Positions 1-64,000 of a stretch of DNA of 64,000 nucleotides are shown piece by piece; the stretch's first letter is position 1, and each line of letters opens with the position of its first letter. This DNA comes from Anaerolineae bacterium. Its GTDB lineage: Bacteria > Chloroflexota > Anaerolineae > B4-G1 > SLSP01. Below the pieces are notes generated by a model. That model worked only from the letters and a program-made list of their open reading frames with translations, was not told the origin of the DNA and searched no databases. A program made the translations under genes and the position numbers. Location: positions 132,498 through 196,497 of the forward strand of contig JBNGDL010000002.1 in assembly GCA_049975205.1 (NCBI GenBank), written 5' to 3'.

Positions 1-2493
1 CTCTTTGCCGGAGCGCCGCTGTTGGCAAACTCACAGGTGGGCGCGCTCTACCCGTTGAACTGGGTGCTCTGGCTGATTGCGCAGCCCTCGCTGGCGGGGA
101 TTGCCCGCGTGCTTCATTGGAGCGTGATCGGGCACCTCTGGCTTGGTGCGCTGAGCGTCTATATGCTGAGTCGCCGGTTGGGGTATGGACGTTGGGGCGC
201 AATGTTGGCCGGCCTCATCTACGCCGGCAGCGGCTTCTTGGGCACCCATAGCGAGCATCTCAATCAGCTTCAGGCTCTAGCGTGGCTGCCTCTGCTCTTG
301 CTGCCCCCTGTGAATTGGCGTGGAGACCACGGGCTCGGTTTCCTGGAGCTACCGCGACCACTGTCGATTGTCGCGTTTGCGATGATCTTGCTTGCAGGGC
401 ACACTCAGATGGCTTTCATCGCGTTGGTAGCACTTGCGGGGTGGCGCCTTGTCGGGGTTGGGCTCATCTTCTCCAGCGGTCGACGCGAGAGATACAGGAT
501 CTCTGCCCAGACATGGCATAATCTAGGGAGGCTTGCGCGCCGGTGGTTTGCTCTGCTCCTTCCGTTTGGGCTCGCATTCCTAGTTGCCGCCGCCCAGCTT
601 GTGCCGACGATTGAGCTCGCCGCGCTGTCGGGTCGAGGGGTCGGCCTAGATTGGCGTGAGGCTGTGTCTTTCTCCGTGGCGCTTTGGGAGGCCCACCGTG
701 CGTTGCTGCCCCCATACCTTGCAGCGCCGCTCTATCCCGAGGGCGTTGCCTACCTGGGGATCATGGGCTTGCTCCTCGCGATCGCCGGTGCCTGGGTCGC
801 GTATAGGCGTCGCAACGCCGTGGGGTGGGGTGCGGTTGCTCTGGTTGCCCTTGGCATCTTCTTGGCTCTGGGAGGCTACAACCCTCTCTACTTGCTCCTG
901 GTTCGAGCCGGCGTGCCCGGTCTGGCGCATTTCCGTGCCCCAGCACGTTTCCTGGCGCTTTATGGGCTGGGGGGTGCGTTGCTTGCGGGCCTGGGCGCAC
1001 AAGGGGTCACGAGGTGGGTTGGACGTCGGCAGGGGATCGGACGACTTGTGCCGCGGTTTGCTCCTGCTGGGCTGGTTGTGGTGCTCGGCGCGGAGCTACT
1101 GCTCTCGGCCGAGGCTCTGCCTCACGCTGATGCGACGGCATCCCGGGCCTACACTGACCTGAGGCCTGCGACGGCACACCTTGTGGCGGCGTCTCAGGCA
1201 GCAGAGCAAGGCGGGCAGCCGACCGCCCGTTTTCTGAGCATCTCGCAGATGCTCTTCGAGGTGGGGGATAAGGCGGAGATCGAGGCCGTCTACGGGGACG
1301 CCTTGTCCCCGGACGCGATGTTAGCCTACCTGGTGGCTGCGAAACAACGAGACATTCTGGCGCCCAACCTCTCTTTAGCCTTTGGTGTATCAGCCGTGGA
1401 CGGCTACGATGGGGGTCTGCTGCCGTTACGCCACTATATCGCTTTCTCTGAACTTCTGCTCCCTGGTGGCACCCTCGATGGCAGACTTCGCGAGAACCTG
1501 CGCGAGATCCCCGACCAGCGATGGCTAGACCTCCTCGGGGTTCGCCATCTGCTCACAGACAAGACGGGCGACGTCTGGCGCGACGGCATCTTGTATGATC
1601 GCCAGTTTCAGCCGACGTTGGCGCCGGGTGAGGCTTTGAGGGTGGGGTGGCTTCCCGATGATTTCCTTGCCGATGGTCTGGCTTTGCTTGCAGAGGGCAC
1701 CGGCGGGGAGGTCACCCTAGACCTGAACGATGGACGCGTGATTCAGCGCTCGTTTGAGAGCTCTGCGGAGGGTGACGGGCCACAGTGGGTTCGCTGGGAC
1801 GAGCCGGCCCTGGTCACCGCGCTCGAAGTCCGTGCCTCGTCTGAGGGCCTTCAGCTCTTCGGGGCAAGCTTGTGGGATGGGCGGGTCGAGGCCTTCTATC
1901 CGCTCGTCCTGTCGGAGTCCTTTCGGCTCGGGCACTCAGGAGACGTCAAAATCTATGAGGATCTGACGCCGCCGGCTCGTGCGTTTCTCGTGCACGGGTG
2001 TCAGGTGACGACTTCGGATTCCGAGGCGTTGAGGCTAATGCGGGATCCAGTGTTCGATCCCTTCACGACGGTTGTACTGATGGAGGACCGCGGCGTCGAT
2101 GCGGAGCGGTGCTATGACCTCGATGGCGCTGCAACATTGGGTGAGGAGCGGGTTTCGGTCAGGTACGAAGGGGGTCGAGTTGTGGTCGACGTGGTGGCTG
2201 CCGACCCAGGGTATCTGGTGTTGACGGATGCTTGGTACCCCGGGTGGCGGGCGAAGGTGAGCGACGCCAGCGCGGCTGCAGAACGGATTCGCACCACCGC
2301 GGAAGGGACGGGTTCAGGGCCTACCTCACCGTTGCGGGCGGATCTTCTGTTTCGGGCCCTGCCCATCGATCCAGGAGCGTGGAAGGTTGTATTTGAGTAT
2401 GAGCCCCGCGCTCTGTATGCCGGCTTAGGGCTGAGTGTGCTTGGGATTTTCGGCCTTCTGGTATATGCTTTCTATACAAATCCCAGGACTTGA
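1..2493 (+). CDS. YfhO-like polytopic membrane protein (putative GT-C type glycosyltransferase), 5' end cut by window edge
   Basis: The frame is open from base 1 (LFAGAPLLANSQVGALYPLNW...), so the listed TTG at 22 is not a real start. There are many hydrophobic segments in the first ~380 aa. The C-terminal 'LTDAWYPGWRAKV...FRALPIDPGAWKVVFEYEP' plus a final TM helix is the pattern I associate with the YfhO family. Confidence 0.6.
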   Translation, partial: LFAGAPLLANSQVGALYPLNWVLWLIAQPSLAGIARVLHWSVIGHLWLGALSVYMLSRRLGYGRWGAMLAGLIYAGSGFLGTHSEHLNQLQALAWLPLLLLPPVNWRGDHGLGFLELPRPLSIVAFAMILLAGHTQMAFIALVALAGWRLVGVGLIFSSGRRERYRISAQTWHNLGRLARRWFALLLPFGLAFLVAAAQLVPTIELAALSGRGVGLDWREAVSFSVALWEAHRALLPPYLAAPLYPEGVAYLGIMGLLLAIAGAWVAYRRRNAVGWGAVALVALGIFLALGGYNPLYLLLVRAGVPGLAHFRAPARFLALYGLGGALLAGLGAQGVTRWVGRRQGIGRLVPRFAPAGLVVVLGAELLLSAEALPHADATASRAYTDLRPATAHLVAASQAAEQGGQPTARFLSISQMLFEVGDKAEIEAVYGDALSPDAMLAYLVAAKQRDILAPNLSLAFGVSAVDGYDGGLLPLRHYIAFSELLLPGGTLDGRLRENLREIPDQRWLDLLGVRHLLTDKTGDVWRDGILYDRQFQPTLAPGEALRVGWLPDDFLADGLALLAEGTGGEVTLDLNDGRVIQRSFESSAEGDGPQWVRWDEPALVTALEVRASSEGLQLFGASLWDGRVEAFYPLVLSESFRLGHSGDVKIYEDLTPPARAFLVHGCQVTTSDSEALRLMRDPVFDPFTTVVLMEDRGVDAERCYDLDGAATLGEERVSVRYEGGRVVVDVVAADPGYLVLTDAWYPGWRAKVSDASAAAERIRTTAEGTGSGPTSPLRADLLFRALPIDPGAWKVVFEYEPRALYAGLGLSVLGIFGLLVYAFYTNPRT

Positions 2494-2571
2494 GCTAGAA
2501 TGGGGGTGCAAACCGTTCTCAAACATTAACTGAAAGGTTATGATCTGGGTTTCGGATTTTAACTGTTTTTA

Positions 2572-2580
2572 TGTTATACT
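2572..2580 (+). promoter_or_regulatory. Candidate extended -10 promoter for the signalling cluster
   Basis: TGtTATACT (TG at 2572-2573, TATACT at 2575-2580) lies in the only AT-rich stretch (2494-2624) upstream of the first receiver gene. The -35 is poor (best TTCGGA, 18-nt spacer). Confidence 0.4.
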
Positions 2581-2624
2581 GGGCACGATCCGGTGGCGTG
2601 CCGATAGCTCGATCGAGGTGCCGC

Positions 2625-3005
2625 ATGAAGATTCTCTATGTTGAGGATAGCCCTTCGAATCGCTTGCTTGTGAAACGTGTGCTCATGGCTGAGGATTACG
2701 AGGTCGTCGAAGCGGAGGATGGCTTAGCCGGTCTCGAGGTCGCTCGTCAGGAGCACCCCGACCTGATTCTGATGGATATGAATCTTCCGGACGTAGACGG
2801 CTACGAGATGACGCGCCGGATCTGCAACGACCCAGAGTTGTCTCACATCCCCGTGGTTGCGATGACGGCGAACGTGATGCAAGGGGATCGAGAGAAAACG
2901 CTTGAGGCTGGCTGCGTTGGATACATCCCCAAGCCAATCGATGTGGACGCGCTGCCTTCTCAGGTGGCGCGTTTTCTTGAGAGCGAGGCTAAGAAACCCA
3001 GATGA
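2625..3005 (+). CDS. Single-domain response regulator (CheY-like receiver), RR1
   Basis: I place the start at ATG 2625 (MKILYVEDSP...); the listed 2571 start lies in the promoter region. Receiver motifs are 'YVEDS', acceptor Asp in 'DLILMDMNLPDVDG', 'VVAMTA' and 'YIPKPI'. It is 126 aa with no output domain. Confidence 0.85.
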   Translation: MKILYVEDSPSNRLLVKRVLMAEDYEVVEAEDGLAGLEVARQEHPDLILMDMNLPDVDGYEMTRRICNDPELSHIPVVAMTANVMQGDREKTLEAGCVGYIPKPIDVDALPSQVARFLESEAKKPR

Positions 3006-3421
3006 AATGGAGCGCCACGCCGCCGTCGGAGGCGGTCATCCTAATCGTCGAGGATAACCTCAACAACTTCATCTTGATGACGAGGCTACTTGCTTTCCTG
3101 GGGGTCAAGAAATGCGAATGGAAGGCCTCGGGTTGGAAAGTCCTGGAGTTTGCCGAAACGCTGGGCAAAATCGATCTGATCTTGATGGACATTGCCCTTC
3201 CGGATGCTGATGGCTATGAGTCGCTGAAATCCTTACGGTCCGACGAGCGGTTTCAGGACGTGCCGATCGTAGCCGTGACGGCTAACGCTTCTGTTGAGAA
3301 CTTCCAGCGCGCCAAGAGAGAGGGTTTCGACGGGTTTATTGGCAAGCCCCTCGATCCGGAGCGCTTTCCAAACCAGGTGAGAAGAATCCTGGGGGGTGAG
3401 GAGGTATGGGAGCGGGTCTAG
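3002..3421 (+). CDS. Single-domain response regulator (CheY-like receiver), RR2
   Basis: ATGA start/stop overlap with RR1 (3002-3005). Receiver motifs are 'ILIVEDN', 'DLILMDIALPDADG', 'IVAVTA' and 'FIGKPL'. It is 139 aa with no output domain. Confidence 0.85.
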   Translation: MKWSATPPSEAVILIVEDNLNNFILMTRLLAFLGVKKCEWKASGWKVLEFAETLGKIDLILMDIALPDADGYESLKSLRSDERFQDVPIVAVTANASVENFQRAKREGFDGFIGKPLDPERFPNQVRRILGGEEVWERV

Positions 3422-5787
3422 TCGAGCCACGAGAATCAGCCCCAGATGTCCCCCGTGTCATTCCGACGACGGGGATGCGGGGCGGATTGGGAAGGACGCT
3501 GCTTACCGCATTCCTGATTCTGACCATCCTGCCTCTGGTCGTGATCGGGGGCTATGCTGCCCAGCAGAACCGCCGGAACCTAGAGGAAGAGGCGGCCTCC
3601 CGCTTGCTGGCAATCGCGGCCCTTAAAGGAGAGATGCTTCTGCGCTGGATTGAGGAGCTCCAGGCGATCACGGCGTCGGTGGAAGGGGGGAGCATTCGGT
3701 CGGCCCCTGCCGAGACCTGGGTACGTCTAGAGGAGCAGGTGCCGGAGTTGCGCGGCGCGGTGGTCCTGGAGTCGGGCGGTACCCCCGTATGGCAGTTCGG
3801 CGGGTGCGAGCGTGCCGTTGAGGATCACATGCCTTCTCTGAGTTCCGTTTCCAGTGGAAGCCTTCCAACTCCGTTTGCACTCTACACGCCAGAGTCGGTT
3901 GCCGTCGTCCCTGTCTCTACGCCTGGAGGGACTTGGATTCTGTGTCTGCAGGACGCCGCTCTCGACGGCGTTATCAACACCGATGCCGGTATCGGGGAGT
4001 CAGGACGGGTCCGTTTGATCGTAGCCTCCTCAGTCTGGCCCAGCGCTTGGGGCTCCGTGGAACCCTTCTTGGACTCTGGGATTGACATTTCAGAGCCCCG
4101 AACCGCGATGTACGAGGACGAGGAAGGCGAACAAGTCATCGGCGCCTTCTATCCACTTCCCAACCTCGATGGAGGCGTCCTGGTCGAGCAGGCCCAGACT
4201 GAGGTCTTGGTGTCCACAGAGCGCATCGCGGCAACACTGATCGCGCTGGTCATGGCTGTCGCGCTCTGCTCCACGGCGATCGCTGCCGTCGTCATCCGCC
4301 AGATCACGCGCCCTGTGATAGAACTGACGGAGTCTGCTTTGGCGATGGCCGAAGGCGACCTGGATCAGCACCTCTCGGTGCGCTCTCGGGATGAGATAGG
4401 CATTCTCACGTTCGTCTTTAACGAGATGGCTGCCGAGCTGCGCTCGCTCTACAAGGACCTGGAGGCGAAGGTCGTTGAGCGGACACGAAGGCTTCAGCGG
4501 GCTAACTATCAGATACAACGGCGGGCTCTGCATCTGCAGGCTAGCCAACGAGTTAGCCAGGCGATTACCTCGATCCGGGATCCGGATCTGTTGCTTGGAC
4601 AGGTCACTGACCTGATTCGAGACTATTTCATCTATTCCTCGGTGGCCGCTTACCTGGTGGCTCCAGGTGGGGGTGAGGCACGGCTTCAGGCATCTAGTCC
4701 GCAACCCGGTCCGGAGGAGCTTGAGGGGAGTCACGACGGCTGGCCACAGAAGCTGCGGGCAGGAGATGGCTCGATCGTGGGTCGCGCGCTCCGGAAGGGC
4801 ACGTCCCAGGTGCATAATGAGCCAGCGCCCTCAGAGTATGGTTGGAACACTCTGATGGTGAGCCGCGCCGCGATCCCGATGAAGATGGAGGATCGCATGG
4901 TGGGCATCATTGGGGTTCTGACGACCGTCCACGAGGGCATCCAAGAGGATGAGTTAGAAGTGTTGGAGGTCCTGGCCAACCAGGTGACGATCGCTCTAGA
5001 GAACGCCCGTGCCTATGAGCGCGAGCGCCTGGCTATCGAGCACCTGGAGACGGCGGAGGCCTTCAAGGGGCGGTTCCTGGCCAACATGTCGCACGAACTT
5101 ATGGAGCCTCTCAACACGATCATTGGGTTCTCGCGCGTGCTTCTGAAGGGGATTGACGGTCCACTGACCCGGCGACAGCGGGAGGACCTAGAGCAGATTC
5201 ACGGGGATAGTCAGCATCTGCTGCTGATGATCAACGACGTGCTCTCGATCTCGCAGATACAGGCGGGGTTGGTGGATCTGCGATTGCAGAGCGTGGATCT
5301 TCACGAGCTCGTGGATGGTGTCCTGCCCACCGCAGGGGCTCTGATCCGGGGTAAGGAGATCGAGCTGAGGCAAGAGATCCCGAACCGACTCCCGTCAGTA
5401 CGCGCTGACCCTTCTCGGCTGCGGCAGGTGCTCGTGCATTTGCTCAATAACGCAGCTAAGTTCACGGAAGAGGGGGAGATCTGCCTTAAGGCGTGGACCA
5501 ACGACGGTGAGGTCTACGTGAGTGTAAGTGATACCGGGGTCGGCATCCCGGTCGAGGACCGGGAGCGGATCTTTGCCTATTTCGAGAAGGGGAACCACGG
5601 TGATGCCCGGCCCGAACAGGGGGCAGGGCTCGGGCTCGCTCTCTGCAAGGAGTTCGTGGAGCTTCACGGCGGCAAGCTCTGGGTCGATAGCGAGGTCGGC
5701 GCCGGCAGCGTGTTTACCTTCACTGTGCCTTTAGATGGTGTTTCTGAGGTGGATGCCCTTCAGACTTGTGGGCAAGAGGCCGGCTGA
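3406..5787 (+). CDS. Transmembrane sensor histidine kinase (periplasmic domain-HAMP-S-helix-GAF-HisKA-HATPase), protein A
   Basis: Two TM segments (LLTAFLILTILPLVVIGGYAA and IAATLIALVMAVALCSTAIAAVVI) flank a ~230-aa outside region. HAMP is 'RPVIELTESALAMAEGDLDQHL..DEIGILTFVFNEMAAEL' and the S-helix is 'LEAKVVERTRRLQRAN'. There is one GAF-like region. The H-box is 'FLANMSHELMEPLN' (His codon 5092-5094), the N box 'LLNNAAKFT', G1 'DTGVGI' and G2 'GAGLGLALC'. An alternative start is ATG 3475 (MRGGLGRTLL...). Confidence 0.85.
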   Translation: MGAGLVEPRESAPDVPRVIPTTGMRGGLGRTLLTAFLILTILPLVVIGGYAAQQNRRNLEEEAASRLLAIAALKGEMLLRWIEELQAITASVEGGSIRSAPAETWVRLEEQVPELRGAVVLESGGTPVWQFGGCERAVEDHMPSLSSVSSGSLPTPFALYTPESVAVVPVSTPGGTWILCLQDAALDGVINTDAGIGESGRVRLIVASSVWPSAWGSVEPFLDSGIDISEPRTAMYEDEEGEQVIGAFYPLPNLDGGVLVEQAQTEVLVSTERIAATLIALVMAVALCSTAIAAVVIRQITRPVIELTESALAMAEGDLDQHLSVRSRDEIGILTFVFNEMAAELRSLYKDLEAKVVERTRRLQRANYQIQRRALHLQASQRVSQAITSIRDPDLLLGQVTDLIRDYFIYSSVAAYLVAPGGGEARLQASSPQPGPEELEGSHDGWPQKLRAGDGSIVGRALRKGTSQVHNEPAPSEYGWNTLMVSRAAIPMKMEDRMVGIIGVLTTVHEGIQEDELEVLEVLANQVTIALENARAYERERLAIEHLETAEAFKGRFLANMSHELMEPLNTIIGFSRVLLKGIDGPLTRRQREDLEQIHGDSQHLLLMINDVLSISQIQAGLVDLRLQSVDLHELVDGVLPTAGALIRGKEIELRQEIPNRLPSVRADPSRLRQVLVHLLNNAAKFTEEGEICLKAWTNDGEVYVSVSDTGVGIPVEDRERIFAYFEKGNHGDARPEQGAGLGLALCKEFVELHGGKLWVDSEVGAGSVFTFTVPLDGVSEVDALQTCGQEAG

Positions 5788-5836
5788 GCCTGTGATGCGC
5801 TCGAAATGGATTGAGACACGGTGAGAGAGATGGCTC

Positions 5837-7840
5837 ATGTCTAAGGAGAGGATCAGCAGCGCCGTTACAGACGCTGTGACGGGATCGCGCAGGATGGCTG
5901 GGGATCCTGGGTACCTATCCAGCGACCAACTGCGCCGGATCCTGAGGATCGCCGCGCTCATTGTGCTGCCGCTGTGGGGACTGGTTGTGCTAGATCTTTA
6001 CGGCACGCCTCAGTCGTGGCTCATCACCCTCGCTGGCGGTGCGTTTGCCCTGCTCGTGATCGGGGCTTTCCTACCTTTACCTCGCACGCTCCGAGCCTGG
6101 ACGTTGCCCGTCGCGCTCTTCCTTCTGGGCAGTGTAGATCTGCTCGTCTATGGATGGACCGGAAGCGGTCGGGTGATATGGCTAGCAGCCGCCGCGGCGA
6201 CTGGCATCCTACTGAATGGGCGGTCGGGAGCTATTATCCTCGCTGCGGTCAGCCTGTTGCTGTTGGGCTATGTGGTGGTCTCCGGGGTGGGGCAGCTAGT
6301 ACCTGTGACACAGAGCCCTCAGCCACCGTTGATGATGCTCATCGCAGGGTGGGGCATCTTTGGTCTCTCTGGTGCGGCACTCATCGTGCTCCTGTGTCAG
6401 CTAGTAGCTGGGTTGCAGGGAGCGTTAGCGTTCGTTGAAGACGAGGCCCAACTTGCAGCCGCCGAACGCGACGAGAAGATAGCGCAGGCAACCGAACTGG
6501 AGGCGTCTGTAGAGGCTCTTGAGCGGAGGAACGCCCAACTGGAGGCGAGCCTTTCTGTGACCCGGCTGTTCTCGATCGTATTTGACCCCGAGGGACTGCT
6601 CAATCGGGCTTCGGAGCTTATCTCGGACCACTTTGGATTCGATCATGTAGCGATATATCTGATGAATGAGACCGGCGAATGGGCAGTGCTCCGGGCAGCC
6701 TCGTCGGTGCCAGGGAAGGAGCTCGTGCTCAAGGAGCAGCGAGTGCGGAGGGGAGAGGAGACGCGCGTGGGCTGGGTTGCCGAGCACCGGCAGCCGCGTC
6801 AGGAGGGTGTGTGCGAGCAGGTGCCGGCCTCGCTTGCTGTCGGCGATTTTCCTGGAAGCTGCTCGTTCCTCGCGCTTCCTTTGGTCGTCAATGGGCAGCT
6901 GCTGGGGATTCTTGATCTTCAGAGCAGTGACGAAAGCGCCTTTTTGGAGAGCGAAACGGAGGTGTTTGCACGGCTGGGGGAGCACCTGGCTCTCGCGATC
7001 AACAACGCGCAGCGCCTGGCTGACGAGGTCGTCCTTCTCGAGAAAGCCGATCCGTTCTATGCGATGACCAACCAACTGGCGACGGCGCGCTCGGAAGCGG
7101 AAGTCTATCAGATCATCCTTAACCCCCTTGTCGACTATAACCCCTCGCGGATTCTCGTGGTTCGTTCGTTTGACGACTCCAGAGATCTGTATGTGGTGGT
7201 CGATAGGGAGGCAGGGGTACCACCGGATGCGCTGGATGACGCACTGGTGTTTCCGGAGAAAGAGTTGGTCGATCTGCAGCCCTCCGGATTGGTCGATCTG
7301 GCGATCATCGGAACGGCTCTTGACGCGCCATTGTGGGCGGAGAACCTGTGGGATCTGGACTCCGAGCTCAGCCCCGAGCTTCGGATGGCCCTAGAGAGCC
7401 TTGCAGAGAGCAGCTCGGTTGGCGGGCTCTCCTTCATCCCCATCCGTTCGGAGCCGGGGTTTGAAGGTGGCGGTGACACCTCTACTGGTGGCAACACCCT
7501 TGGTGGCATCATTGTGCTCTACGGTACCGTGCATCGGTTTATGCCAATGGAGCGTCAGCTTCATAGACTCCTCACGGAGCTAGCTGGACCCGCTATAGAG
7601 CGCAGTCGGCTCCTTGCCGATGCACAAACACGGTTGGAGCAGGAACAACTGCTCTTTTCGATCGGTCAGCGACTTCGTGCCTCCTTCGACCCTGACGCGA
7701 TCCTGCGCACCACCCTAGAGGAACTTGGGACCCTGTTGGACGCTGAGTTGGCGGTGATTGAGATCAAGCCGGAGTTCGGTGAGCCGGAGGCCGGCTCAGG
7801 CGATGGGGCCGAGTCAGGCGAGCGCCTGGCAAGTGGGTGA
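5837..7840 (+). CDS. Polytopic (about 6 TM) membrane protein with coiled coil and 2 GAF-like domains, no output domain, protein B
   Basis: About six hydrophobic helices lie in aa 40-195. The coiled coil is 'EASVEALERRNAQLEAS'. The canonical GAF reads 'FGFDHVAIYLMNETGEWAVLRAASS...LALPLVVNGQLLGILDLQSSDESAF...LALAINNAQRL'. A second degenerate GAF contains 'LGGIIVLYGTVHRF'. It ends with the shared tail 'LLFSIGQRLRASFDPDAILRTTLEELGTLLDAELAVIEI'. No H-box or ATPase boxes are present. Confidence 0.7.
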   Translation: MSKERISSAVTDAVTGSRRMAGDPGYLSSDQLRRILRIAALIVLPLWGLVVLDLYGTPQSWLITLAGGAFALLVIGAFLPLPRTLRAWTLPVALFLLGSVDLLVYGWTGSGRVIWLAAAAATGILLNGRSGAIILAAVSLLLLGYVVVSGVGQLVPVTQSPQPPLMMLIAGWGIFGLSGAALIVLLCQLVAGLQGALAFVEDEAQLAAAERDEKIAQATELEASVEALERRNAQLEASLSVTRLFSIVFDPEGLLNRASELISDHFGFDHVAIYLMNETGEWAVLRAASSVPGKELVLKEQRVRRGEETRVGWVAEHRQPRQEGVCEQVPASLAVGDFPGSCSFLALPLVVNGQLLGILDLQSSDESAFLESETEVFARLGEHLALAINNAQRLADEVVLLEKADPFYAMTNQLATARSEAEVYQIILNPLVDYNPSRILVVRSFDDSRDLYVVVDREAGVPPDALDDALVFPEKELVDLQPSGLVDLAIIGTALDAPLWAENLWDLDSELSPELRMALESLAESSSVGGLSFIPIRSEPGFEGGGDTSTGGNTLGGIIVLYGTVHRFMPMERQLHRLLTELAGPAIERSRLLADAQTRLEQEQLLFSIGQRLRASFDPDAILRTTLEELGTLLDAELAVIEIKPEFGEPEAGSGDGAESGERLASG

Positions 7841-7846
7841 GGTGGC

Positions 7847-10705
7847 ATGCCATCGTTGCTGGTGTTGAGAATCGTACTGGTTGCCGGGGCATTTGTTGCC
7901 GGTGCTGGTGGCTTGCTGTTCGTGGCCAGACGACGGAAGCGCGAAGCTGCTGACATCTTGAGGACGGTACCCGATTCGATTCGACGGCGCCTCGGGCTCC
8001 ACATTGCGTTGATCGTATTGATACCCGTTGTGCTGATCGCAGGTGCTTCGCTGCTTCTCGGGATCCGTGCGAGCGAGCACCGTCTCTTGACGGCTCTGGA
8101 GGCCGCCGCAGAGATGCGCGTCGGCCACATTGAGACCTGGCGGGATGAGCTCCGGCTCGATGTGGCCATGCTGCACGGATTGGAGCTCGATAACCTCCAG
8201 GCACTTCTTTCCTCGCCCCGGGCATCGCAGGAGTTCGAGGACGCTTATGCTGTTGAAAGCCAACGGCTTCTCACTGCGCTCGAACCGCAGGGCAAGCTCG
8301 ACGTCATTGTCCTCGCGGATGCGCAGGGCGAGGTTGTCTTGTCCACAGCCTCATCGGACGAGCAGCCCGACATCAGCAAGGCAGCATTCTTCCCCGCAGG
8401 ATTGGAGAGTCCGTACGTGGGAGCCGTGACCCACTCTATCCTACTGGACGCACCCGCGATCACGGTCGCCATGCCGGTACCAGGCACTGACGGCTCGTTG
8501 GGCATCCTGGTAGGTCAGGCGACGTTAACCCATATTCGGGCGGAGCTCGCGGACCGGGCAGACCTGATCGAGACAGGCGAAGCATACGTCCTTGACGGGG
8601 AGGGGCGGTTCTTGGCGGGCGCGCTAGCCGACTCGATGTCTGCCTTGACCGTGGTCTCTTCCGAGGGCGTCGACAGCCTGCTGAGCTCCCGGCGTGATAC
8701 GAGCGGTCGCTACACCAACTACCGCGACGAGCCTGTGCTGGGCGTCTACCGTTGGCTCCCAGATCTTGAGTTGGCTGTGGTCGTCGAAGCGGAGCGCAAC
8801 GAGATCGTTTCGATGGCCCTACCAACGACGGGCTACACGTTGGCAATAGCCGTGGTCTCCCTGGCGCTGGCCCTCCTCGGAGGCGCTCTTGTCGCCGATG
8901 CCGTGTCGCGTCCGATTTCTGAAATGGCTGAAGCGGCGACCCGGTTTGCTCAAGGCGACCTGACTGCGACCATACCGATAGAGCGGCAGGATGAGCTTGG
9001 GCAGATGGCACTCGCGATCAATGAGATGGCGGAGCGTCTCCGTGAGACGGTGAGCGACCTGGAGGCACGTGTGGCTGACCGCACAGCTGACCTCGAACGT
9101 CGGTCGACGCGACTGCAGACGGCGGCGGGCATCGCCAGACAAGCGGCTTCGATCCGGGAGGTAGATGAACTGCTTCGCGTCGTTGCCGATCAGGTTGTGG
9201 AGCGGCTCGGCTTCTACCATGTGGGCGTATACTTGCTGGATTCTGCGCGTCGTCTGGCGGTCCTCCGGGCTTCAGCGGGTGCTGCCGGTGAGCAGCTCTT
9301 GACGCGGGGTTTCCAAGTTGCGATGGACGAGGAGGTTGTGGGGATGGGGAGGGCCATTGCCGCCGCGGCGTCCTCCGGGCGAGCAGCCATTGTTTCGGAC
9401 GTCCTGGTCGACGAGCGGTACTTAGCTGCGGCTGAGCTTCCCGAGACGCTCTCCGAGATGAGTCTGCCGATCAGGGTGCGCGATGAGATCGTTGGTGTCC
9501 TAGATCTACAATCGGATAGCCCGGGGGTCTTCTCCGAAGATGATGTGACCTATCTCCAGACTTTGGGAGACCAGATCGGCCTGGCCGTCGAGAATGCGTG
9601 GCTCTTAGCAGAGACTACGGAACGATTGCGGGAGACAGAGCGATTGGTTCAGGCGCAGCGACGCGAGGGGTGGTGGCAAATGGCGTCAGAGCGCCCGGTT
9701 TGGTCATATGTCTACGATGGCGTAGAGGTCATGTCTGTTGATGAGGCAGCGGCATCGTGGCTCAGTTCGACATCGTCCGAGGATGCTCCAGATGTCGTCC
9801 TACCGATTGGAGAGCGCGGAGATGAAGTTGGCTCTGTGAAGCTCAGACTGCGAGGACGCGATGGGTTGTCGCGCGACCAGATGCAGCTGGCCAGGGCCAT
9901 CATCGGGGAAGCAGGTAGCGCGCTGGAGCGCGCACGGCTCTTCGGCACGACGCAAGCGGCGCTGCAGGAAGCGAGCATTCTGTATCACTGCAGCCGCGCG
10001 ATGATGGGTGCAAACAGTGAACGAGAGGTGGTGTCCGTCATCGCAGATCACGTGGCAACGTCTGATATCGACCGCGTGATACTACTGGCGCGGGAGACCC
10101 TCGTTGACGCCGCACAGCCGACGGTAAGGGTCGTCGCGACCTGGAGCCAGGCTGAGGAAGGCTCCGTCCCGATCGGTCAGCGTTGGCCCCTGGACCGCGT
10201 CCCAGCGGTGGCTGGTGCGACCTCGGGATGCCGAGCGGTGAACGACGTTGCGGCGTCGGAGGTACTGGACTCAGTCTCGCGGGACGTGCTCCTTGAGGAT
10301 ATAGGGGTCAGGAGCGCGTTGATCCTGCCGCTTTCCTTGAATGGAGAGACCTTAAGGTGGTTGATCCTAGGCACCAGTTCTGTCCCCCACACCTTCCGCG
10401 ATTCTGAGATGCGGCTCTACCGCGGACTCGCCGATCAGGCCGCTATCGTGATTCGCAACTTCCAGCTGCTCGAGTTGGCGACTAAGAGAGCCGAGCGCGA
10501 GCGTCGAATCGCTGAGGCCGGCGCCCGCATTCGGCGTTCTACTGATATCCAGACGATACTGCAGACGTCTGTGAGCGAACTGGCCCGTGTTCTGGGGGCC
10601 CGCGAGGGCTCGATTCGTCTACATTCGGACGGCGACCAAGATGGGCCGGTTGATCGGCAGGATGAGCCCACTTCTCTGGAGGCTGGGGCTGATTCCAATG
10701 AATGA
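7847..10705 (+). CDS. Transmembrane double-Cache-like/HAMP sensor with ~3 GAF-like domains, no output domain, protein C
   Basis: TM1 is at the N-terminus. A ~300-aa periplasmic region has Cache-like strings ('VIVLADAQGEVVLSTA', 'YVLDGEGRFLAGA', 'YRDEPVLGVYRWLPDLELAVVVEAE'). TM2 follows, then HAMP ('RPISEMAEAATRFAQGDLTATIP..DELGQMALAINEMAERL') and the S-helix 'LEARVADRTADLERRSTRLQTAA'. The canonical GAF contains 'LGFYHVGVYLLD...LPETLSEMSLPI..IVGVLDLQSDSPGVF'. A W/Y.Y mini-GAF and a third GAF follow, then the shared tail. Confidence 0.75.
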   Translation: MPSLLVLRIVLVAGAFVAGAGGLLFVARRRKREAADILRTVPDSIRRRLGLHIALIVLIPVVLIAGASLLLGIRASEHRLLTALEAAAEMRVGHIETWRDELRLDVAMLHGLELDNLQALLSSPRASQEFEDAYAVESQRLLTALEPQGKLDVIVLADAQGEVVLSTASSDEQPDISKAAFFPAGLESPYVGAVTHSILLDAPAITVAMPVPGTDGSLGILVGQATLTHIRAELADRADLIETGEAYVLDGEGRFLAGALADSMSALTVVSSEGVDSLLSSRRDTSGRYTNYRDEPVLGVYRWLPDLELAVVVEAERNEIVSMALPTTGYTLAIAVVSLALALLGGALVADAVSRPISEMAEAATRFAQGDLTATIPIERQDELGQMALAINEMAERLRETVSDLEARVADRTADLERRSTRLQTAAGIARQAASIREVDELLRVVADQVVERLGFYHVGVYLLDSARRLAVLRASAGAAGEQLLTRGFQVAMDEEVVGMGRAIAAAASSGRAAIVSDVLVDERYLAAAELPETLSEMSLPIRVRDEIVGVLDLQSDSPGVFSEDDVTYLQTLGDQIGLAVENAWLLAETTERLRETERLVQAQRREGWWQMASERPVWSYVYDGVEVMSVDEAAASWLSSTSSEDAPDVVLPIGERGDEVGSVKLRLRGRDGLSRDQMQLARAIIGEAGSALERARLFGTTQAALQEASILYHCSRAMMGANSEREVVSVIADHVATSDIDRVILLARETLVDAAQPTVRVVATWSQAEEGSVPIGQRWPLDRVPAVAGATSGCRAVNDVAASEVLDSVSRDVLLEDIGVRSALILPLSLNGETLRWLILGTSSVPHTFRDSEMRLYRGLADQAAIVIRNFQLLELATKRAERERRIAEAGARIRRSTDIQTILQTSVSELARVLGAREGSIRLHSDGDQDGPVDRQDEPTSLEAGADSNE

Positions 10706-10774
10706 CCCACGGAGATCTGTCAGGATGACCGGTAGCGGCAGGCGCTACGCTTCATCCAGAGAGGGCTGCTTGCG

Positions 10775-12958
10775 ATGATGCCGTGGCGGAGGAGCCTGGC
10801 GTTTCGAGCGCTGCTGGTTCTTGGCGGGTTCTCGCTCTTGGCCCTGAGTGTCGTGGGGGTGGGTGGGTATCTTCTGGGACGCCGGCTGTTGGAAGATGCG
10901 GTGGCGTCCGAAGTCACTCTCGTGGCGCAGTCAAGGGCGGATGAGATCGGTCGATGGTTAGATACCCAAGAGGCCCAACTCCTGACGATCACAGAGGCCC
11001 CATCCGTGCAGACCTGGACGCAGGTCATCAGCACGACCGATGTATCATCCCCAGACTCCCAAGTGGCCTCTGAGGAGCTATCTGCGCACTTGACCACGCT
11101 GGTGGGTCGGCTGCCCGGAATACGCCAGCTGTCTGTGCTGAGCAGCCCTGAGGGACTCGTCTTAGCATCAACGAATCAGGAACTTGAGGGCACGACTATG
11201 GCCACCGATAGGGCCTACACCGAGGGATTGGCGGGGCTCTATCGGAGCAAAGCCTCGGTGGTGCCAACAACGGGGGCGATCATGATGACTATGTCGGCGC
11301 CCCTCAGGAATGCGGCGGGGGACCTTCTTGGGGTCGTCATCATGGGCCTCGACCTAGATTCGATGCAACACTCGATCCTCGACCGTGTTGGACTTCGGAG
11401 TGGATGGGAGCTTTATCTCGTCGACAGCGATGAGCTGCGGGTTGTCGGCCCGAGCACAGCCCCGGGGCTCGGACTGGAGCTGTGGCCTGAGGCGGTCAGT
11501 CTGATTCGCGGAGAGGACGGGGGCACGGGCGTTTACCGGAATCACCAGGACGAGTTGGTCATCGGTACATATAAGGGGATCGAAGCGCTTGACGTGGTGC
11601 TGCTGATTGAAGCTGACTATGCAGCTGCGGTTGGAGACCAGCTTGAGAGACTCCGTCTGAGCATTGTCGGCGGCGGGTTCCTGGTCGTTGTCATTCTTGG
11701 TGTTGGGATCTATCTGTTGAGCCACCACGTTGCCGAGTCATTGGGAGATCTGAGTCGAAGACTCAGCGGTGTAATCGAAGGTGAGATGCGCCCCTTGCCG
11801 GTGCCGTATGCCCTGAGGGAGAACGAGATCGGAAAGGTGATGCGGGCCTACAATGCCATGGTCCGCCATCTTGGTCACCGTAGCGCCGAGATGGAGACGC
11901 AACTCGAGGAGGGCAGGGCCTCGCTGCGTCGACGGTCCCGACAACTTCAGGCAGCCACACGGATCTCCAGCGCCGTCTCAGCCATTCGGGACGTGTCGGC
12001 CCTCCTTGATGAGGCAGTAAGGCTGATACCCGAGACCTTTGACTACGACCACGCCGGCATTTTCCTGATTGATGAGGCGCGAGGGTATGCTCGGCTCCAG
12101 GCGGCGTCCTCGGAAGGGGGACAACGGATGCTGGCGCGCCAGCACGAGCTGCGTCTGGGTCAGGGCATCGTGGGGTCGGTTGCGCAGACCGGAGAGCCCA
12201 GGATCGCGTTGGATGTTGGTGAGGATCCTGTTTTCTTCGATAACCCTGACTTACCCTTGACCCGCTCTGAGATGGCAGTGCCGCTGACGGCTCGTGATCC
12301 GGCTGCTGGAACACGGTCCGTGATTGGGGTGCTTGACGTGCAGTCCAATCGCGCCGGAGCGTTTTCTTCTGAGGATGTTCTAGTGTTGCAGAGTATGGCA
12401 GATCAGGTCGCACTTGCGATCGAGAACGCGCGACTCCTCGAAGAGACCGACCAGGCGATGCGCGAACTCGAGCTACGGTATGGCGAGCGAGCGGCCCTGT
12501 CCTGGTCCCAGCGCTTGGGACGCGGTGGTCCTGGATACAGATATACCGGCGTCGCGGTGGTGCCGCTGGACACAGAGTCCTCTCAGCCTGCAACCAGGGT
12601 GGCCACGATTCGTGAGTGCGGAGATGGCCTTCGTGAACTATGCGCACCGATCCTCATCCGTGACCAGGTGCTGGGTTCAGTCGCGTTTCGGCAGCGGGTC
12701 GACGAGGAGCCGTGGGATGATGAGGATGTCGCTATGGTGAATGCACTCTGCAATCACATCGGTCAGGCCCTAGAACATGCGCGGCTGCTCAATGAAAGCC
12801 AATTTCGGGCACGGCGCGAGCGTCTGCTTGGTGATCTTGCTTCCCGGATGCGCGAGACACTGGACACAGATCTCATCTTGCAGACTGCTATTCGGGAGAT
12901 CGGACAGACGTTGGGTGTTTCGGATATTGAGGTTCGTATGCGCGGGAGCGACCGGTGA
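10775..12958 (+). CDS. Transmembrane double-Cache-like/HAMP sensor with GAF + mini-GAF, no output domain, protein D
   Basis: TM1 is 'LLVLGGFSLLALSVVGVGGYLL'. The Cache-like periplasmic region contains 'LVLASTNQELEG', 'YLVDSDELRVVGP' and 'HQDELVIGTYKGIEALDVVLLIEAD'. TM2 and a HAMP-like segment follow. The canonical GAF contains 'FDYDHAGIFLIDEARGYARLQAASSEGGQRMLARQHELRLGQGIVG..PDLPLTRSEMAVPL..VIGVLDVQSNRAGAF'. The mini-GAF contains 'WSQRLGRGGPGYRYTG'. The tail is 'LASRMRETLDTDLILQTAIREIGQTLGVSDIEVRM'. Confidence 0.75.
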   Translation: MMPWRRSLAFRALLVLGGFSLLALSVVGVGGYLLGRRLLEDAVASEVTLVAQSRADEIGRWLDTQEAQLLTITEAPSVQTWTQVISTTDVSSPDSQVASEELSAHLTTLVGRLPGIRQLSVLSSPEGLVLASTNQELEGTTMATDRAYTEGLAGLYRSKASVVPTTGAIMMTMSAPLRNAAGDLLGVVIMGLDLDSMQHSILDRVGLRSGWELYLVDSDELRVVGPSTAPGLGLELWPEAVSLIRGEDGGTGVYRNHQDELVIGTYKGIEALDVVLLIEADYAAAVGDQLERLRLSIVGGGFLVVVILGVGIYLLSHHVAESLGDLSRRLSGVIEGEMRPLPVPYALRENEIGKVMRAYNAMVRHLGHRSAEMETQLEEGRASLRRRSRQLQAATRISSAVSAIRDVSALLDEAVRLIPETFDYDHAGIFLIDEARGYARLQAASSEGGQRMLARQHELRLGQGIVGSVAQTGEPRIALDVGEDPVFFDNPDLPLTRSEMAVPLTARDPAAGTRSVIGVLDVQSNRAGAFSSEDVLVLQSMADQVALAIENARLLEETDQAMRELELRYGERAALSWSQRLGRGGPGYRYTGVAVVPLDTESSQPATRVATIRECGDGLRELCAPILIRDQVLGSVAFRQRVDEEPWDDEDVAMVNALCNHIGQALEHARLLNESQFRARRERLLGDLASRMRETLDTDLILQTAIREIGQTLGVSDIEVRMRGSDR

Positions 12959-13046
12959 TGGTCGAAGTTCAACCGTTTAGGCGGACGATCTTCTCGGAGA
13001 TTGAGGACGCCGTGACTGGTGTGGACCCGAGACGGGAGGATGTGCT

Positions 13047-14756
13047 ATGCTAGAGCGATTGCGATCGTTCTTCCTTCCTCCGACGTTCGAGAGCGACGAG
13101 AAGACGCGGGAAGCGCATTTGGCCTACCTCGTGGCGTGGCTCTTCGTGATTCTCCCGGCGGCATACGGGCTCTTCCGTCTCCTCTCCGAGACCGAATCCA
13201 CGTCAGCGGTCTTGCCACTGGCGCTATTCGGAGTGAGCGCCATCAGCGGCGTCATTCTCGTCGTGATCCACCGCGGTTCGGTGAAGGTGGCGAGCTGGCT
13301 GCTGGTGATAGCAAGTTGGATAGGCTTCTTGTTGCTCAGCTGGAACCTAGGTGGCGTCCGGGATGCTAGTTACGCCGGTTTGATTCTTGTTATCGTCTTG
13401 GCGGGTCTGCTGCTGGGCGGCACCGCGAGTGCCGTGGTGGTGGCGTTCAGTGTTCTCCTGGGCTGGTTCCTGGTCGATGCCGAAGTATCCGGCATACTGC
13501 CAGCGGACTATGATGCGCCCGCCGACGTGCTTGCGAGTTTCGTAGCGATTTTCACGATGGCTGCTGGATTGGTTGCTGTCGCAAGCCAGGGATTCCGGCG
13601 GTTGTTGACTCGCATTCGTCAGAATGAGCGGCAGTTGGAGATCCGCAACCGGCAGCTTCAGGCGATGCGAGAGTCACTTGAGCAGCGTGTTGCTGAGCGT
13701 ACGTTGGACCTCGATAAACGCTCTCGTTACCTCGAGGCCGCCGCTGAGGTCGCGTACGCTGCGGGCCAGATCTTGGATGTTGAGGACCTGATGCGCGAAT
13801 CGGTCGATCTGATCCGCGACACCTTCGATCTCTACTACGTGGGCCTCTTCCTGGTCGACGGGGCCCGTGACTACGCTGTCCTGCGTGCTGGCACCGGTGA
13901 GGCAGGACGCACGATGCTGGCCCGAGAGCATCGTATTCGCGTCGGACAGGGCATGGTGGGGTGGGCGATCGAGAACAACCAGAGTCGTGTTGCCCAGCAT
14001 GCTGAGGAGGATCGCGTCCGCCTTGTAATGTCTGAGCTGCCTGAGACGCGGGCGGAGGCGGCGCTACCGTTGCGGGCGCGAGGAAACGTTATCGGTGCGC
14101 TCACAGTCCAGAGCGTGGTGCCCGACTACTTCAATGAAGCCACCGTGACGACGCTCCAGACCATGGCGGATCTCCTAGCCATTGCTCTGAACAACGCAGA
14201 GTTGTTTGAGGAGCGTGAGCGGGCAATGGCAGCGGTGCGGCGAGCCTATGGCGAGGTCGCGACGCAAGCGTGGGACGAACTCCTGCGCGCCCAAGATGAT
14301 TGGGGTTACCGCTACACAGACGGTATCGTCCGCCCGTCGGATCAAGTATCGGAGACGGTGCAGGAAGCGCTGCGACGGGGCGAACCGGTCTATGACCTGG
14401 AACAGCGCGCGTCAGAGGTGGCGATTCCTCTGCGAGTGGGTGGGGAGACCATCGGTGCTATCGGCTATCGACGCCGCGCCGAAGAAGGCGCTTGGGAGGA
14501 GGAGGATGTGGCCTTCCTAAGCGCTTTGACGGAGCAGTTGTCGCAAGCTCTTGATAGCGCGCGGCTGTTGGATGAGAGTAGGAAAACCGCGGCCTTGGAG
14601 CAGGCCATCGTCCAGGTCACGTCGCGCATCCGGGCAGAGGTTGAGATCGAGGCTGTCCTGGAGCGGACGCTTGCCGAGTTAGGAGCCGTCCTGGAAGCCG
14701 ACCAAGGCCACGCGCTTCTGACAATCGATGCTGCCTCTGGGGAGGAGACGCGATGA
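13047..14756 (+). CDS. Polytopic (about 6 TM) membrane protein with S-helix, GAF + mini-GAF, no output domain, protein E
   Basis: RBS GGGAGGA sits 6 nt upstream of the ATG. About six hydrophobic helices are followed by a coiled coil 'LEQRVAERTLDLDKRSRYLEAAA' with no HAMP. The canonical GAF contains 'FDLYYVGLFLVDGARDYAVLRAGTGEAGRTMLAREHRIRVGQGMVG...LPETRAEAALPL..VIGALTVQS'. The mini-GAF contains 'WDELLRAQDDWGYRYTDG'. The tail is 'VTSRIRAEVEIEAVLERTLAELGAVLEADQGHALLTI'. Confidence 0.75.
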   Translation: MLERLRSFFLPPTFESDEKTREAHLAYLVAWLFVILPAAYGLFRLLSETESTSAVLPLALFGVSAISGVILVVIHRGSVKVASWLLVIASWIGFLLLSWNLGGVRDASYAGLILVIVLAGLLLGGTASAVVVAFSVLLGWFLVDAEVSGILPADYDAPADVLASFVAIFTMAAGLVAVASQGFRRLLTRIRQNERQLEIRNRQLQAMRESLEQRVAERTLDLDKRSRYLEAAAEVAYAAGQILDVEDLMRESVDLIRDTFDLYYVGLFLVDGARDYAVLRAGTGEAGRTMLAREHRIRVGQGMVGWAIENNQSRVAQHAEEDRVRLVMSELPETRAEAALPLRARGNVIGALTVQSVVPDYFNEATVTTLQTMADLLAIALNNAELFEERERAMAAVRRAYGEVATQAWDELLRAQDDWGYRYTDGIVRPSDQVSETVQEALRRGEPVYDLEQRASEVAIPLRVGGETIGAIGYRRRAEEGAWEEEDVAFLSALTEQLSQALDSARLLDESRKTAALEQAIVQVTSRIRAEVEIEAVLERTLAELGAVLEADQGHALLTIDAASGEETR

Positions 14757-16507
14757 ACGAGCGCGGGCGTCGTCGCTTGGATGGTGTGCGCCAAGCCTGG
14801 CATCGCCTTGTGACGGTCAACGGCTCCGCCGCGACTCACCTCGATGCGGAGAAGGTTCGCAAGGCTGTGCTGCTCAACACCCTGATCGTCGGGGGCTTTG
14901 GTGTGGCGGTGGGCATTACGGTGGCCATTGCGGTCGCTAGCCGTCTTGGGTATCTTGCTTTCTGGGAACAGACTGCGGGGTTCCTGTTTTTCCCCTTCAT
15001 ACTCTTGGCTATCTCGGCTCTAGCCATCACGATGGCCAAGCGCGGGGAAATTGACCGCGCGGCGTGGCTCTACGTATGGGTGACCTTTGTGACAGTTGTC
15101 GCTGCGGCGATCTTGCTAGATGGATACCGTTCGGCGGGTTGGCTGCTGGTGATCTGGCCCGTGGTTCTGGCTGGGACGTTGCTACGGGCCTGGGTAGGCT
15201 TGCTTTCTGCGTTTGGCGCTGTGGCGATCTATGGGGCCGTTGCTGCGGCTCAGGCGGCCGGCGTGTATACGCCAGTCGTGACCACGCCGGCAGGGGGCTT
15301 CCTCTTCTTCGGGCTGTTTTTCGGCTGGTTGATGATCGTGATAGCTGCGGGGCTGGTGACCTACGTCAATGGGACGAGCCTGCATCGCGCTTTGGCCGGG
15401 CTCAGTGAGGCCTCGCGCGACCTGGAGCTCGCCCGTCGGGCGTTGTCAGAAGACATCGCTGTCCAGTCACGGGAGCTGAGAGAGAGAGCCGGGCAATTCC
15501 GGGCGATCGCTGAGCTAGGGCAGGCGACGGCATCCGTGCGCGATGTGGATGAGCTCATGAGCACAGCCGTGAATCTGATCTCTCAGCGGCTGGGTTTCTA
15601 CCACGCAGGCATCTTCCTCTTGGACGCGCCGCGAGAATGGGCTGTCTTGCGTGCTGCGTCCTCTGAGGGCGGCCGGCGCATGCTTGCGCGGCGCCACCGT
15701 CTGCGTGTTGGTGAAGAGGGCATCGTGGGGTACGTGGCCGAGATGGGAATCTCGCGGATCGCATTGGACGTCGACGATGACACTGTATGGGTCAGCAGTC
15801 CGGATCTGCCCGAGACGAAATCGGAGATGGCTCTTCCCTTGATCTCAGGGGATCAGGTGTTGGGGGTTCTGGACATCCAGACGACCGCGGTTGCTGCGTT
15901 CGACGAGGACGATATCGATGTGCTGCAGGTCCTGGCGGATAGTCTCGCTACAGCCATTGCTAATGCTGAGCTGCTAGAAGAAACCCGTGCGGCCATGAGG
16001 CGGCTGGAGCGGTATCAGGAGACCGACGCGGTTCAGGCGTGGCGTCGAGCGTTAGCCCGACGAAACCTGCGTGTTGGGTATAGCTATGTTTCGGGGGAGA
16101 CGACATCATCGCGTCCCGACGAGATAGATCCCGAGGGGACCTGGAAGGGGCTCGTCGGCGTCACCCGTCAAACAACAGAAAGCGGTGAGCACACGTTGCT
16201 GGCGCCGATCACCGTTGGAGGGCGTCGTCTAGGAATGCTGTCCTTCGAGCGGAGCGCGCCCTGGAGCGATGAGGCTGTCCAGCTTGTTGAGGCTGTTCTC
16301 GACCAGCTCGACCTGGCGCTGGATAACGCGCGCCTTCTGGAGGAGACACAACGGACCGCCAGTCAGGAGGCTGCACGTAGCCAGATCGTGGGCAGGATCC
16401 GGGCTTTGACCAGCACCGATGCAATTCTGCGCAGTGCGGCGGAGCAGTTGGGTAAGGCGCTTCACGTCGAACGTAGCCGCATTCAGCTGGTGCAATTCGA
16501 TGACTGA
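14753..16507 (+). CDS. Polytopic (about 6 TM) membrane protein with coiled coil, GAF + mini-GAF, no output domain, protein F
   Basis: ATGA overlap with protein E, and RBS GGGGAGGAG upstream. There are about six hydrophobic helices. The canonical GAF contains 'LGFYHAGIFLLDAPREWAVLRAASSEGGRRMLARRHRLRVGEEGIVG..PDLPETKSEMALPL..VLGVLDIQTTAVAAF'. The mini-GAF contains 'WRRALARRNLRVGYSYVSG'. The tail is 'IVGRIRALTSTDAILRSAAEQLGKALHVERSRIQL'. Confidence 0.75.
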   Translation: MNERGRRRLDGVRQAWHRLVTVNGSAATHLDAEKVRKAVLLNTLIVGGFGVAVGITVAIAVASRLGYLAFWEQTAGFLFFPFILLAISALAITMAKRGEIDRAAWLYVWVTFVTVVAAAILLDGYRSAGWLLVIWPVVLAGTLLRAWVGLLSAFGAVAIYGAVAAAQAAGVYTPVVTTPAGGFLFFGLFFGWLMIVIAAGLVTYVNGTSLHRALAGLSEASRDLELARRALSEDIAVQSRELRERAGQFRAIAELGQATASVRDVDELMSTAVNLISQRLGFYHAGIFLLDAPREWAVLRAASSEGGRRMLARRHRLRVGEEGIVGYVAEMGISRIALDVDDDTVWVSSPDLPETKSEMALPLISGDQVLGVLDIQTTAVAAFDEDDIDVLQVLADSLATAIANAELLEETRAAMRRLERYQETDAVQAWRRALARRNLRVGYSYVSGETTSSRPDEIDPEGTWKGLVGVTRQTTESGEHTLLAPITVGGRRLGMLSFERSAPWSDEAVQLVEAVLDQLDLALDNARLLEETQRTASQEAARSQIVGRIRALTSTDAILRSAAEQLGKALHVERSRIQLVQFDD

Positions 16508-17624
16508 CCTGCGAGATTGGGTGAGGAGGCGCCACGGTCATCGACTGTTGGCTATCTTGGCGATGGTCCTCTGCATTGCCTCGTGCGCATCCGGGCCCAC
16601 GCCACGCCCAGGTGCGCCGACTGGGCGTGCGGACGACGGAGATCGTGGGCCACTGCGGGTGTTTTGGGTGAACAGTTACACGTCGGACGATCGATGGGCC
16701 CTCAGGATCCGTACAGGTATTCTCGAAGCTCTTGCTCGATCGGGGTACAGCGTGGCGGACGACACGCTCTCGTGGGGAACTTACCATCTTGAGGCGTCCG
16801 GTATCGGCGATAGCGCCGAGAGCATGCGGCGCCTGAACGAAGTCACAGAGGTCATAAGGATTCTCCAGCCGGAGATCGTCATCGTGTCAGATGACGAGGC
16901 ATTTCAGTTGATGATGCCGACGTACAGCGACCCCGAGGTCCGATTTGTCTACTGCGGTGTGGGGGCGACGGCGGAGTCGATGTCGTCGTTGCCCGACAAT
17001 GTGTTTGGGGTCCGAGAGCCGGTGCCCGCTGTTGAGACTCTGTCCATGGGTCGGTCGTTGACGGGGGACGAAGGGCGATACCTTCTGATCGGCGACGGCT
17101 CGATTACGGGACAGATCGTGACAGCTAGGGCCTATAACGAACTGGCGCGTGAGGCGTCTGATGGCGCCACACCATTCCTGGGTGTGGCGGGCTCTTGGGA
17201 GGAGTGGACGACCCTGGTGCAGAGCCGGTCGGGGGAGGTGGATTTCATCATTGTCACGAGCTACCAACCGCTTATAGATGCACAAGGGGAAGTCGTGACT
17301 GGGCAAGCGATGATGGCATGGATGCTCTCGAATGTGTCGGTTCCTGTCTTTTCGCTCTCGGAGACCTTAGTGATAGATGGGGCTGTGGGCGGACTTGTCT
17401 CCGATGCGTACAAGCAGGGACAGGCCGCCGGCCAGATCGCGGCCCGGTTGGCGCAGCACGGCGGCGTTGAGGCCGATTCGCCTTTAGTGGGGAGCGGCAG
17501 CCGATTGGTACTTAACGCAGCTGCGGCCCGTCACTGGGGCTTGCGCATTCCGGCGTTGTTTCCCATTGCGGCTGAGGTCTATCTCAGTCTGCCTGTCGGG
17601 TATGGAGGACAGCCTGATGCGTGA
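16500..17624 (+). CDS. Solute-binding lipoprotein (ABC-type substrate-binding-like fold, no transporter partner nearby), protein G
   Basis: I place the start at ATG 16500, overlapping the stop of protein F by 8 nt; the listed 16419 start runs inside F. The signal peptide has a lipobox ('RRRHGHRLLAILAMVLCIAS-C-ASG'). The alternating beta/alpha periplasmic-binding-protein style sequence includes 'LRVFWVNSY', 'IVIVSDDEAFQLM', 'FVYCGV' and 'DFIIVTSY', reminiscent of the ABC_sub_bind family. The family assignment comes from memory only. Confidence 0.6.
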   Translation: MTDLRDWVRRRHGHRLLAILAMVLCIASCASGPTPRPGAPTGRADDGDRGPLRVFWVNSYTSDDRWALRIRTGILEALARSGYSVADDTLSWGTYHLEASGIGDSAESMRRLNEVTEVIRILQPEIVIVSDDEAFQLMMPTYSDPEVRFVYCGVGATAESMSSLPDNVFGVREPVPAVETLSMGRSLTGDEGRYLLIGDGSITGQIVTARAYNELAREASDGATPFLGVAGSWEEWTTLVQSRSGEVDFIIVTSYQPLIDAQGEVVTGQAMMAWMLSNVSVPVFSLSETLVIDGAVGGLVSDAYKQGQAAGQIAARLAQHGGVEADSPLVGSGSRLVLNAAAARHWGLRIPALFPIAAEVYLSLPVGYGGQPDA

Positions 17625-20600
17625 AGCTGAGGTACGAAGGCGAGGTCTGAGCCTCCGCTGGCGCGTCATCCTGATCGTCGCGGGGATTTCGCTGCTATTG
17701 GTCACGCCTGTGATGCTCTTTGTGGGCCGGCGCTACCAGAATGCCTATCGTGAGGCTTACTGGAGTAAGGGCGATCTGGCTACTATTCAACTGCGCCAGA
17801 CGATCCGCGCTATTTCGCCCTTTGTGGAGACGGTGGGTGACGCTCCTGGCTTAGCAGCTTATTTACAGGACATCGGCGCTAACGTCAGCGACTTCGATTT
17901 CATCGCCTTGGTCGACGGCAACGGACGCGTGCTGATGCATTCGATTCCTGGCTACGAGGGCCGCACGCTCGGTGAGCTGCGAGATCTGGCGGCGGGCGCG
18001 ACTGAGCGAGGTCCGTCTGACGACCCCTATTCGGTTGTCCGGCGAGAGTTGCCCTTTGGCTTGACGTATCTCATCTGGCGCTCCATGCCGATGCCTGGCA
18101 ATGACCAAGACGAGCTCTACATTGTTGTGGGCGAGCGAGCGGCTCTGGTCGATCCTCCAATCTATCCACTGATTGCGATTGGGTTGCTTGCAGCCGTCCT
18201 TCTGGTCGTGCTCATCCGTATTTCCTTGGATCGCCTCGTGATCACGCCCCTGAACCTGCTGGCGGAAGGGGCAGCGATCGTTGGCGCTGGGGAGCTCAGT
18301 CATAAGATTCCGCTGGATCGTGATGACGAGTTTGGCTTTGTCGCACAGGCATTCAACGAGATGGCTGGGCGACTGGAAGAGATCGTGACCCGCCTCGAGC
18401 AGACCGTGACCGAGCGCACGGCAGCCCTCCAACGCCGTAATGCACAGCTCGAGGCTGCGAGCCTTGTTGGACAGGAGGCCGCTCGGGAGCGCAATGTGAA
18501 CGCTATATTGGATACTGCTGTCCGTGCGATCTCTGATAATTTCGGCTTTTACCACACGGGCATTTTCATCGTCGATGATAACAAGGAGTGGGCGATCCTC
18601 AGATCGGCTTCCTCAGAGGGCGGCAGGCGGATGCTGGCCCGAAATCATCGCCTGCAGGTCGGACAAGTCGGCATCGTCGGGCACGTTGCAGCGTCCGGTA
18701 GACCTCGCGTTGCCCTCAACGTGGGCCAGGATGCTGTCTGGTTCAACAACCCGGATTTACCCATGACGAAGTCTGAGATGGCGCTGCCGTTGATCTCGGA
18801 GGGCGAGGTCATCGGTGTGCTGGACGTCCAAAGTCAACAGGTATCCGCCTTTGCGGACGAAGACATCAGTACGCTTCAATTGATGGCCGATCAGCTGACC
18901 GTGGCCCTGAATAACGCTCGGGCACTCGAGGTGACAGAATCCGCGCTCGCCGAGCTACGAGCGCTACAGGTAGACTTCGCGCGGAGTGGATGGGCCCGGA
19001 TCTCGAACCGAGCGCGGCCTGTTGCTTACGAATATGACCGGGTCGATACAGCGCCAGTGGCGCCGCTGGAGGTGCCAGCGGAGCTCGCAGAGGGCAAGGT
19101 CGAACATAGTCTTGTAACTGACGGCGGCGTGCCGATGGTTCTGGAGGAGCTGCGGGCAGGGAACCAGGTCCTGGGCTACCTTGGCCTGTCGGATTCGCGC
19201 CGCACTTGGTCAGAGGAGGAATTGGCCTTCATTCACAGCGTCGGGGAGCAAGTGGCACTCGCATTGGATAACGCGCGGTTGTTCGAAGACACACAGCGCA
19301 ACGAGCGACAGCAGTACCTAATTAGCCAGGTCCTGCAGGCAGCCTCAGCCCCCGGCCTCAGCAGCGATGAAGCCCTGGTGGAGATCGCTAGGGTCTTGGC
19401 TCACGGCCTAGATATGGCGGTTGCGATTCTGACTTTCGAGCAGCTGCAGGTGCCAGTGATCCAGGCGCACACCTTCGTCAGCCCAGAAGGAGAGCCGCTT
19501 CCCCTCTTCGTGGAAGGGTCTGGGCTCTCGTCAGAGCAATCCGCCTTCCTGCAAGGCCTTGTCGAGACTGACGGGGGATCCGTTGCGCCTCTCCTCGGTG
19601 TGACGGAGAGCCCGTCCGCCGCCGATCCAGACGCTCGCCGTACCTTGCGTGCCTACGATACCGAGCGCGTTCTCTACGTTCCGATCAGGCGGGCTAGTGG
19701 GCTGACCAGTGGCTGCATGAGCTTGGTTCAGTATCTCGATGCACCTCACTTTGACTCTGACACGCGGGAACTGATGGAGACCTTGGCGGGGCAAATCGCT
19801 GTAGTGCTGGAGAACCTGACGCTTTCCGAGGAGACCCGTCAGCGCTCGGAAGAGCTCCGCCAGCTCTATCGGATTTCGTTGAGGTTGGCCGAACTCCTGG
19901 AGCCAGACGACGTGCTGGATGAGTTGGTGAGCCAGGGGGCAGTATTGCTGAATGCCGATGGTGCCAATCTATGGGTCTACGATGCTAACGCAGAGATCCT
20001 TGCGTTGAGGTCTAGCAACGGGGGCGGTGCTGAAGGTGAGCTCGGCCGCCGCCTCCGATTGGGTCAGGGGCTAGCGGGCATGGCGTTGGCGCAGCAGCAG
20101 ACCGTCCGTGTCGATGATTACGCGTCTTGGCAAGACCGCATTCCTGATCTCGTGAGTCCAACCTTACACGCGACGATGGCGATCCCGCTGGTGGGCCGAT
20201 TCGGGCCTCTTGGTGTTCTGGTGCTGCTGTCTCGTCAGATCGGTTTCTTTGGCGAGCGAGAGGCAGGCCTTGGGGAGCTCTTCGCTGCTCAGGGTGCGGC
20301 AGCCTTGGAGAACGCCCGCCTCAACCAGGACGCTCAGCGGCGGGCGGAGGAGTTCTCTCAGCTTTACGAGGCCGGCACCGACCTGATCACAATTCTGGAC
20401 TTGGAGGAGTTGCTGGACCGTGCTGCAGACTGGGCGCGGCGTATCTTCGCTGCGGAGCGAGTTGTGGTCACAGTTCGGGATCCAGAGTCGGGCGCCTTTA
20501 TCAGGGGACAGTGTGCCAGTGTGCCAGAGTATCTAGTAAGCCAGGGAGCCGATCAGGCGGCAACCGATGGACTCGTTGAGCGGTTGATGGTGTCGCGGGA

Positions 20601-22101
20601 GAGCCTGCTGGTCCCCGACGCTCGCGAGACTGCTGCACCCGACGCCGCGGAGCTTCCCCGGACGGACATGCTATCCCAGATGGGTGCGTCATTGCAGGTG
20701 GGCGACGAAGTGTTGGGTGCCATCCTCGTCAACGGGGCAGCGATCGAGCAGTTCACGCGTCGGGATCTGGATCTGCTGGAATTCCTGGCTACTCAGGTTG
20801 CATCGGCGCTCCAGAACTCCATCCAGTTTAGACAAACTGAAGAGGCCCTTTCTGTCGTGGGGCAACAGGCTCGCTACCAGACCAACATCTCGCAGGCCGT
20901 GGCACTCTTGAACGAGCGCGGCACGGATGCGACGGGTGATGTTCTCCGGCTGCTCGGCGAGGCGGCCGAGGTGCCAACTGTCCTCTACTTCGAGTCGAGG
21001 GTGAACGGAGACGGGAGCTACTGGTGTCTGCAAGCGCAGTGGGCCGCGCCCGGCCGTGCTCCTGACCGCCTCCAGGATCAGCGATTCCAGCGCTTGTCGA
21101 CCTCCGAGACTGACCCATGGGTGCGCTCGTTGAGGCAGCAGGGATACGTCATGGGTAAGCTGCGACACCTGCCAGGAGCTAAGGATGATGGCATCGTAGC
21201 ATCGGGGTCTGGCGCCGTTCTCGGGCTCGCGGTCCCCGGCGAGACGCGAATCCCGGCATTTGTCGCGCTGCTTAGAGACGACGCCGTGCTGTGGGAGGAT
21301 CAGGAAATCGTGGCGCTGCAGACGGCGGCGGCCGCGCTGTCAAACACGCTGGCCCGTGAGAGGCTTTTCGCGCAGGTCCAGCAGACCCTTAGCGAGACAG
21401 AAGCCCTCTATCGAGGAAGCGCTGCGTTAACCCAGGCTAGTGCTTATCAGGACATTCTGGATGTCCTGCTGGCGCACACGATCTTGGGAGAAGAACCGCA
21501 CATGTCGACCCTTCACCTCTTCGACCAGATGTGGAGCGGTGAGGAGCTGCCTACATACTCGGAGGTCGTGGCCTCTTGGAGCCGCGAGCCCCAGGCTGAG
21601 TTGCGGCGCAGATATGAGGTCCGTAAGTACGCCGACTCGCTTCGTGCGATGGAGGATGGGGCACCGGTGTTCGTAGAAGACCTTGAGCGAGACGCGATGC
21701 CGGATCGGAGATTGCACGCGCTCTTTGAGAGAGCTATGGGGGCCCAGAGTGTGGTCCTCGTGCCGCTAGTGGTCAGTGGGCAGAAGATTGGGTTTCTGCA
21801 CGCCGACTACCCGACGCCGCGCACTTTCCCCGAATCGGCACGGCGTCGTCTGGTAAGCCTTGCGCAGCAGGCCGCGATTGCGGCCCTCAACATCCGGCAA
21901 CTACGGGCCAGTGAAGCCCGCGCACGTCGCGAGCAGCTCATTCGGCAGATCAGCAGTCATATCCAGGAAGCACCCGACGTGCAAGGCGTGTTGGAGACGG
22001 CTGTCCGAGAGCTTGGACGAGCTTTCGGCACGTCTCACAATCGCATCCAGTTCCGACCGCCCAGCGGGGCTGGAGGGAGTCCGGGGGATGGCGATGCATA
22101 G
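17617..22101 (+). CDS. Transmembrane sensor (small periplasmic domain-HAMP-S-helix) with ~7 GAF-like domains, no output domain, protein H
   Basis: I place the start at ATG 17617. GGAGGA sits 7 nt upstream and the start overlaps the stop of protein G by 8 nt. Two TM segments flank a ~150-aa outside region. HAMP is 'TPLNLLAEGAAIVGAGELSHKIP..DEFGFVAQAFNEMAGRL' and the S-helix is 'LEQTVTERTAALQRRNAQLEAAS'. The canonical GAF contains 'FGFYHTGIFIVDDNKEWAILRSASSEGGRRMLARNHRLQVGQVGIVG..PDLPMTKSEMALPL..VIGVLDVQSQQVSAF'. The mini-GAF contains 'WARISNRARPVAYEYD'. Five further GAF-like repeats follow. The tail is 'ISSHIQEAPDVQGVLETAVRELGRAFGTSHNRIQF'. No H-box or ATPase boxes are present. Confidence 0.75.
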   Translation: MREAEVRRRGLSLRWRVILIVAGISLLLVTPVMLFVGRRYQNAYREAYWSKGDLATIQLRQTIRAISPFVETVGDAPGLAAYLQDIGANVSDFDFIALVDGNGRVLMHSIPGYEGRTLGELRDLAAGATERGPSDDPYSVVRRELPFGLTYLIWRSMPMPGNDQDELYIVVGERAALVDPPIYPLIAIGLLAAVLLVVLIRISLDRLVITPLNLLAEGAAIVGAGELSHKIPLDRDDEFGFVAQAFNEMAGRLEEIVTRLEQTVTERTAALQRRNAQLEAASLVGQEAARERNVNAILDTAVRAISDNFGFYHTGIFIVDDNKEWAILRSASSEGGRRMLARNHRLQVGQVGIVGHVAASGRPRVALNVGQDAVWFNNPDLPMTKSEMALPLISEGEVIGVLDVQSQQVSAFADEDISTLQLMADQLTVALNNARALEVTESALAELRALQVDFARSGWARISNRARPVAYEYDRVDTAPVAPLEVPAELAEGKVEHSLVTDGGVPMVLEELRAGNQVLGYLGLSDSRRTWSEEELAFIHSVGEQVALALDNARLFEDTQRNERQQYLISQVLQAASAPGLSSDEALVEIARVLAHGLDMAVAILTFEQLQVPVIQAHTFVSPEGEPLPLFVEGSGLSSEQSAFLQGLVETDGGSVAPLLGVTESPSAADPDARRTLRAYDTERVLYVPIRRASGLTSGCMSLVQYLDAPHFDSDTRELMETLAGQIAVVLENLTLSEETRQRSEELRQLYRISLRLAELLEPDDVLDELVSQGAVLLNADGANLWVYDANAEILALRSSNGGGAEGELGRRLRLGQGLAGMALAQQQTVRVDDYASWQDRIPDLVSPTLHATMAIPLVGRFGPLGVLVLLSRQIGFFGEREAGLGELFAAQGAAALENARLNQDAQRRAEEFSQLYEAGTDLITILDLEELLDRAADWARRIFAAERVVVTVRDPESGAFIRGQCASVPEYLVSQGADQAATDGLVERLMVSRESLLVPDARETAAPDAAELPRTDMLSQMGASLQVGDEVLGAILVNGAAIEQFTRRDLDLLEFLATQVASALQNSIQFRQTEEALSVVGQQARYQTNISQAVALLNERGTDATGDVLRLLGEAAEVPTVLYFESRVNGDGSYWCLQAQWAAPGRAPDRLQDQRFQRLSTSETDPWVRSLRQQGYVMGKLRHLPGAKDDGIVASGSGAVLGLAVPGETRIPAFVALLRDDAVLWEDQEIVALQTAAAALSNTLARERLFAQVQQTLSETEALYRGSAALTQASAYQDILDVLLAHTILGEEPHMSTLHLFDQMWSGEELPTYSEVVASWSREPQAELRRRYEVRKYADSLRAMEDGAPVFVEDLERDAMPDRRLHALFERAMGAQSVVLVPLVVSGQKIGFLHADYPTPRTFPESARRRLVSLAQQAAIAALNIRQLRASEARARREQLIRQISSHIQEAPDVQGVLETAVRELGRAFGTSHNRIQFRPPSGAGGSPGDGDA

Positions 22102-22170
22102 CGCGAGCCCGCCCAAGAAGCGTTCGATGATGGCCTGGTCGAGTTCCGTCGGCACGAGGGCACCATAGTT

Positions 22171-25100
22171 ATGTTCGAAGAGGACAAAGGCAAGATGGAG
22201 CTTGCAGCGGAACTGCGAGCCCTGCAGCAGCAGCTTTCTCACCTGTCCAAGGGGGATTTGGTCGAGAGAGTGCACTTCCTGCAGTCCCTCATCGATGCTA
22301 TCCCGACTCCGATCTTCTATAAGGATGCACGGGGTGTCTACCTGGGATGCAACACGGCCTTTGCCAAGCAGGTCTTGGGACTTGAGCGCGAGCAGATCAT
22401 CGGTCGCACGGTTCACGATCTCTCAGAAGTGATTCCTGCAGCTCTAGCCGATGTCTACCACAAACAGGATGTGGATCTGGTAGCGTCCCGTGGTACGCAG
22501 GTGTACGAAGCACCGGTCAGGTTCGCCGATGGCTCTCGGCGCCAGGTGCTCTTTAACAAGGCCTCACTCTTGGATTCTCACGGTGACGTCGCGGGTATGG
22601 TGGGCGTGATGCTGGATGTCACCGACACGCCGGACGAGGGGAGGCGACAGGTGGCCCTGCTGGAGGATGCTCAGCGGCGGGCCGTGCGACTGCAGACGGC
22701 GGCCGAAGTGTCCCGGATCGCCACATCGTTGCTCAGCCTTGACGAGTTGTTGCCGAAGAGCGTTGAGCTCATCCGCGAGCGGTTCGACCTCTATTACGTT
22801 GGCATCTTTCTCCTAGACGATCGGGGCGTGTGGGCAGTACTTCGAGCGGGGACCGGTGATGCGGGAAGGCAGATGCTCGAGGCCGGACATCGTCTCAAGA
22901 AGGGTAGCAGTTCGATGATCGGTCAGTGCGTGGCCGATGCTCAACCACGCATTGCCCTCTTCGTTGAGCAAGCGGAAGCTCGCTTCGACAACCCCTTGTT
23001 GCCCGAGACGAAGTCCGAGATGGCGCTGCCGCTGGTGGTACGGGGCAACGTGATCGGGGCTATGACGATCCAGTCGGAGGTCTCGGGTGCGTTCACAGAA
23101 GAGGATATCACGGTTCTCCAAACGATGGCAGATCAGCTTGCCAACGCGATTCAGAATGCGCGGCTCTTCGAGCAGATGAACCGGGCCGTCAGAGAGAATG
23201 AGACGCTTTACAACGTCAGCTCCGTTGTGGGACAGGCTCGCTCGCTTGAGGATCTCGTGCGCGCTGCGGTCGATGTTGCATCGTTCCTCGAGATGGATGG
23301 CGCGGCACTACGCGTCTTCACAAAGTGGGGCGTGGACGGTATTCCAACGGCAATGGATGTCTACGGCTTCACGCTTCGCTCTGGAAAGCCAGAGGCCTAT
23401 CACGAACGCAACACCCCTTTCAGCAAAGAGCTCTATCACTGGGTTCTCGCCGATCCCACTCAGGTTCTGATCTACGAGGATCTCGAATACCCGGCGCGCG
23501 ACATTCCCGACACGATCCGAGGGCCTATGTTGCGAGGGGGCAACCGGAGCCTGATTATGGCGCCGCTTCATTTCCGCGGTCGGGCCCAAGGTATTCTCGG
23601 CCTCTTCGGTGCCAAGGCCCTGCGGGCCCTGCCAAATCATTACGTGGAGGTCTTTGCCCGGACTCTGCTCGATCAGGTCGCGTCGGTGCTGGATCGACAA
23701 TCCCTGACAGATGAACTGGCCCAGCGCGCCTCGTACCTAGCAGCAGCGGCCGATGTCTCGCGTTCTGCTTCCTCGTATCTCGATGAGGATCTTCTCCTTT
23801 CGCGGAGCGCAGACCTGATCTGCAAGCGCTTCGACCTGGCCTATGCCGGCCTGTTTCTGCTCGATGATTCCGGGCAGTTTGCTCTACCCCGAGCCAGCCA
23901 CGGCGATGACCGATGGCAAGTCGTGGAGCGTAGTTATCGGGTGACAGCCGAGCGCACTTCCGGCATTGTGGCCTCTATTCTCGATGGGCGCGTGGTCGTT
24001 GATCTGGACCGTGAACGCGAGGCGACAGGGAGGCAGATGGAGGATTCGAACGGGCACCTTCAGAGCTCCAGTGCAGCCCTGCCTTTGATCACGCGCGGTG
24101 AAGCCATTGGCGCGTTAGTCATCCGACCTAGAGAGGGCACCTATCTGTCAAAGGACGACCTGGCGATCTTCGGTACCTTGGCCGACCAGCTGGCCAACGC
24201 CATCGCTAATGCGCGGCTGTATCAGGCCTCCCAAGAGAATCTCGCTGAACTGCAGCGTCTCCAACAGCGCTATGCGCTGGACATGTGGGACGAGTATGTC
24301 GATCGCCAGGAGATCGTTGGTTATACCTACGACCTCAATCAAGTCTCACCACTGATGACATTCGACGAGATGGAGCTCGACACCACCCTGTCAAGCGGCG
24401 ACGAGCAGGGCCGCTGGAGGCCTCTGGTGCAGCGGGGCAACGAGAGTGGAGATGGCGCATCTCTGCGACAGGCGTTGCAGATCCGTGGGGAGCCTGTGGG
24501 CCTGATCAGCTTTGAGGAGCCTGGCGCAACCGTGGACTGGACGGAAGATCAGATCATGGTGCTGGACGCTGTGCACGAGCAGCTGGAGCTCGCCCTTGAG
24601 AACCGGCTGCTGATTGACCGCTCCCAGCGTGCGCTCCAGGAGGCCCGACAGCGCGAGTCTGAGCTGGCGTTCCTGCAGGAGATCTCAGCTCTACTCAATG
24701 CCACCAACGATGTGGTCGGTGCCCAGGCGGAGCTGCTGACGCGTCTGCGGGAGTTCGTCTCGGTTGATCAGCTCACGTTGGCAGGATATCAGCAGGATGG
24801 CGTCCTTCGTTTGTTGGGGAGCACGGGGAACGCCATGCTAGCCTACGGCGCCTTGGGTGATACCGTGTTTGCGGACGGCTCTGGCTTCCAGTGGGTCGCG
24901 ACGAACGGGTCGAGTGTCTCCGAGGCAGACCTGCGGCTGGAGCAGCGCTTCCGAGAAGATGAAGCCCTCGCCGCTCAGGGACTGGCCTCGCGCCTTCTTA
25001 TGCCACTCATGCTTGGGCAACGCATATTGGGCGTCCTTGAGCTCGGCAGTGTTCAGCCTGAGGCCTTCGAGAGATCTGAGTTAATGCCGGTCCTTCTGCA

Positions 25101-28100
25101 AGTTGCAGCACAGGTTGCATCGGCGATGGAGCGGGGGAACCTGCTTCGAGTCGCGCAGCTTAGCGCAGAGGAGTCGCGACGGCTCTATGAGGCTACGAGT
25201 GATCTCGCTGAGGCTCTAGATGCAGAGGACGTCCTTGAGGCCATTGCGCGCCATGCGTTCCCGGATGCCACAGCGTGCGCAGACATGGCGCTCTATGTGA
25301 CCGATCCTGCTACACGGGCCGAGCATGACTGGCTGGAGGTTGTGGCCTCCCTTCGATCCGGCGACCGGCCCGCGGCGCTGGATGTGGGCAGTCGCTTGCG
25401 AGCCGATGAGATGCCAGCCCTCGCGCTTCTTGGTGAGGAACAGCTCATCTACGTTGAAGACATTGAGGCAGACCGCCGCTTGGACGACCAGACACGGCAG
25501 ACTTACCTTGCGAACGGGGTGGGCGCGTTGCTCATCGCGGCGCTCTCCACGGGGGTCGGCCCGGCGGAGCGGATGGGTATCCTGCGGATTCGCTTCAGCG
25601 AACCCATCGAGGTTGGCGAGTCGGATCTGCGACTCTATCGCACGGTCTCAGATCAGGCTGCTGTCGTTCTCTCAAACCGCCAGCTCTTCCAGGAATCGCA
25701 GGCCCGTATCGCACGGCAAGCTGTCGCGGTTGCGCTCGCGAACCTCACGACGTCTCTGTCGGAGCGGGAACCGCTGCTACTGGCCTCAGTCGACTTCCTC
25801 CGGACCCGCTTTGACCTCTACTTCGTGGGTATCTACCTTCTCGATGATCGAGGAGAGTGGGCGACACTGGAGGCCGGCACGGGCGAGGTCGGGCAGAGAT
25901 TGATGCGGATGGGGCACCGGGTGCAGGTGGGGAGCGATACGATGGTCGGTCGCTGTACCGATGAAGGTCAGCGACAGCTGATCCTGGACTTGGACCCAGA
26001 GGCGGCCTCGGTTGAGAACCCTCTTCTGCCGGATGCGCGTACGGTGACCGCTTTCCCGTTGATCAGTCGAGGTCAAATCAACGGTGTGCTCACGCTACAG
26101 AGCGCGCAACGATTCGCCTTCACCGAGGAGGATCTGGCAACCCTTGAGCTGATGGCGAACCAGTTGGCCAACGTCATCGAAAGCGCGAACCTATACGAGC
26201 GCTCGCAGAGCTCACTGGCAGAGACGAGGATGCTCTATCGTATCGCTCAGCAGATTGCCGACGCGCGGACGGTGCAGGCTGTGCTGCAGGCGGCCGTCGA
26301 TGGCATCTCACAGCGCAGCGAGCCGGATTGGGTCCTTGCCGGCGTGCTGGAGCCGCGTCAGGATCCCTCTGTGTTGCGTCTTGTCAACGTGTGGAATCGC
26401 GATGGGGGCTCTCTGCCCGTGAGCGAGCTCCCTCTCAACAAGATAGGAGAGTTCTATGAGTCGCTGCAACTGGAGGAGCGATTCGTAACTCCTGATATTA
26501 CACAGGACCCAAGGGCCGGGGGCCTGATGCGGCGTGTCTTCGCCAACCTCGGGGTCAAAGCGACGGCGGCCTTCCAGCTGCGGGTCCGCGGCGTCCAGTA
26601 CGGCACGATTATGATCCACAGTGAGAACACGCGGGAGTTCACCACAGCAGAGCTGAGCTTCTATGAGAATGTGGCGCGCCAGGCCTTTGTCGCGTTGGAG
26701 AACATCAACTTGGTTGAGGCCACGCGAGAGCAAGCTGAGCGGCGTGATATTCTGAACCAAGTGCTGCGAACGGCATCGAGTTCTCTCGATCAGCCGACGA
26801 TCCTGCAAGATGTCGGTCAAGTCATCGCCCACCGGCTAGACATGCCGGTCATGATGTGGGAATGGTCCGGGACTGGGCTGCGTCTGACGAGCCTACACGA
26901 CGCTGGCGGGCGCAATCTCAGGGTCGAGGCGGAGAGATGGCAGCTCAACCAGGCCTCAGAGGCGGCGTTGGCGCCGCTTCGTGCAGTGGTGGAGAGACGG
27001 CAACCTCTTGCCCTCCCCTCCGACGAGGCGTCCGTCCTGAGGGCATTAGGAGCGCTTCTGCGCACAGAGCTCGTCGAGGGATACGCGGTGCCCCTCACGG
27101 CGCGGGACGTGGTCTATGGTTTGATCGTCTTGGGCCGCCAGGAAGGGCACGACGAGATCGATGAGTCCGAGCGAGAGTTCATGCACAGTGTCGGCACCAA
27201 CGTGGCTGTGGCTTTGGAGACTGCGAGCCTTTACCGCGATGCTCAGGAGACCGCGGAGAAGCTGCGTGAAGTGGACGAGCTGAAGAACCAGTTCATGGCG
27301 AACATGTCCCACGAACTCCGGACGCCCCTGAACTCGATTATCGGATTCTCCCGGGTGATGCTGAAGGGTATCGATGGCCCTCTCACTGACATGCAGCAGA
27401 CAGACCTGAACGCGATCTACGACAGCGGTCGACACCTGCTGAATCTGATCAATGATATCCTCGACATCTCGAAGATCAACGCCGGTAAGATGGAGATTGT
27501 CTTCGAGCCGGTTGATCTCAAGGCCATGATCCAGAGCGTAATGTCCACGGCGATGGGATTCGTCAAGGACAAACCCGTCAAGCTTCGTACGGACGTCCCG
27601 GAGGATCTCCCGGTCGTCGTTGCGGACTCACGCAGGATCCGGCAGGTGCTGATCAACCTGTTGGGCAATGCTGGGAAGTTCACGGAGGAGGGCTTCATCG
27701 AGGTCTCTGCGACCTATGATGACTATCAGGTCATCGTCAGTGTGAGGGACACCGGCATCGGCATCCCACCAGATCGCATCCAGGCCGTCTTCGAGCAGTT
27801 TGAGCAGGTCGATTCTAGCTCGACCCGCCGGTATGGTGGTACGGGGTTGGGCGTACCCCTGAGCCGTGAGTTCGTGCGGCTCCACGGTGGCGATATGTGG
27901 ATACAAGAGTCCGTGGTCGGGCAGGGCACGACGTTCTGTTTCTCCCTTCCGATTGGGGGACCCGACACCCTGGACGAGGAGAGCGGCAGGGACAAGAGCG
28001 CTATGGGCCGGGTCGTGCTCACCGTAGATGACGACGAGAGCGTTGTGACGCTCTTCCGACGTTATCTGGAGAAGCAGGGCTATCGTGTGTTCGGCCTGAC

Positions 28101-28755
28101 GACGGGCGACCGGGTTGTGGAGGAGGCCAGACGTCTCAAGCCCTACGCCATCACGTTGGACGTCATCATGCCGGGAAACGACGGTTGGGAGGTCATTCAG
28201 CAGCTAAAGGCCGACCCGGAGACCTGTGAGATCCCCATCATTGTCTGTTCAATGCTGGGCGATAAGGATAAAGGCCTCAGCATGGGCGTGGCCGACTATC
28301 TGGTGAAGCCAATCTCCGAGGAGGCCCTGCTTGAGGCCCTTGAGCGGATCGGCGAGACTGAGAGGGGATATGTGTTGGTGGTGGATGATAGCCCGGAGGA
28401 CCGGAAGCTGCTGCGCCGCATTCTTGAGAGTGCCGAGTACAGGGTCGAGGAGGCTACCGGCGGGGCTGAAGGTATCGAACGGGTGCAGACCCATCGGCCT
28501 AGTCTGGTGATTCTTGATCTGATGATGCCGGAAGTGGACGGCTTTGCCGTGCTGGAGTGGCTTAAGGCTGAGCCGCAGACTCGTCAGATTCCGGTGATCG
28601 TTGTGACGGCGAAGGAGCTGGACGCCGAGGAACGCTCCCGTCTGCAGCAGCGGGTCGAGGCCCTGTTACAGAAAGGGCTCTTCGATCAGCAGCAGTTGTT
28701 GGAGGACGTGAGCTCGGTACTCTCTCGTCTTTCAGAAAAGAGGAGGCCTCATTAG
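22171..28755 (+). CDS. Cytoplasmic giant hybrid histidine kinase: PAS-(GAF x ~9)-HisKA-HATPase-REC-REC, protein I
   Basis: No TM segment is visible. The PAS domain contains '[31 protein letters not shown]...VGVMLDVTD'. About nine GAF-like repeats follow, and repeats 1, 3 and 7 are of the canonical type. The H-box is '[32 protein letters not shown]' (His codon 27310-27312), the N box 'LLGNAGKFT', G1 'DTGIGIP' and G2 'GGTGLGVPL'. REC1 contains '[27 protein letters not shown]' and REC2 contains '[28 protein letters not shown]'. Confidence 0.85.
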   Translation: [2194 protein letters not shown]

Positions 28756-28812
28756 AGGAGACCTCATTAAGGGTGACGGCGGCATGGTGCCGGAGGTTGC
28801 TGACGCTCTCTC

Positions 28813-28840
28813 TTGACGGCTTTGCTCTCTCGTGTACAAT
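28813..28840 (+). promoter_or_regulatory. Candidate sigma-70 promoter of the ferredoxin gene
   Basis: TTGACG (28813-28818), a 16-nt spacer and TACAAT (28835-28840). AGGAGG sits 7 nt before ATG 28913. Confidence 0.5.
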
Positions 28841-28912
28841 GATTGAGATGAGTGGGGGTACCCACAGCTTAGTTTTCCAGTGATCCTTTAAGAGTTTACA
28901 GGAGGTTCTTCG

Positions 28913-29179
28913 ATGGCGTATGTCATTACATCCCTATGCGAGCGCGCCGGACTGTGTGCCGACGTCTGCCCGACTGATTCGATCCATTTCGTCGACGACG
29001 ATCCCGATTGGCCCATCTACTACATCAATCCTGAGACCTGCATTGACTGCGGAGCTTGCATGGCGGAGTGCCCGAACGAGGCTATTTTCTCCGACTACGA
29101 TCTCCCGGAGGAGTATGAGGAGTACGTCGATATCAACGAGGCATTCTTTACAAAGGGACCCGGGGCGGATCTGGTATAG
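28913..29179 (+). CDS. Small ferredoxin, probably 7Fe type ([3Fe-4S] + [4Fe-4S])
   Basis: The first motif 'C-ERAGL-C-ADV-CP' is CxxxxxCxxxCP and lacks the second Cys. The second motif 'CIDCGACMAECP' is CxxCxxCxxxCP. It is 88 aa with a strong RBS. The overlapping +1 frame ORF (28920..29183) and the antisense ORF are rejected. Confidence 0.85.
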   Translation: MAYVITSLCERAGLCADVCPTDSIHFVDDDPDWPIYYINPETCIDCGACMAECPNEAIFSDYDLPEEYEEYVDINEAFFTKGPGADLV

Positions 29180-29205
29180 ATAAGAAGCAAAGCACACACT
29201 TTGGG

Positions 29206-29228
29206 CGAGGCCGACATTGTCGGCCTCG
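29206..29228 (+). terminator. Hairpin between convergent ferredoxin and PHP genes
   Basis: CGAGGCCGAC (29206-29215) pairs with GTCGGCCTCG (29219-29228). It is followed by TTCGGGTTC, a weak U-tract. It could serve both strands. Confidence 0.45.
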
Positions 29229-29309
29229 TTCGGGTTCAGGCCGTCCGTCAGCTGCGGGCGCCGGCCTTCATCGTTGGGTCCTGGGCACCACGCATGCCCC
29301 GGCTATCGG

Positions 29310-30371
29310 CTAGACGACGAAAATGGGACTGGTGAAAATCCACCCGACGCGGCGAGCTTTGAATCTTCGGTAAACCTCAATGCGATAGATTCCAGCCTCT
29401 GCGGAGGTGTAGGTCAAGCTGTGTCCCACCGCTTTCTGGATTACGTCCCCGTTCTTCAAGAGGTGGATCTCGCCCGAGGCCGGCAGCGTGACTGTGATGT
29501 TGATAGCACCTAGCCGCCGCAGCTCCTCTCCAGGAACTGCTGAGGCTGACCCGCTCTCCATTCGGAATCGAAACCCTCGCGTCGTATGCGGTAGATCGTA
29601 GCCCACCCACGTACGCCCAGCCCGAAGGGCATTGTAGATCAGCTGTTTGTCGGTATCCACATCCCCCGTGAGCGGCTCCTCCGTGAGTACATGGGTGTTA
29701 ACACAGCGGAAGAGATAGTCATAGGGTAGGATCTTGCGCTGAATGGGACCCCACGTGTAAGTGGTGCCGTGGGCATCCGCGCCGCCGAGGGCGCCGATCC
29801 GGTATCCTTGGGCCAGCAACTCGTCCCAGAGGCGGAGTGTTCTGCGGTAGGGCCCGCGAATGCCCCATTCGGGCCTGAAGGCGTAGATCACGGCTGCGAG
29901 CCTGCTCCAGAGCAAGCCTTTGAACTCTGACATGTAGTTCCAGATCTCTATGCCGTGAATGTCCTCTGGTGGCCAATAGGACCACGGAATGGCAGCTAGA
30001 TCAGGGCTGATCCGGCTCCCTTTCTCGATGGGGTGCGCGATGTAGCAGGCACCGTCGCGGCTGCGGGCTGCCTGGATCAGCGTCCGCGTGCTGCTGAAGG
30101 CGTATGGAGCCATTTCGTGCTCGGCCCCGTAAATCAGTAGGTGGTTAGCCTGCGGGGAACGGCGCACGTTGTGCACCTCTTCGCCTGAGAGAATCAGCAC
30201 CTGGTCATGGTACGTCTCCAGACCTACCGGACGGACGTTGTGATCGGTGACGATCACGAAATTGAGCGCAGCGGCATTCGCCGCCGCGGCGATCTCACGG
30301 TAGGTGGCTGCGCCGTCGGAGTAGACGCTGTGAACGTGAGGATTGCCGACGTACTCCCGATAAGTCTCCAT
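29310..30371 (-). CDS. PHP-domain metallohydrolase (CehA/McbA-like)
   Basis: The N-terminus 'GNPHVHSVYSDGAAT..NFVIVTDHN' carries the HxH motif. Later His/Asp motifs are 'IAHPIEKG' and 'LGGADAHG'. There is a beta-rich C-terminal domain. Confidence 0.6.
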   Translation of the reverse strand: METYREYVGNPHVHSVYSDGAATYREIAAAANAAALNFVIVTDHNVRPVGLETYHDQVLILSGEEVHNVRRSPQANHLLIYGAEHEMAPYAFSSTRTLIQAARSRDGACYIAHPIEKGSRISPDLAAIPWSYWPPEDIHGIEIWNYMSEFKGLLWSRLAAVIYAFRPEWGIRGPYRRTLRLWDELLAQGYRIGALGGADAHGTTYTWGPIQRKILPYDYLFRCVNTHVLTEEPLTGDVDTDKQLIYNALRAGRTWVGYDLPHTTRGFRFRMESGSASAVPGEELRRLGAINITVTLPASGEIHLLKNGDVIQKAVGHSLTYTSAEAGIYRIEVYRRFKARRVGWIFTSPIFVV

Positions 30372-30391
30372 AGTGCTCTTAGGCAGCCTTG

Positions 30392-30757
30392 CTAGAGCTC
30401 TCGGTGGTAAACAACAACGACTGCCGCTTGGTCGCCTCGATTATGGAAGCGCAGAATCTCGTCGATCTCCTCTGCCGTGCATCCCAGGAGTGCCTTCACC
30501 TCCGCGTCTCTCTTCTGTCCGTCGACCGTGCAGATGACGCCTGTCAAGCGGCGTGATGGAAGGGTGCCAATCCAGACGTCGATGCCGTCGCCGTCAATGG
30601 CGCCTGTTCCCTTCAAGTAACCGTAGTCCAGGGGATAGGTGACGGAGCGATGCCGAGGATGTCCAGATCCCTTGGGCCGGTCGATGACGATCTCGGCTGT
30701 TTCGATGATCTGCCGGAGTTGCTGCTGGAATCTTTGCGAGAACCTCAAATCGTTCAT
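30392..30757 (-). CDS. Short inorganic pyrophosphatase-like protein
   Basis: 'YPLDYGYLKGTGAIDGDGIDVWI' resembles the family I PPase 'YPxNYGFIPxTxxxDGDPxDVLV' core. At 121 aa it is about two thirds of a normal PPase. Confidence 0.45.
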   Translation of the reverse strand: MNDLRFSQRFQQQLRQIIETAEIVIDRPKGSGHPRHRSVTYPLDYGYLKGTGAIDGDGIDVWIGTLPSRRLTGVICTVDGQKRDAEVKALLGCTAEEIDEILRFHNRGDQAAVVVVYHREL

Positions 30758-30782
30758 TGTCTGCGCTCGCTTCGTTCACTTC

Positions 30783-31844
30783 TTAGATGATCAGCATCGC
30801 ATCGCCAAAGGAGAAGAATCGATAGCGCTCGGCGATCGCCTCCTGGTAAGCGCGACGGATATTGTCCTCGCCACCGAAGGCCATGACCAGCGCTAGAAGG
30901 CTGCTGCGTGGGAGATGGAAATTGGTGATCAGAGCGTCAACGACCCGGAAATCGAATCCCGGCGTGATGTAGAGGTCTGTGAATCCTTCATAAGGCGACA
31001 CAGGGCGCCAGGGACAGGTTCCCTCATTCGATTGGAAGAGGCCCCGTCGCGCCGCAGTCTCAAGTACCCTGACACTGGTGGTGCCCACCGCGAAGAGCCG
31101 GTTGCCCATCACCTTCGTGCGGTTGATTTGTTCGGCAGTCGGAGGGTCTAGGACACACCACTCGCTGTGAATTTCGTGTTCTTCGATCGAGTTTTCGGTG
31201 ATCGGGCGAAAGGTATCGAGCCCCACGTGCAGCGTGACGAAGGCGAACCTCGCGCCCTCATCGCGTAGGTGCAACATCAGGTCGGGCGTGAAGTGCAGGC
31301 CCGCTGTGGGAGCTGCTGCACTCCCGGGCGTCCGCGCATACACAGTCTGGTAGCGTTCGGGATCCTCCAGCGGACGGTGAATGTACGGCGGCAGGGGCAC
31401 GTGGCCTATCGTCTCCAAGTAGAGTGTCACCGGTTTGGAGAAGCGCAAACGGCGCTCACCACGCTCTCCAGTCTCCAGGACTTGGGCCCTGAGCGCTGTT
31501 GGTGTCTCGGCGTTGTCGAGCTGGATCACGGTACCCTCTCGCGTTCGGGCGCCCCCTACCAGGCCTAGCCATTCGCGATCATCCAGTTGGCGCAGGAGCA
31601 AGATCTCCACCTTGCCGCCCGTAGTGGCCTTATGCCCATAGAGACGGGCTGGAATGACCCGGCTCTCGTTGGCGACAAGCAGATCCCCGGCTGTCACGTA
31701 GTCGACGATGTGTCGAAAGGTTCGGTGCTCGATCTGGCCAGTGTCACGGTGAAGGACCAGCAGCCTCGACTCGTCGCGCGGCTCGATTGGCTCTTGCGCA
31801 ATGAGCTCCTCTGGGAGATCGTAGTCTAGTTCAGCGGTCTTCAT
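30783..31844 (-). CDS. queA: S-adenosylmethionine:tRNA ribosyltransferase-isomerase
   Basis: 'LDYDLPEELIAQEPIEPRDESRLLVL', 'LPPYI', 'RYQTVYA..GSAAAPTAGLHFT', 'VTLHVGLDTF', 'VGTTSVRVLE' and 'TNFHLPRSSLL..AF' are all classical QueA blocks. Confidence 0.9.
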   Translation of the reverse strand: MKTAELDYDLPEELIAQEPIEPRDESRLLVLHRDTGQIEHRTFRHIVDYVTAGDLLVANESRVIPARLYGHKATTGGKVEILLLRQLDDREWLGLVGGARTREGTVIQLDNAETPTALRAQVLETGERGERRLRFSKPVTLYLETIGHVPLPPYIHRPLEDPERYQTVYARTPGSAAAPTAGLHFTPDLMLHLRDEGARFAFVTLHVGLDTFRPITENSIEEHEIHSEWCVLDPPTAEQINRTKVMGNRLFAVGTTSVRVLETAARRGLFQSNEGTCPWRPVSPYEGFTDLYITPGFDFRVVDALITNFHLPRSSLLALVMAFGGEDNIRRAYQEAIAERYRFFSFGDAMLII

Positions 31845-31876
31845 CGTGCTGGGTCACCTGCTCTGACGGCAATCTG

Positions 31877-33202
31877 TTAGCTTGGCAGCAACGCAGCCCT
31901 GAGCGTCGGCGCGTAGGCGTCCATCATTTCTGGTGTGATCGCGTTCGACTTGGCGACGGCTGCATAGAGATCGGCGCTCGGCCTAGGTGTCCGGACCTGA
32001 GTCTTCGGATCCAATTCGATGAGGCCAAAAGGCATGGTCCAACCATCGGCCCACTCGAAGTTATCCACCAAGGTCCAGTGATAGTAGCTCATTACAGGGA
32101 TATTCTCCTGGATGGCCCTCCACAGCTGATGTAGATGCAACAGCAGGGCCCTGGGTCGTTGGTTGTCGTCAGCATCGGGGATGCCGTTCTCTGTGATGTG
32201 GATCGGTAGCCCCAGGCGCGATAAACGCTTCAGCGCACGATAGAGGCCGGCTGGATAGAGCTCGCCGTAGCCGGCGTCCATCAGCTCCGCGTCGTCGGCG
32301 TGTGTCATGACTCCCAAGGGGCCTTCTTCGGAACGTCGATCAAACGCGATCAGGTCCCGCGTGTAGTAGTTCAGGCCGAACCAATCCAATGTTCGGCGCG
32401 TCGCAAACGCCGGTCCGAATCCCAACGGCGGCAGCCACCAACCGTCCCAGACGGCCTTGATCGTGGCCTTGTTGAACCAGAGATCATGGGCCCACGCCGC
32501 TGCGCGGTCGAGCCAGCGCCTCGGATTGGCGGGGTCGGAGAAGCGCAGGTTGTGGGCCAGACCAACTCGTGCCTCCGGTTGGAGTTGATGAATCAGGTGA
32601 TAGGCGGCGCCGTGTGCTTGCAGCATATGTCGCAGAACCCGCCCCGAGGTTCTTAGGTCCCGAACACCCGGCGGAAACTTCCCAAGGATGTACCCCAGCG
32701 ATGCGTAGACGTTGGGCTCATTGATCGTGCACCAGAGCGTCACGGCCTCACCTAGCGCCTGGACGACCTGCTCTACGTACCGCTTAAAGTAGGGCACGAC
32801 ATCGGGATTGACCCACCCCCCCTGTTCGGAGAGCCACAGGGGATCGGAGAAGTGGTGAAGCGTGACCATCGGCTCGATCCCACGCTCATGGAGCGCCTGG
32901 AGCATCTCGCGATAGCGATCCAAAGCAGCCTGGTCGATCCGTCCAGGCGCGACCTCCACACGGCTCCACTCAATTGAGAGGCGCAGAGTGGTCAGCCCCA
33001 TCGCCGCGGCCCGGTCGAAGTCCGCCTCCGCATCCTCCCACCAATTACACGCGAGGCCAGACTTGCTCCCATCGGCGATGCGACCTGGCTGGTGCTCCCA
33101 GGCCCACCATTGGTTGTTTGTGTTACCGCCTTCCACCTGATGAGAGGCTGTTGCAACGCCCCATAGGAAGTCAGGTGGGAAGTGAAATGTCGCATCTGGC
33201 AT
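31877..33202 (-). CDS. GH1 beta-glucosidase
   Basis: I place the start at Met16 (33202, MPDATFHFPPDFLWGVATASHQVEGG). The acid/base motif 'TINEPN' and the nucleophile motif 'ITENG' are both present. Confidence 0.85.
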   Translation of the reverse strand: MPDATFHFPPDFLWGVATASHQVEGGNTNNQWWAWEHQPGRIADGSKSGLACNWWEDAEADFDRAAAMGLTTLRLSIEWSRVEVAPGRIDQAALDRYREMLQALHERGIEPMVTLHHFSDPLWLSEQGGWVNPDVVPYFKRYVEQVVQALGEAVTLWCTINEPNVYASLGYILGKFPPGVRDLRTSGRVLRHMLQAHGAAYHLIHQLQPEARVGLAHNLRFSDPANPRRWLDRAAAWAHDLWFNKATIKAVWDGWWLPPLGFGPAFATRRTLDWFGLNYYTRDLIAFDRRSEEGPLGVMTHADDAELMDAGYGELYPAGLYRALKRLSRLGLPIHITENGIPDADDNQRPRALLLHLHQLWRAIQENIPVMSYYHWTLVDNFEWADGWTMPFGLIELDPKTQVRTPRPSADLYAAVAKSNAITPEMMDAYAPTLRAALLPS

Positions 33203-33475
33203 CGTATCGTTTCCTTTGATATCGCCACCAGACGATATCCACAACAAGGCCCCGGCGTAGCACCGGGCCCATCCTGATTATAGCCGATCCGGGTCAGCAG
33301 ACAATGCTTCGCGGCGCTCTGCACTGCCTCCGGGACAACGGTGCGGGACCGGAGCCCTGCGCTTGAGTATTCCCGGCGCCTTCATAGAATAACACGAACA
33401 GACCAAGATTGTGCGTAATGCGACAGGGGCGGCGGGGTTCGAACCAGGATTCTGCTGAAGAGAGGGGGCTGATTG

Positions 33476-34564
33476 ATGAGACCAAGAGAGCGCGTACTTG
33501 CGATTCTAGACCGCGAACCTGTGGATCGGATCCCGGTCGACCTCTGGCACACGCCTGAGATCGTGGACATGCTGATTCAGGCCACCGGCGCCAGCGACGA
33601 CTTCGAGATGTGGCATCGCCTCAACCTGGATAAGATTGTCTGGGTCTTTATGGACTATCGGTCAGAGGCAGACGAAACTGCTGGCTCGCAGGTGGGTGCG
33701 CTAGCGACGGGAGAGCTGACGATGTGGGGCGCGGTGTTGCGCGACGTGGAGGCGGGTGAGGCTCGCTACCAAGAGACAACCACGCCGCCGCTGCAGGGCT
33801 TAACGTCACTTAGCGAGTTGGATGACTATGCCTATTGGCCCGATCCAGATCGCTTCGACTATGCAGCGGCGGTGGCCTTGGCCCAGAAGGCGCGCGAGCA
33901 TGATTTCGCCGTGATCGGGCCGTGGGTCTCGTGCTTTGAGATCTACTCGCAACTGCGGGGCATCGAGCAGTCCTTAATGGATCTTGCTCTCGATCCTGCA
34001 TTGGTCGAGGCGACGCTGGATCGCATTGAGACGATACAGACGGAGATGATGCATCGGTTTCTGTCCGAGGCGGCGGATCTCGTCGATCTGGTCTTCATCA
34101 GCGATGATATTGGAGGTCAGAACGGTTTGCTGATGTCCCCGCAAATGTGGCGCCGCCACCTCAAGCCCCGGCTCACGCGTTGGTGCGATCTGATCCACAG
34201 CTATGGTGTCAAGGTCTTCTATCACACAGATGGAGGCGTCGGTCCGGTCATCCCCGAGTTGATCGAGGCCGGCATCGATGTGCTGAACCCTATCCAGCAC
34301 GCGTGCCCCGGTATGGAGCTGGAGCAACTGGCTGAGAAGTACGGTGACCAGATCATCTTCCACGGTGGCGTGGACAACCAACAGGTGCTGCCGTTCGGCA
34401 ACGTGGAAGACGTCCGTGCCGAGACTCTGCGCTGTCTTGAGACGCTGGGCGCCGGTAGGGAGGGCTATATCTGTTGTTCTTGTCACAACGTGCAACCAGG
34501 GACGCCGCTTGCCAACGTCATGACGATGATCGAGACGGTGCAGAACTGGGAAGGCGGTCGCTGA
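33476..34564 (+). CDS. Uroporphyrinogen decarboxylase (URO-D) family protein, methyltransferase-like subgroup
   Basis: 'RERVLAILDREPVDRIPVDLW' at the N-terminus, then 'DLVFISDDIGGQNGLLMSPQMWRRHLKP', 'FYHTDGGV' and 'LNPIQ'. This is the typical URO-D/MtaA-like layout. The ATG at 33476 follows the listed TTG. Confidence 0.65.
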   Translation: MRPRERVLAILDREPVDRIPVDLWHTPEIVDMLIQATGASDDFEMWHRLNLDKIVWVFMDYRSEADETAGSQVGALATGELTMWGAVLRDVEAGEARYQETTTPPLQGLTSLSELDDYAYWPDPDRFDYAAAVALAQKAREHDFAVIGPWVSCFEIYSQLRGIEQSLMDLALDPALVEATLDRIETIQTEMMHRFLSEAADLVDLVFISDDIGGQNGLLMSPQMWRRHLKPRLTRWCDLIHSYGVKVFYHTDGGVGPVIPELIEAGIDVLNPIQHACPGMELEQLAEKYGDQIIFHGGVDNQQVLPFGNVEDVRAETLRCLETLGAGREGYICCSCHNVQPGTPLANVMTMIETVQNWEGGR

Positions 34565-34576
34565 GGCGGCTCCTGC

Positions 34577-34608
34577 GGACGCGGGCCGAAATCACACCCC
34601 GCGTGTCC
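34577..34608. terminator. Weak hairpin between convergent genes
   Basis: GGACGCGGG (34577-34585) pairs with CCCGCGTGTCC (34598-34608) with a one-nucleotide bulge. There is no U-tract. Confidence 0.25.
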
Positions 34609-34618
34609 ACGCTATAGG

Positions 34619-37600
34619 TCAGCGCAACGGCAAGCGGAGCGTAGCTCTCAACGTTAGGCGGTCGTTTTCGACCGATCCAGGATCCTCTGGCGTCACTAGC
34701 AGTCGATCGAGCGTCTCTGGGTCGTACCATCCGACCCCGATGCGATAGCTTCCCGGGGCGGCCTCTGAGACGTCGAACTCTATTGTCTCGCTGACCACCT
34801 CACCGGCGACCCAGAGGGTGGTTGGGTAGGTCCAGTCGCGCGGCATCGCATCATCTTGACGAGCGATCTGCTCGCTCGACGGGTCGTAGAGATGGACAAA
34901 GCGCTTGTAATCGACCTCTGGAGTCTTGCGAGCGCGCCACCAGAGCGTCAGAACGAGCGTTTGACCTCTTTGGTTCTCCTCAACAGCGTAGCCCAAGAGC
35001 TCGATAGTCCTACCGAAGGTGGCGGATGTCGGATGGGCCATCTCCGGGGCAGTAAAGGTCCTCGGGCGGGGCACGACGACCATCGAGGCGACCGTCTCGC
35101 ACTGGACGATGGATGTCTCGCCCTGCAGCGTCAGGGCCAGGTCATAGGACCCTTCGGGCAGGCGCGGCGGAAGTGCAATCTCGACGGGGGATGCGATCCA
35201 GGCAAAAGGGGGCCACGTTGTTGTTGGACTCCCTGCTGCCAGTGCCTTCTCTGTCGTCCCCACGATGTCGCCGCCCGGACCTGTTAGTGACCAGGTAGCC
35301 TCGATGTCCTCTGTGGGTTGGCCCCGAGCGTTCCACTCGGCGCGGAACCGCAGGTTGTTGCCCTCCTCCAACTTCGCGGGTAGATCCAGCCCGAGGAGCG
35401 CGACCTCGCCGGCCTGGCAGATAGTCGCAGGCCCGGGAGACACGTGCTCGCAGCACGATGGGCCGATGTCGTGGTATGTGGTGGCCTCGAGCCGGATGGG
35501 GACGTCGGCTTCTCCTCCACCCTCCATGGTAGCAAGTAGATAGGTCACGATTCGCAGCGTATAGGTCCCGGGGGCTAAGCCCTCAGGAAGGAGAAGCAGT
35601 CTATAGTCAATGACCTGCTCCCCCGAACGCCAGAGGGTCGTCGGTAGATAGCCATACCCGGGCTGGTCGTCGCGGGCGGCAATCTCGCGTCCCTCGGCGT
35701 CGATGAGCCGGAGAGAGAGCCGCCAATTGCGTGGGGTCCCTTGGGTAGACCACGTCATCCAGACTTGAAGCTCACCGAGTCTTGTCTGGCTGGTCTCGAC
35801 GCTGTGTAAGGTCAGATCGCGGAACTGGGCGATTTCGGGGGCGTTATCTGAGAGGGATGGCCCTTGAGGCACCCGGATGGCGCCTACATACAGCGTCCCC
35901 ATTGTCCTCCCGTTAGGAGTGTGCGGGGGTAGCTCCGCTCTTCCAGCGTATAGCCGAAGCTGAAGCAGATAAAGGCCCCGCGAGAGATCCGCTGGCAGCT
36001 TGATCGACACCCGGGTCTGGGGTTCCACCGTTGCGGCAGCCTCGGCTACGGCGTAGTCGATGCCGTGACGTGGTTCAGCAGGTGAGACGAGGCGTAGCGT
36101 TGCGGTCAGGGGAGACTGCGTGAGAGCTTCCCAGGAGAGTGAGATGTCCACCGTCGTACCCGGTCGGCTGACTTCGGCTGAAACCTCAACATCCTCCAAT
36201 CGAGCCAAGCCGAAGTCGATGGGCCCTTGGTGAGGGTAGGGCATCTGCTCAAAGTCGAAGAAGACAGCGGGTGCATCTTCCGGAGTCTGCAGTACTAGCG
36301 AGGGGAGGGTCGCCAGCGTGAGGGCGCCCAGCGCCCACATGATGCCCTTTGCCACAGGCGTGAGACGGGGGCGCCGGCGCTGGGCCAGGACGGTCCACAG
36401 CGTCAAGACAGTGGCACCTGCAAATGAGATGATGGCTGCGCCCCGTTGGAGGGGCGTTGCACGCAGGCGTAACTCGACGGTATGCTCCCCGGGGGGCAGG
36501 TCGAGTGCGAGCCTGCCGGAGCCTACTATAGGATAGGTGTCTACGGACTCTGTGTCCGATGTCGCTTGCCAACCGGGCCACCAGTTGAGCGGGAAGGCGA
36601 CGGCTACCGGCCTGTCAGTATTCAAGGTGACGTGCCACATCTGCTGGGTCGGACCTCGCCTCAGTCGCTCTGCATGCAGTTGTGCCGCATCCTCAGCGAT
36701 GACGCTACCTTCTCCGTCCACGACGGCTTCAGAGATGTAGAGACGAGGCACGACATCTCGGGGTAGGTACTCGTGGCGGATCGTCGTTCCGATGTTGCCG
36801 GTGAAAGTCTCATAGAGCAGGAGGTTCTCACGGCTTACATCCTCTTCATCGATCAATAGCCTCTCGGGATGGAGTCCCCACAAAGCTGAGGCGATGAGAA
36901 GAGCGATGCCTGCCGTCGCACACAACCCACTGATGCGGCGTGCTGTCCTTGGCGGGACGCTATGAGCCCACAGTTCAGGCTCCGCAATCGCGCCTGTCAC
37001 GATGGCGGCGAAGAAGGCCTGTATTGAGAGAAACCGCCAGGGGAACTGGGTCAGGGCTAACAACGGTAGGTGATCCCACAGCGGTTTGGAGATAGGCGTG
37101 ATCATCACCGTAGCCAGCAGCAACTCCAAGAGCAGCACGATCCCGTGACGCTTTGTTCTGGATGAGCCCGAGCCGGGAGCCTTCAGCAAGCCGACCGCAA
37201 GGGTCAGACTCCCGAGGAGGGCTAGCGCCGCCTGGACCAATCCCATCGAGAAGGGCCCGGCGCTGGTGACTGTCCTGGCGACGCTGTAATCAAATGCCAG
37301 TTTCGGCTGTACGAGATCGACTCCTCGGAAATGGTTGCTGTAGTGGAAATAGCCCTCGGTGAAGGCGGGGCCTAGTTGTGCATACTTGGTCTCCAGCAGG
37401 GCCGGCATCCAAAACCAGGCGGTCAGGATGATGCCGCCAACCAGCGCGGCGCCGATGGCGGCAAGCGCGTGCCAATGAGATCTGGCATCTGTGCGCGTGC
37501 GAGATGACTCAACGTGACATATGGCGTCGTCTCCCTCGATAGGAGCAGGGGGGCGCGTCATGATCATCGCGAGCCCATAGAGAATGGCAAAGGGAGAGAA

Positions 37601-38218
37601 GATCATCGCCGACACGTTGTGTGTCAGAATCAGCGCCCCGTAGGAGAGGGCTCCCATGAGGATCCTGCCTGGTCTCGGGTGTTCGGCGATCCGGTGCAGT
37701 GCCCAGAGGATCAGAGGATACCAGACAAAGGCATAGAACTCGGACATCGAGTCGCCCCGTACGTAGACGTTGACGAGATGGAAGGGTGCAAAGGTGTACG
37801 CGGCGACTGCCAGCAGCCTGGCTGAGGGCTTGGTGAATACTTCGCCGGCCCAGAGGCCCATCGTCACGGCAGCGAGGATGAACCCGAGGGTCTGGGTACT
37901 CTGGATGGCCGAAAGGACGTTAACGCCCAGGAGCATCAGGCCACCGCTTACGTAGTAGGGCAGGGCGGCATAGTGGTTGAAGAAGGGGTAGCCCAGGTCA
38001 TAGGCCGCGTGATCCATCCAACGTGGCGGAAGAGCCCCGTGACGCAGGTTGTCTGCCATCGCCACTGTACGTTGGAGCAAAAAGGGGCTATCGCCGCCGC
38101 CGCGCGTGTTGACGATGCCGGGGCCCCATAGCGGCGCCGCGGCGAGTAATGCGCCAAGCAGAGCCAGCACGAAGGTGAGGCGTCTAGGCCATCGACTTGA
38201 TTTGATGCGGGGCGTCAT
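34619..38218 (-). CDS. Giant polytopic membrane protein, PTPS-related/COG5617-like (putative GT-C glycosyltransferase) with 4 tandem C-terminal beta-rich modules
   Basis: The N-terminus 'GGGDSPFLLQRTVAMADNLRHGALPPRWMDHAAYDLGYPFFNHYAALPYY' matches my memory of the PTPS_related membrane family. About 13 or more TM helices lie in the first ~640 aa. Four repeats of a ~110-aa module follow (see findings). Confidence 0.6.
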   Translation of the reverse strand: MTPRIKSSRWPRRLTFVLALLGALLAAAPLWGPGIVNTRGGGDSPFLLQRTVAMADNLRHGALPPRWMDHAAYDLGYPFFNHYAALPYYVSGGLMLLGVNVLSAIQSTQTLGFILAAVTMGLWAGEVFTKPSARLLAVAAYTFAPFHLVNVYVRGDSMSEFYAFVWYPLILWALHRIAEHPRPGRILMGALSYGALILTHNVSAMIFSPFAILYGLAMIMTRPPAPIEGDDAICHVESSRTRTDARSHWHALAAIGAALVGGIILTAWFWMPALLETKYAQLGPAFTEGYFHYSNHFRGVDLVQPKLAFDYSVARTVTSAGPFSMGLVQAALALLGSLTLAVGLLKAPGSGSSRTKRHGIVLLLELLLATVMITPISKPLWDHLPLLALTQFPWRFLSIQAFFAAIVTGAIAEPELWAHSVPPRTARRISGLCATAGIALLIASALWGLHPERLLIDEEDVSRENLLLYETFTGNIGTTIRHEYLPRDVVPRLYISEAVVDGEGSVIAEDAAQLHAERLRRGPTQQMWHVTLNTDRPVAVAFPLNWWPGWQATSDTESVDTYPIVGSGRLALDLPPGEHTVELRLRATPLQRGAAIISFAGATVLTLWTVLAQRRRPRLTPVAKGIMWALGALTLATLPSLVLQTPEDAPAVFFDFEQMPYPHQGPIDFGLARLEDVEVSAEVSRPGTTVDISLSWEALTQSPLTATLRLVSPAEPRHGIDYAVAEAAATVEPQTRVSIKLPADLSRGLYLLQLRLYAGRAELPPHTPNGRTMGTLYVGAIRVPQGPSLSDNAPEIAQFRDLTLHSVETSQTRLGELQVWMTWSTQGTPRNWRLSLRLIDAEGREIAARDDQPGYGYLPTTLWRSGEQVIDYRLLLLPEGLAPGTYTLRIVTYLLATMEGGGEADVPIRLEATTYHDIGPSCCEHVSPGPATICQAGEVALLGLDLPAKLEEGNNLRFRAEWNARGQPTEDIEATWSLTGPGGDIVGTTEKALAAGSPTTTWPPFAWIASPVEIALPPRLPEGSYDLALTLQGETSIVQCETVASMVVVPRPRTFTAPEMAHPTSATFGRTIELLGYAVEENQRGQTLVLTLWWRARKTPEVDYKRFVHLYDPSSEQIARQDDAMPRDWTYPTTLWVAGEVVSETIEFDVSEAAPGSYRIGVGWYDPETLDRLLVTPEDPGSVENDRLTLRATLRLPLR

Positions 38219-38234
38219 GACGCTAGCCTCTCTG

Positions 38235-40280
38235 TCACGGCGCCGCCACGATCACCGGAACCTCGACGGCGTCGCCCACGGGGTTGCCGGCGGCATCCAC
38301 CGTTGCGAGCCCGGCACCCGTCTCGGCGTGGTAGAGGCCCACGCGCAGCGTGTCTCGCTGTGGCAGAGGCGCGACGCTCGGAATCCGGTGTGAGTCCTGG
38401 ATTAGGTCTCCAGGCCGCCAGAAAGAGGTCCGAAGGTGCCCAAGGCCCGGCTGGGCATCATCTTGAGTGATTCGCTCGCCGTCGCGAAGATAATGGACGA
38501 AGACTGTGTAATCATTGGTGATAGGTTTTGTGGCCTCCCACCAGAGTTGGACGACGACGCCCTCGCCCGCCGGCTGGACTAGCGCGGCTCGCAGGCCAAT
38601 CCCCTTCTCAAAGGTCGCGATGAGTGGCGGTACTGGCGGTCTGGCTCTGCTCGTGACAATGATTGCTGTCGAAAACGGTTGGGGATCGAGGTCTCCCTGC
38701 GCCAGCGGGCCCTCGGCAACCTGAAGGTAGGAAGGATGGGAGAGGCTCGGCAACACGTCAGGTTCCCAGCTCCGGTAAGGCCAGGCGGCAAAGAGCACAT
38801 CTGCGTTAACGGCTAGCCCCTCAGGGAGTGGCAGGAACCCCACATCTGACTCAGGAAGCAGGAAGGGGATCGCCGCCCACTCCTCCCAGATCTCGCGGTC
38901 CAGATAGATGGCGGTATCTCCTTCGGCGCTGTGCAGCATCCTGTCTCCCGTCCATCCTTCTCCCCTGAACGCGTTGATTTGCCCCACCAACTCCACCGGC
39001 CCGGCCTCAAACCAGTGGTAAGCAAGCGGGTTGGATGCGTACCGTACGAAGTAGTCGTACGTGGTGCTGACCAGCCCCACTGCAACCATAAGATAGGGCA
39101 CGCTTGCCAAGCCGATGACCAGCCAACGAGGAGGAGCAGCTTGTCCCACATAAGCTCTGTTCATCAGGAGGGCTTGGAACCAATCGAGACCCACCGCCGT
39201 GAGGAGGGCGGCAGTGGGGAGCACGCCGACCCCTCTGAGAAAGTGGGGCGCATCTTCAGCGAGCAGGGTGGGGATAGCCATCACGGCTGTCCAGAGGAGT
39301 GGTAACGCCAGGGATGCCTCGCGGCGGCCCCGCCCGATGGCAACACCGACCCCTAGCACGAAGGCAAGGCCCAGCGCTGGACCCCACACAGGACGCCACG
39401 CCAGGTTGTGCCGCCAGATACGATCGCCGCGTATCGTGAACATGCCAAGAGTCCTGAAGAGGTGCTGCCCCAAGGTCCTCCAGACCTGGCCTTGGTGGAT
39501 CTCCGGGCTAAAGACAGAGACCTGCCCGCTCCGCGCAAGAACCGTCTCCGGGTACGCCAGCGTGTAGATGCCGAGAGGGAGCAGCATCACCAGGGCTGTC
39601 CCGACCGCAAGCAGGGCGCCCCGCCAGTGCTGCGCGAGGTGCCGGCGATGGCAGGCAAGACCATAGATGAGGAAGGTGGCAATAGCGACTGGCGTGAACC
39701 GCGCCGCGATATACGTGTACCAGCTGACTCCGTAGAGAAAGCCTGCCGCAACCCAATGACGGCGCCGGCGGGTCTGGATGGCCTTTGCGGCCTGGGACAG
39801 ATAGAGTGCTGTGAAAAGCGGCAAGAGGACGGCGCGAAAACCCACACGGCTCAGATGGACGTGCCAGAGCGTGACCGCGAGTACGGCCAAGGCCCAGAAA
39901 CCAACGCGACGGCCCCAAAGGGTTCTCGCGAGGTCGTAAGTGGCTGCAAGGGTGAGGATGCCAATATACACCGAGGGCAACCTAACGGCGATGGGACTGC
40001 GGCCTAGGATTGCGACTGCGCCGGCGACCAGATAGACGAAGAGAGGCTCGCGACCGTTGTTGGCCTCAAAGTAGAGCGGCAGATGCCCCTCCAGTACCTC
40101 GAGGGCGTCCAGACCGTGGTAGGCTTCGTCGTGGTAGAGTCCGGGCGGAACTTGGCCAATGCCCGGTAGTCGGAGACCGAGCCCCAGGACTATGACGCCC
40201 AGCACTGCGAGCTGGATCCTCCAAGATGAAGCCTGTCGCCGTCTCTGGTATGGCCCGGAGATCGCTGCCCCTCCCTTCAT
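38235..40280 (-). CDS. Glycosyltransferase family 39 / ArnT-PMT-like membrane protein with one C-terminal beta-rich module
   Basis: 'PPGLYHDEAYHGLDALEVLEG' is the DE-type first-loop motif of GT-C/GT39. There are many TM helices. The C-terminal 'VVVQLWWEATKPITNDYTVFVHYL..QDDAQPG..TSFWRPGDLIQDSH' is homologous to the repeats of the downstream gene. Confidence 0.7.
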   Translation of the reverse strand: MKGGAAISGPYQRRRQASSWRIQLAVLGVIVLGLGLRLPGIGQVPPGLYHDEAYHGLDALEVLEGHLPLYFEANNGREPLFVYLVAGAVAILGRSPIAVRLPSVYIGILTLAATYDLARTLWGRRVGFWALAVLAVTLWHVHLSRVGFRAVLLPLFTALYLSQAAKAIQTRRRRHWVAAGFLYGVSWYTYIAARFTPVAIATFLIYGLACHRRHLAQHWRGALLAVGTALVMLLPLGIYTLAYPETVLARSGQVSVFSPEIHQGQVWRTLGQHLFRTLGMFTIRGDRIWRHNLAWRPVWGPALGLAFVLGVGVAIGRGRREASLALPLLWTAVMAIPTLLAEDAPHFLRGVGVLPTAALLTAVGLDWFQALLMNRAYVGQAAPPRWLVIGLASVPYLMVAVGLVSTTYDYFVRYASNPLAYHWFEAGPVELVGQINAFRGEGWTGDRMLHSAEGDTAIYLDREIWEEWAAIPFLLPESDVGFLPLPEGLAVNADVLFAAWPYRSWEPDVLPSLSHPSYLQVAEGPLAQGDLDPQPFSTAIIVTSRARPPVPPLIATFEKGIGLRAALVQPAGEGVVVQLWWEATKPITNDYTVFVHYLRDGERITQDDAQPGLGHLRTSFWRPGDLIQDSHRIPSVAPLPQRDTLRVGLYHAETGAGLATVDAAGNPVGDAVEVPVIVAAP

Positions 40281-40299
40281 CGAGTTCTGGCGCTACCGA

Positions 40300-41115
40300 C
40301 TAGCTGTGGATGAGGGTTCCGGTGGAGATCCCTTCGGGATCGAGTAGGGCCTCTCTAAGGTTCCCGGGTGTCAATCCCGTCATGATGCGCACCCGCACTT
40401 CGGGTAGCTTCTCGACGAGCTCGACCATTCCCTCAACCTTGTCAGCCATGCCACCCGTGACGTCGGTGTAGGCAGAGCTCCGCAGGTGTTCCTTGACCTC
40501 CGGGAGCGTCTCAGGGGTGATGGTCGGGATCACCTGGTGTTCACCGTCGAGCACACCGGGAGCATTCCCTAACAGCAGGATCCATGTCGGATGAAGGTAG
40601 GTGGCCAGATGAGCGAAGAGCTCTTCAGTTGAGACAATGGTACCCCCCAACTTCTGATCGAAGGCGACATCCCCAAAGATGAGCGGCACCAGGCCGTGTG
40701 CCAGCGCTCGCCGGATGGGTCCTAGCTCCAGGCTGACGAGGGCACCAGCATCGGCAAGTGCCGACGCCAAAGGCTGCAAGCTAAGAACTGGAACGCCGGC
40801 GGCGATAAAGGCGTTCAAGACCAATCGATCGAGCTGCAGAGCGGCTGCACTGACCCGCGTGAATCCCTGCCACGCCTCGGCAGAGTAGATGCCTTCGTGC
40901 GTACCGTAATGGCTTGCCTCCCAGTGGCCAAAAGACCCCGAGCCGTGTCCTAGCACCAGACGAAGTTGCGAGGCCTGCGCACGTGCTTCAGCCAGCTCGG
41001 TTGCGAGTTGCTTGATGATGCCGCGACGCGCTGTAGAGCGACGTTGCTTATCGGTAATCAGAGATCCACCGAGTTTTACAAAGAAGAGCGGGCCAGGAGC
41101 TGCTTCCGCCTTCAC
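40300..41115 (-). CDS. ipk: Isopentenyl phosphate kinase (amino-acid kinase fold)
   Basis: 'FVKLGGSLITDK' and 'LVLGHGSGSFGH' are present, plus a C-terminal 'DVTGGM'. I prefer the GTG start at 41115, which forms a GTGA overlap with the mvk stop. The listed ORF start at 41187 runs 76 nt into mvk. Confidence 0.75.
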   Translation of the reverse strand: MKAEAAPGPLFFVKLGGSLITDKQRRSTARRGIIKQLATELAEARAQASQLRLVLGHGSGSFGHWEASHYGTHEGIYSAEAWQGFTRVSAAALQLDRLVLNAFIAAGVPVLSLQPLASALADAGALVSLELGPIRRALAHGLVPLIFGDVAFDQKLGGTIVSTEELFAHLATYLHPTWILLLGNAPGVLDGEHQVIPTITPETLPEVKEHLRSSAYTDVTGGMADKVEGMVELVEKLPEVRVRIMTGLTPGNLREALLDPEGISTGTLIHS

Positions 41116-42050
41116 GAAGATCCTACCTGTGTCTGCCAGACGTGGGCTGCGCCGGCCGAGATCAACGCTTGCCTGACCGACGCACACTCGTCCTCAACGA
41201 GGGCGATGATGTTGCCGCCCTGACCGGAGCCTGTGAGCTTGGCGCCCAAGGCCCCAGCGTCCCGTGCTGCTTCTACTAGCCGATCAAGCTCGGGCAGCGA
41301 CACTCCCATCTTGGAGAGTAGCTCATGGTTCTCAGTTAGGAGGACGCCTAGAGCTCGGAGGGCGCCCTGCTCAGCCGCGGCCCGGGCTGCTCGCGCGATT
41401 GCGCCGATGCAGTCGAAGACGATGTCGTAGTAGCTGGGGGTGGCGTGCCAACGTCGACGTACCTCCACGACGGCCTCGCGTGTCGAGCTGGCGATCCCGC
41501 TATTTGCGATCAGGAGATGGAACGGGGTATGAATGGTGAAAGTCTCCGGCGGAGCGCCCTTCACAAAGTAGACGGGTTGCTCCCACGCGATCACTGTGTT
41601 ATCGATGCCGCTCGGTGTGCCATGGTGAATCTTCTCCACCTCATAGGTCATCTCGCTTACCTCCTCGGCGGTGAGCTCAGTGCCGAGAGAGGCCGCCAGG
41701 GCGCGGGCCGCTGCTGCGGTGATCGCGGCGCCGCTGCCCATGCCCGAGGCGATGGGTAGGTCCGATTTGAGGGTGAGCACAGCGTCTGGCTCGGGAAGCC
41801 GTAGTCGGTCGAGGACCAGGCGGACGATTCGACGAAGAGGGTCCTCGGCCTTAGTATCGGTCAGGGTTAGGTCCCGCCGGAGGTCAAGGGCTCTGATGCG
41901 CAGCCCCTGTCCCGTCGGGCCGGGTTCGACACGGGCACAGGCCCGCATGTCGCTTACCGGCACCGCAATGGCAGGGCGACCGTAGACGACGCTGTGTTCG
42001 CCGCACAGGATCACCTTCCCCGGGGCCGTACGTTCGACCGTCGTGACCAT
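41112..42050 (-). CDS. mvk: Mevalonate kinase (GHMP family)
   Basis: 'PGKVILCGEHSVVYGRPAIAV' and the GHMP motif 'PIASGMGSGAAITAAAARA' are present, plus a C-terminal 'KLTGSGQGG'. Confidence 0.85.
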   Translation of the reverse strand: MVTTVERTAPGKVILCGEHSVVYGRPAIAVPVSDMRACARVEPGPTGQGLRIRALDLRRDLTLTDTKAEDPLRRIVRLVLDRLRLPEPDAVLTLKSDLPIASGMGSGAAITAAAARALAASLGTELTAEEVSEMTYEVEKIHHGTPSGIDNTVIAWEQPVYFVKGAPPETFTIHTPFHLLIANSGIASSTREAVVEVRRRWHATPSYYDIVFDCIGAIARAARAAAEQGALRALGVLLTENHELLSKMGVSLPELDRLVEAARDAGALGAKLTGSGQGGNIIALVEDECASVRQALISAGAAHVWQTQVGSS

Positions 42051-42056
42051 AGCCCG

Positions 42057-42932
42057 CTAACCCAGATACATGATAGCTACCACCGTGAGACCCCAAAGGA
42101 CGATATTGGCCTGAGATGGTCGGTCGGTGAGGAGGACCTCATCCGGCGCAAGCGTGCAATGCTCAGCATGGATAAGGTACATATACCGGAAAAGCCCATA
42201 GATTACGAAGGGAATTGTCAACATCATCGCATGGTCCGCGGGTAAGTTGGCCGCAGAGAAAGTGTATAGGGCGTACGCAAGAATCGTGGAGGCCGTCACC
42301 ATGTTGATGAGCTGATCCAACAGGGGCTGGGTGTACTGTTTCAGGATCGGACGGTGGTTTTCGGCCTCCTCCCGAAGCATAACCAACTCCCCGCGCCGCT
42401 TCGAGAGGCCGAGGAAGAGAGCCAAGAGCGTCGTACAGATGTAAAGCCAGGGTGAGAACCGCTCGGCATCGACCAGCGGGACGCCAGCTCCCACGCGCAG
42501 GACGAAGCCTGCTGCGATCGCCATAACGTCTATCAGCACGATGTGTTTGAGCAGGAAGGAGTAGGCCAATTGCAGCACGAGATACCCACTGAGGATCAGG
42601 GCGAAGTCCCGATCGAGCCATATAGCAGCCGCAAAGGAGCCAGCGCTTAAGATGATGGCAGCTGTTATCGCAAACCTAGGCGTCAGCTGTCCCGATGCGA
42701 GGGGCCGCTGTCGTTTCTTCGGGTGTAGCCGATCCTTCTCGAGGTCCACCACGTCGTTCACCGTATAGACGACGCCGGAGACCAGACAGAAGAGGACGAA
42801 ACCGATCAATGTACGCAGGGTGTACGTCACGTCAAAGAGCTTGAGATCAAAGATGAGGGCCGCGAAGATGATCGCGTTCTTTGTCCATTGATGCGGCCGC
42901 ATGGTCTTAAGAAGGGCACGAAGGCTTTTCAC
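42057..42932 (-). CDS. UbiA-family prenyltransferase, decaprenyl-phosphate phosphoribosyltransferase-like
   Basis: 'MRPHQWTKNAIIFAALIF' at the N-terminus and 'NDVVDLEKDRLHPKKRQRPLASG' (NDxxDxxxD). There are about 8 TM helices. The resemblance to the Rv3806c-type subfamily is from memory. Confidence 0.65.
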   Translation of the reverse strand: MKSLRALLKTMRPHQWTKNAIIFAALIFDLKLFDVTYTLRTLIGFVLFCLVSGVVYTVNDVVDLEKDRLHPKKRQRPLASGQLTPRFAITAAIILSAGSFAAAIWLDRDFALILSGYLVLQLAYSFLLKHIVLIDVMAIAAGFVLRVGAGVPLVDAERFSPWLYICTTLLALFLGLSKRRGELVMLREEAENHRPILKQYTQPLLDQLINMVTASTILAYALYTFSAANLPADHAMMLTIPFVIYGLFRYMYLIHAEHCTLAPDEVLLTDRPSQANIVLWGLTVVAIMYLG

Positions 42933-43037
42933 AATGTCATCTCGCTAAGGTTGGTTGTCGTAGAAGGTGTCGCACGATGCCGCCCAACAGAGCCGTCAAG
43001 TAGTGCTGCTAAACGATAGCGTTGCACCTTCGATCGA

Positions 43038-43065
43038 ATAATAGCGCGTTCGACGGGATTGACAA
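43038..43065 (-). promoter_or_regulatory. Candidate promoter of the ubiA-mvk-ipk-GT operon
   Basis: On the minus strand: TTGTCA (43065-43060), a 16-nt spacer and TATTAT (43043-43038). The -35 overlaps the -35 of rpoC P1 on the other strand. Confidence 0.4.
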
Positions 43066-43087
43066 CCGCCTGAGGTTTGTGTATACT
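43059..43087 (+). promoter_or_regulatory. Candidate promoter P1 upstream of rpoC leader
   Basis: TTGACA (43059-43064), a 17-nt spacer and TATACT (43082-43087). Confidence 0.55.
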
Positions 43088-43121
43088 AATTGAAGTTAGC
43101 ACAAACGAGGTCATAGAACGA

Positions 43122-43294
43122 TATCTGATCCTCTTCTGCTATCACGGCTCGAGAGGCTTAGCTTGGGGAAGCTCGAGCGCTGCCACGGGGCACAGGATAG
43201 CATCGGATCAGGATAGTCAATCTATTGAGACAGGCAGACGCTTTACGAACTTTCTGCGAGGGGTTCATTCCTCGCAGGTTCAGCGCTGCCTGTC
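43122..43294 (+). promoter_or_regulatory. Candidate structured RNA element (nested helices) between P1 and P2
   Basis: First domain: CTGATCC 43125-43131 pairs with GGATCAG 43205-43211, TGCTATC 43137-43143 with GATAGCA 43196-43202, and GCTCGAG 43147-43153 with CTCGAGC 43172-43178. Second domain: GACAGGCAG 43229-43237 pairs with CTGCCTGTC 43286-43294, enclosing CTGCGAGG 43254-43261 paired with CCTCGCAG 43270-43277. Confidence 0.35.
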
Positions 43295-43302
43295 GATTGT
43301 TG

Positions 43303-43330
43303 TTGACTTTTGAAGAACATTGGCTATAAT
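43303..43330 (+). promoter_or_regulatory. Candidate promoter P2 of rpoC
   Basis: TTGACT (43303-43308), a 16-nt spacer and TATAAT (43325-43330). Confidence 0.55.
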
Positions 43331-43365
43331 AACTCGACTTGTCTCGATGGCAGATCTATGGGTCA

Positions 43366-43404
43366 GAGAGCACTGAGTTGACCTTGACTCAGACGCTCTT
43401 TTTA
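43366..43404 (+). terminator. Candidate leader hairpin + T5 (attenuator-like) upstream of rpoC
   Basis: CTGAGT (43373-43378) pairs with ACTCAG (43387-43392). An outer GAG/CTC pair follows, then TTTTT (43399-43403). The stem is short. Confidence 0.3.
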
Positions 43405-43448
43405 TCTCTTAGGGGCGTTTAGGACCGATCCACTTGGGGGGAGGAAGA

Positions 43449-47768
<4,320 letters not shown>

Positions 47769-47788
47769 CCTGTTTGTGTGGTGAATCA

Positions 47789-47820
47789 GAGGGCGACCCC
47801 TAATCAGGGTCGCCCTTTTC
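47789..47820 (+). terminator. Rho-independent terminator after rpoC
   Basis: AGGGCGACCC (47789-47798) pairs with GGGTCGCCCT (47806-47815). The hairpin is followed by TTTTCT. Confidence 0.8.
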
Positions 47821-47994
47821 TGTGCAACCCAAACGACCCGATTGCGTATAGAATAGTGACTTAAGGCTCGCCGTCTATGTCTGGTTCATGGCAATCGTGT
47901 GTCAGAAGGCAGGTCTGTGTCTCTTGAGTTGTGGCGGGTACACCTAGAGGGGGCAGGAATCGGTGCCAGTTGGGCACCGGTCACCTGAATCGGG

Positions 47995-48558
47995 TTGGAG
48001 GCAATGGAACGAGAGCTTTTTCGTTTGGCTCAAGCGGGTGATGAGAGCGCGATCACCGAGCTGGTCGAGACCTATCAACGGAGTGTCTTTGGTGTCTGCT
48101 ACAGGATGTTAGGTGAAGCCACGGAAGCCGAAGATGCCACGCAGGAAGCCCTGGTCAAGGCGGTGACGAACTTGCACTCCTACGATATCGATCGCCCGTT
48201 TAAGCCGTGGTTGCTGCGCATTGCTTCGAACGAGTGCATTGACCGCATTCGGCGTCGGAAAGATCCCCTTTCTTTGGATGGCCTTGGCGAAGATGGTGCC
48301 TGGGAGTGGAAGCCCGGTGATAGTCCCAATCCGGAGTCGGAGCTCTTGCGCCGAGAGCAGCATCAGAGGGTTCGGGATGTGCTGGATCACCTGAGCCCGA
48401 CCGATCGTGCGGTAGTGGCGCTCTTCTACTGGGAGGGCTTGTCCTATGCGGAGATCGAGGAGGTCACCGGCTTGACGATCTCCGCGATCAAGTCCAGGCT
48501 TTTTCGAGCCCGTCGCACGATGGCGGAGCTGTTGGTTCAGGAGGGATCGTATGCCTAA
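47995..48558 (+). CDS. ECF-type sigma-70 family factor
   Basis: Region 2 reads 'VFGVCYRMLGEATEAEDATQEALVKA..FKPWLLRIASNECIDRIRR' and region 4 reads 'LSPTDRAVVALFYWEGLSYAEIEEVTGLTISAIKSRLFRAR'. The start is either TTG 47995 or ATG 48004. Confidence 0.85.
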   Translation: MEAMERELFRLAQAGDESAITELVETYQRSVFGVCYRMLGEATEAEDATQEALVKAVTNLHSYDIDRPFKPWLLRIASNECIDRIRRRKDPLSLDGLGEDGAWEWKPGDSPNPESELLRREQHQRVRDVLDHLSPTDRAVVALFYWEGLSYAEIEEVTGLTISAIKSRLFRARRTMAELLVQEGSYA

Positions 48559-49159
48559 TAGGATGTCTGGAAATGAGCGGGGGAGGGTGCGACCTCTGCG
48601 GGATAGGCAGCGAGACGTTCTGCCTGATATGCACAGTGAAGCGTGGTGGATTCGCTTGACAGAAGATGATCTGACGGCGCAGGAGCGTGAGCTGTGGCAC
48701 GCTCATCTGCAGGAGTGTGAGGCTTGCCGTGCGGAGTGGGAGGCATTGGCGTATGTCGACGAGATCCTGCGCCAGGCGCCCACACCCCCGCCGCTTTCCC
48801 CGGGATTCACGGACGAGACAGTGATCAAGATCGTCCGAAGGCAGCGGCTCCATCGCCTGCTCACGTTTCTTGTCGGTGTCGTGATCGTGGCTGTCGTCTC
48901 GGCGATCATCCTTGGATACACGGGGTCTGTCTACGCCTCAGTGGGCCGGAGACTCGGCGCGATTGTGTCGGCGCGCCAGATGTTGTTCCAGTCGTTGGTT
49001 CAGACTTTCGTGGGTGTGATGCTAGCGTGGCGAACCGCGCTGCCCTTTATCTTGGGAGGTATCGCCTTAGCTTTCCTCTTGGTGATGCCCAATGGCCTGC
49101 TGATGACCGTGGCCCTTGTCTGGTTGACAAATCGGCAGCGATCGATGGCAGACGCCTAG
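48551..49159 (+). CDS. Membrane anti-sigma factor (zf-HC2-like)
   Basis: Its start overlaps the sigma gene stop by 8 nt. 'HAHLQECEACRAEWEAL' is the H-x3-C-x2-C motif. Three or four TM helices follow. Confidence 0.65.
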   Translation: MPNRMSGNERGRVRPLRDRQRDVLPDMHSEAWWIRLTEDDLTAQERELWHAHLQECEACRAEWEALAYVDEILRQAPTPPPLSPGFTDETVIKIVRRQRLHRLLTFLVGVVIVAVVSAIILGYTGSVYASVGRRLGAIVSARQMLFQSLVQTFVGVMLAWRTALPFILGGIALAFLLVMPNGLLMTVALVWLTNRQRSMADA

Positions 49160-49223
49160 GTGGGTCGTTGAGCAGTTCTCTGTCGCACGCCAGCGGGGCG
49201 GCGACTGAATCTGGAGGTATGGA

Positions 49224-50423
49224 ATGAAGAGACTACGCTTGTGCGTCCTGGTATTGGTCATGACGTTGCTGTTGGCTGCGCCTGTGCTTGCTGCGCCGGA
49301 GGGCCAGGGGAGCGGTGAAATTCACTTCGGGCCCTATACGCTCGGCGCTGGCAGCCGGGCCACGGGAGATCTGGTAGTCCTTGGCGGACCAGCTATGTTG
49401 CGCGAGGATTCGGAATTCGACGGCGATCTCACCGTCTTCGGGGCTTTGAAGGTGGACGAGGGAGCCACAGTTGACGGTCAAGTCGTCGTGATGGGGGAAG
49501 CAGACGTTGCAGGTGAGATCGTGGGTGACGTCTTCGCAGCCGGCTCCCTGGTGCTTCGGCAGACAGCGTACGTGAACGGTGACGTCACGTCGGCCGGCAC
49601 AATCGAGCAGGATCCGGGCGCCGTGATCGTCGGCGAGCTTCTGCCGTTTGCGGAAGGCGGTGGGTTCCGCTGGGAGGCGCCGGTGACCGTCCCCTTTGCC
49701 ATACCTCGCACCTGGGAGAGGAGCTTTCAGATCGATCAGACGCCACGATGGGTGCACTTTCTGTGGAGCATTGTGCGGGGGTTTGTCAGCGTCGTTATGC
49801 TCGGACTCCTTGCGCTCGTGATCGCAAGCTTGTGGCCCGTCCAGACTGAGAGAATCGGTCGAGTGATTGAGGAAGCACCGCTGACCGCCTTTGGGACCGG
49901 TCTCCTGTCACTGTTGGTGGCCACCGTGGTGGCCGTGTTGCTCACGCTCACCATCTGTCTCAGCCCCTTTGCGATCCTTGGTTTGATCATTGTTGGGATT
50001 GGTGTGCTTCTAGGGTGGGTTGCCTTGGGTCTGGTGCTGGCCCGTCGCGTGCTGGTCGGGGCGTTCAATCAACCCTCGCCCCGTCCGGCAGTGGCCGCGA
50101 TGCTGGGCACGGCCTTGATCACGTTGGTTCTGGCGCTTTCCCGTGTGTTTGGCGTGTTGCACACACTTCTGCTCTTGTTCCTTGTGCCACCGGCTGTTGG
50201 CGCTGTCGTCTTGACGCGTTTCGGCTCCATGCCGTATGCGACGCGAGGACCTTCTGAAACGCCTCCTCCTCCCGCACCTCGGGTCACAGAACCACCACGA
50301 CCAGGCGCCCGGTCTCCCAAGCGGGAGGAAGCCGAGCTGCCAGGGGAAGCAATGACGACGCTGTCCGGTTCCGAAGGCAACGCTAGTTCACCCGAACGAG
50401 ACGAGGACGCCGAAGCGGCCTAA
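49224..50423 (+). CDS. Secreted/membrane protein with bactofilin-like (polymer-forming, beta-helical) repeats, multi-TM region and Pro-rich tail
   Basis: The signal peptide is 'MKRLRLCVLVLVMTLLLAAPVLAAPEG'. The repeats 'GDLVVLGGPAMLREDSEFDGDLTVFGALKVDEGATVDGQVVVMGEADVAGEIVGDVFAAGSLVL..VNGDVTSAGTI' follow. About five TM helices come next, then 'PPPPAPRVTEPPRPG'. Confidence 0.55.
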   Translation: MKRLRLCVLVLVMTLLLAAPVLAAPEGQGSGEIHFGPYTLGAGSRATGDLVVLGGPAMLREDSEFDGDLTVFGALKVDEGATVDGQVVVMGEADVAGEIVGDVFAAGSLVLRQTAYVNGDVTSAGTIEQDPGAVIVGELLPFAEGGGFRWEAPVTVPFAIPRTWERSFQIDQTPRWVHFLWSIVRGFVSVVMLGLLALVIASLWPVQTERIGRVIEEAPLTAFGTGLLSLLVATVVAVLLTLTICLSPFAILGLIIVGIGVLLGWVALGLVLARRVLVGAFNQPSPRPAVAAMLGTALITLVLALSRVFGVLHTLLLLFLVPPAVGAVVLTRFGSMPYATRGPSETPPPPAPRVTEPPRPGARSPKREEAELPGEAMTTLSGSEGNASSPERDEDAEAA

Positions 50424-50451
50424 CACCTTGGTGGCGGACCTGGGTTCGCGT

Positions 50452-50490
50452 AGGAGCCGACGTCCACTCGACAGACGTCGGCTCCTTCTT
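50452..50490 (+). terminator. Terminator hairpin after the sigma/anti-sigma operon
   Basis: AGGAGCCGACGTC (50452-50464) pairs with GACGTCGGCTCCT (50474-50486). The hairpin is followed by TCTTGGTT. Confidence 0.65.
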
Positions 50491-50492
50491 GG

Positions 50493-50520
50493 TTGCAGGT
50501 CGGTCATGCTTAGCTATACT
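50493..50520 (+). promoter_or_regulatory. Candidate promoter of the ThiF/MoeB-like gene
   Basis: TTGCAG (50493-50498), a 16-nt spacer and TATACT (50515-50520). Confidence 0.4.
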
Positions 50521-50565
50521 AGGACTGTAGTTACGTTGTGACGGCTAGTCAGGATCAACGAGGGC

Positions 50566-51300
50566 TTGATGGAAAACCGTTATGAGCGCCAGCTTGTGAT
50601 ACCGGAGATCGGAGAATCGGGTCAGAAGCGCCTGCAGGACTCGCGGGTATTTGTTGTCGGAGCAGGAGGGCTGGGTTCGCCGATTCTGCTTTACTTAGCC
50701 GCTGCCGGGGTCGGTACGCTGGGCATCGCGGATAACGACAAGGTAAGCATCACCAACCTCAACCGACAGATTCTCTACACGACCGAGGAGGTCGGTCGGA
50801 GCAAGGCGGTGAATGCCGTCCAACGCGTTAGGGCGCTTAACCCTGAGGTCAAGGCTGTTCCTCACGAAGTGCGGGTATTGCGTGAGAATGGCTTGGCCTT
50901 GGTGCAGAAGTACGATCTTGTTGTAGAGGCCAGTGACAATCTCGAGACCAAGAACCTGATGAATGAGCTCTGTGTGGAGGCGGGCATTCCGCTTGTCTGG
51001 GGTGCTGTTGCCCGTTTCGAGGGCCAACTGGGGGCCTACATACCCGGACAGGCCTGCCGTGCATGCATCTTCCCCGAGGTCCCAGAGCCTGGGACCTACC
51101 CCTCACCAGCGGAGCTGGGCATCGTGGGGGCCGTGGCGGGCGTGATCGGTGCCTTGGAAGCTATGGAAGCCATCAAAATACTCCTGGACATCGGTGATAC
51201 GTTGGCAGACCGCCTGCTAATCTGGGACGGCCTTCGAAACTCGTTTGAGTTCGTCAACTTCTCGCGAGACCCCCAGTGCCCAGTCTGCAGCAAGGCGTAA
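50566..51300 (+). CDS. ThiF/MoeB/HesA family E1-like adenylyltransferase
   Basis: 'RYERQLVIPEIGESGQKRLQDSRVFVVGAGGLGSP' is the nucleotide-binding GxGxxG. 'DNDKVSITNLNRQILY' follows. Two CxxC pairs ('CRAC' and 'CPVC') are present. Confidence 0.8.
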   Translation: MMENRYERQLVIPEIGESGQKRLQDSRVFVVGAGGLGSPILLYLAAAGVGTLGIADNDKVSITNLNRQILYTTEEVGRSKAVNAVQRVRALNPEVKAVPHEVRVLRENGLALVQKYDLVVEASDNLETKNLMNELCVEAGIPLVWGAVARFEGQLGAYIPGQACRACIFPEVPEPGTYPSPAELGIVGAVAGVIGALEAMEAIKILLDIGDTLADRLLIWDGLRNSFEFVNFSRDPQCPVCSKA

Positions 51301-51344
51301 AGACGCGACAAGCGTTCTTGTCAATGGATGTGAAAGATAACTAC

Positions 51345-51370
51345 AACCGGACGGCGATTGCCGTCCGGTT
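51345..51370. terminator. Hairpin between convergent ThiF-like and proS genes
   Basis: AACCGGACGGC (51345-51355) pairs with GCCGTCCGGTT (51360-51370) around a GATT loop. A/T-rich sequence flanks both sides. Confidence 0.6.
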
Positions 51371-51390
51371 AGTTTATGCGTCTTGCTTGC

Positions 51391-52824
51391 TCAGTACGCC
51401 TTGCCGAAGATCGCGATTTCGGTCGCCGGTTTCCCGGTGAAGAAGCAGGTGCCGGTCCCGCCGGGCTGGGCGAGCGGGATGCAGCGCAGGGTGGCCTTGG
51501 TCTCATCTTTGACGCGGGCCTCGTCCTCGCTTGTGCCAGCCCACCAGACGCGCGCGAAACCTGCCTCCACCGCCTCCTTGAACTCGTCGTAGGTGTTGAC
51601 ATCGTGGGTGTTTCGGTCGCGGAAGTCAAGCGCTTTCTCGTAGATCGCCTGTTGCACCGTCTCGAGCATCGCAGGGATGCGGGTCTCGATCTCGGACATC
51701 GGGATTAGGGCTTTGCCCTCTCGTCCCGGCACATCCCGCCGGGCGAGCATCACATTCTGTTTGGCGATGTCTCGGGGACCAATCTCGATACGCAGGGGGA
51801 CCCCTCGCATCTCCCAGTCATTGAATTTCCACCCTGGTGAATAGCCTTCACGCTCGTCCAACTCGACGCGGACGAGGGGACTTAGGCGCGCCTTGATCTG
51901 CGTGGCTGCCGCCAGCACCTCTGTCTTCTCCTCGTCCTTGCGCCAGATTGGCACGATCACGACCTGGATGGGGGCGAGCCTGGGCGGCAGCACCAGCCCC
52001 TGATCGTCTCCATGGGTCATTACGACGGCACCCACCATGCGGGTGCTCACACCCCAGGACGTTGTCCAGGCGTACTGCAGCTCGTTGTTCTCATCGAGGT
52101 ATTGGATATCGAAGGCCTTGGCGAAGTTCTGGCCCAGAAAGTGGCTCGTGCCTGATTGCAGCGCCTTACCGTCCTTCATCATCGCCTCAATCGTGTAGCT
52201 TGAAACGGCGCCTGCGAACTTCTCGGTCTCGCTCTTGCGTCCCGCTATCACAGGAATAGCGGCTTCTTTGACAGCGAAGTCTGCATAGACGTCGAGCATA
52301 CGGAGGGTCTCGTCAACTGCTTCCTGCTCAGTGGCGTGAGCTGTATGGCCCTCCTGCCACAGGAACTCGGTCGTACGCAAGAATAGGCGGGTGCGCATTT
52401 CCCAGCGGACCACGTTGGCCCACTGGTTGATGAGGACAGGTAGGTCGCGATAGGACTGGATCCATTTTGCGTACGCATGGCCAATGATCGTCTCTGAGGT
52501 AGGGCGCACGACAAGGGGTTCCTCTAGCTCACTGCCTCCACCGTGGGTGACAACGGCTAACTCGGGGGAGAATCCTTCAACGTGATCGCTTTCCTTCTCC
52601 AGGAAACTCATAGGAATGAAGAGCGGAAAATAGGCGTTGACGTGGCCCGTCTCCTTGAAGCGCCGGTCTAGCTCCTCGCGAATGCGCTCCCAGAGGGTGT
52701 AGCCGTAAGGCTTGATGATCATGCACCCCCGAACCGGGGAGTAATCCGCGAGATCGGCCTTCTGCACGATCTCATTGTACCACTTGGAGAAGTCCTCATT
52801 TTGCGAAGTTAGAAAGTCTGCCAT
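51391..52824 (-). CDS. proS: Prolyl-tRNA synthetase, archaeal/eukaryotic-like type
   Basis: 'FSKWYNEIVQKADLADYSPVRGCMIIKPYGYTLWERI', 'FRDLPVLINQWANVVRWE' and 'TSHFLGQNFAKAF' are present. The 477-aa length and C-terminal Zn-like domain ending in 'FGKAY' match the short ProRS class that lacks the bacterial editing insertion. Confidence 0.9.
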   Translation of the reverse strand: MADFLTSQNEDFSKWYNEIVQKADLADYSPVRGCMIIKPYGYTLWERIREELDRRFKETGHVNAYFPLFIPMSFLEKESDHVEGFSPELAVVTHGGGSELEEPLVVRPTSETIIGHAYAKWIQSYRDLPVLINQWANVVRWEMRTRLFLRTTEFLWQEGHTAHATEQEAVDETLRMLDVYADFAVKEAAIPVIAGRKSETEKFAGAVSSYTIEAMMKDGKALQSGTSHFLGQNFAKAFDIQYLDENNELQYAWTTSWGVSTRMVGAVVMTHGDDQGLVLPPRLAPIQVVIVPIWRKDEEKTEVLAAATQIKARLSPLVRVELDEREGYSPGWKFNDWEMRGVPLRIEIGPRDIAKQNVMLARRDVPGREGKALIPMSEIETRIPAMLETVQQAIYEKALDFRDRNTHDVNTYDEFKEAVEAGFARVWWAGTSEDEARVKDETKATLRCIPLAQPGGTGTCFFTGKPATEIAIFGKAY

Positions 52825-52924
52825 AACCTGCCTCTTATCTAGGGTCTACTGTGAATGCTCTATCTCAAAGGTGTATCGTCACGCCGTCATGTCAGCACGG
52901 CATGCCGAGGTCAGCCAACAGATG

Positions 52925-53587
52925 CTAACAAACGTGCCTGACGGAAATCTCCTCTTCGGTCATATCGATGATACAGAGAGGATGGACATTGACAATATGC
53001 GTTCCCTGGTATCGGGTAAGCCATGCCTCGCGTCCGTAGCGATGGGTGTGCCCGTGAAGGAGCAGGCGTGGTCGATAGGTCTTGACCAGATCCCGGAAAG
53101 CCGAGAAGCCCTGATGCGCACCGGTGGGTTGATCGTGGATCCCCTTAGGGGGTGCGTGCGTGATTAGGATGTCAAGACGGCTCCCGTGGAGCGCGCGCTG
53201 TAGCAGCAACTGAGGCACCAAGCGCCCCGCGCGCCATCTCATCTGCCGCTGAGTGTACTGGTGGGGCGCGCCGGGCTGATACCTGATTGAACCCTCCAAG
53301 CCAGCTACTACCAAGTCAAGCTCTCGAACGTAGACGGCGCGGCGGTCGACATTCGTCCACCCGCCGGGAGCGTGCAGTGTCCGTTGCTCGCTCAGTCGCT
53401 GTGGTCGGTCGTGATTGCCGTGGACGAAGTAGGCGTGGCGCACGCGCGCCTGTGTCACAATGAACTCCATGTAGCTGTAGGGCAAGTCGCCGCACCCGAG
53501 CAGGAGGTCAATGTCGCCCATAACTCTCGTGAAGTCGGCCCGATACAAGGCGGTCATGACCTCATCGCTCATGGCTAGGATTCGCAC
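52925..53587 (-). CDS. Calcineurin-like metallophosphoesterase
   Basis: 'MRILAMSDE', 'GCGDLP', 'VHGNHD' and 'LLHGHTH' are present. Confidence 0.75.
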   Translation of the reverse strand: MRILAMSDEVMTALYRADFTRVMGDIDLLLGCGDLPYSYMEFIVTQARVRHAYFVHGNHDRPQRLSEQRTLHAPGGWTNVDRRAVYVRELDLVVAGLEGSIRYQPGAPHQYTQRQMRWRAGRLVPQLLLQRALHGSRLDILITHAPPKGIHDQPTGAHQGFSAFRDLVKTYRPRLLLHGHTHRYGREAWLTRYQGTHIVNVHPLCIIDMTEEEISVRHVC

Positions 53588-53637
53588 GCTATGTCACGCT
53601 CTCTATCATCTCACTCAGCCATACCGACTTCTGGATA

Positions 53638-53973
53638 TCACTTGTGCTGCGTTTGTGACGCCCGATTGCGCCCGAATCTCTCATAGTTGAGCCTCAGTTT
53701 CTCAAGGACGGCCTCTCCAAGATCCACCTCAAGGAGGTAGGCGAGTTGTAGCAGGTAAAGCATCACGTCCGCAAGCTCCTCGGAGATCGCATCCGGGTCG
53801 ACGTCGTCCCCCCACTGGAAGTGCTCCAAGACCTCCGCTGCCTCAAGGGAGAGCGAGATAGCGATGTTGCGTGGAGACTGCTTGAACTCCGAGTCGGGGC
53901 GGTACCAGCCCATGGCCTCGACAAAGGCGTTCATGGCGTCGGTGAGTTCGTCTACCGTCTTCGGATTGCTCAT
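53638..53973 (-). CDS. MazG-like nucleotide pyrophosphohydrolase (small all-alpha NTP-PPase)
   Basis: 'LSLEAAEVLEHFQW' and 'EELADVMLYLLQLA' form the EExxE...ExxD helix pair. It is 111 aa. Confidence 0.7.
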   Translation of the reverse strand: MSNPKTVDELTDAMNAFVEAMGWYRPDSEFKQSPRNIAISLSLEAAEVLEHFQWGDDVDPDAISEELADVMLYLLQLAYLLEVDLGEAVLEKLRLNYERFGRNRASQTQHK

Positions 53974-53997
53974 GGGATGCCTGGGTACGTCCTCACA

Positions 53998-55506
53998 CTA
54001 GCTGACCCAGTTCCGAAGGAGGTCCACGAGGAGCCTTACGCCGAACCCTGTTCCTCCCTTAGGTACGTACGGTCTTGCCTTTTCCGCGGTCTCGAGGCCG
54101 GCGATATCGATGTGAACCCATGGCGTCTCGTTGGGCACGAACCTGCTCAGGAAGAATCCAGCGGTGATCGCGCTCGCGGCTCGTCCACCTACGTTCTTTA
54201 GATCGGCAACGTCGCTCTCAAGGTGCTTGCCGTAGTCGTCGAAGAGCGGCAGGGGCCAGACGCGTTCGTGGGTCCGATCGCCGGCGCTTCGGAGGCGCTC
54301 GATCACGTCGTCGTCGCCCATCACGGCAGCGGCGTGGTCTCCCAACGCGATGATGCGACCGCCAGTCAAGGTGGCAACATCCACGATTGCGTCGGGCTCA
54401 AACTCACCGGCGTAGGTGAGGGCATCGGCCAAGATGAGCCGTCCCTCGGCGTCAGTGTTGATGATCTCGACGGTCAGCCCCTTCAGCGAGCGGACGACGT
54501 CACCCGGCTTTGTAGCCTTGGCGTCAGGCATATTCTCGGTCACCGGTGCCAGCCCCACCACGTGGAGGGGCAGGTCCAAGAGGGCAACAGCACGCATCGT
54601 CCCCAGGACCGCAGCGGCGCCTCCCATGTCGCCCTTCATTCGCTCCATACCCGCGCTGGGCTTCAGCGATATGCCCCCGGTGTCAAAGGTGATGCCCTTA
54701 CCCACGAGCACGATGGTAGGCAGGTCCTTCTCCTCGGGATGGTGCTCAAGGACGATGAGTTGCGCGGGGTTGTCACTCCCTTGGTTGACGCTCAACAGAA
54801 GCTCCATACCGAGGGTTTCCATCGTGGCTTTGTCGATCACTCGGCAGGTGAGTCCTGTCTTCGAGGCGATTTCCCTGGCGGTCTCTGCGATGTGATCGGG
54901 GGTGGCGATGTTGGCGGGTCTGTTGACCAGATCGCGAGCCACCATCGTGGCCTCTGCCAGGATGCGCCCGGCTCGTAGCCCCGCCTCAATCTGCGCTAGA
55001 CCCTCGGCAGAAGGCGTGACGATCACAAACCTCTCAGGGTCTGGCTTCTGTTCTTCCTTGTTTTCGGTCTTGAGCTCTGTGAAGCGATAAAGGCCGAGCA
55101 ACGCACCCTCGACCATCGCCTCGGCAGCCTGCTCTGGCATGACCTTGCCAGCTGGTCCGTTGATCACAAGCGCGTGTACGTTGGGAACCCTGAGTTGGCG
55201 GGCGGCGGTAGCCGCTGTCGCCATCGCTTCGCGAAGGGTGTCCTGAGTGAATGCCTCTTGTTTCCCCAGGCCAACGAGAAGAACCCGCTTGGGGGGGATG
55301 AGGCCGAAGGTCCTGATGACCAAAGTCTCATTCCGTTTGCCGCTGAAGTCACCATCGCTGAGTGCTGATTCGATCTCGTGATTGAGCGCGCTGTCTAGCT
55401 CCGCGAGCGTTCCCTCGAAGGGGGGCATCTCGTCCTCGAAAAGGCATAGGATGATCAGGGAGGTGTCCTGAGCCTGAATCTGTCCTATGACGGTACTGAT
55501 CTCCAT
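53998..55506 (-). CDS. pepA: Leucyl aminopeptidase (M17)
   Basis: 'VGKGITFDTGGISLKP', 'MKGDMGGAA' and 'NTDAEGRLILADAL' are present. Confidence 0.9.
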   Translation of the reverse strand: MEISTVIGQIQAQDTSLIILCLFEDEMPPFEGTLAELDSALNHEIESALSDGDFSGKRNETLVIRTFGLIPPKRVLLVGLGKQEAFTQDTLREAMATAATAARQLRVPNVHALVINGPAGKVMPEQAAEAMVEGALLGLYRFTELKTENKEEQKPDPERFVIVTPSAEGLAQIEAGLRAGRILAEATMVARDLVNRPANIATPDHIAETAREIASKTGLTCRVIDKATMETLGMELLLSVNQGSDNPAQLIVLEHHPEEKDLPTIVLVGKGITFDTGGISLKPSAGMERMKGDMGGAAAVLGTMRAVALLDLPLHVVGLAPVTENMPDAKATKPGDVVRSLKGLTVEIINTDAEGRLILADALTYAGEFEPDAIVDVATLTGGRIIALGDHAAAVMGDDDVIERLRSAGDRTHERVWPLPLFDDYGKHLESDVADLKNVGGRAASAITAGFFLSRFVPNETPWVHIDIAGLETAEKARPYVPKGGTGFGVRLLVDLLRNWVS

Positions 55507-55557
55507 GCATTGCCTCCATCTATGTTATACGCAGTCATGTGATTATACCATGGCTGT

Positions 55558-55585
55558 TTGGCGCTGCACTGGAGTATGCTATAGT
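55558..55585 (+). promoter_or_regulatory. Candidate promoter of the orphan kinase-like gene
   Basis: TTGGCG (55558-55563), a 16-nt spacer and TATAGT (55580-55585). Confidence 0.4.
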
Positions 55586-55646
55586 GGTGGCGTCGATAGG
55601 CGGTGCCCCTAGTAACCGCGGAGCTGAGCAAGAAGGAACCTGAGCT

Positions 55647-56687
55647 ATGAATCTGCAACGCTACATTCAACCTGTTGCGATGGCGTGGGCAGAGGCCCTC
55701 CAGCAAGTGAACCCGGTGTTGGAGTCTGATGACGTCCGCTCGGAAATCCAACGACTGACGGAGCGGATCCTAGTGTTGTTAGAAGAGGAACGGCTTGAGC
55801 CGGCGGCAGCCGAGGCCATCGGTATGCGGCTCGAGGAGCTGGACAGCTTCCAGCCGGGGGATCTCCAGGTGACGCAGGCTGCTCTCTTCGACGCCTTTGC
55901 CGAGCGACTGACACGGGCGGAATGGGAAAAACTGCAGCGAAAGGTTGCCTGTCTGCTCTTTTCCTTGGGCGCGGGCTTTTTTGCCGGCAAGGCTCAGCGG
56001 GCCAGTCGCTTCGAAATGGACGCGATGTCCAGGATGGGACACGACCTGAAGACGCCGGTCAACGCGATCACGGGCTTCTCCCGAGTCATCCTTAAAGGGA
56101 TCGATGGACCCATCACTGATTTCCAACGCGAGGACCTGATCTCTATCTATGAGGCGGGTCAGAAGCTCCTGGCAATGATCGATGACCTATTCTCAATTCG
56201 CAAGCTGGATGCGGCGCGGACCCTGATCTACAGCGCGCCCTTTGAGGTCTCCGACCTGCTTGCTGACGTGGTGCGGACCATCCAGCCTATGGTTGCTGAC
56301 GAGCACCGTGAGTTCGAGCTCCGGATGGCCGGAAGCCTGGGCACTATGTCGCTGGACGCATCCAGAGTGCGTTGGGTGTTGCTGGGCTTATTGAGTGCAA
56401 CCGTCCGGCACACGCGAAACGGCCTGATCCGCCTGGTCGTCAGCCGCGATGGCGACGATAGGAGCCGGATAAAGTTCGAAGTGATCCACCTCTCCCGCGG
56501 CGGGACTGCGTCCTTCACTGGCGTAAGCGGTCAGGAAATGACGGACGCCTCAATTTGGCAGGACGATATGGTGCTTGGGACCTGCCGCCGGTTCTGCGAG
56601 CAAATGGACGGCACCTTGGCGATGTCAGTGGAGGACGTTACCTCTTTCACCGTTCGCTTACCAGCTGACCCACAGAGGGCATTCTGA
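55647..56687 (+). CDS. Soluble histidine-kinase-like protein with intact HisKA but degenerate HATPase domain
   Basis: The H-box 'MSRMGHDLKTPVNAITGFSRVILKGIDGPITDFQREDL' is intact (His codon 56040-56042). The ATPase boxes are lost: the N box reads 'LLGLLSATVRHT', the G1 region reads 'EVIHLSRGG' and the G2 region reads 'DDMVLGTCR'. No TM segment is present. Confidence 0.7.
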   Translation: MNLQRYIQPVAMAWAEALQQVNPVLESDDVRSEIQRLTERILVLLEEERLEPAAAEAIGMRLEELDSFQPGDLQVTQAALFDAFAERLTRAEWEKLQRKVACLLFSLGAGFFAGKAQRASRFEMDAMSRMGHDLKTPVNAITGFSRVILKGIDGPITDFQREDLISIYEAGQKLLAMIDDLFSIRKLDAARTLIYSAPFEVSDLLADVVRTIQPMVADEHREFELRMAGSLGTMSLDASRVRWVLLGLLSATVRHTRNGLIRLVVSRDGDDRSRIKFEVIHLSRGGTASFTGVSGQEMTDASIWQDDMVLGTCRRFCEQMDGTLAMSVEDVTSFTVRLPADPQRAF

Positions 56688-56812
56688 GGAGCGCGTCCTC
56701 TGTCTGTGTCTGAGCACTAGATAACCCCACAACTGATTGGCCGCGGCCGCAACCTCGGCGTGCCTTCTGCGTAATACCTCGTAGGAAAACTGACAGGCAG
56801 AAGGAGTCTGGC

Positions 56813-57166
56813 ATGAAGACTAACATAAAAGTACTTGGGTGGCTGCATATCGTCTTTGGGATCCTCGGCGTCTTGCTAGGTTTGGTGGTCTTGCTGATTC
56901 TGATGGGGGTTGGGTGGGCGGTCCCTGAGAGAGACGCCACCGCCATCTTATTCATCGTGGGCATCGTGGTGATGGTCTTTGCGGCCCTCGTGAGTGCGCC
57001 GGGCATCGTCGTGGGCATTGGTCTCCTCCAGTACAGATCGTGGGCTCGGGTGCTTGCCCTGGTGCTGGCATTTCTGAACCTGCCCAACTTCCCTCTTGGG
57101 ACTATCCTGGGTGTCTATACGTTGGTTTCGTTGCTTAACTCCGACGTGGAAGGGCTCTTCTCCTAG
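56813..57166 (+). CDS. Small membrane protein, 4 predicted TM helices, unknown function
   Basis: RBS GAAGGAG is present. There are four hydrophobic stretches in 117 aa. A terminator hairpin lies downstream. Confidence 0.55.
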   Translation: MKTNIKVLGWLHIVFGILGVLLGLVVLLILMGVGWAVPERDATAILFIVGIVVMVFAALVSAPGIVVGIGLLQYRSWARVLALVLAFLNLPNFPLGTILGVYTLVSLLNSDVEGLFS

Positions 57167-57189
57167 CCAGCCGCGCGACGTCCAAACGA

Positions 57190-57221
57190 CAAGACCCCCG
57201 ACAGCATAGTCGGGGGTCTTG
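57190..57221. terminator. Hairpin between convergent genes
   Basis: CAAGACCCCCGAC (57190-57202) pairs with GTCGGGGGTCTTG (57209-57221). Confidence 0.65.
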
Positions 57222-57261
57222 CTATTGGGCCGTGCCTGAATGACCCCCGAAGGCCTGGCTT

Positions 57262-58476
57262 CTAGGCGTGGTTGTAAGCTTCGAGCGGCAAGAGCTGGGT
57301 ATCGACCAGCTTTCCCGAAGCGGAGGTTGCACTCAAGTCCAGCACGCCTCCGTCCGCAAAGTAGGGGAAGTCGAAGTGGACGGGATCTCCAGCCTTCTTG
57401 CCGGGAAGCGGCATCAACCGCGCGGTCAAAGGTTTGTTTAGCCTCACTGAGAGCGCGGCGACGTCGAAGAGCAGCGCGCTTAGGGCTTCCTCGCTCACGT
57501 CGCCGGGCAGGGGCACCGTGTCGAGACCGGTGCCGCAGACTGCCGACCAGACCAGCAGATCGTGAATATGCAGGCGTCCCTCGGCAGCCCGCTGTGCCAG
57601 TATGTTATCTTCGAGGACAGGCATCATAAGGCCACAGAACCCTGTTTGAGCGAAGGCTACGCTCTGGACAGCGTGGGTCAGCGCTGCCGCTGCGGCTAGT
57701 GTCCCCGCATCTCCCAGCATTCCTCCCGCGAGCGTCTCAAGTGCCGCACCGATACTCACGTCGGGATCCGGAAAGGGTGCAGGAGAGAAATCGATACCGC
57801 CAAACCGCAGCCCTTGGGCCTGACCGACTGCCTCGCCGATCCTTTGGATGTTCCCCGCGTGGGACTGAACGAGGGCTGAGAAACGCTTGCAGGCATGGGC
57901 GGCGTCTCTGGCACCTCGACATGCGCTCAGGGCCAGATCTGCGGACTGTGTGGCGATGGCAAAGGCGGGTTCATCGCCAAGCCAGTAAGCCGCGGGGAAG
58001 AAAGGAGTCCCTGGCTTGACGTTGGCCAAGGCCGCGAACCGGAGATTGCCGAAGCCATCCTCGATCTCCGCGGCACGACGGATGATCGCAGCACACTCGC
58101 GAATGCTTGCACCGTCAATATTGCCGCTGCCCGGCTCGACGATGTGGGTGGTCGCGAAGACGCCGTTGGTTGCCTTGAGGATGTCGGGCAACCAACCGCG
58201 TGTCCCGGGCCAGGCGGACCCCAGGGATAGATACTCAAACCCTGCGGATTGGCAGCTCGATTCCAGATCGCCGATAAGGGCAACCGCTTCGGTCCTACCC
58301 CCGTAGCGCAGAAGTGCGGGAAAGAGACTGGTGGCTAGCCTGACAGTTTGGACTTCGTAACCTTCTGAGGTAAAGGTCTCTGCTGCGATTCTCGCCGCCT
58401 CTCCTAGCTGCTCGATGTGCCGCATGTTGACGGGCACCTCTAGCTTTGCGAACAGTGTGATTGACCGAATCTTCAT
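57262..58476 (-). CDS. UPF0210/DUF711 family protein
   Basis: I place the start at ATG 58476 (MKIRSITLF...), preceded by AGGAGGAG. The N-terminal 'MKIRxITL' and the ~400-aa size fit my memory of DUF711. The function is unknown. Confidence 0.55.
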   Translation of the reverse strand: MKIRSITLFAKLEVPVNMRHIEQLGEAARIAAETFTSEGYEVQTVRLATSLFPALLRYGGRTEAVALIGDLESSCQSAGFEYLSLGSAWPGTRGWLPDILKATNGVFATTHIVEPGSGNIDGASIRECAAIIRRAAEIEDGFGNLRFAALANVKPGTPFFPAAYWLGDEPAFAIATQSADLALSACRGARDAAHACKRFSALVQSHAGNIQRIGEAVGQAQGLRFGGIDFSPAPFPDPDVSIGAALETLAGGMLGDAGTLAAAAALTHAVQSVAFAQTGFCGLMMPVLEDNILAQRAAEGRLHIHDLLVWSAVCGTGLDTVPLPGDVSEEALSALLFDVAALSVRLNKPLTARLMPLPGKKAGDPVHFDFPYFADGGVLDLSATSASGKLVDTQLLPLEAYNHA

Positions 58477-58754
58477 TGTGGTATCTCCTCCTGCACTCCC
58501 TTTTCGAGAAGCCTCTCGCATCGTCAGGGGGCTGAACATCGGTGCGCGGCATAGATTGGCTCCATCCAGCGATTATAGACGTTTCTCGTGTCGTGACGAT
58601 TTGAGCGTAAAGCCGATGCATACTATTATCACAGGAGAGCGATTGCGGTGTTTTCGGGTCTAGGGTATAGTAGGTGTCAACCTCGACAGGCAGAGGTCCT
58701 ACGGTGTGCCTGCGCTTGTGTATCCGGCTTTTCTAGTTCTCGAAGGGGGTAGTT

Positions 58755-59408
58755 ATGCCAGTGATCACGATTTCTCGGGAGTATGGCAGTGGAGGCGTCG
58801 AGGTTGCTGAGCGCCTTTGCGACGTCCTGGGGTACACGTATTTCGATAAGAACTTGATGGCGCAGGTGGCTGCCGAGATGGGGGTTTCTGAGGAGGAAGT
58901 GGTGGATTTCTCGGAGGATACCTATCGGATGCGGGGCTTCCTGGAGCGCCTCTTTGGCCGTCGCCGGTTGAGGTCCGAGGCCGGTTTCAGTGGGACCGCG
59001 AAGTCTTCCCTACGCGTCGAGACACTGAGTGAAGCCGAGGGGATCAACCTCGTCCGGGACACGATCCTTGCCGCTTACGACCGGGACAATGTCGTCATTG
59101 TTGGGCGCGGTGGACAAGCGATCCTGCGCGAGAAGCCCGGCGTGCTGCATGTGCGGCTGAATGCCCCCTTAGGGGCGCGCGCGCTGCGGGTCAAGGAGCG
59201 TGAGGATACCTCGCTGGCCGAGGCGACGGAAATGACCAAGAACAAGGATCAGGCAGCCATCGCCTATCTCGAGCGGTTCTTTGAAGTCGATTGGGATAAC
59301 CCGATGCTGTATCACATCATCCTCAACACAGGCAAGTGGGAGCTGGCAAGCGTTACGGATATTCTCATCGCCGCGCTCACGAATCTGAAGGTCGTCTCTG
59401 AGATCTGA
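58755..59408 (+). CDS. Cytidylate kinase-like family protein (P-loop-less 'ISREYGSGG' type)
   Basis: 'VITISREYGSGGVEVAERLCDVLGYTYFDKNLM' and 'VIVGRGG' are present. Confidence 0.6.
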   Translation: MPVITISREYGSGGVEVAERLCDVLGYTYFDKNLMAQVAAEMGVSEEEVVDFSEDTYRMRGFLERLFGRRRLRSEAGFSGTAKSSLRVETLSEAEGINLVRDTILAAYDRDNVVIVGRGGQAILREKPGVLHVRLNAPLGARALRVKEREDTSLAEATEMTKNKDQAAIAYLERFFEVDWDNPMLYHIILNTGKWELASVTDILIAALTNLKVVSEI

Positions 59409-59467
59409 CGCCGGCGAGAGTGGGCTCCTGAGAACTGTCTGCGGGGCCCAATCGCCTGATCTGTAAG

Positions 59468-60646
59468 TCAGGTGAGGGGGCTCAGAGCTTGGTCGAGGTC
59501 GTCAATGATATCGTCGGCATCCTCCAGGCCGACGGCGAACCGAACCAGCCCATCGGTGATGCCTGCATCCAGGCGAGCCTCGCGCGGCACGCTGTGGTGC
59601 GTCGTGCTGGCTGGGTGTGTGATCAGGGTCCGTACGTCACCAAGGCTGACCGTTCTGGCGCAGAGTTGAACTCTATCTAGCAGCCGGGCGCCGGCCTCGA
59701 CCCCTCCCTTTAACTCGAAGACCACGACACCGCCGCCGCCTCCCGGCATTTGGCGTTGGGCCAACGCGTACTGTGGGTGGCTCGGATGCCACGGATAACG
59801 GACCTGAGAGATGGCGGGGTGGTGGGTGAGCCATTCAGCTATCCGAAGCGCATTGCCGTTGTGGCGTGCCATCCGAAGGGGGAGGGTGGTAATGCCTCGG
59901 GCGATGAGCCAGGCGTTGAAGGGGCTGATGCAGCCCCCGAATCGGCGGATGGGTCCTTTGAGCACTTGGTCGGTGAAGGCGCGAGATCCCGCGACGGCGC
60001 CGCCGAGCGCGTCGCCATGACCTCCCAGGTACTTGGTGGCAGAATGGATCACGACGTCAATGCCCAGGTCGACGGGGCGCTGGTTGATGGGTGTGGCAAA
60101 GGTGTTATCCAGCATAGTGAGGATCACATGTGACTTGGCCAAGCTGGCGATCGCGGCAACGTCGTTCATGAGGAGGGCTGGGTTACCCGGCGATTCCAGA
60201 TAGATGACTCGGGTGTCGGGCCTGATAGCGGCCTCGAATGCCTGAGTATCCGTGGCCTCGACGATCGTGGTGTCGATGCCGTACCGCGGTAGGTCCTCGA
60301 TGACGACGTGGTAAGTGCCGCTGTACAGCCCGGTGGTAGCAATGAGATGATCGCCGGCTTTGAGCGCGGCCAAGAGGGCGGCGGTCACGGCAGCCATACC
60401 GGAAGCCGTGGCCACGGCGGCCTCGGCATTCTCCAGCGCCGCGATCTTCTGCTCCATCACCCTTGTCGTGGGGTTGCCCCAGCGCGTGTAGATAGGTCGA
60501 TGTTCTTGCTCAAAGGCCGCGGCAGCTTCCTCGGCGCTCTCGAAGATATAGGTATTCGCCATATGGATGGGGGGCGATACATCTTGAGGCTCGATCTCCA
60601 TCCCAACATGAATCGCCTTTGTGTGTAGTCCCCAGGAATTCTTCAT
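59468..60646 (-). CDS. PLP-dependent Cys/Met metabolism enzyme (cystathionine gamma-synthase / O-acylhomoserine sulfhydrylase / Met gamma-lyase family)
   Basis: 'YTRWGNPT' is present. 'HSATKYLGGHGD' carries the PLP Lys. 'HPASTTH' lies near the C-terminus. Confidence 0.8.
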   Translation of the reverse strand: MKNSWGLHTKAIHVGMEIEPQDVSPPIHMANTYIFESAEEAAAAFEQEHRPIYTRWGNPTTRVMEQKIAALENAEAAVATASGMAAVTAALLAALKAGDHLIATTGLYSGTYHVVIEDLPRYGIDTTIVEATDTQAFEAAIRPDTRVIYLESPGNPALLMNDVAAIASLAKSHVILTMLDNTFATPINQRPVDLGIDVVIHSATKYLGGHGDALGGAVAGSRAFTDQVLKGPIRRFGGCISPFNAWLIARGITTLPLRMARHNGNALRIAEWLTHHPAISQVRYPWHPSHPQYALAQRQMPGGGGGVVVFELKGGVEAGARLLDRVQLCARTVSLGDVRTLITHPASTTHHSVPREARLDAGITDGLVRFAVGLEDADDIIDDLDQALSPLT

Positions 60647-60800
60647 ACAATCACCTCGTTACCACCACATTCCGATTGCCTGAAGTGTATCATAGCTGTC
60701 CAGCTATCCAACTGGAGTGAAAGGAACTTTTTGGGCTTGGAAATCGTCTCGCATGGTAGAATGTGCTAGACTTAGTCAACAGGTTCGTTAGGAGGCGACT

Positions 60801-61283
60801 ATGAGACGCTGGATGATCGTGTTTTTACTTGTGTCCATCTTTGCACTGGTGGGGTGCGGCGTGTTGCCTGACTCCGCTCCCGAGGCGCCGAGCCCAGAGC
60901 TTCTGACGCCCATCGCCGAGGTCCGGGGTGGTATCGAGGGCACGTTTACCATTCGGATGGGCATCGCCAATAACTCCAGTCGGGAGATCCGAGAGAGTGA
61001 GGACTTCGAGGGACGCTGGCAGCTTCTCGACGCCTCGGGCGCTGTCCGCGCAGCCGGGCATGTCTATCACCTCGGATCCCTTGGGCCGGAGGAGTCGAGA
61101 TACCCGCTTGCCTGGGAGTCAGAGTTAGAACCAGGGTCGTACACACTGCTGTGGGGCGCGCCCTCCATCGGTTCTGTGGTTGTAGAGTTCGAGGCAGAGG
61201 TCAGCAATGGTGCGGCCAACGTACAGGGTATGACTTCGGCCCCGAGTGACGACTTCCCGCCGGGAGATGGCTTCGTGGAGTAG
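60801..61283 (+). CDS. Small lipoprotein, unknown function
   Basis: The signal peptide has a lipobox ('MRRWMIVFLLVSIFALVG-C-G'). RBS AGGAGG is present. A strong terminator follows. Confidence 0.6.
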   Translation: MRRWMIVFLLVSIFALVGCGVLPDSAPEAPSPELLTPIAEVRGGIEGTFTIRMGIANNSSREIRESEDFEGRWQLLDASGAVRAAGHVYHLGSLGPEESRYPLAWESELEPGSYTLLWGAPSIGSVVVEFEAEVSNGAANVQGMTSAPSDDFPPGDGFVE

Positions 61284-61312
61284 TTCGAATCGACTCTCCT
61301 GGCTCGCTGCAT

Positions 61313-61355
61313 CCAGACGTCCCCCGTCTTCCGGCGGGGGACGTCTGGTGTTTTC
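61313..61355 (+). terminator. Rho-independent terminator
   Basis: CCAGACGTCCCCCG (61313-61326) pairs with CGGGGGACGTCTGG (61335-61348). The hairpin is followed by TGTTTTC. Confidence 0.8.
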
Positions 61356-61484
61356 GAGTGTCATGGGTTGCTAGAACGTTCATCATAGGTAGAATCCAGA
61401 GACGTGGATTTCACCGATAAGCTCGAGTTAGGCCTTGTCGTGGCGCAGCAGCCCGCAGGGCGAACGAATCTTGACGGAGTGACG

Positions 61485-64000
61485 ATGACGGACTCTGCAC
61501 AGACCTCCCCTGCTCGCCGGTCGCGTGTGGATGGCTGGAAGATCGCGCTTGTTGTGATCTTGATCCTGGCCATCTTCACGCGCCTGGTCGCTTTGGGCGA
61601 CCGCGCGGTCAGCCATGACGAGACAACGCATGCGAAGTACAGCTGGAACCTCTACTCAGGGCGTGGCTTTAGGCACGATCCGCTGATGCACGGGCCACTT
61701 CTATTCGAGGCGACGGCGCTCTTCTATGCGCTCTTCGGCGTCAGTGATTTTTCGGCGCGGCTCTACACGGCGTTGACCGGGATTGCATTGGTGATGGTCC
61801 CATGGCTCTTTCGCCGCTGGTTGGGACGTCTTGGGTCGCTGCTGGCCTCAGTCATGCTGTTGATCTCCCCGTCGATCGCGTACTACTCCCGCTACACCCG
61901 CCACGACATCCCGATCATTCTGTTCAGCACGCTGCTGCTCTGGGCAGTACTGCGATATCTCGAAGAGGGAAAGGTGCGGTGGCTGGGATGGACGGGCATC
62001 TTCTTCGCGCTGATGTATGCCACCAAGGAGAACGCCTACATCTACACGGCCATCTTCGCGGGTCTCATGGCGTTGCCGTTGATCTGGCAAATGCTCCAAG
62101 TCCGATGGGAGCGCCCTAAGTTGATTCCGGTGCTCGTGGCAATCCTCGTTTTCGTGTTGGTCGCAGGCAGCGTCTTCGTCCTCGCACTACGTAGCGCGGA
62201 GGTGACTCCCGAGGGAGAGGGGAATACGATCTCGAGTGCGATCGTGCCTCTGTGGGGGCGGGCGGCGCTGGGTTTTGCCTTTCTCGCGGCACTTGCGCTG
62301 ATCATTATGGTCACGCGCGCGGTAGGTGAAGTTCAGATGCGAAGGTTCAGGCTCTTCGACGTATTGCTGGTTCTCGGGAGCTTCACACTTCCTCTGGGAT
62401 CAGCCCTGTTGATGAACCTCGCCGCGGGCGTGGATATGTCGGTGTTCTATCCTGCGCTTATGTCGCGAGACTTCTCGGCGGTGCCGACGGGATCCGTCTT
62501 TGCGGCTGCTGCTACACTTGTGCTGCTGATTGGCGTAGGCGTCGCTCTAGGCCTCTGGTGGGACACGCGACGGTGGCCCACCATCGCGATCATTCACTAC
62601 GGTGTCTTCTTCGTGCTCTACAGCACGCTCTTCACCTATGGCTGGGGTGGTGTCACCGGACTGGTGGGCGGGTTGGCCTACTGGATTGCACAACAAGGCG
62701 TCGAGCGCGGCAACCAGCCTTGGTACTACTATGGCATCGTCGGACCGCTCTATGAGTATGCACCGATCCTGATCTCAATGGTTGGCGCTGTTTGGCTGGG
62801 CGTACGAGGTCTTGTGGGTCGGCAGCCCAGAGTCCCGGATGACCCCGATGGCGATGAGGACGCTGTTTGGCTTCGCGTCCGTGCCGCCATTCCGCATCTA
62901 CTCGCTGGTTTCCTCTTTTTGTGGGCCCTGCTGTCCTGGGTCGCCTACGCAGTTGCCGGCGAGAAGATGCCCTGGCTTTTCGTCCACATTGCCTATCCCC
63001 ATATTCTGTTGGCCGCTCTCGTTCTCGGTCGTGCCTTCCACGGTCTCTCTGTGCGATCCTTGGTCGAGGATCGCGCCTGGTTGGTGCCCGTGTCGCTGCT
63101 ATTCCTTGCTTTGGCCTGGGTGGCCTTTACGCAGTCATCCGGATCCCTTCGGCAGATTCTTGAGCAGAGTGGGGCCGGCGAGCAGTTGGCTCTCACCATC
63201 ACGCAGCTACAGCCGTTGGGACGGACCGTGGGTGGGGCAGTTGGCGTCCTGCTCTTCGCCGGGCTCTTGGTCGTGGGTGTCTCCTCGTTGACGGTTGAGC
63301 ACAGCTTGCGGTTGATTGCTCTCACAGGGGTCCTGCTGTTGGGCGGCCTGACGACGCGGACGATGATTATGCTGAACTACATCAATGATGAGCTGGCGAA
63401 GGAGTATATCGTCTACGCTCACAGCACGCCAGACGTATCGATGGTCCTGGATCAACTGGAAGCGTTGTCCTGGCGCCTGACAGGTACACCGGATCAACTC
63501 AGGGTCGCCTATGGAAGCGAGGTCGCTTGGCCTTTCTATTGGTATATGGACACCCAGTATCCTAACAATTACTATTTTGTGGAGCCGGAGCCGGATCGGC
63601 TCCTCGAGTCGCCCGTCATTCTGGCTGCCAGCTCAGAATGGTCTCGCGTCGAGGCCATCATCGGCGACCAATACGATGCTTTCGACTATAAGCACATCTG
63701 GTGGCCAGTCGAGGACTATAAGGACCTCACTTGGGATCGCATCAGGTACGTAGTGACTAACGCTGAGTGGCGAAGAGCCCTGTGGGACATTGCCTGGGCT
63801 CGCGATTATGCACGCTATGCTAGGCTAAAGAATCCCACCGATCCTTTCACGCTGAAGACCTGGCCCCATCGCCTCGAGTTCCGGCTCTATCTGCGTCGAG
63901 ACCTCGTTGAGCTGGTGTGGGACTACCGGTTACAGGAGGGGCGGATCGTACAGGGTGGTGGGGATGGGAGCCCCGGCACGGAGGCGGATCCCTTTTCGGA
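61485..64000 (+). CDS. TIGR03663-like / GT39-related polytopic membrane protein, 3' end cut by window edge (not in the supplied ORF track because it has no stop)
   Basis: My own translation from ATG 61485 stays open to base 64000. It begins MTDSAQTSPARRSRVDGWKIALVVILILAIFTRLVALGDRAVSHDETTHAKYSWNLYSGRGFRHDPLMHGPLLF and later reads YWIAQQGVERGNQPWYYYGIVGPLYEY. The 'SHDE' loop and the 'QPWYYY' string fit my memory of the TIGR03663 family. The short ORFs listed at 61802-63497 are off-frame or antisense to it. Confidence 0.65.
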   Translation, partial: MTDSAQTSPARRSRVDGWKIALVVILILAIFTRLVALGDRAVSHDETTHAKYSWNLYSGRGFRHDPLMHGPLLFEATALFYALFGVSDFSARLYTALTGIALVMVPWLFRRWLGRLGSLLASVMLLISPSIAYYSRYTRHDIPIILFSTLLLWAVLRYLEEGKVRWLGWTGIFFALMYATKENAYIYTAIFAGLMALPLIWQMLQVRWERPKLIPVLVAILVFVLVAGSVFVLALRSAEVTPEGEGNTISSAIVPLWGRAALGFAFLAALALIIMVTRAVGEVQMRRFRLFDVLLVLGSFTLPLGSALLMNLAAGVDMSVFYPALMSRDFSAVPTGSVFAAAATLVLLIGVGVALGLWWDTRRWPTIAIIHYGVFFVLYSTLFTYGWGGVTGLVGGLAYWIAQQGVERGNQPWYYYGIVGPLYEYAPILISMVGAVWLGVRGLVGRQPRVPDDPDGDEDAVWLRVRAAIPHLLAGFLFLWALLSWVAYAVAGEKMPWLFVHIAYPHILLAALVLGRAFHGLSVRSLVEDRAWLVPVSLLFLALAWVAFTQSSGSLRQILEQSGAGEQLALTITQLQPLGRTVGGAVGVLLFAGLLVVGVSSLTVEHSLRLIALTGVLLLGGLTTRTMIMLNYINDELAKEYIVYAHSTPDVSMVLDQLEALSWRLTGTPDQLRVAYGSEVAWPFYWYMDTQYPNNYYFVEPEPDRLLESPVILAASSEWSRVEAIIGDQYDAFDYKHIWWPVEDYKDLTWDRIRYVVTNAEWRRALWDIAWARDYARYARLKNPTDPFTLKTWPHRLEFRLYLRRDLVELVWDYRLQEGRIVQGGGDGSPGTEADPFS

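Follow-up and report, generated by a model that had tools for sequence, protein, structure and literature searches.

The window, the stretch of 64,000 nucleotides of Anaerolineae DNA that was analysed, contains five closely packed genes on the minus strand (42932-34619). In the order of reading they encode a UbiA-family enzyme, mevalonate kinase (MK), isopentenyl phosphate kinase (IPK), a GT-C protein with PMT_2/ArnT fold and a GT-C-like protein of 1199 amino acids. The features are as follows:

43038-43065, minus strand: sigma-70-like promoter match, TTGTCA-16-TATTAT, 10 of 12 positions matching; a consensus match only
42057-42932, minus strand: polyprenyl-phosphate 5-phosphoribosyltransferase-like UbiA enzyme, 291 aa, GTG start; matches to PF01040, NF008977 and Rv3806c
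41112-42050, minus strand: MK, 312 aa; TIGR00549 at 255.7 bits (cut-off 163); GHMP N and C domains
40300-41115, minus strand: IPK, 271 aa; NF040647 (IPPK_Arch) at 147.5 bits (cut-off 120); AA_kinase domain
38235-40280, minus strand: GT-C glycosyltransferase, 681 aa; PMT_2 at 50 bits (cut-off 26); GT39-GT83-like membrane domain
34619-38218, minus strand: large GT-C-like membrane protein, 1199 aa; sub-threshold matches to PF10131 (PTPS_related) and PF09586 (YfhO)

Read off the sequence, the four junctions measure 6 nt, -4 nt, 19 nt and 16 nt, the second being a GTGA overlap of the IPK GTG start with the MK stop; the longest IPK reading frame begins at 41187. The promoter match is located about 105 nt 5' of UbiA, within a divergent intergenic region of 500 nt shared with rpoC. 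Terminator-like consensus matches inside the unit are weak only, with at most four G-C pairs and less than about 1.5 sd over the shuffle mean. The five genes are likely to be co-transcribed because the intergenic gaps, none longer than 19 nt, offer no space for internal promoters. An earlier note on this DNA had described the tight packing and assigned the five proteins to families; the coordinates and all four junctions were reproduced, and the assignments are borne out by profile matches.

The encoded proteins

The UbiA enzyme matches PF01040 with 79 bits (residues 31-256) and NCBIfam NF008977, 'decaprenyl-phosphate phosphoribosyltransferase', with 270 bits, which exceeds the equivalog cut-off of 234. 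It also passes NF008978 (210.5 bits, cut-off 207). Other UbiA-subfamily models, outside the DPPRS-related ones, reach at most 43 bits, with 33 for heme o synthase, at most 29 for the GGGP/DGGGP types and 24 for UbiA, and the MenA model gave no match. In a PDB search the protein aligns in full length to the 9-TM Rv3806c (8j8j; E 7.7e-36, 127 bits) and more weakly to ApUbiA (E 3.7e-5, 27 bits). A crude hydropathy scan gave at least seven strongly hydrophobic segments. The protein is single-domain and carries no fused HAD phosphatase.

Thirteen positions (R12, K18, Y56, N59, D60, D63, D67, K73, R76, Q121, Y124, K129 and F143) correspond to the PRPP, Mg and 5'-phosphate residues of Rv3806c, the roles of which are described in PMC10994848. 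The Mg/pyrophosphate site, an NDxxDxxxD motif with a K/R cluster for which R22, N73, D77, K87, R90, Y138 and K143 of Rv3806c were the reference residues, is kept as R12, N59, D60, D63, D67, K73, R76, Y124 and K129, all invariant across 59 homologues. The full set of functional residues is near-invariant in the same homologues, with position 121 alternating between Q and N. The phosphoribose-specific K28, Y70, Q135 and Y157 of Rv3806c, at positions that are unconserved in ordinary UbiA prenyltransferases, are represented by K18, Y56, Q121 and F143; the change from Tyr to Phe at the last position is present in some mycobacteria too. Judged by profile scores, PDB search and residues, the enzyme is a member of the Rv3806c (decaprenyl-phosphate phosphoribosyltransferase) clade and does not group with quinone, heme or DGGGP prenyltransferases, in agreement with the earlier description of it as DPPR-synthase-like.

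The 681-aa protein has extracytoplasmic domains after its membrane domain, the last of which is a beta-sandwich. The best Foldseek matches of its AlphaFold2 model (pLDDT 88.7) are ArnT 5ezm (E 5e-9), AglB, PglB, ALG9/12, Pmt4, EmbA/B and AftA; those to ArnT, AglB, PglB, ALG and PMT have a probability of 1.0, while EmbA/B and AftA are weak matches (E 3e-5 to 2.5e-3). The 1199-aa protein (AlphaFold2 model with pLDDT 89.6) comprises an N-terminal PTPS_related/YfhO-like domain, two more TM helices and several beta-sandwich domains, and its orthologues and paralogues exceed the PTPS_related/YfhO thresholds. AftD, with a TM of 0.25, is the sole GT-C enzyme among the 50 best fold matches listed for it (all E < 1e-5). 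The C-terminal domains of the two proteins are homologous. In both, the first TM helix is followed by acidic residues, the invariant D51-E52 after helix 12-35 in the 681-aa protein and the near-invariant D43 after helix 9-30 in the 1199-aa protein, which probably face outward. According to the models and fold matches both downstream proteins are GT-C-type enzymes, as had been proposed. At sequence level neither resembles any characterised GT-C, including the Emb/Aft families, and the donor sugar is unreadable from homology because the fold matches (ArnT, OST, ALG, PMT, Emb) are generic. Another YfhO-like GT-C is encoded in the window, far from UbiA.

Partner enzymes were sought among the Pfam-scanned reading frames of at least 150 aa in the 64-kb window. 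No DprE1/DprE2-like epimerase (the pair of FAD-oxidase and short-chain reductase), no phosphoribose 5'-phosphatase (fused or separate HAD, PAP2) and no lipid-sugar flippase (MATE, SMR, GtrA) was found there or in the operon, which extends to the wider window the earlier observation that the operon holds neither epimerase nor phosphatase gene. The window contains a PHP-domain gene at 29310-30371 and a Metallophos gene at 52925-53587, both unlinked to the five-gene unit.

Gene order in relatives and the mevalonate kinases

The five-gene order is kept in related genomes, a check that the earlier note had suggested. The trio of UbiA, MK and IPK is found in three separate Chloroflexota UbiA clades with differing flanks, and a UbiA-IPK pair is found in a Chloroflexaceae MAG. 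About half of some 55 informative IPK-centred metagenome loci have the three genes linked (21 tightly and about 8 loosely). A MenA-like prenyltransferase or MPD is occasionally inserted, and in two loci (L133 and L145) a MenA-like UbiA paralogue is placed between MK and IPK. Most loci with the trio have no GT-C gene within 5-10 kb. Kinases beside UbiA had been regarded as an unusual arrangement; it is instead a common one in Anaerolineae, mostly without GT-C genes.

UbiA and GT-C genes were seen to adjoin each other only in the clade of the window itself, in which the UbiA proteins are at least about 66% identical. The link persists after rearrangement of the upstream flank and also where a DUF2207 gene replaces MK and IPK (L007, L009, L010, L013, L014 and L064). 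In L009, L013 and L064 UbiA lies about 2.2 kb or less from the GT-C pair with only the DUF2207 gene between, and in L009 it stands among five co-directional GT-C genes, directly 3' of one further GT-C gene. More distantly related orthologues of these two GT-Cs have no UbiA within 10 kb and are found in GT-C batteries, next to LysM proteins and one PMT-like gene, or alone. It is UbiA-MK-IPK that is widely conserved, with the GT-C pair as an extension in a single lineage. The earlier proposal of one module of UbiA, kinases and GT-Cs is supported in part only: the genes of UbiA and the GT-Cs stay linked within the window's clade but not in distant relatives.

MK and IPK are both equivalog-level matches, and the GHGSGSFGH motif of IPK is kept in relatives. 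No HMG-CoA synthase, HMG-CoA reductase, MPD, IDI, cis-prenyltransferase or polyprenyl-PP phosphatase is encoded within the 64-kb window, which holds two of about seven mevalonate-pathway enzymes. With two such enzymes, and with no linked phosphatase or flippase, the unit is not the self-contained module that had been claimed. The kinases are members of the archaeal-type mevalonate pathway that Chloroflexi possess, which comprises MVK, MPD and IPK (Dellas et al. 2013, PMC3857490; PMC6107057), and in the related locus L105 MPD adjoins IPK. The mevalonate pathway is described as ubiquitous in non-Dehalococcoidia Chloroflexi, as opposed to a clade with MEP alone (Hoshino and Gaucher 2018, PMC6107057), which makes MK and IPK most likely general housekeeping kinases of the MPD route rather than a dedicated supply of lipid carrier. 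Chloroflexi mevalonate genes are described as usually scattered and unclustered (PMC6107057), unlike MK and IPK here, which together with a DPPRS-like gene make up a conserved trio. Neither PMC3857490 nor PMC6107057 mentions such a trio, and it is a small correction to the view of these genes as unclustered.

Interpretation of the unit

We favour, with moderate confidence, an isoprenoid-themed housekeeping operon that was extended in one lineage by two GT-Cs, which probably use a PRPP-derived polyprenyl-phospho-pentofuranose. The core layer of UbiA, MK and IPK, widespread in Anaerolineae and other Chloroflexota, would be ancient, and the two kinases would serve the mevalonate pathway of the whole cell by the MPD route. 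UbiA, in the membrane and facing the cytoplasm, would transfer 5-phosphoribose from PRPP to polyprenyl phosphate, giving polyprenyl-P-ribose-5-P. Enzymes encoded elsewhere would then dephosphorylate and flip the lipid-linked sugar, which would by default be ribofuranose since no epimerase is linked. The added layer, restricted to the window's clade, would consist of the two GT-Cs with their common C-terminal beta-sandwich domain, co-transcribed at the 3' end, and on the outer side of the membrane both would most likely transfer the polyprenyl-P-pentofuranose to a glycan of the envelope. It is the gene neighbourhood that suggests coupling of the UbiA product to the two GT-Cs. Such a route of envelope pentose glycosylation is plausible as a variant of known pentofuranose glycosylation systems.

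Because UbiA and GT-Cs adjoin within one clade only (UbiA identity of about 66% or higher), their order could be inherited. The GT-Cs would then lie downstream of a housekeeping UbiA-MK-IPK unit by descent and use other donors made elsewhere (polyprenyl-P-mannose, -glucose etc.), and the UbiA product would feed other transferases. This is a possible explanation that we hold for less probable; the confinement to one clade speaks for it, as do orthologous GT-C pairs with no UbiA within 10 kb, the many trio loci with no GT-C within 5-10 kb, the generic fold matches headed by ArnT and OST, and the position of the window's other YfhO-like GT-C far from UbiA. On the other hand, UbiA has kept the GT-C pair despite the loss of MK and IPK from the locus and a changed upstream flank, five GT-C genes surround UbiA in one orientation in L009, and the gaps of 16-19 nt imply co-transcription. 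In addition, PPPRS genes that adjoin GT-C genes are functionally coupled to them in every characterised case (PMC11127046).

A chemistry of UbiA other than that of DPPRS, with a different acceptor or a role in isoprenoid or quinone metabolism, would explain the linkage to MK, IPK and MenA-like genes. In most lineages UbiA is indeed deeply linked to mevalonate genes and not to glycan genes, a MenA-like paralogue separates MK from IPK in L133 and L145, and no paper connecting Chloroflexota with a DPPRS-type enzyme was found in the open literature. We consider this very unlikely in view of the equivalog score over the cut-off and the Rv3806c residues for the PRPP ribose, the 5'-phosphate and the pyrophosphate, which are all retained and near-invariant. 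Least probable is the dedicated module of the earlier note, with MK and IPK supplying lipid carrier for this glycosylation specifically, since the tight packing of all five genes and the recurrence of the trio are set against two of about seven pathway enzymes in the window, a mevalonate route described as ubiquitous in this Chloroflexi clade (PMC6107057), by which the kinases most likely serve all isoprenoids, and a sister clade that retains UbiA and GT-Cs without MK and IPK.

The favoured reading of a housekeeping operon extended by two GT-Cs might be widened, although this is rather unlikely, to Anaerolineae and other mevalonate-using Chloroflexota in general. In these, a PRPP-derived polyprenyl-phospho-pentofuranose (ribofuranose, with no linked epimerase) would be the source of a core glycan of the envelope, built by outer-face batteries of GT-Cs sharing the C-terminal beta-sandwich, and the synthase would be operonic with MK and IPK because carrier flux and donor formation are co-regulated. 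If so, an arabinan-like assembly line would exist beyond Actinobacteria.

Mycobacterial arabinan, a drug target, is built on lipid-linked pentofuranose donors made from PRPP, and donors of this kind have recently been shown to serve in the decoration of O antigens and pilins. A DPPRS homologue across Chloroflexota would carry this chemistry into a poorly understood and mostly uncultured phylum with almost unknown envelope glycans. Current understanding is not overturned, as the gene functions are already so annotated by NCBI models. The trio is a handy genomic marker, and experiments would have concrete candidates in the UbiA enzyme, both GT-Cs (681 and 1199 aa) and DUF2207.

Known systems

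The teichoic-acid glycosylation system YfhO/CsbB/GtcA in Firmicutes resembles the unit in that the 1199-aa protein and its orthologues match YfhO and PTPS_related. Outside the membrane, YfhO proteins act as GT-Cs with C55-P-sugars as substrates. They are far smaller in Firmicutes than the 1199-aa protein, and the donor synthase of that system is a GT2 enzyme acting on a UDP-sugar, not a PRPP-dependent UbiA enzyme.

The mycobacterial decaprenyl-phosphoryl-arabinose pathway (Rv3806c DPPRS, Rv3807c phosphatase, DprE1/DprE2, Rv3789 and the Emb/Aft GT-Cs) also has a UbiA-fold phosphoribosyltransferase, with a matching PRPP/Mg site, and large GT-Cs with extra beta-sandwich domains; AftD and EmbA/B are among the fold matches. 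Several GT-C genes stand in tandem in some relatives of the window, as in the Emb/Aft series. In contrast to mycobacteria, which belong to another phylum, there is no linked DprE1/E2, PAP2 phosphatase or GtrA/SMR flippase, the GT-Cs are without sequence similarity to Emb/Aft, and mevalonate kinases are in the operon.

In Citrobacter youngae O1/O2, a three-component system for pentofuranose side chains comprises ORF15 PPPRS-PRP, a MATE flippase and a GT136 GT-C with a C-terminal CBM-like beta-sandwich (Kelly et al. 2024, PMC11127046). The window is similar in having a PPPRS gene near GT-C genes, here with MK and IPK between, and a beta-sandwich at the C-terminus. It differs in that the PPPRS (291 aa) has no fused HAD domain, there is no MATE gene, the two GT-Cs match PMT_2 and PTPS_related/YfhO, and the genes are outside any O-antigen or capsule locus. 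By this comparison ribofuranose would be the expected sugar where no epimerase is present.

Arabinosylation of pilin in Pseudomonas aeruginosa PA7 involves the PPPRS PSPA7_6246, a separate phosphatase, DprE1/E2 homologues and the GT-C TfpW (PMC11127046). PA7 has its epimerase and phosphatase genes in a cluster, whereas such genes are absent here, and the acceptor is pilin, of which no gene is nearby in the window. The PPPRS is, as in the window, a stand-alone protein without phosphatase domain, and in PA7 it feeds a GT-C (PMC11127046).

The five-gene unit and its enzymes

Five closely packed open reading frames on the minus strand make up the unit at 34619-42932, and their extents and junctions, read from the sequence, agree with the earlier note.

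Open reading frames of the unit, in 5' to 3' order
42932-42057, minus: UbiA-family protein, 291 aa
42050-41112, minus: mevalonate kinase (MK), 312 aa
from 41115, minus: isopentenyl phosphate kinase (IPK), 271 aa (295 aa from the longest start)
40280-38235, minus: PMT_2-type GT-C protein (GT39), 681 aa
38218-34619, minus: GT-C-like protein, 1199 aa

A 6-nt gap separates UbiA (stop at 42057) from MK (start at 42050), the MK stop and IPK start overlap as GTGA (41115-41112), and gaps of 19 and 16 nt precede the 681-aa and the 1199-aa gene respectively. A sigma-70-like match, to the consensus only, lies some 105 nt ahead of the first gene, within the 500 nt between it and the divergent rpoC. Inside the unit the terminator-like consensus matches are all weak and their number is near shuffle expectation. 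The five genes are likely to be co-transcribed, judging from the layout.

The UbiA protein matches PF01040 in Pfam and scores 270 bits (cut-off 234) with the NCBIfam equivalog NF008977, 'decaprenyl-phosphate phosphoribosyltransferase' (DPPRS), the name that NCBI's models already give to this gene. The models for heme o synthase, DGGGP synthase and 4-HB prenyltransferase give at most 34 bits, and no UbiA model apart from the DPPRS-related ones exceeds 43 bits. In a search of all PDB sequences, Mycobacterium tuberculosis Rv3806c was matched over its full length (E 7.7e-36, overall identity 33%), with ApUbiA as the second-best match (E 3.7e-5). Rv3806c binds Mg and pyrophosphate by R22, N73, D77, K87, R90, Y138 and K143, ribose by Q135 and the 5'-phosphate by K28, Y70 and Y157, and in ordinary UbiA enzymes the positions that contact phosphoribose are not conserved (PMC10994848). 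All these PRPP-site residues are kept in the protein studied here, with Phe for Y157, a variant that is also seen in mycobacteria, and they are near-invariant across 59 homologues except for exchanges between Gln and Asn. The model score, the Rv3806c match and the retained PRPP site set the protein apart from quinone and heme prenyltransferases and bear out the DPPRS-like assignment proposed earlier; it is very probably a polyprenyl-phosphate 5-phosphoribosyltransferase. Its closest relatives, with 80% identity, are found in Anaerolineae/Thermoflexales MAGs. The homologue list was limited to relatives with at least 68% identity and was unhelpful for deep phylogeny, and the UbiA tree was therefore made from locus-derived sequences as a crude neighbour-joining sketch.

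Both kinases are assigned by NCBIfam above the cut-offs, MK with 256 bits to TIGR00549 (cut-off 163) and IPK with 147.5 bits to NF040647 (cut-off 120), and no further mevalonate gene was found among the ORFs scanned in the 64-kb window. The archaeal-type mevalonate (MVA) route (MVK, MPD, IPK) is described as ubiquitous in non-Dehalococcoidia Chloroflexi, with unclustered genes (Hoshino and Gaucher, PMC6107057). With the route so described for the clade and just two of its genes present here, MK and IPK are most likely housekeeping enzymes and a private supply line is unlikely. The idea of a self-contained module with a dedicated lipid-carrier supply thus had to be given up.

Conservation of the unit in related loci

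The synteny comparison, made on MAG contigs with tblastn and a simple clustering of ORFs, covered 63 GTDB loci centred on UbiA and 80 metagenome loci centred on IPK (IPK identity 42-61%), about 55 of the latter having enough upstream sequence. The five-gene order does recur in close relatives: rpoC, UbiA-MK-IPK-GT39-1199aa and GH1-QueA are intact in L001-L006, L008, L011, L037 and L065. A sister subclade (L007, L009, L010, L013, L014, L064) has UbiA-DUF2207-GT39-1199aa without MK or IPK. The upstream flank is rearranged as well in L064, and L009 has three further GT-C genes upstream of UbiA in the same orientation. The DUF2207 membrane protein (about 560 aa, e.g. L009 11110-12795) fills the exact MK-IPK position between UbiA and the GT-C pair in L007, L009, L010, L012, L013, L014 and L064, and is a candidate for an accessory role in the glycosylation.

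Three other Chloroflexota clades (L017-L019, L027, L024, L032, L049) have UbiA-MK-IPK without GT-C genes, adjoining TlyA and LepA, and a Chloroflexaceae MAG (L033) has UbiA-IPK. Tight UbiA-MK-IPK was found in 21 of the approximately 55 IPK-centred loci, and in about 8 more the three genes are interrupted by an insert or spaced more widely; MK-IPK alone occurred in 4 and IPK alone in about 22. Only the closest relative in this set, L066, has the GT-C pair. UbiA-MK-IPK is the evolutionarily stable unit and the GT-C pair an extension specific to one lineage. Kinases in a UbiA operon, regarded in the earlier note as not the usual arrangement, are usual for this phylum.

Some relatives have an insert of about 1 kb between MK and IPK. 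That it represents the missing MPD holds in L105 only, where the insert contains MPD preceded by a cupin gene. In L133 (3841-4854) and L145 (3856-4869) the gene between MK and IPK, which has the DPPRS-like gene upstream, encodes a MenA-like UbiA paralogue that scores far below all curated cut-offs. A gene of the GxxExxY / PD-(D/E)XK_3 nuclease family is found there in L076 (3929-4747), L081 (2213-3013) and L086 (4077-4928), and these GxxExxY inserts suggest that the MK/IPK junction is a recurrent insertion site.

The recurrent UbiA neighbours in the 63 GTDB loci are the housekeeping genes for TlyA and LepA, a Schlafen/AlbA_2 protein and, in Myxococcota, an Rce1-like protease; no recurrent phosphatase, flippase or epimerase was found beside UbiA. 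An upstream trio of GT4, NAD-epimerase and LPG_synthase_TM in L017-L019 was not counted as a UbiA partner because LepA and TlyA intervene.

The unit is flanked on one side by the divergent rpoC, an ECF sigma factor and a bactofilin and on the other by URO-D-like, GH1, QueA, InPase-like and PHP genes. The rpoC gene (43434-47768, plus) has no rpoB upstream and is followed by the ECF sigma factor, a putative anti-sigma factor and the bactofilin, an order kept in L001-L011, L037 and L065. The URO-D-like gene (33473-34564, plus) runs convergently towards the 1199-aa gene. None of the related loci has it in this place, GH1 coming directly next, and it has the look of an insertion confined to this genome. 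Downstream of QueA (29310-30757, minus) are two phosphoesterase-type genes within 5 kb of the operon, with a plus-strand gene between; one encodes a small InPase-like protein of 121 aa, the other a protein of 353 aa with a weak PHP-domain match. As stated earlier for the operon, no DprE1/DprE2-like epimerase or phosphatase is present, and the ORFs scanned across the 64 kb included no HAD- or PAP2-type phosphatase, flippase or DprE-like gene. Rfam and tRNA scans of the window gave no matches. Nine consecutive GAF-domain signalling genes with HAMP, dCache and PAS domains (3406-28755, plus) form an unusually long tandem paralogue array, whose products include one of 1511 aa with five GAF domains and a hybrid histidine kinase of 2194 aa that has 5-6 GAF and two receiver domains.

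The two large GT-C proteins

In Pfam the 681-aa protein matches PMT_2 (50 bits) and the 1199-aa protein has sub-threshold matches only, to PTPS_related and YfhO. Orthologues of both are plentiful in Anaerolineae metagenomes, and AlphaFold2 models from 60-sequence alignments were confident (pLDDT 88.7 and 89.6 respectively). By Foldseek the 681-aa model matches ArnT, AglB, PglB, ALG9/12, Pmt4, EmbA/B and AftA, and its predicted fold is a generic GT-C-A; residues D51-E52, just after the first TM helix, are invariant in the orthologue alignment. Some ten TM helices and five or so beta-sandwich domains make up the 1199-aa model, which in full retrieves mostly complement and transglutaminase beta-sandwich repeats, with mycobacterial AftD as the only GT-C enzyme among the 50 best matches listed, and a weak one (TM 0.25). 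The models and fold matches uphold the GT-C assignment of both proteins, and orthologues and paralogues of the 1199-aa protein exceed the PTPS_related and YfhO thresholds. In comparisons of single sequences and 60-sequence profiles with all PDB chains, neither protein resembled a solved GT-C at the sequence level, so homology gives no indication of the donor sugar.

At their C-termini both proteins have a beta-sandwich domain, homologous between the two (BLASTP E 4e-9; hhalign probability 98.9%); by analogy with the carbohydrate-binding modules of Emb, AftD and ORF12, its ligand may be the acceptor glycan. In the public annotation (P0001) the 681-aa protein is called as 656 aa from an internal GTG, which would cut away part of the first TM helix; the orthologue alignment favours the ATG at 40280. 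At the window edge another YfhO-like membrane protein of GT-C type (22-2493, plus) lies distant from the operon; there is weak similarity between its C-terminal part and the stretch 500-600 of the 1199-aa protein.

GT-C-pair orthologues of lower similarity (40-51% identity) have no UbiA nearby and are found in clusters of several GT-C genes, with a single PMT-like gene and LysM proteins, or alone. In other Anaerolineae, as at L147 (6047-21122) and on the JGI contig of P0114, such batteries comprise four to six GT-C genes (PMT_2, PTPS_related), accompanied by a gene for a conserved protein of some 185 aa and with no UbiA gene nearby.

Proposed route and known systems

The link between UbiA and the GT-C pair has moderate support. 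It has survived two independent rearrangements and is reinforced in L009 by further GT-C genes, and every characterised polyprenyl-phosphate phosphoribosyltransferase (PPPRS) is functionally coupled to adjoining GT-C enzymes (PMC11127046). On the other hand, the link is limited to one clade, and the phosphatase and flippase that the pathway would need are unlinked. Most likely, the UbiA enzyme would form polyprenyl-P-ribose-5-P from PRPP at the cytoplasmic face. An unlinked phosphatase might then remove the 5'-phosphate, the lipid-sugar would be flipped to the outer face, and the two GT-C enzymes could pass the pentofuranose to a wall-associated glycan held by their shared beta-sandwich domains. 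As no epimerase is linked, this sugar would be ribofuranose. Chloroflexi except Dehalococcoides carry LCP proteins, and Chloroflexus is cited among Gram-negative LCP carriers with Gram-positive-like wall traits such as polysaccharide cross-linked to peptidoglycan (PMC2632651).

A full-text search of the open literature gave no paper linking decaprenyl-phosphate phosphoribosyltransferase to Chloroflexi, and a search for Chloroflexota GT-C envelope work gave mycobacterial papers only. The unit is a useful lead into Chloroflexota envelope glycobiology, not surprising in kind, and the conserved UbiA-MK-IPK is a small correction to the view of Chloroflexi MVA genes as unclustered.

The unit represents a variant of known glycosylation systems based on PRPP-derived lipid-pentofuranose, namely the mycobacterial DPA/arabinan pathway, the Citrobacter three-component system and Pseudomonas pilin arabinosylation. 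From these three it is set apart in belonging to another phylum, in having other GT-C families and no linked phosphatase, flippase or epimerase, and in being likely co-transcribed with two mevalonate kinases.
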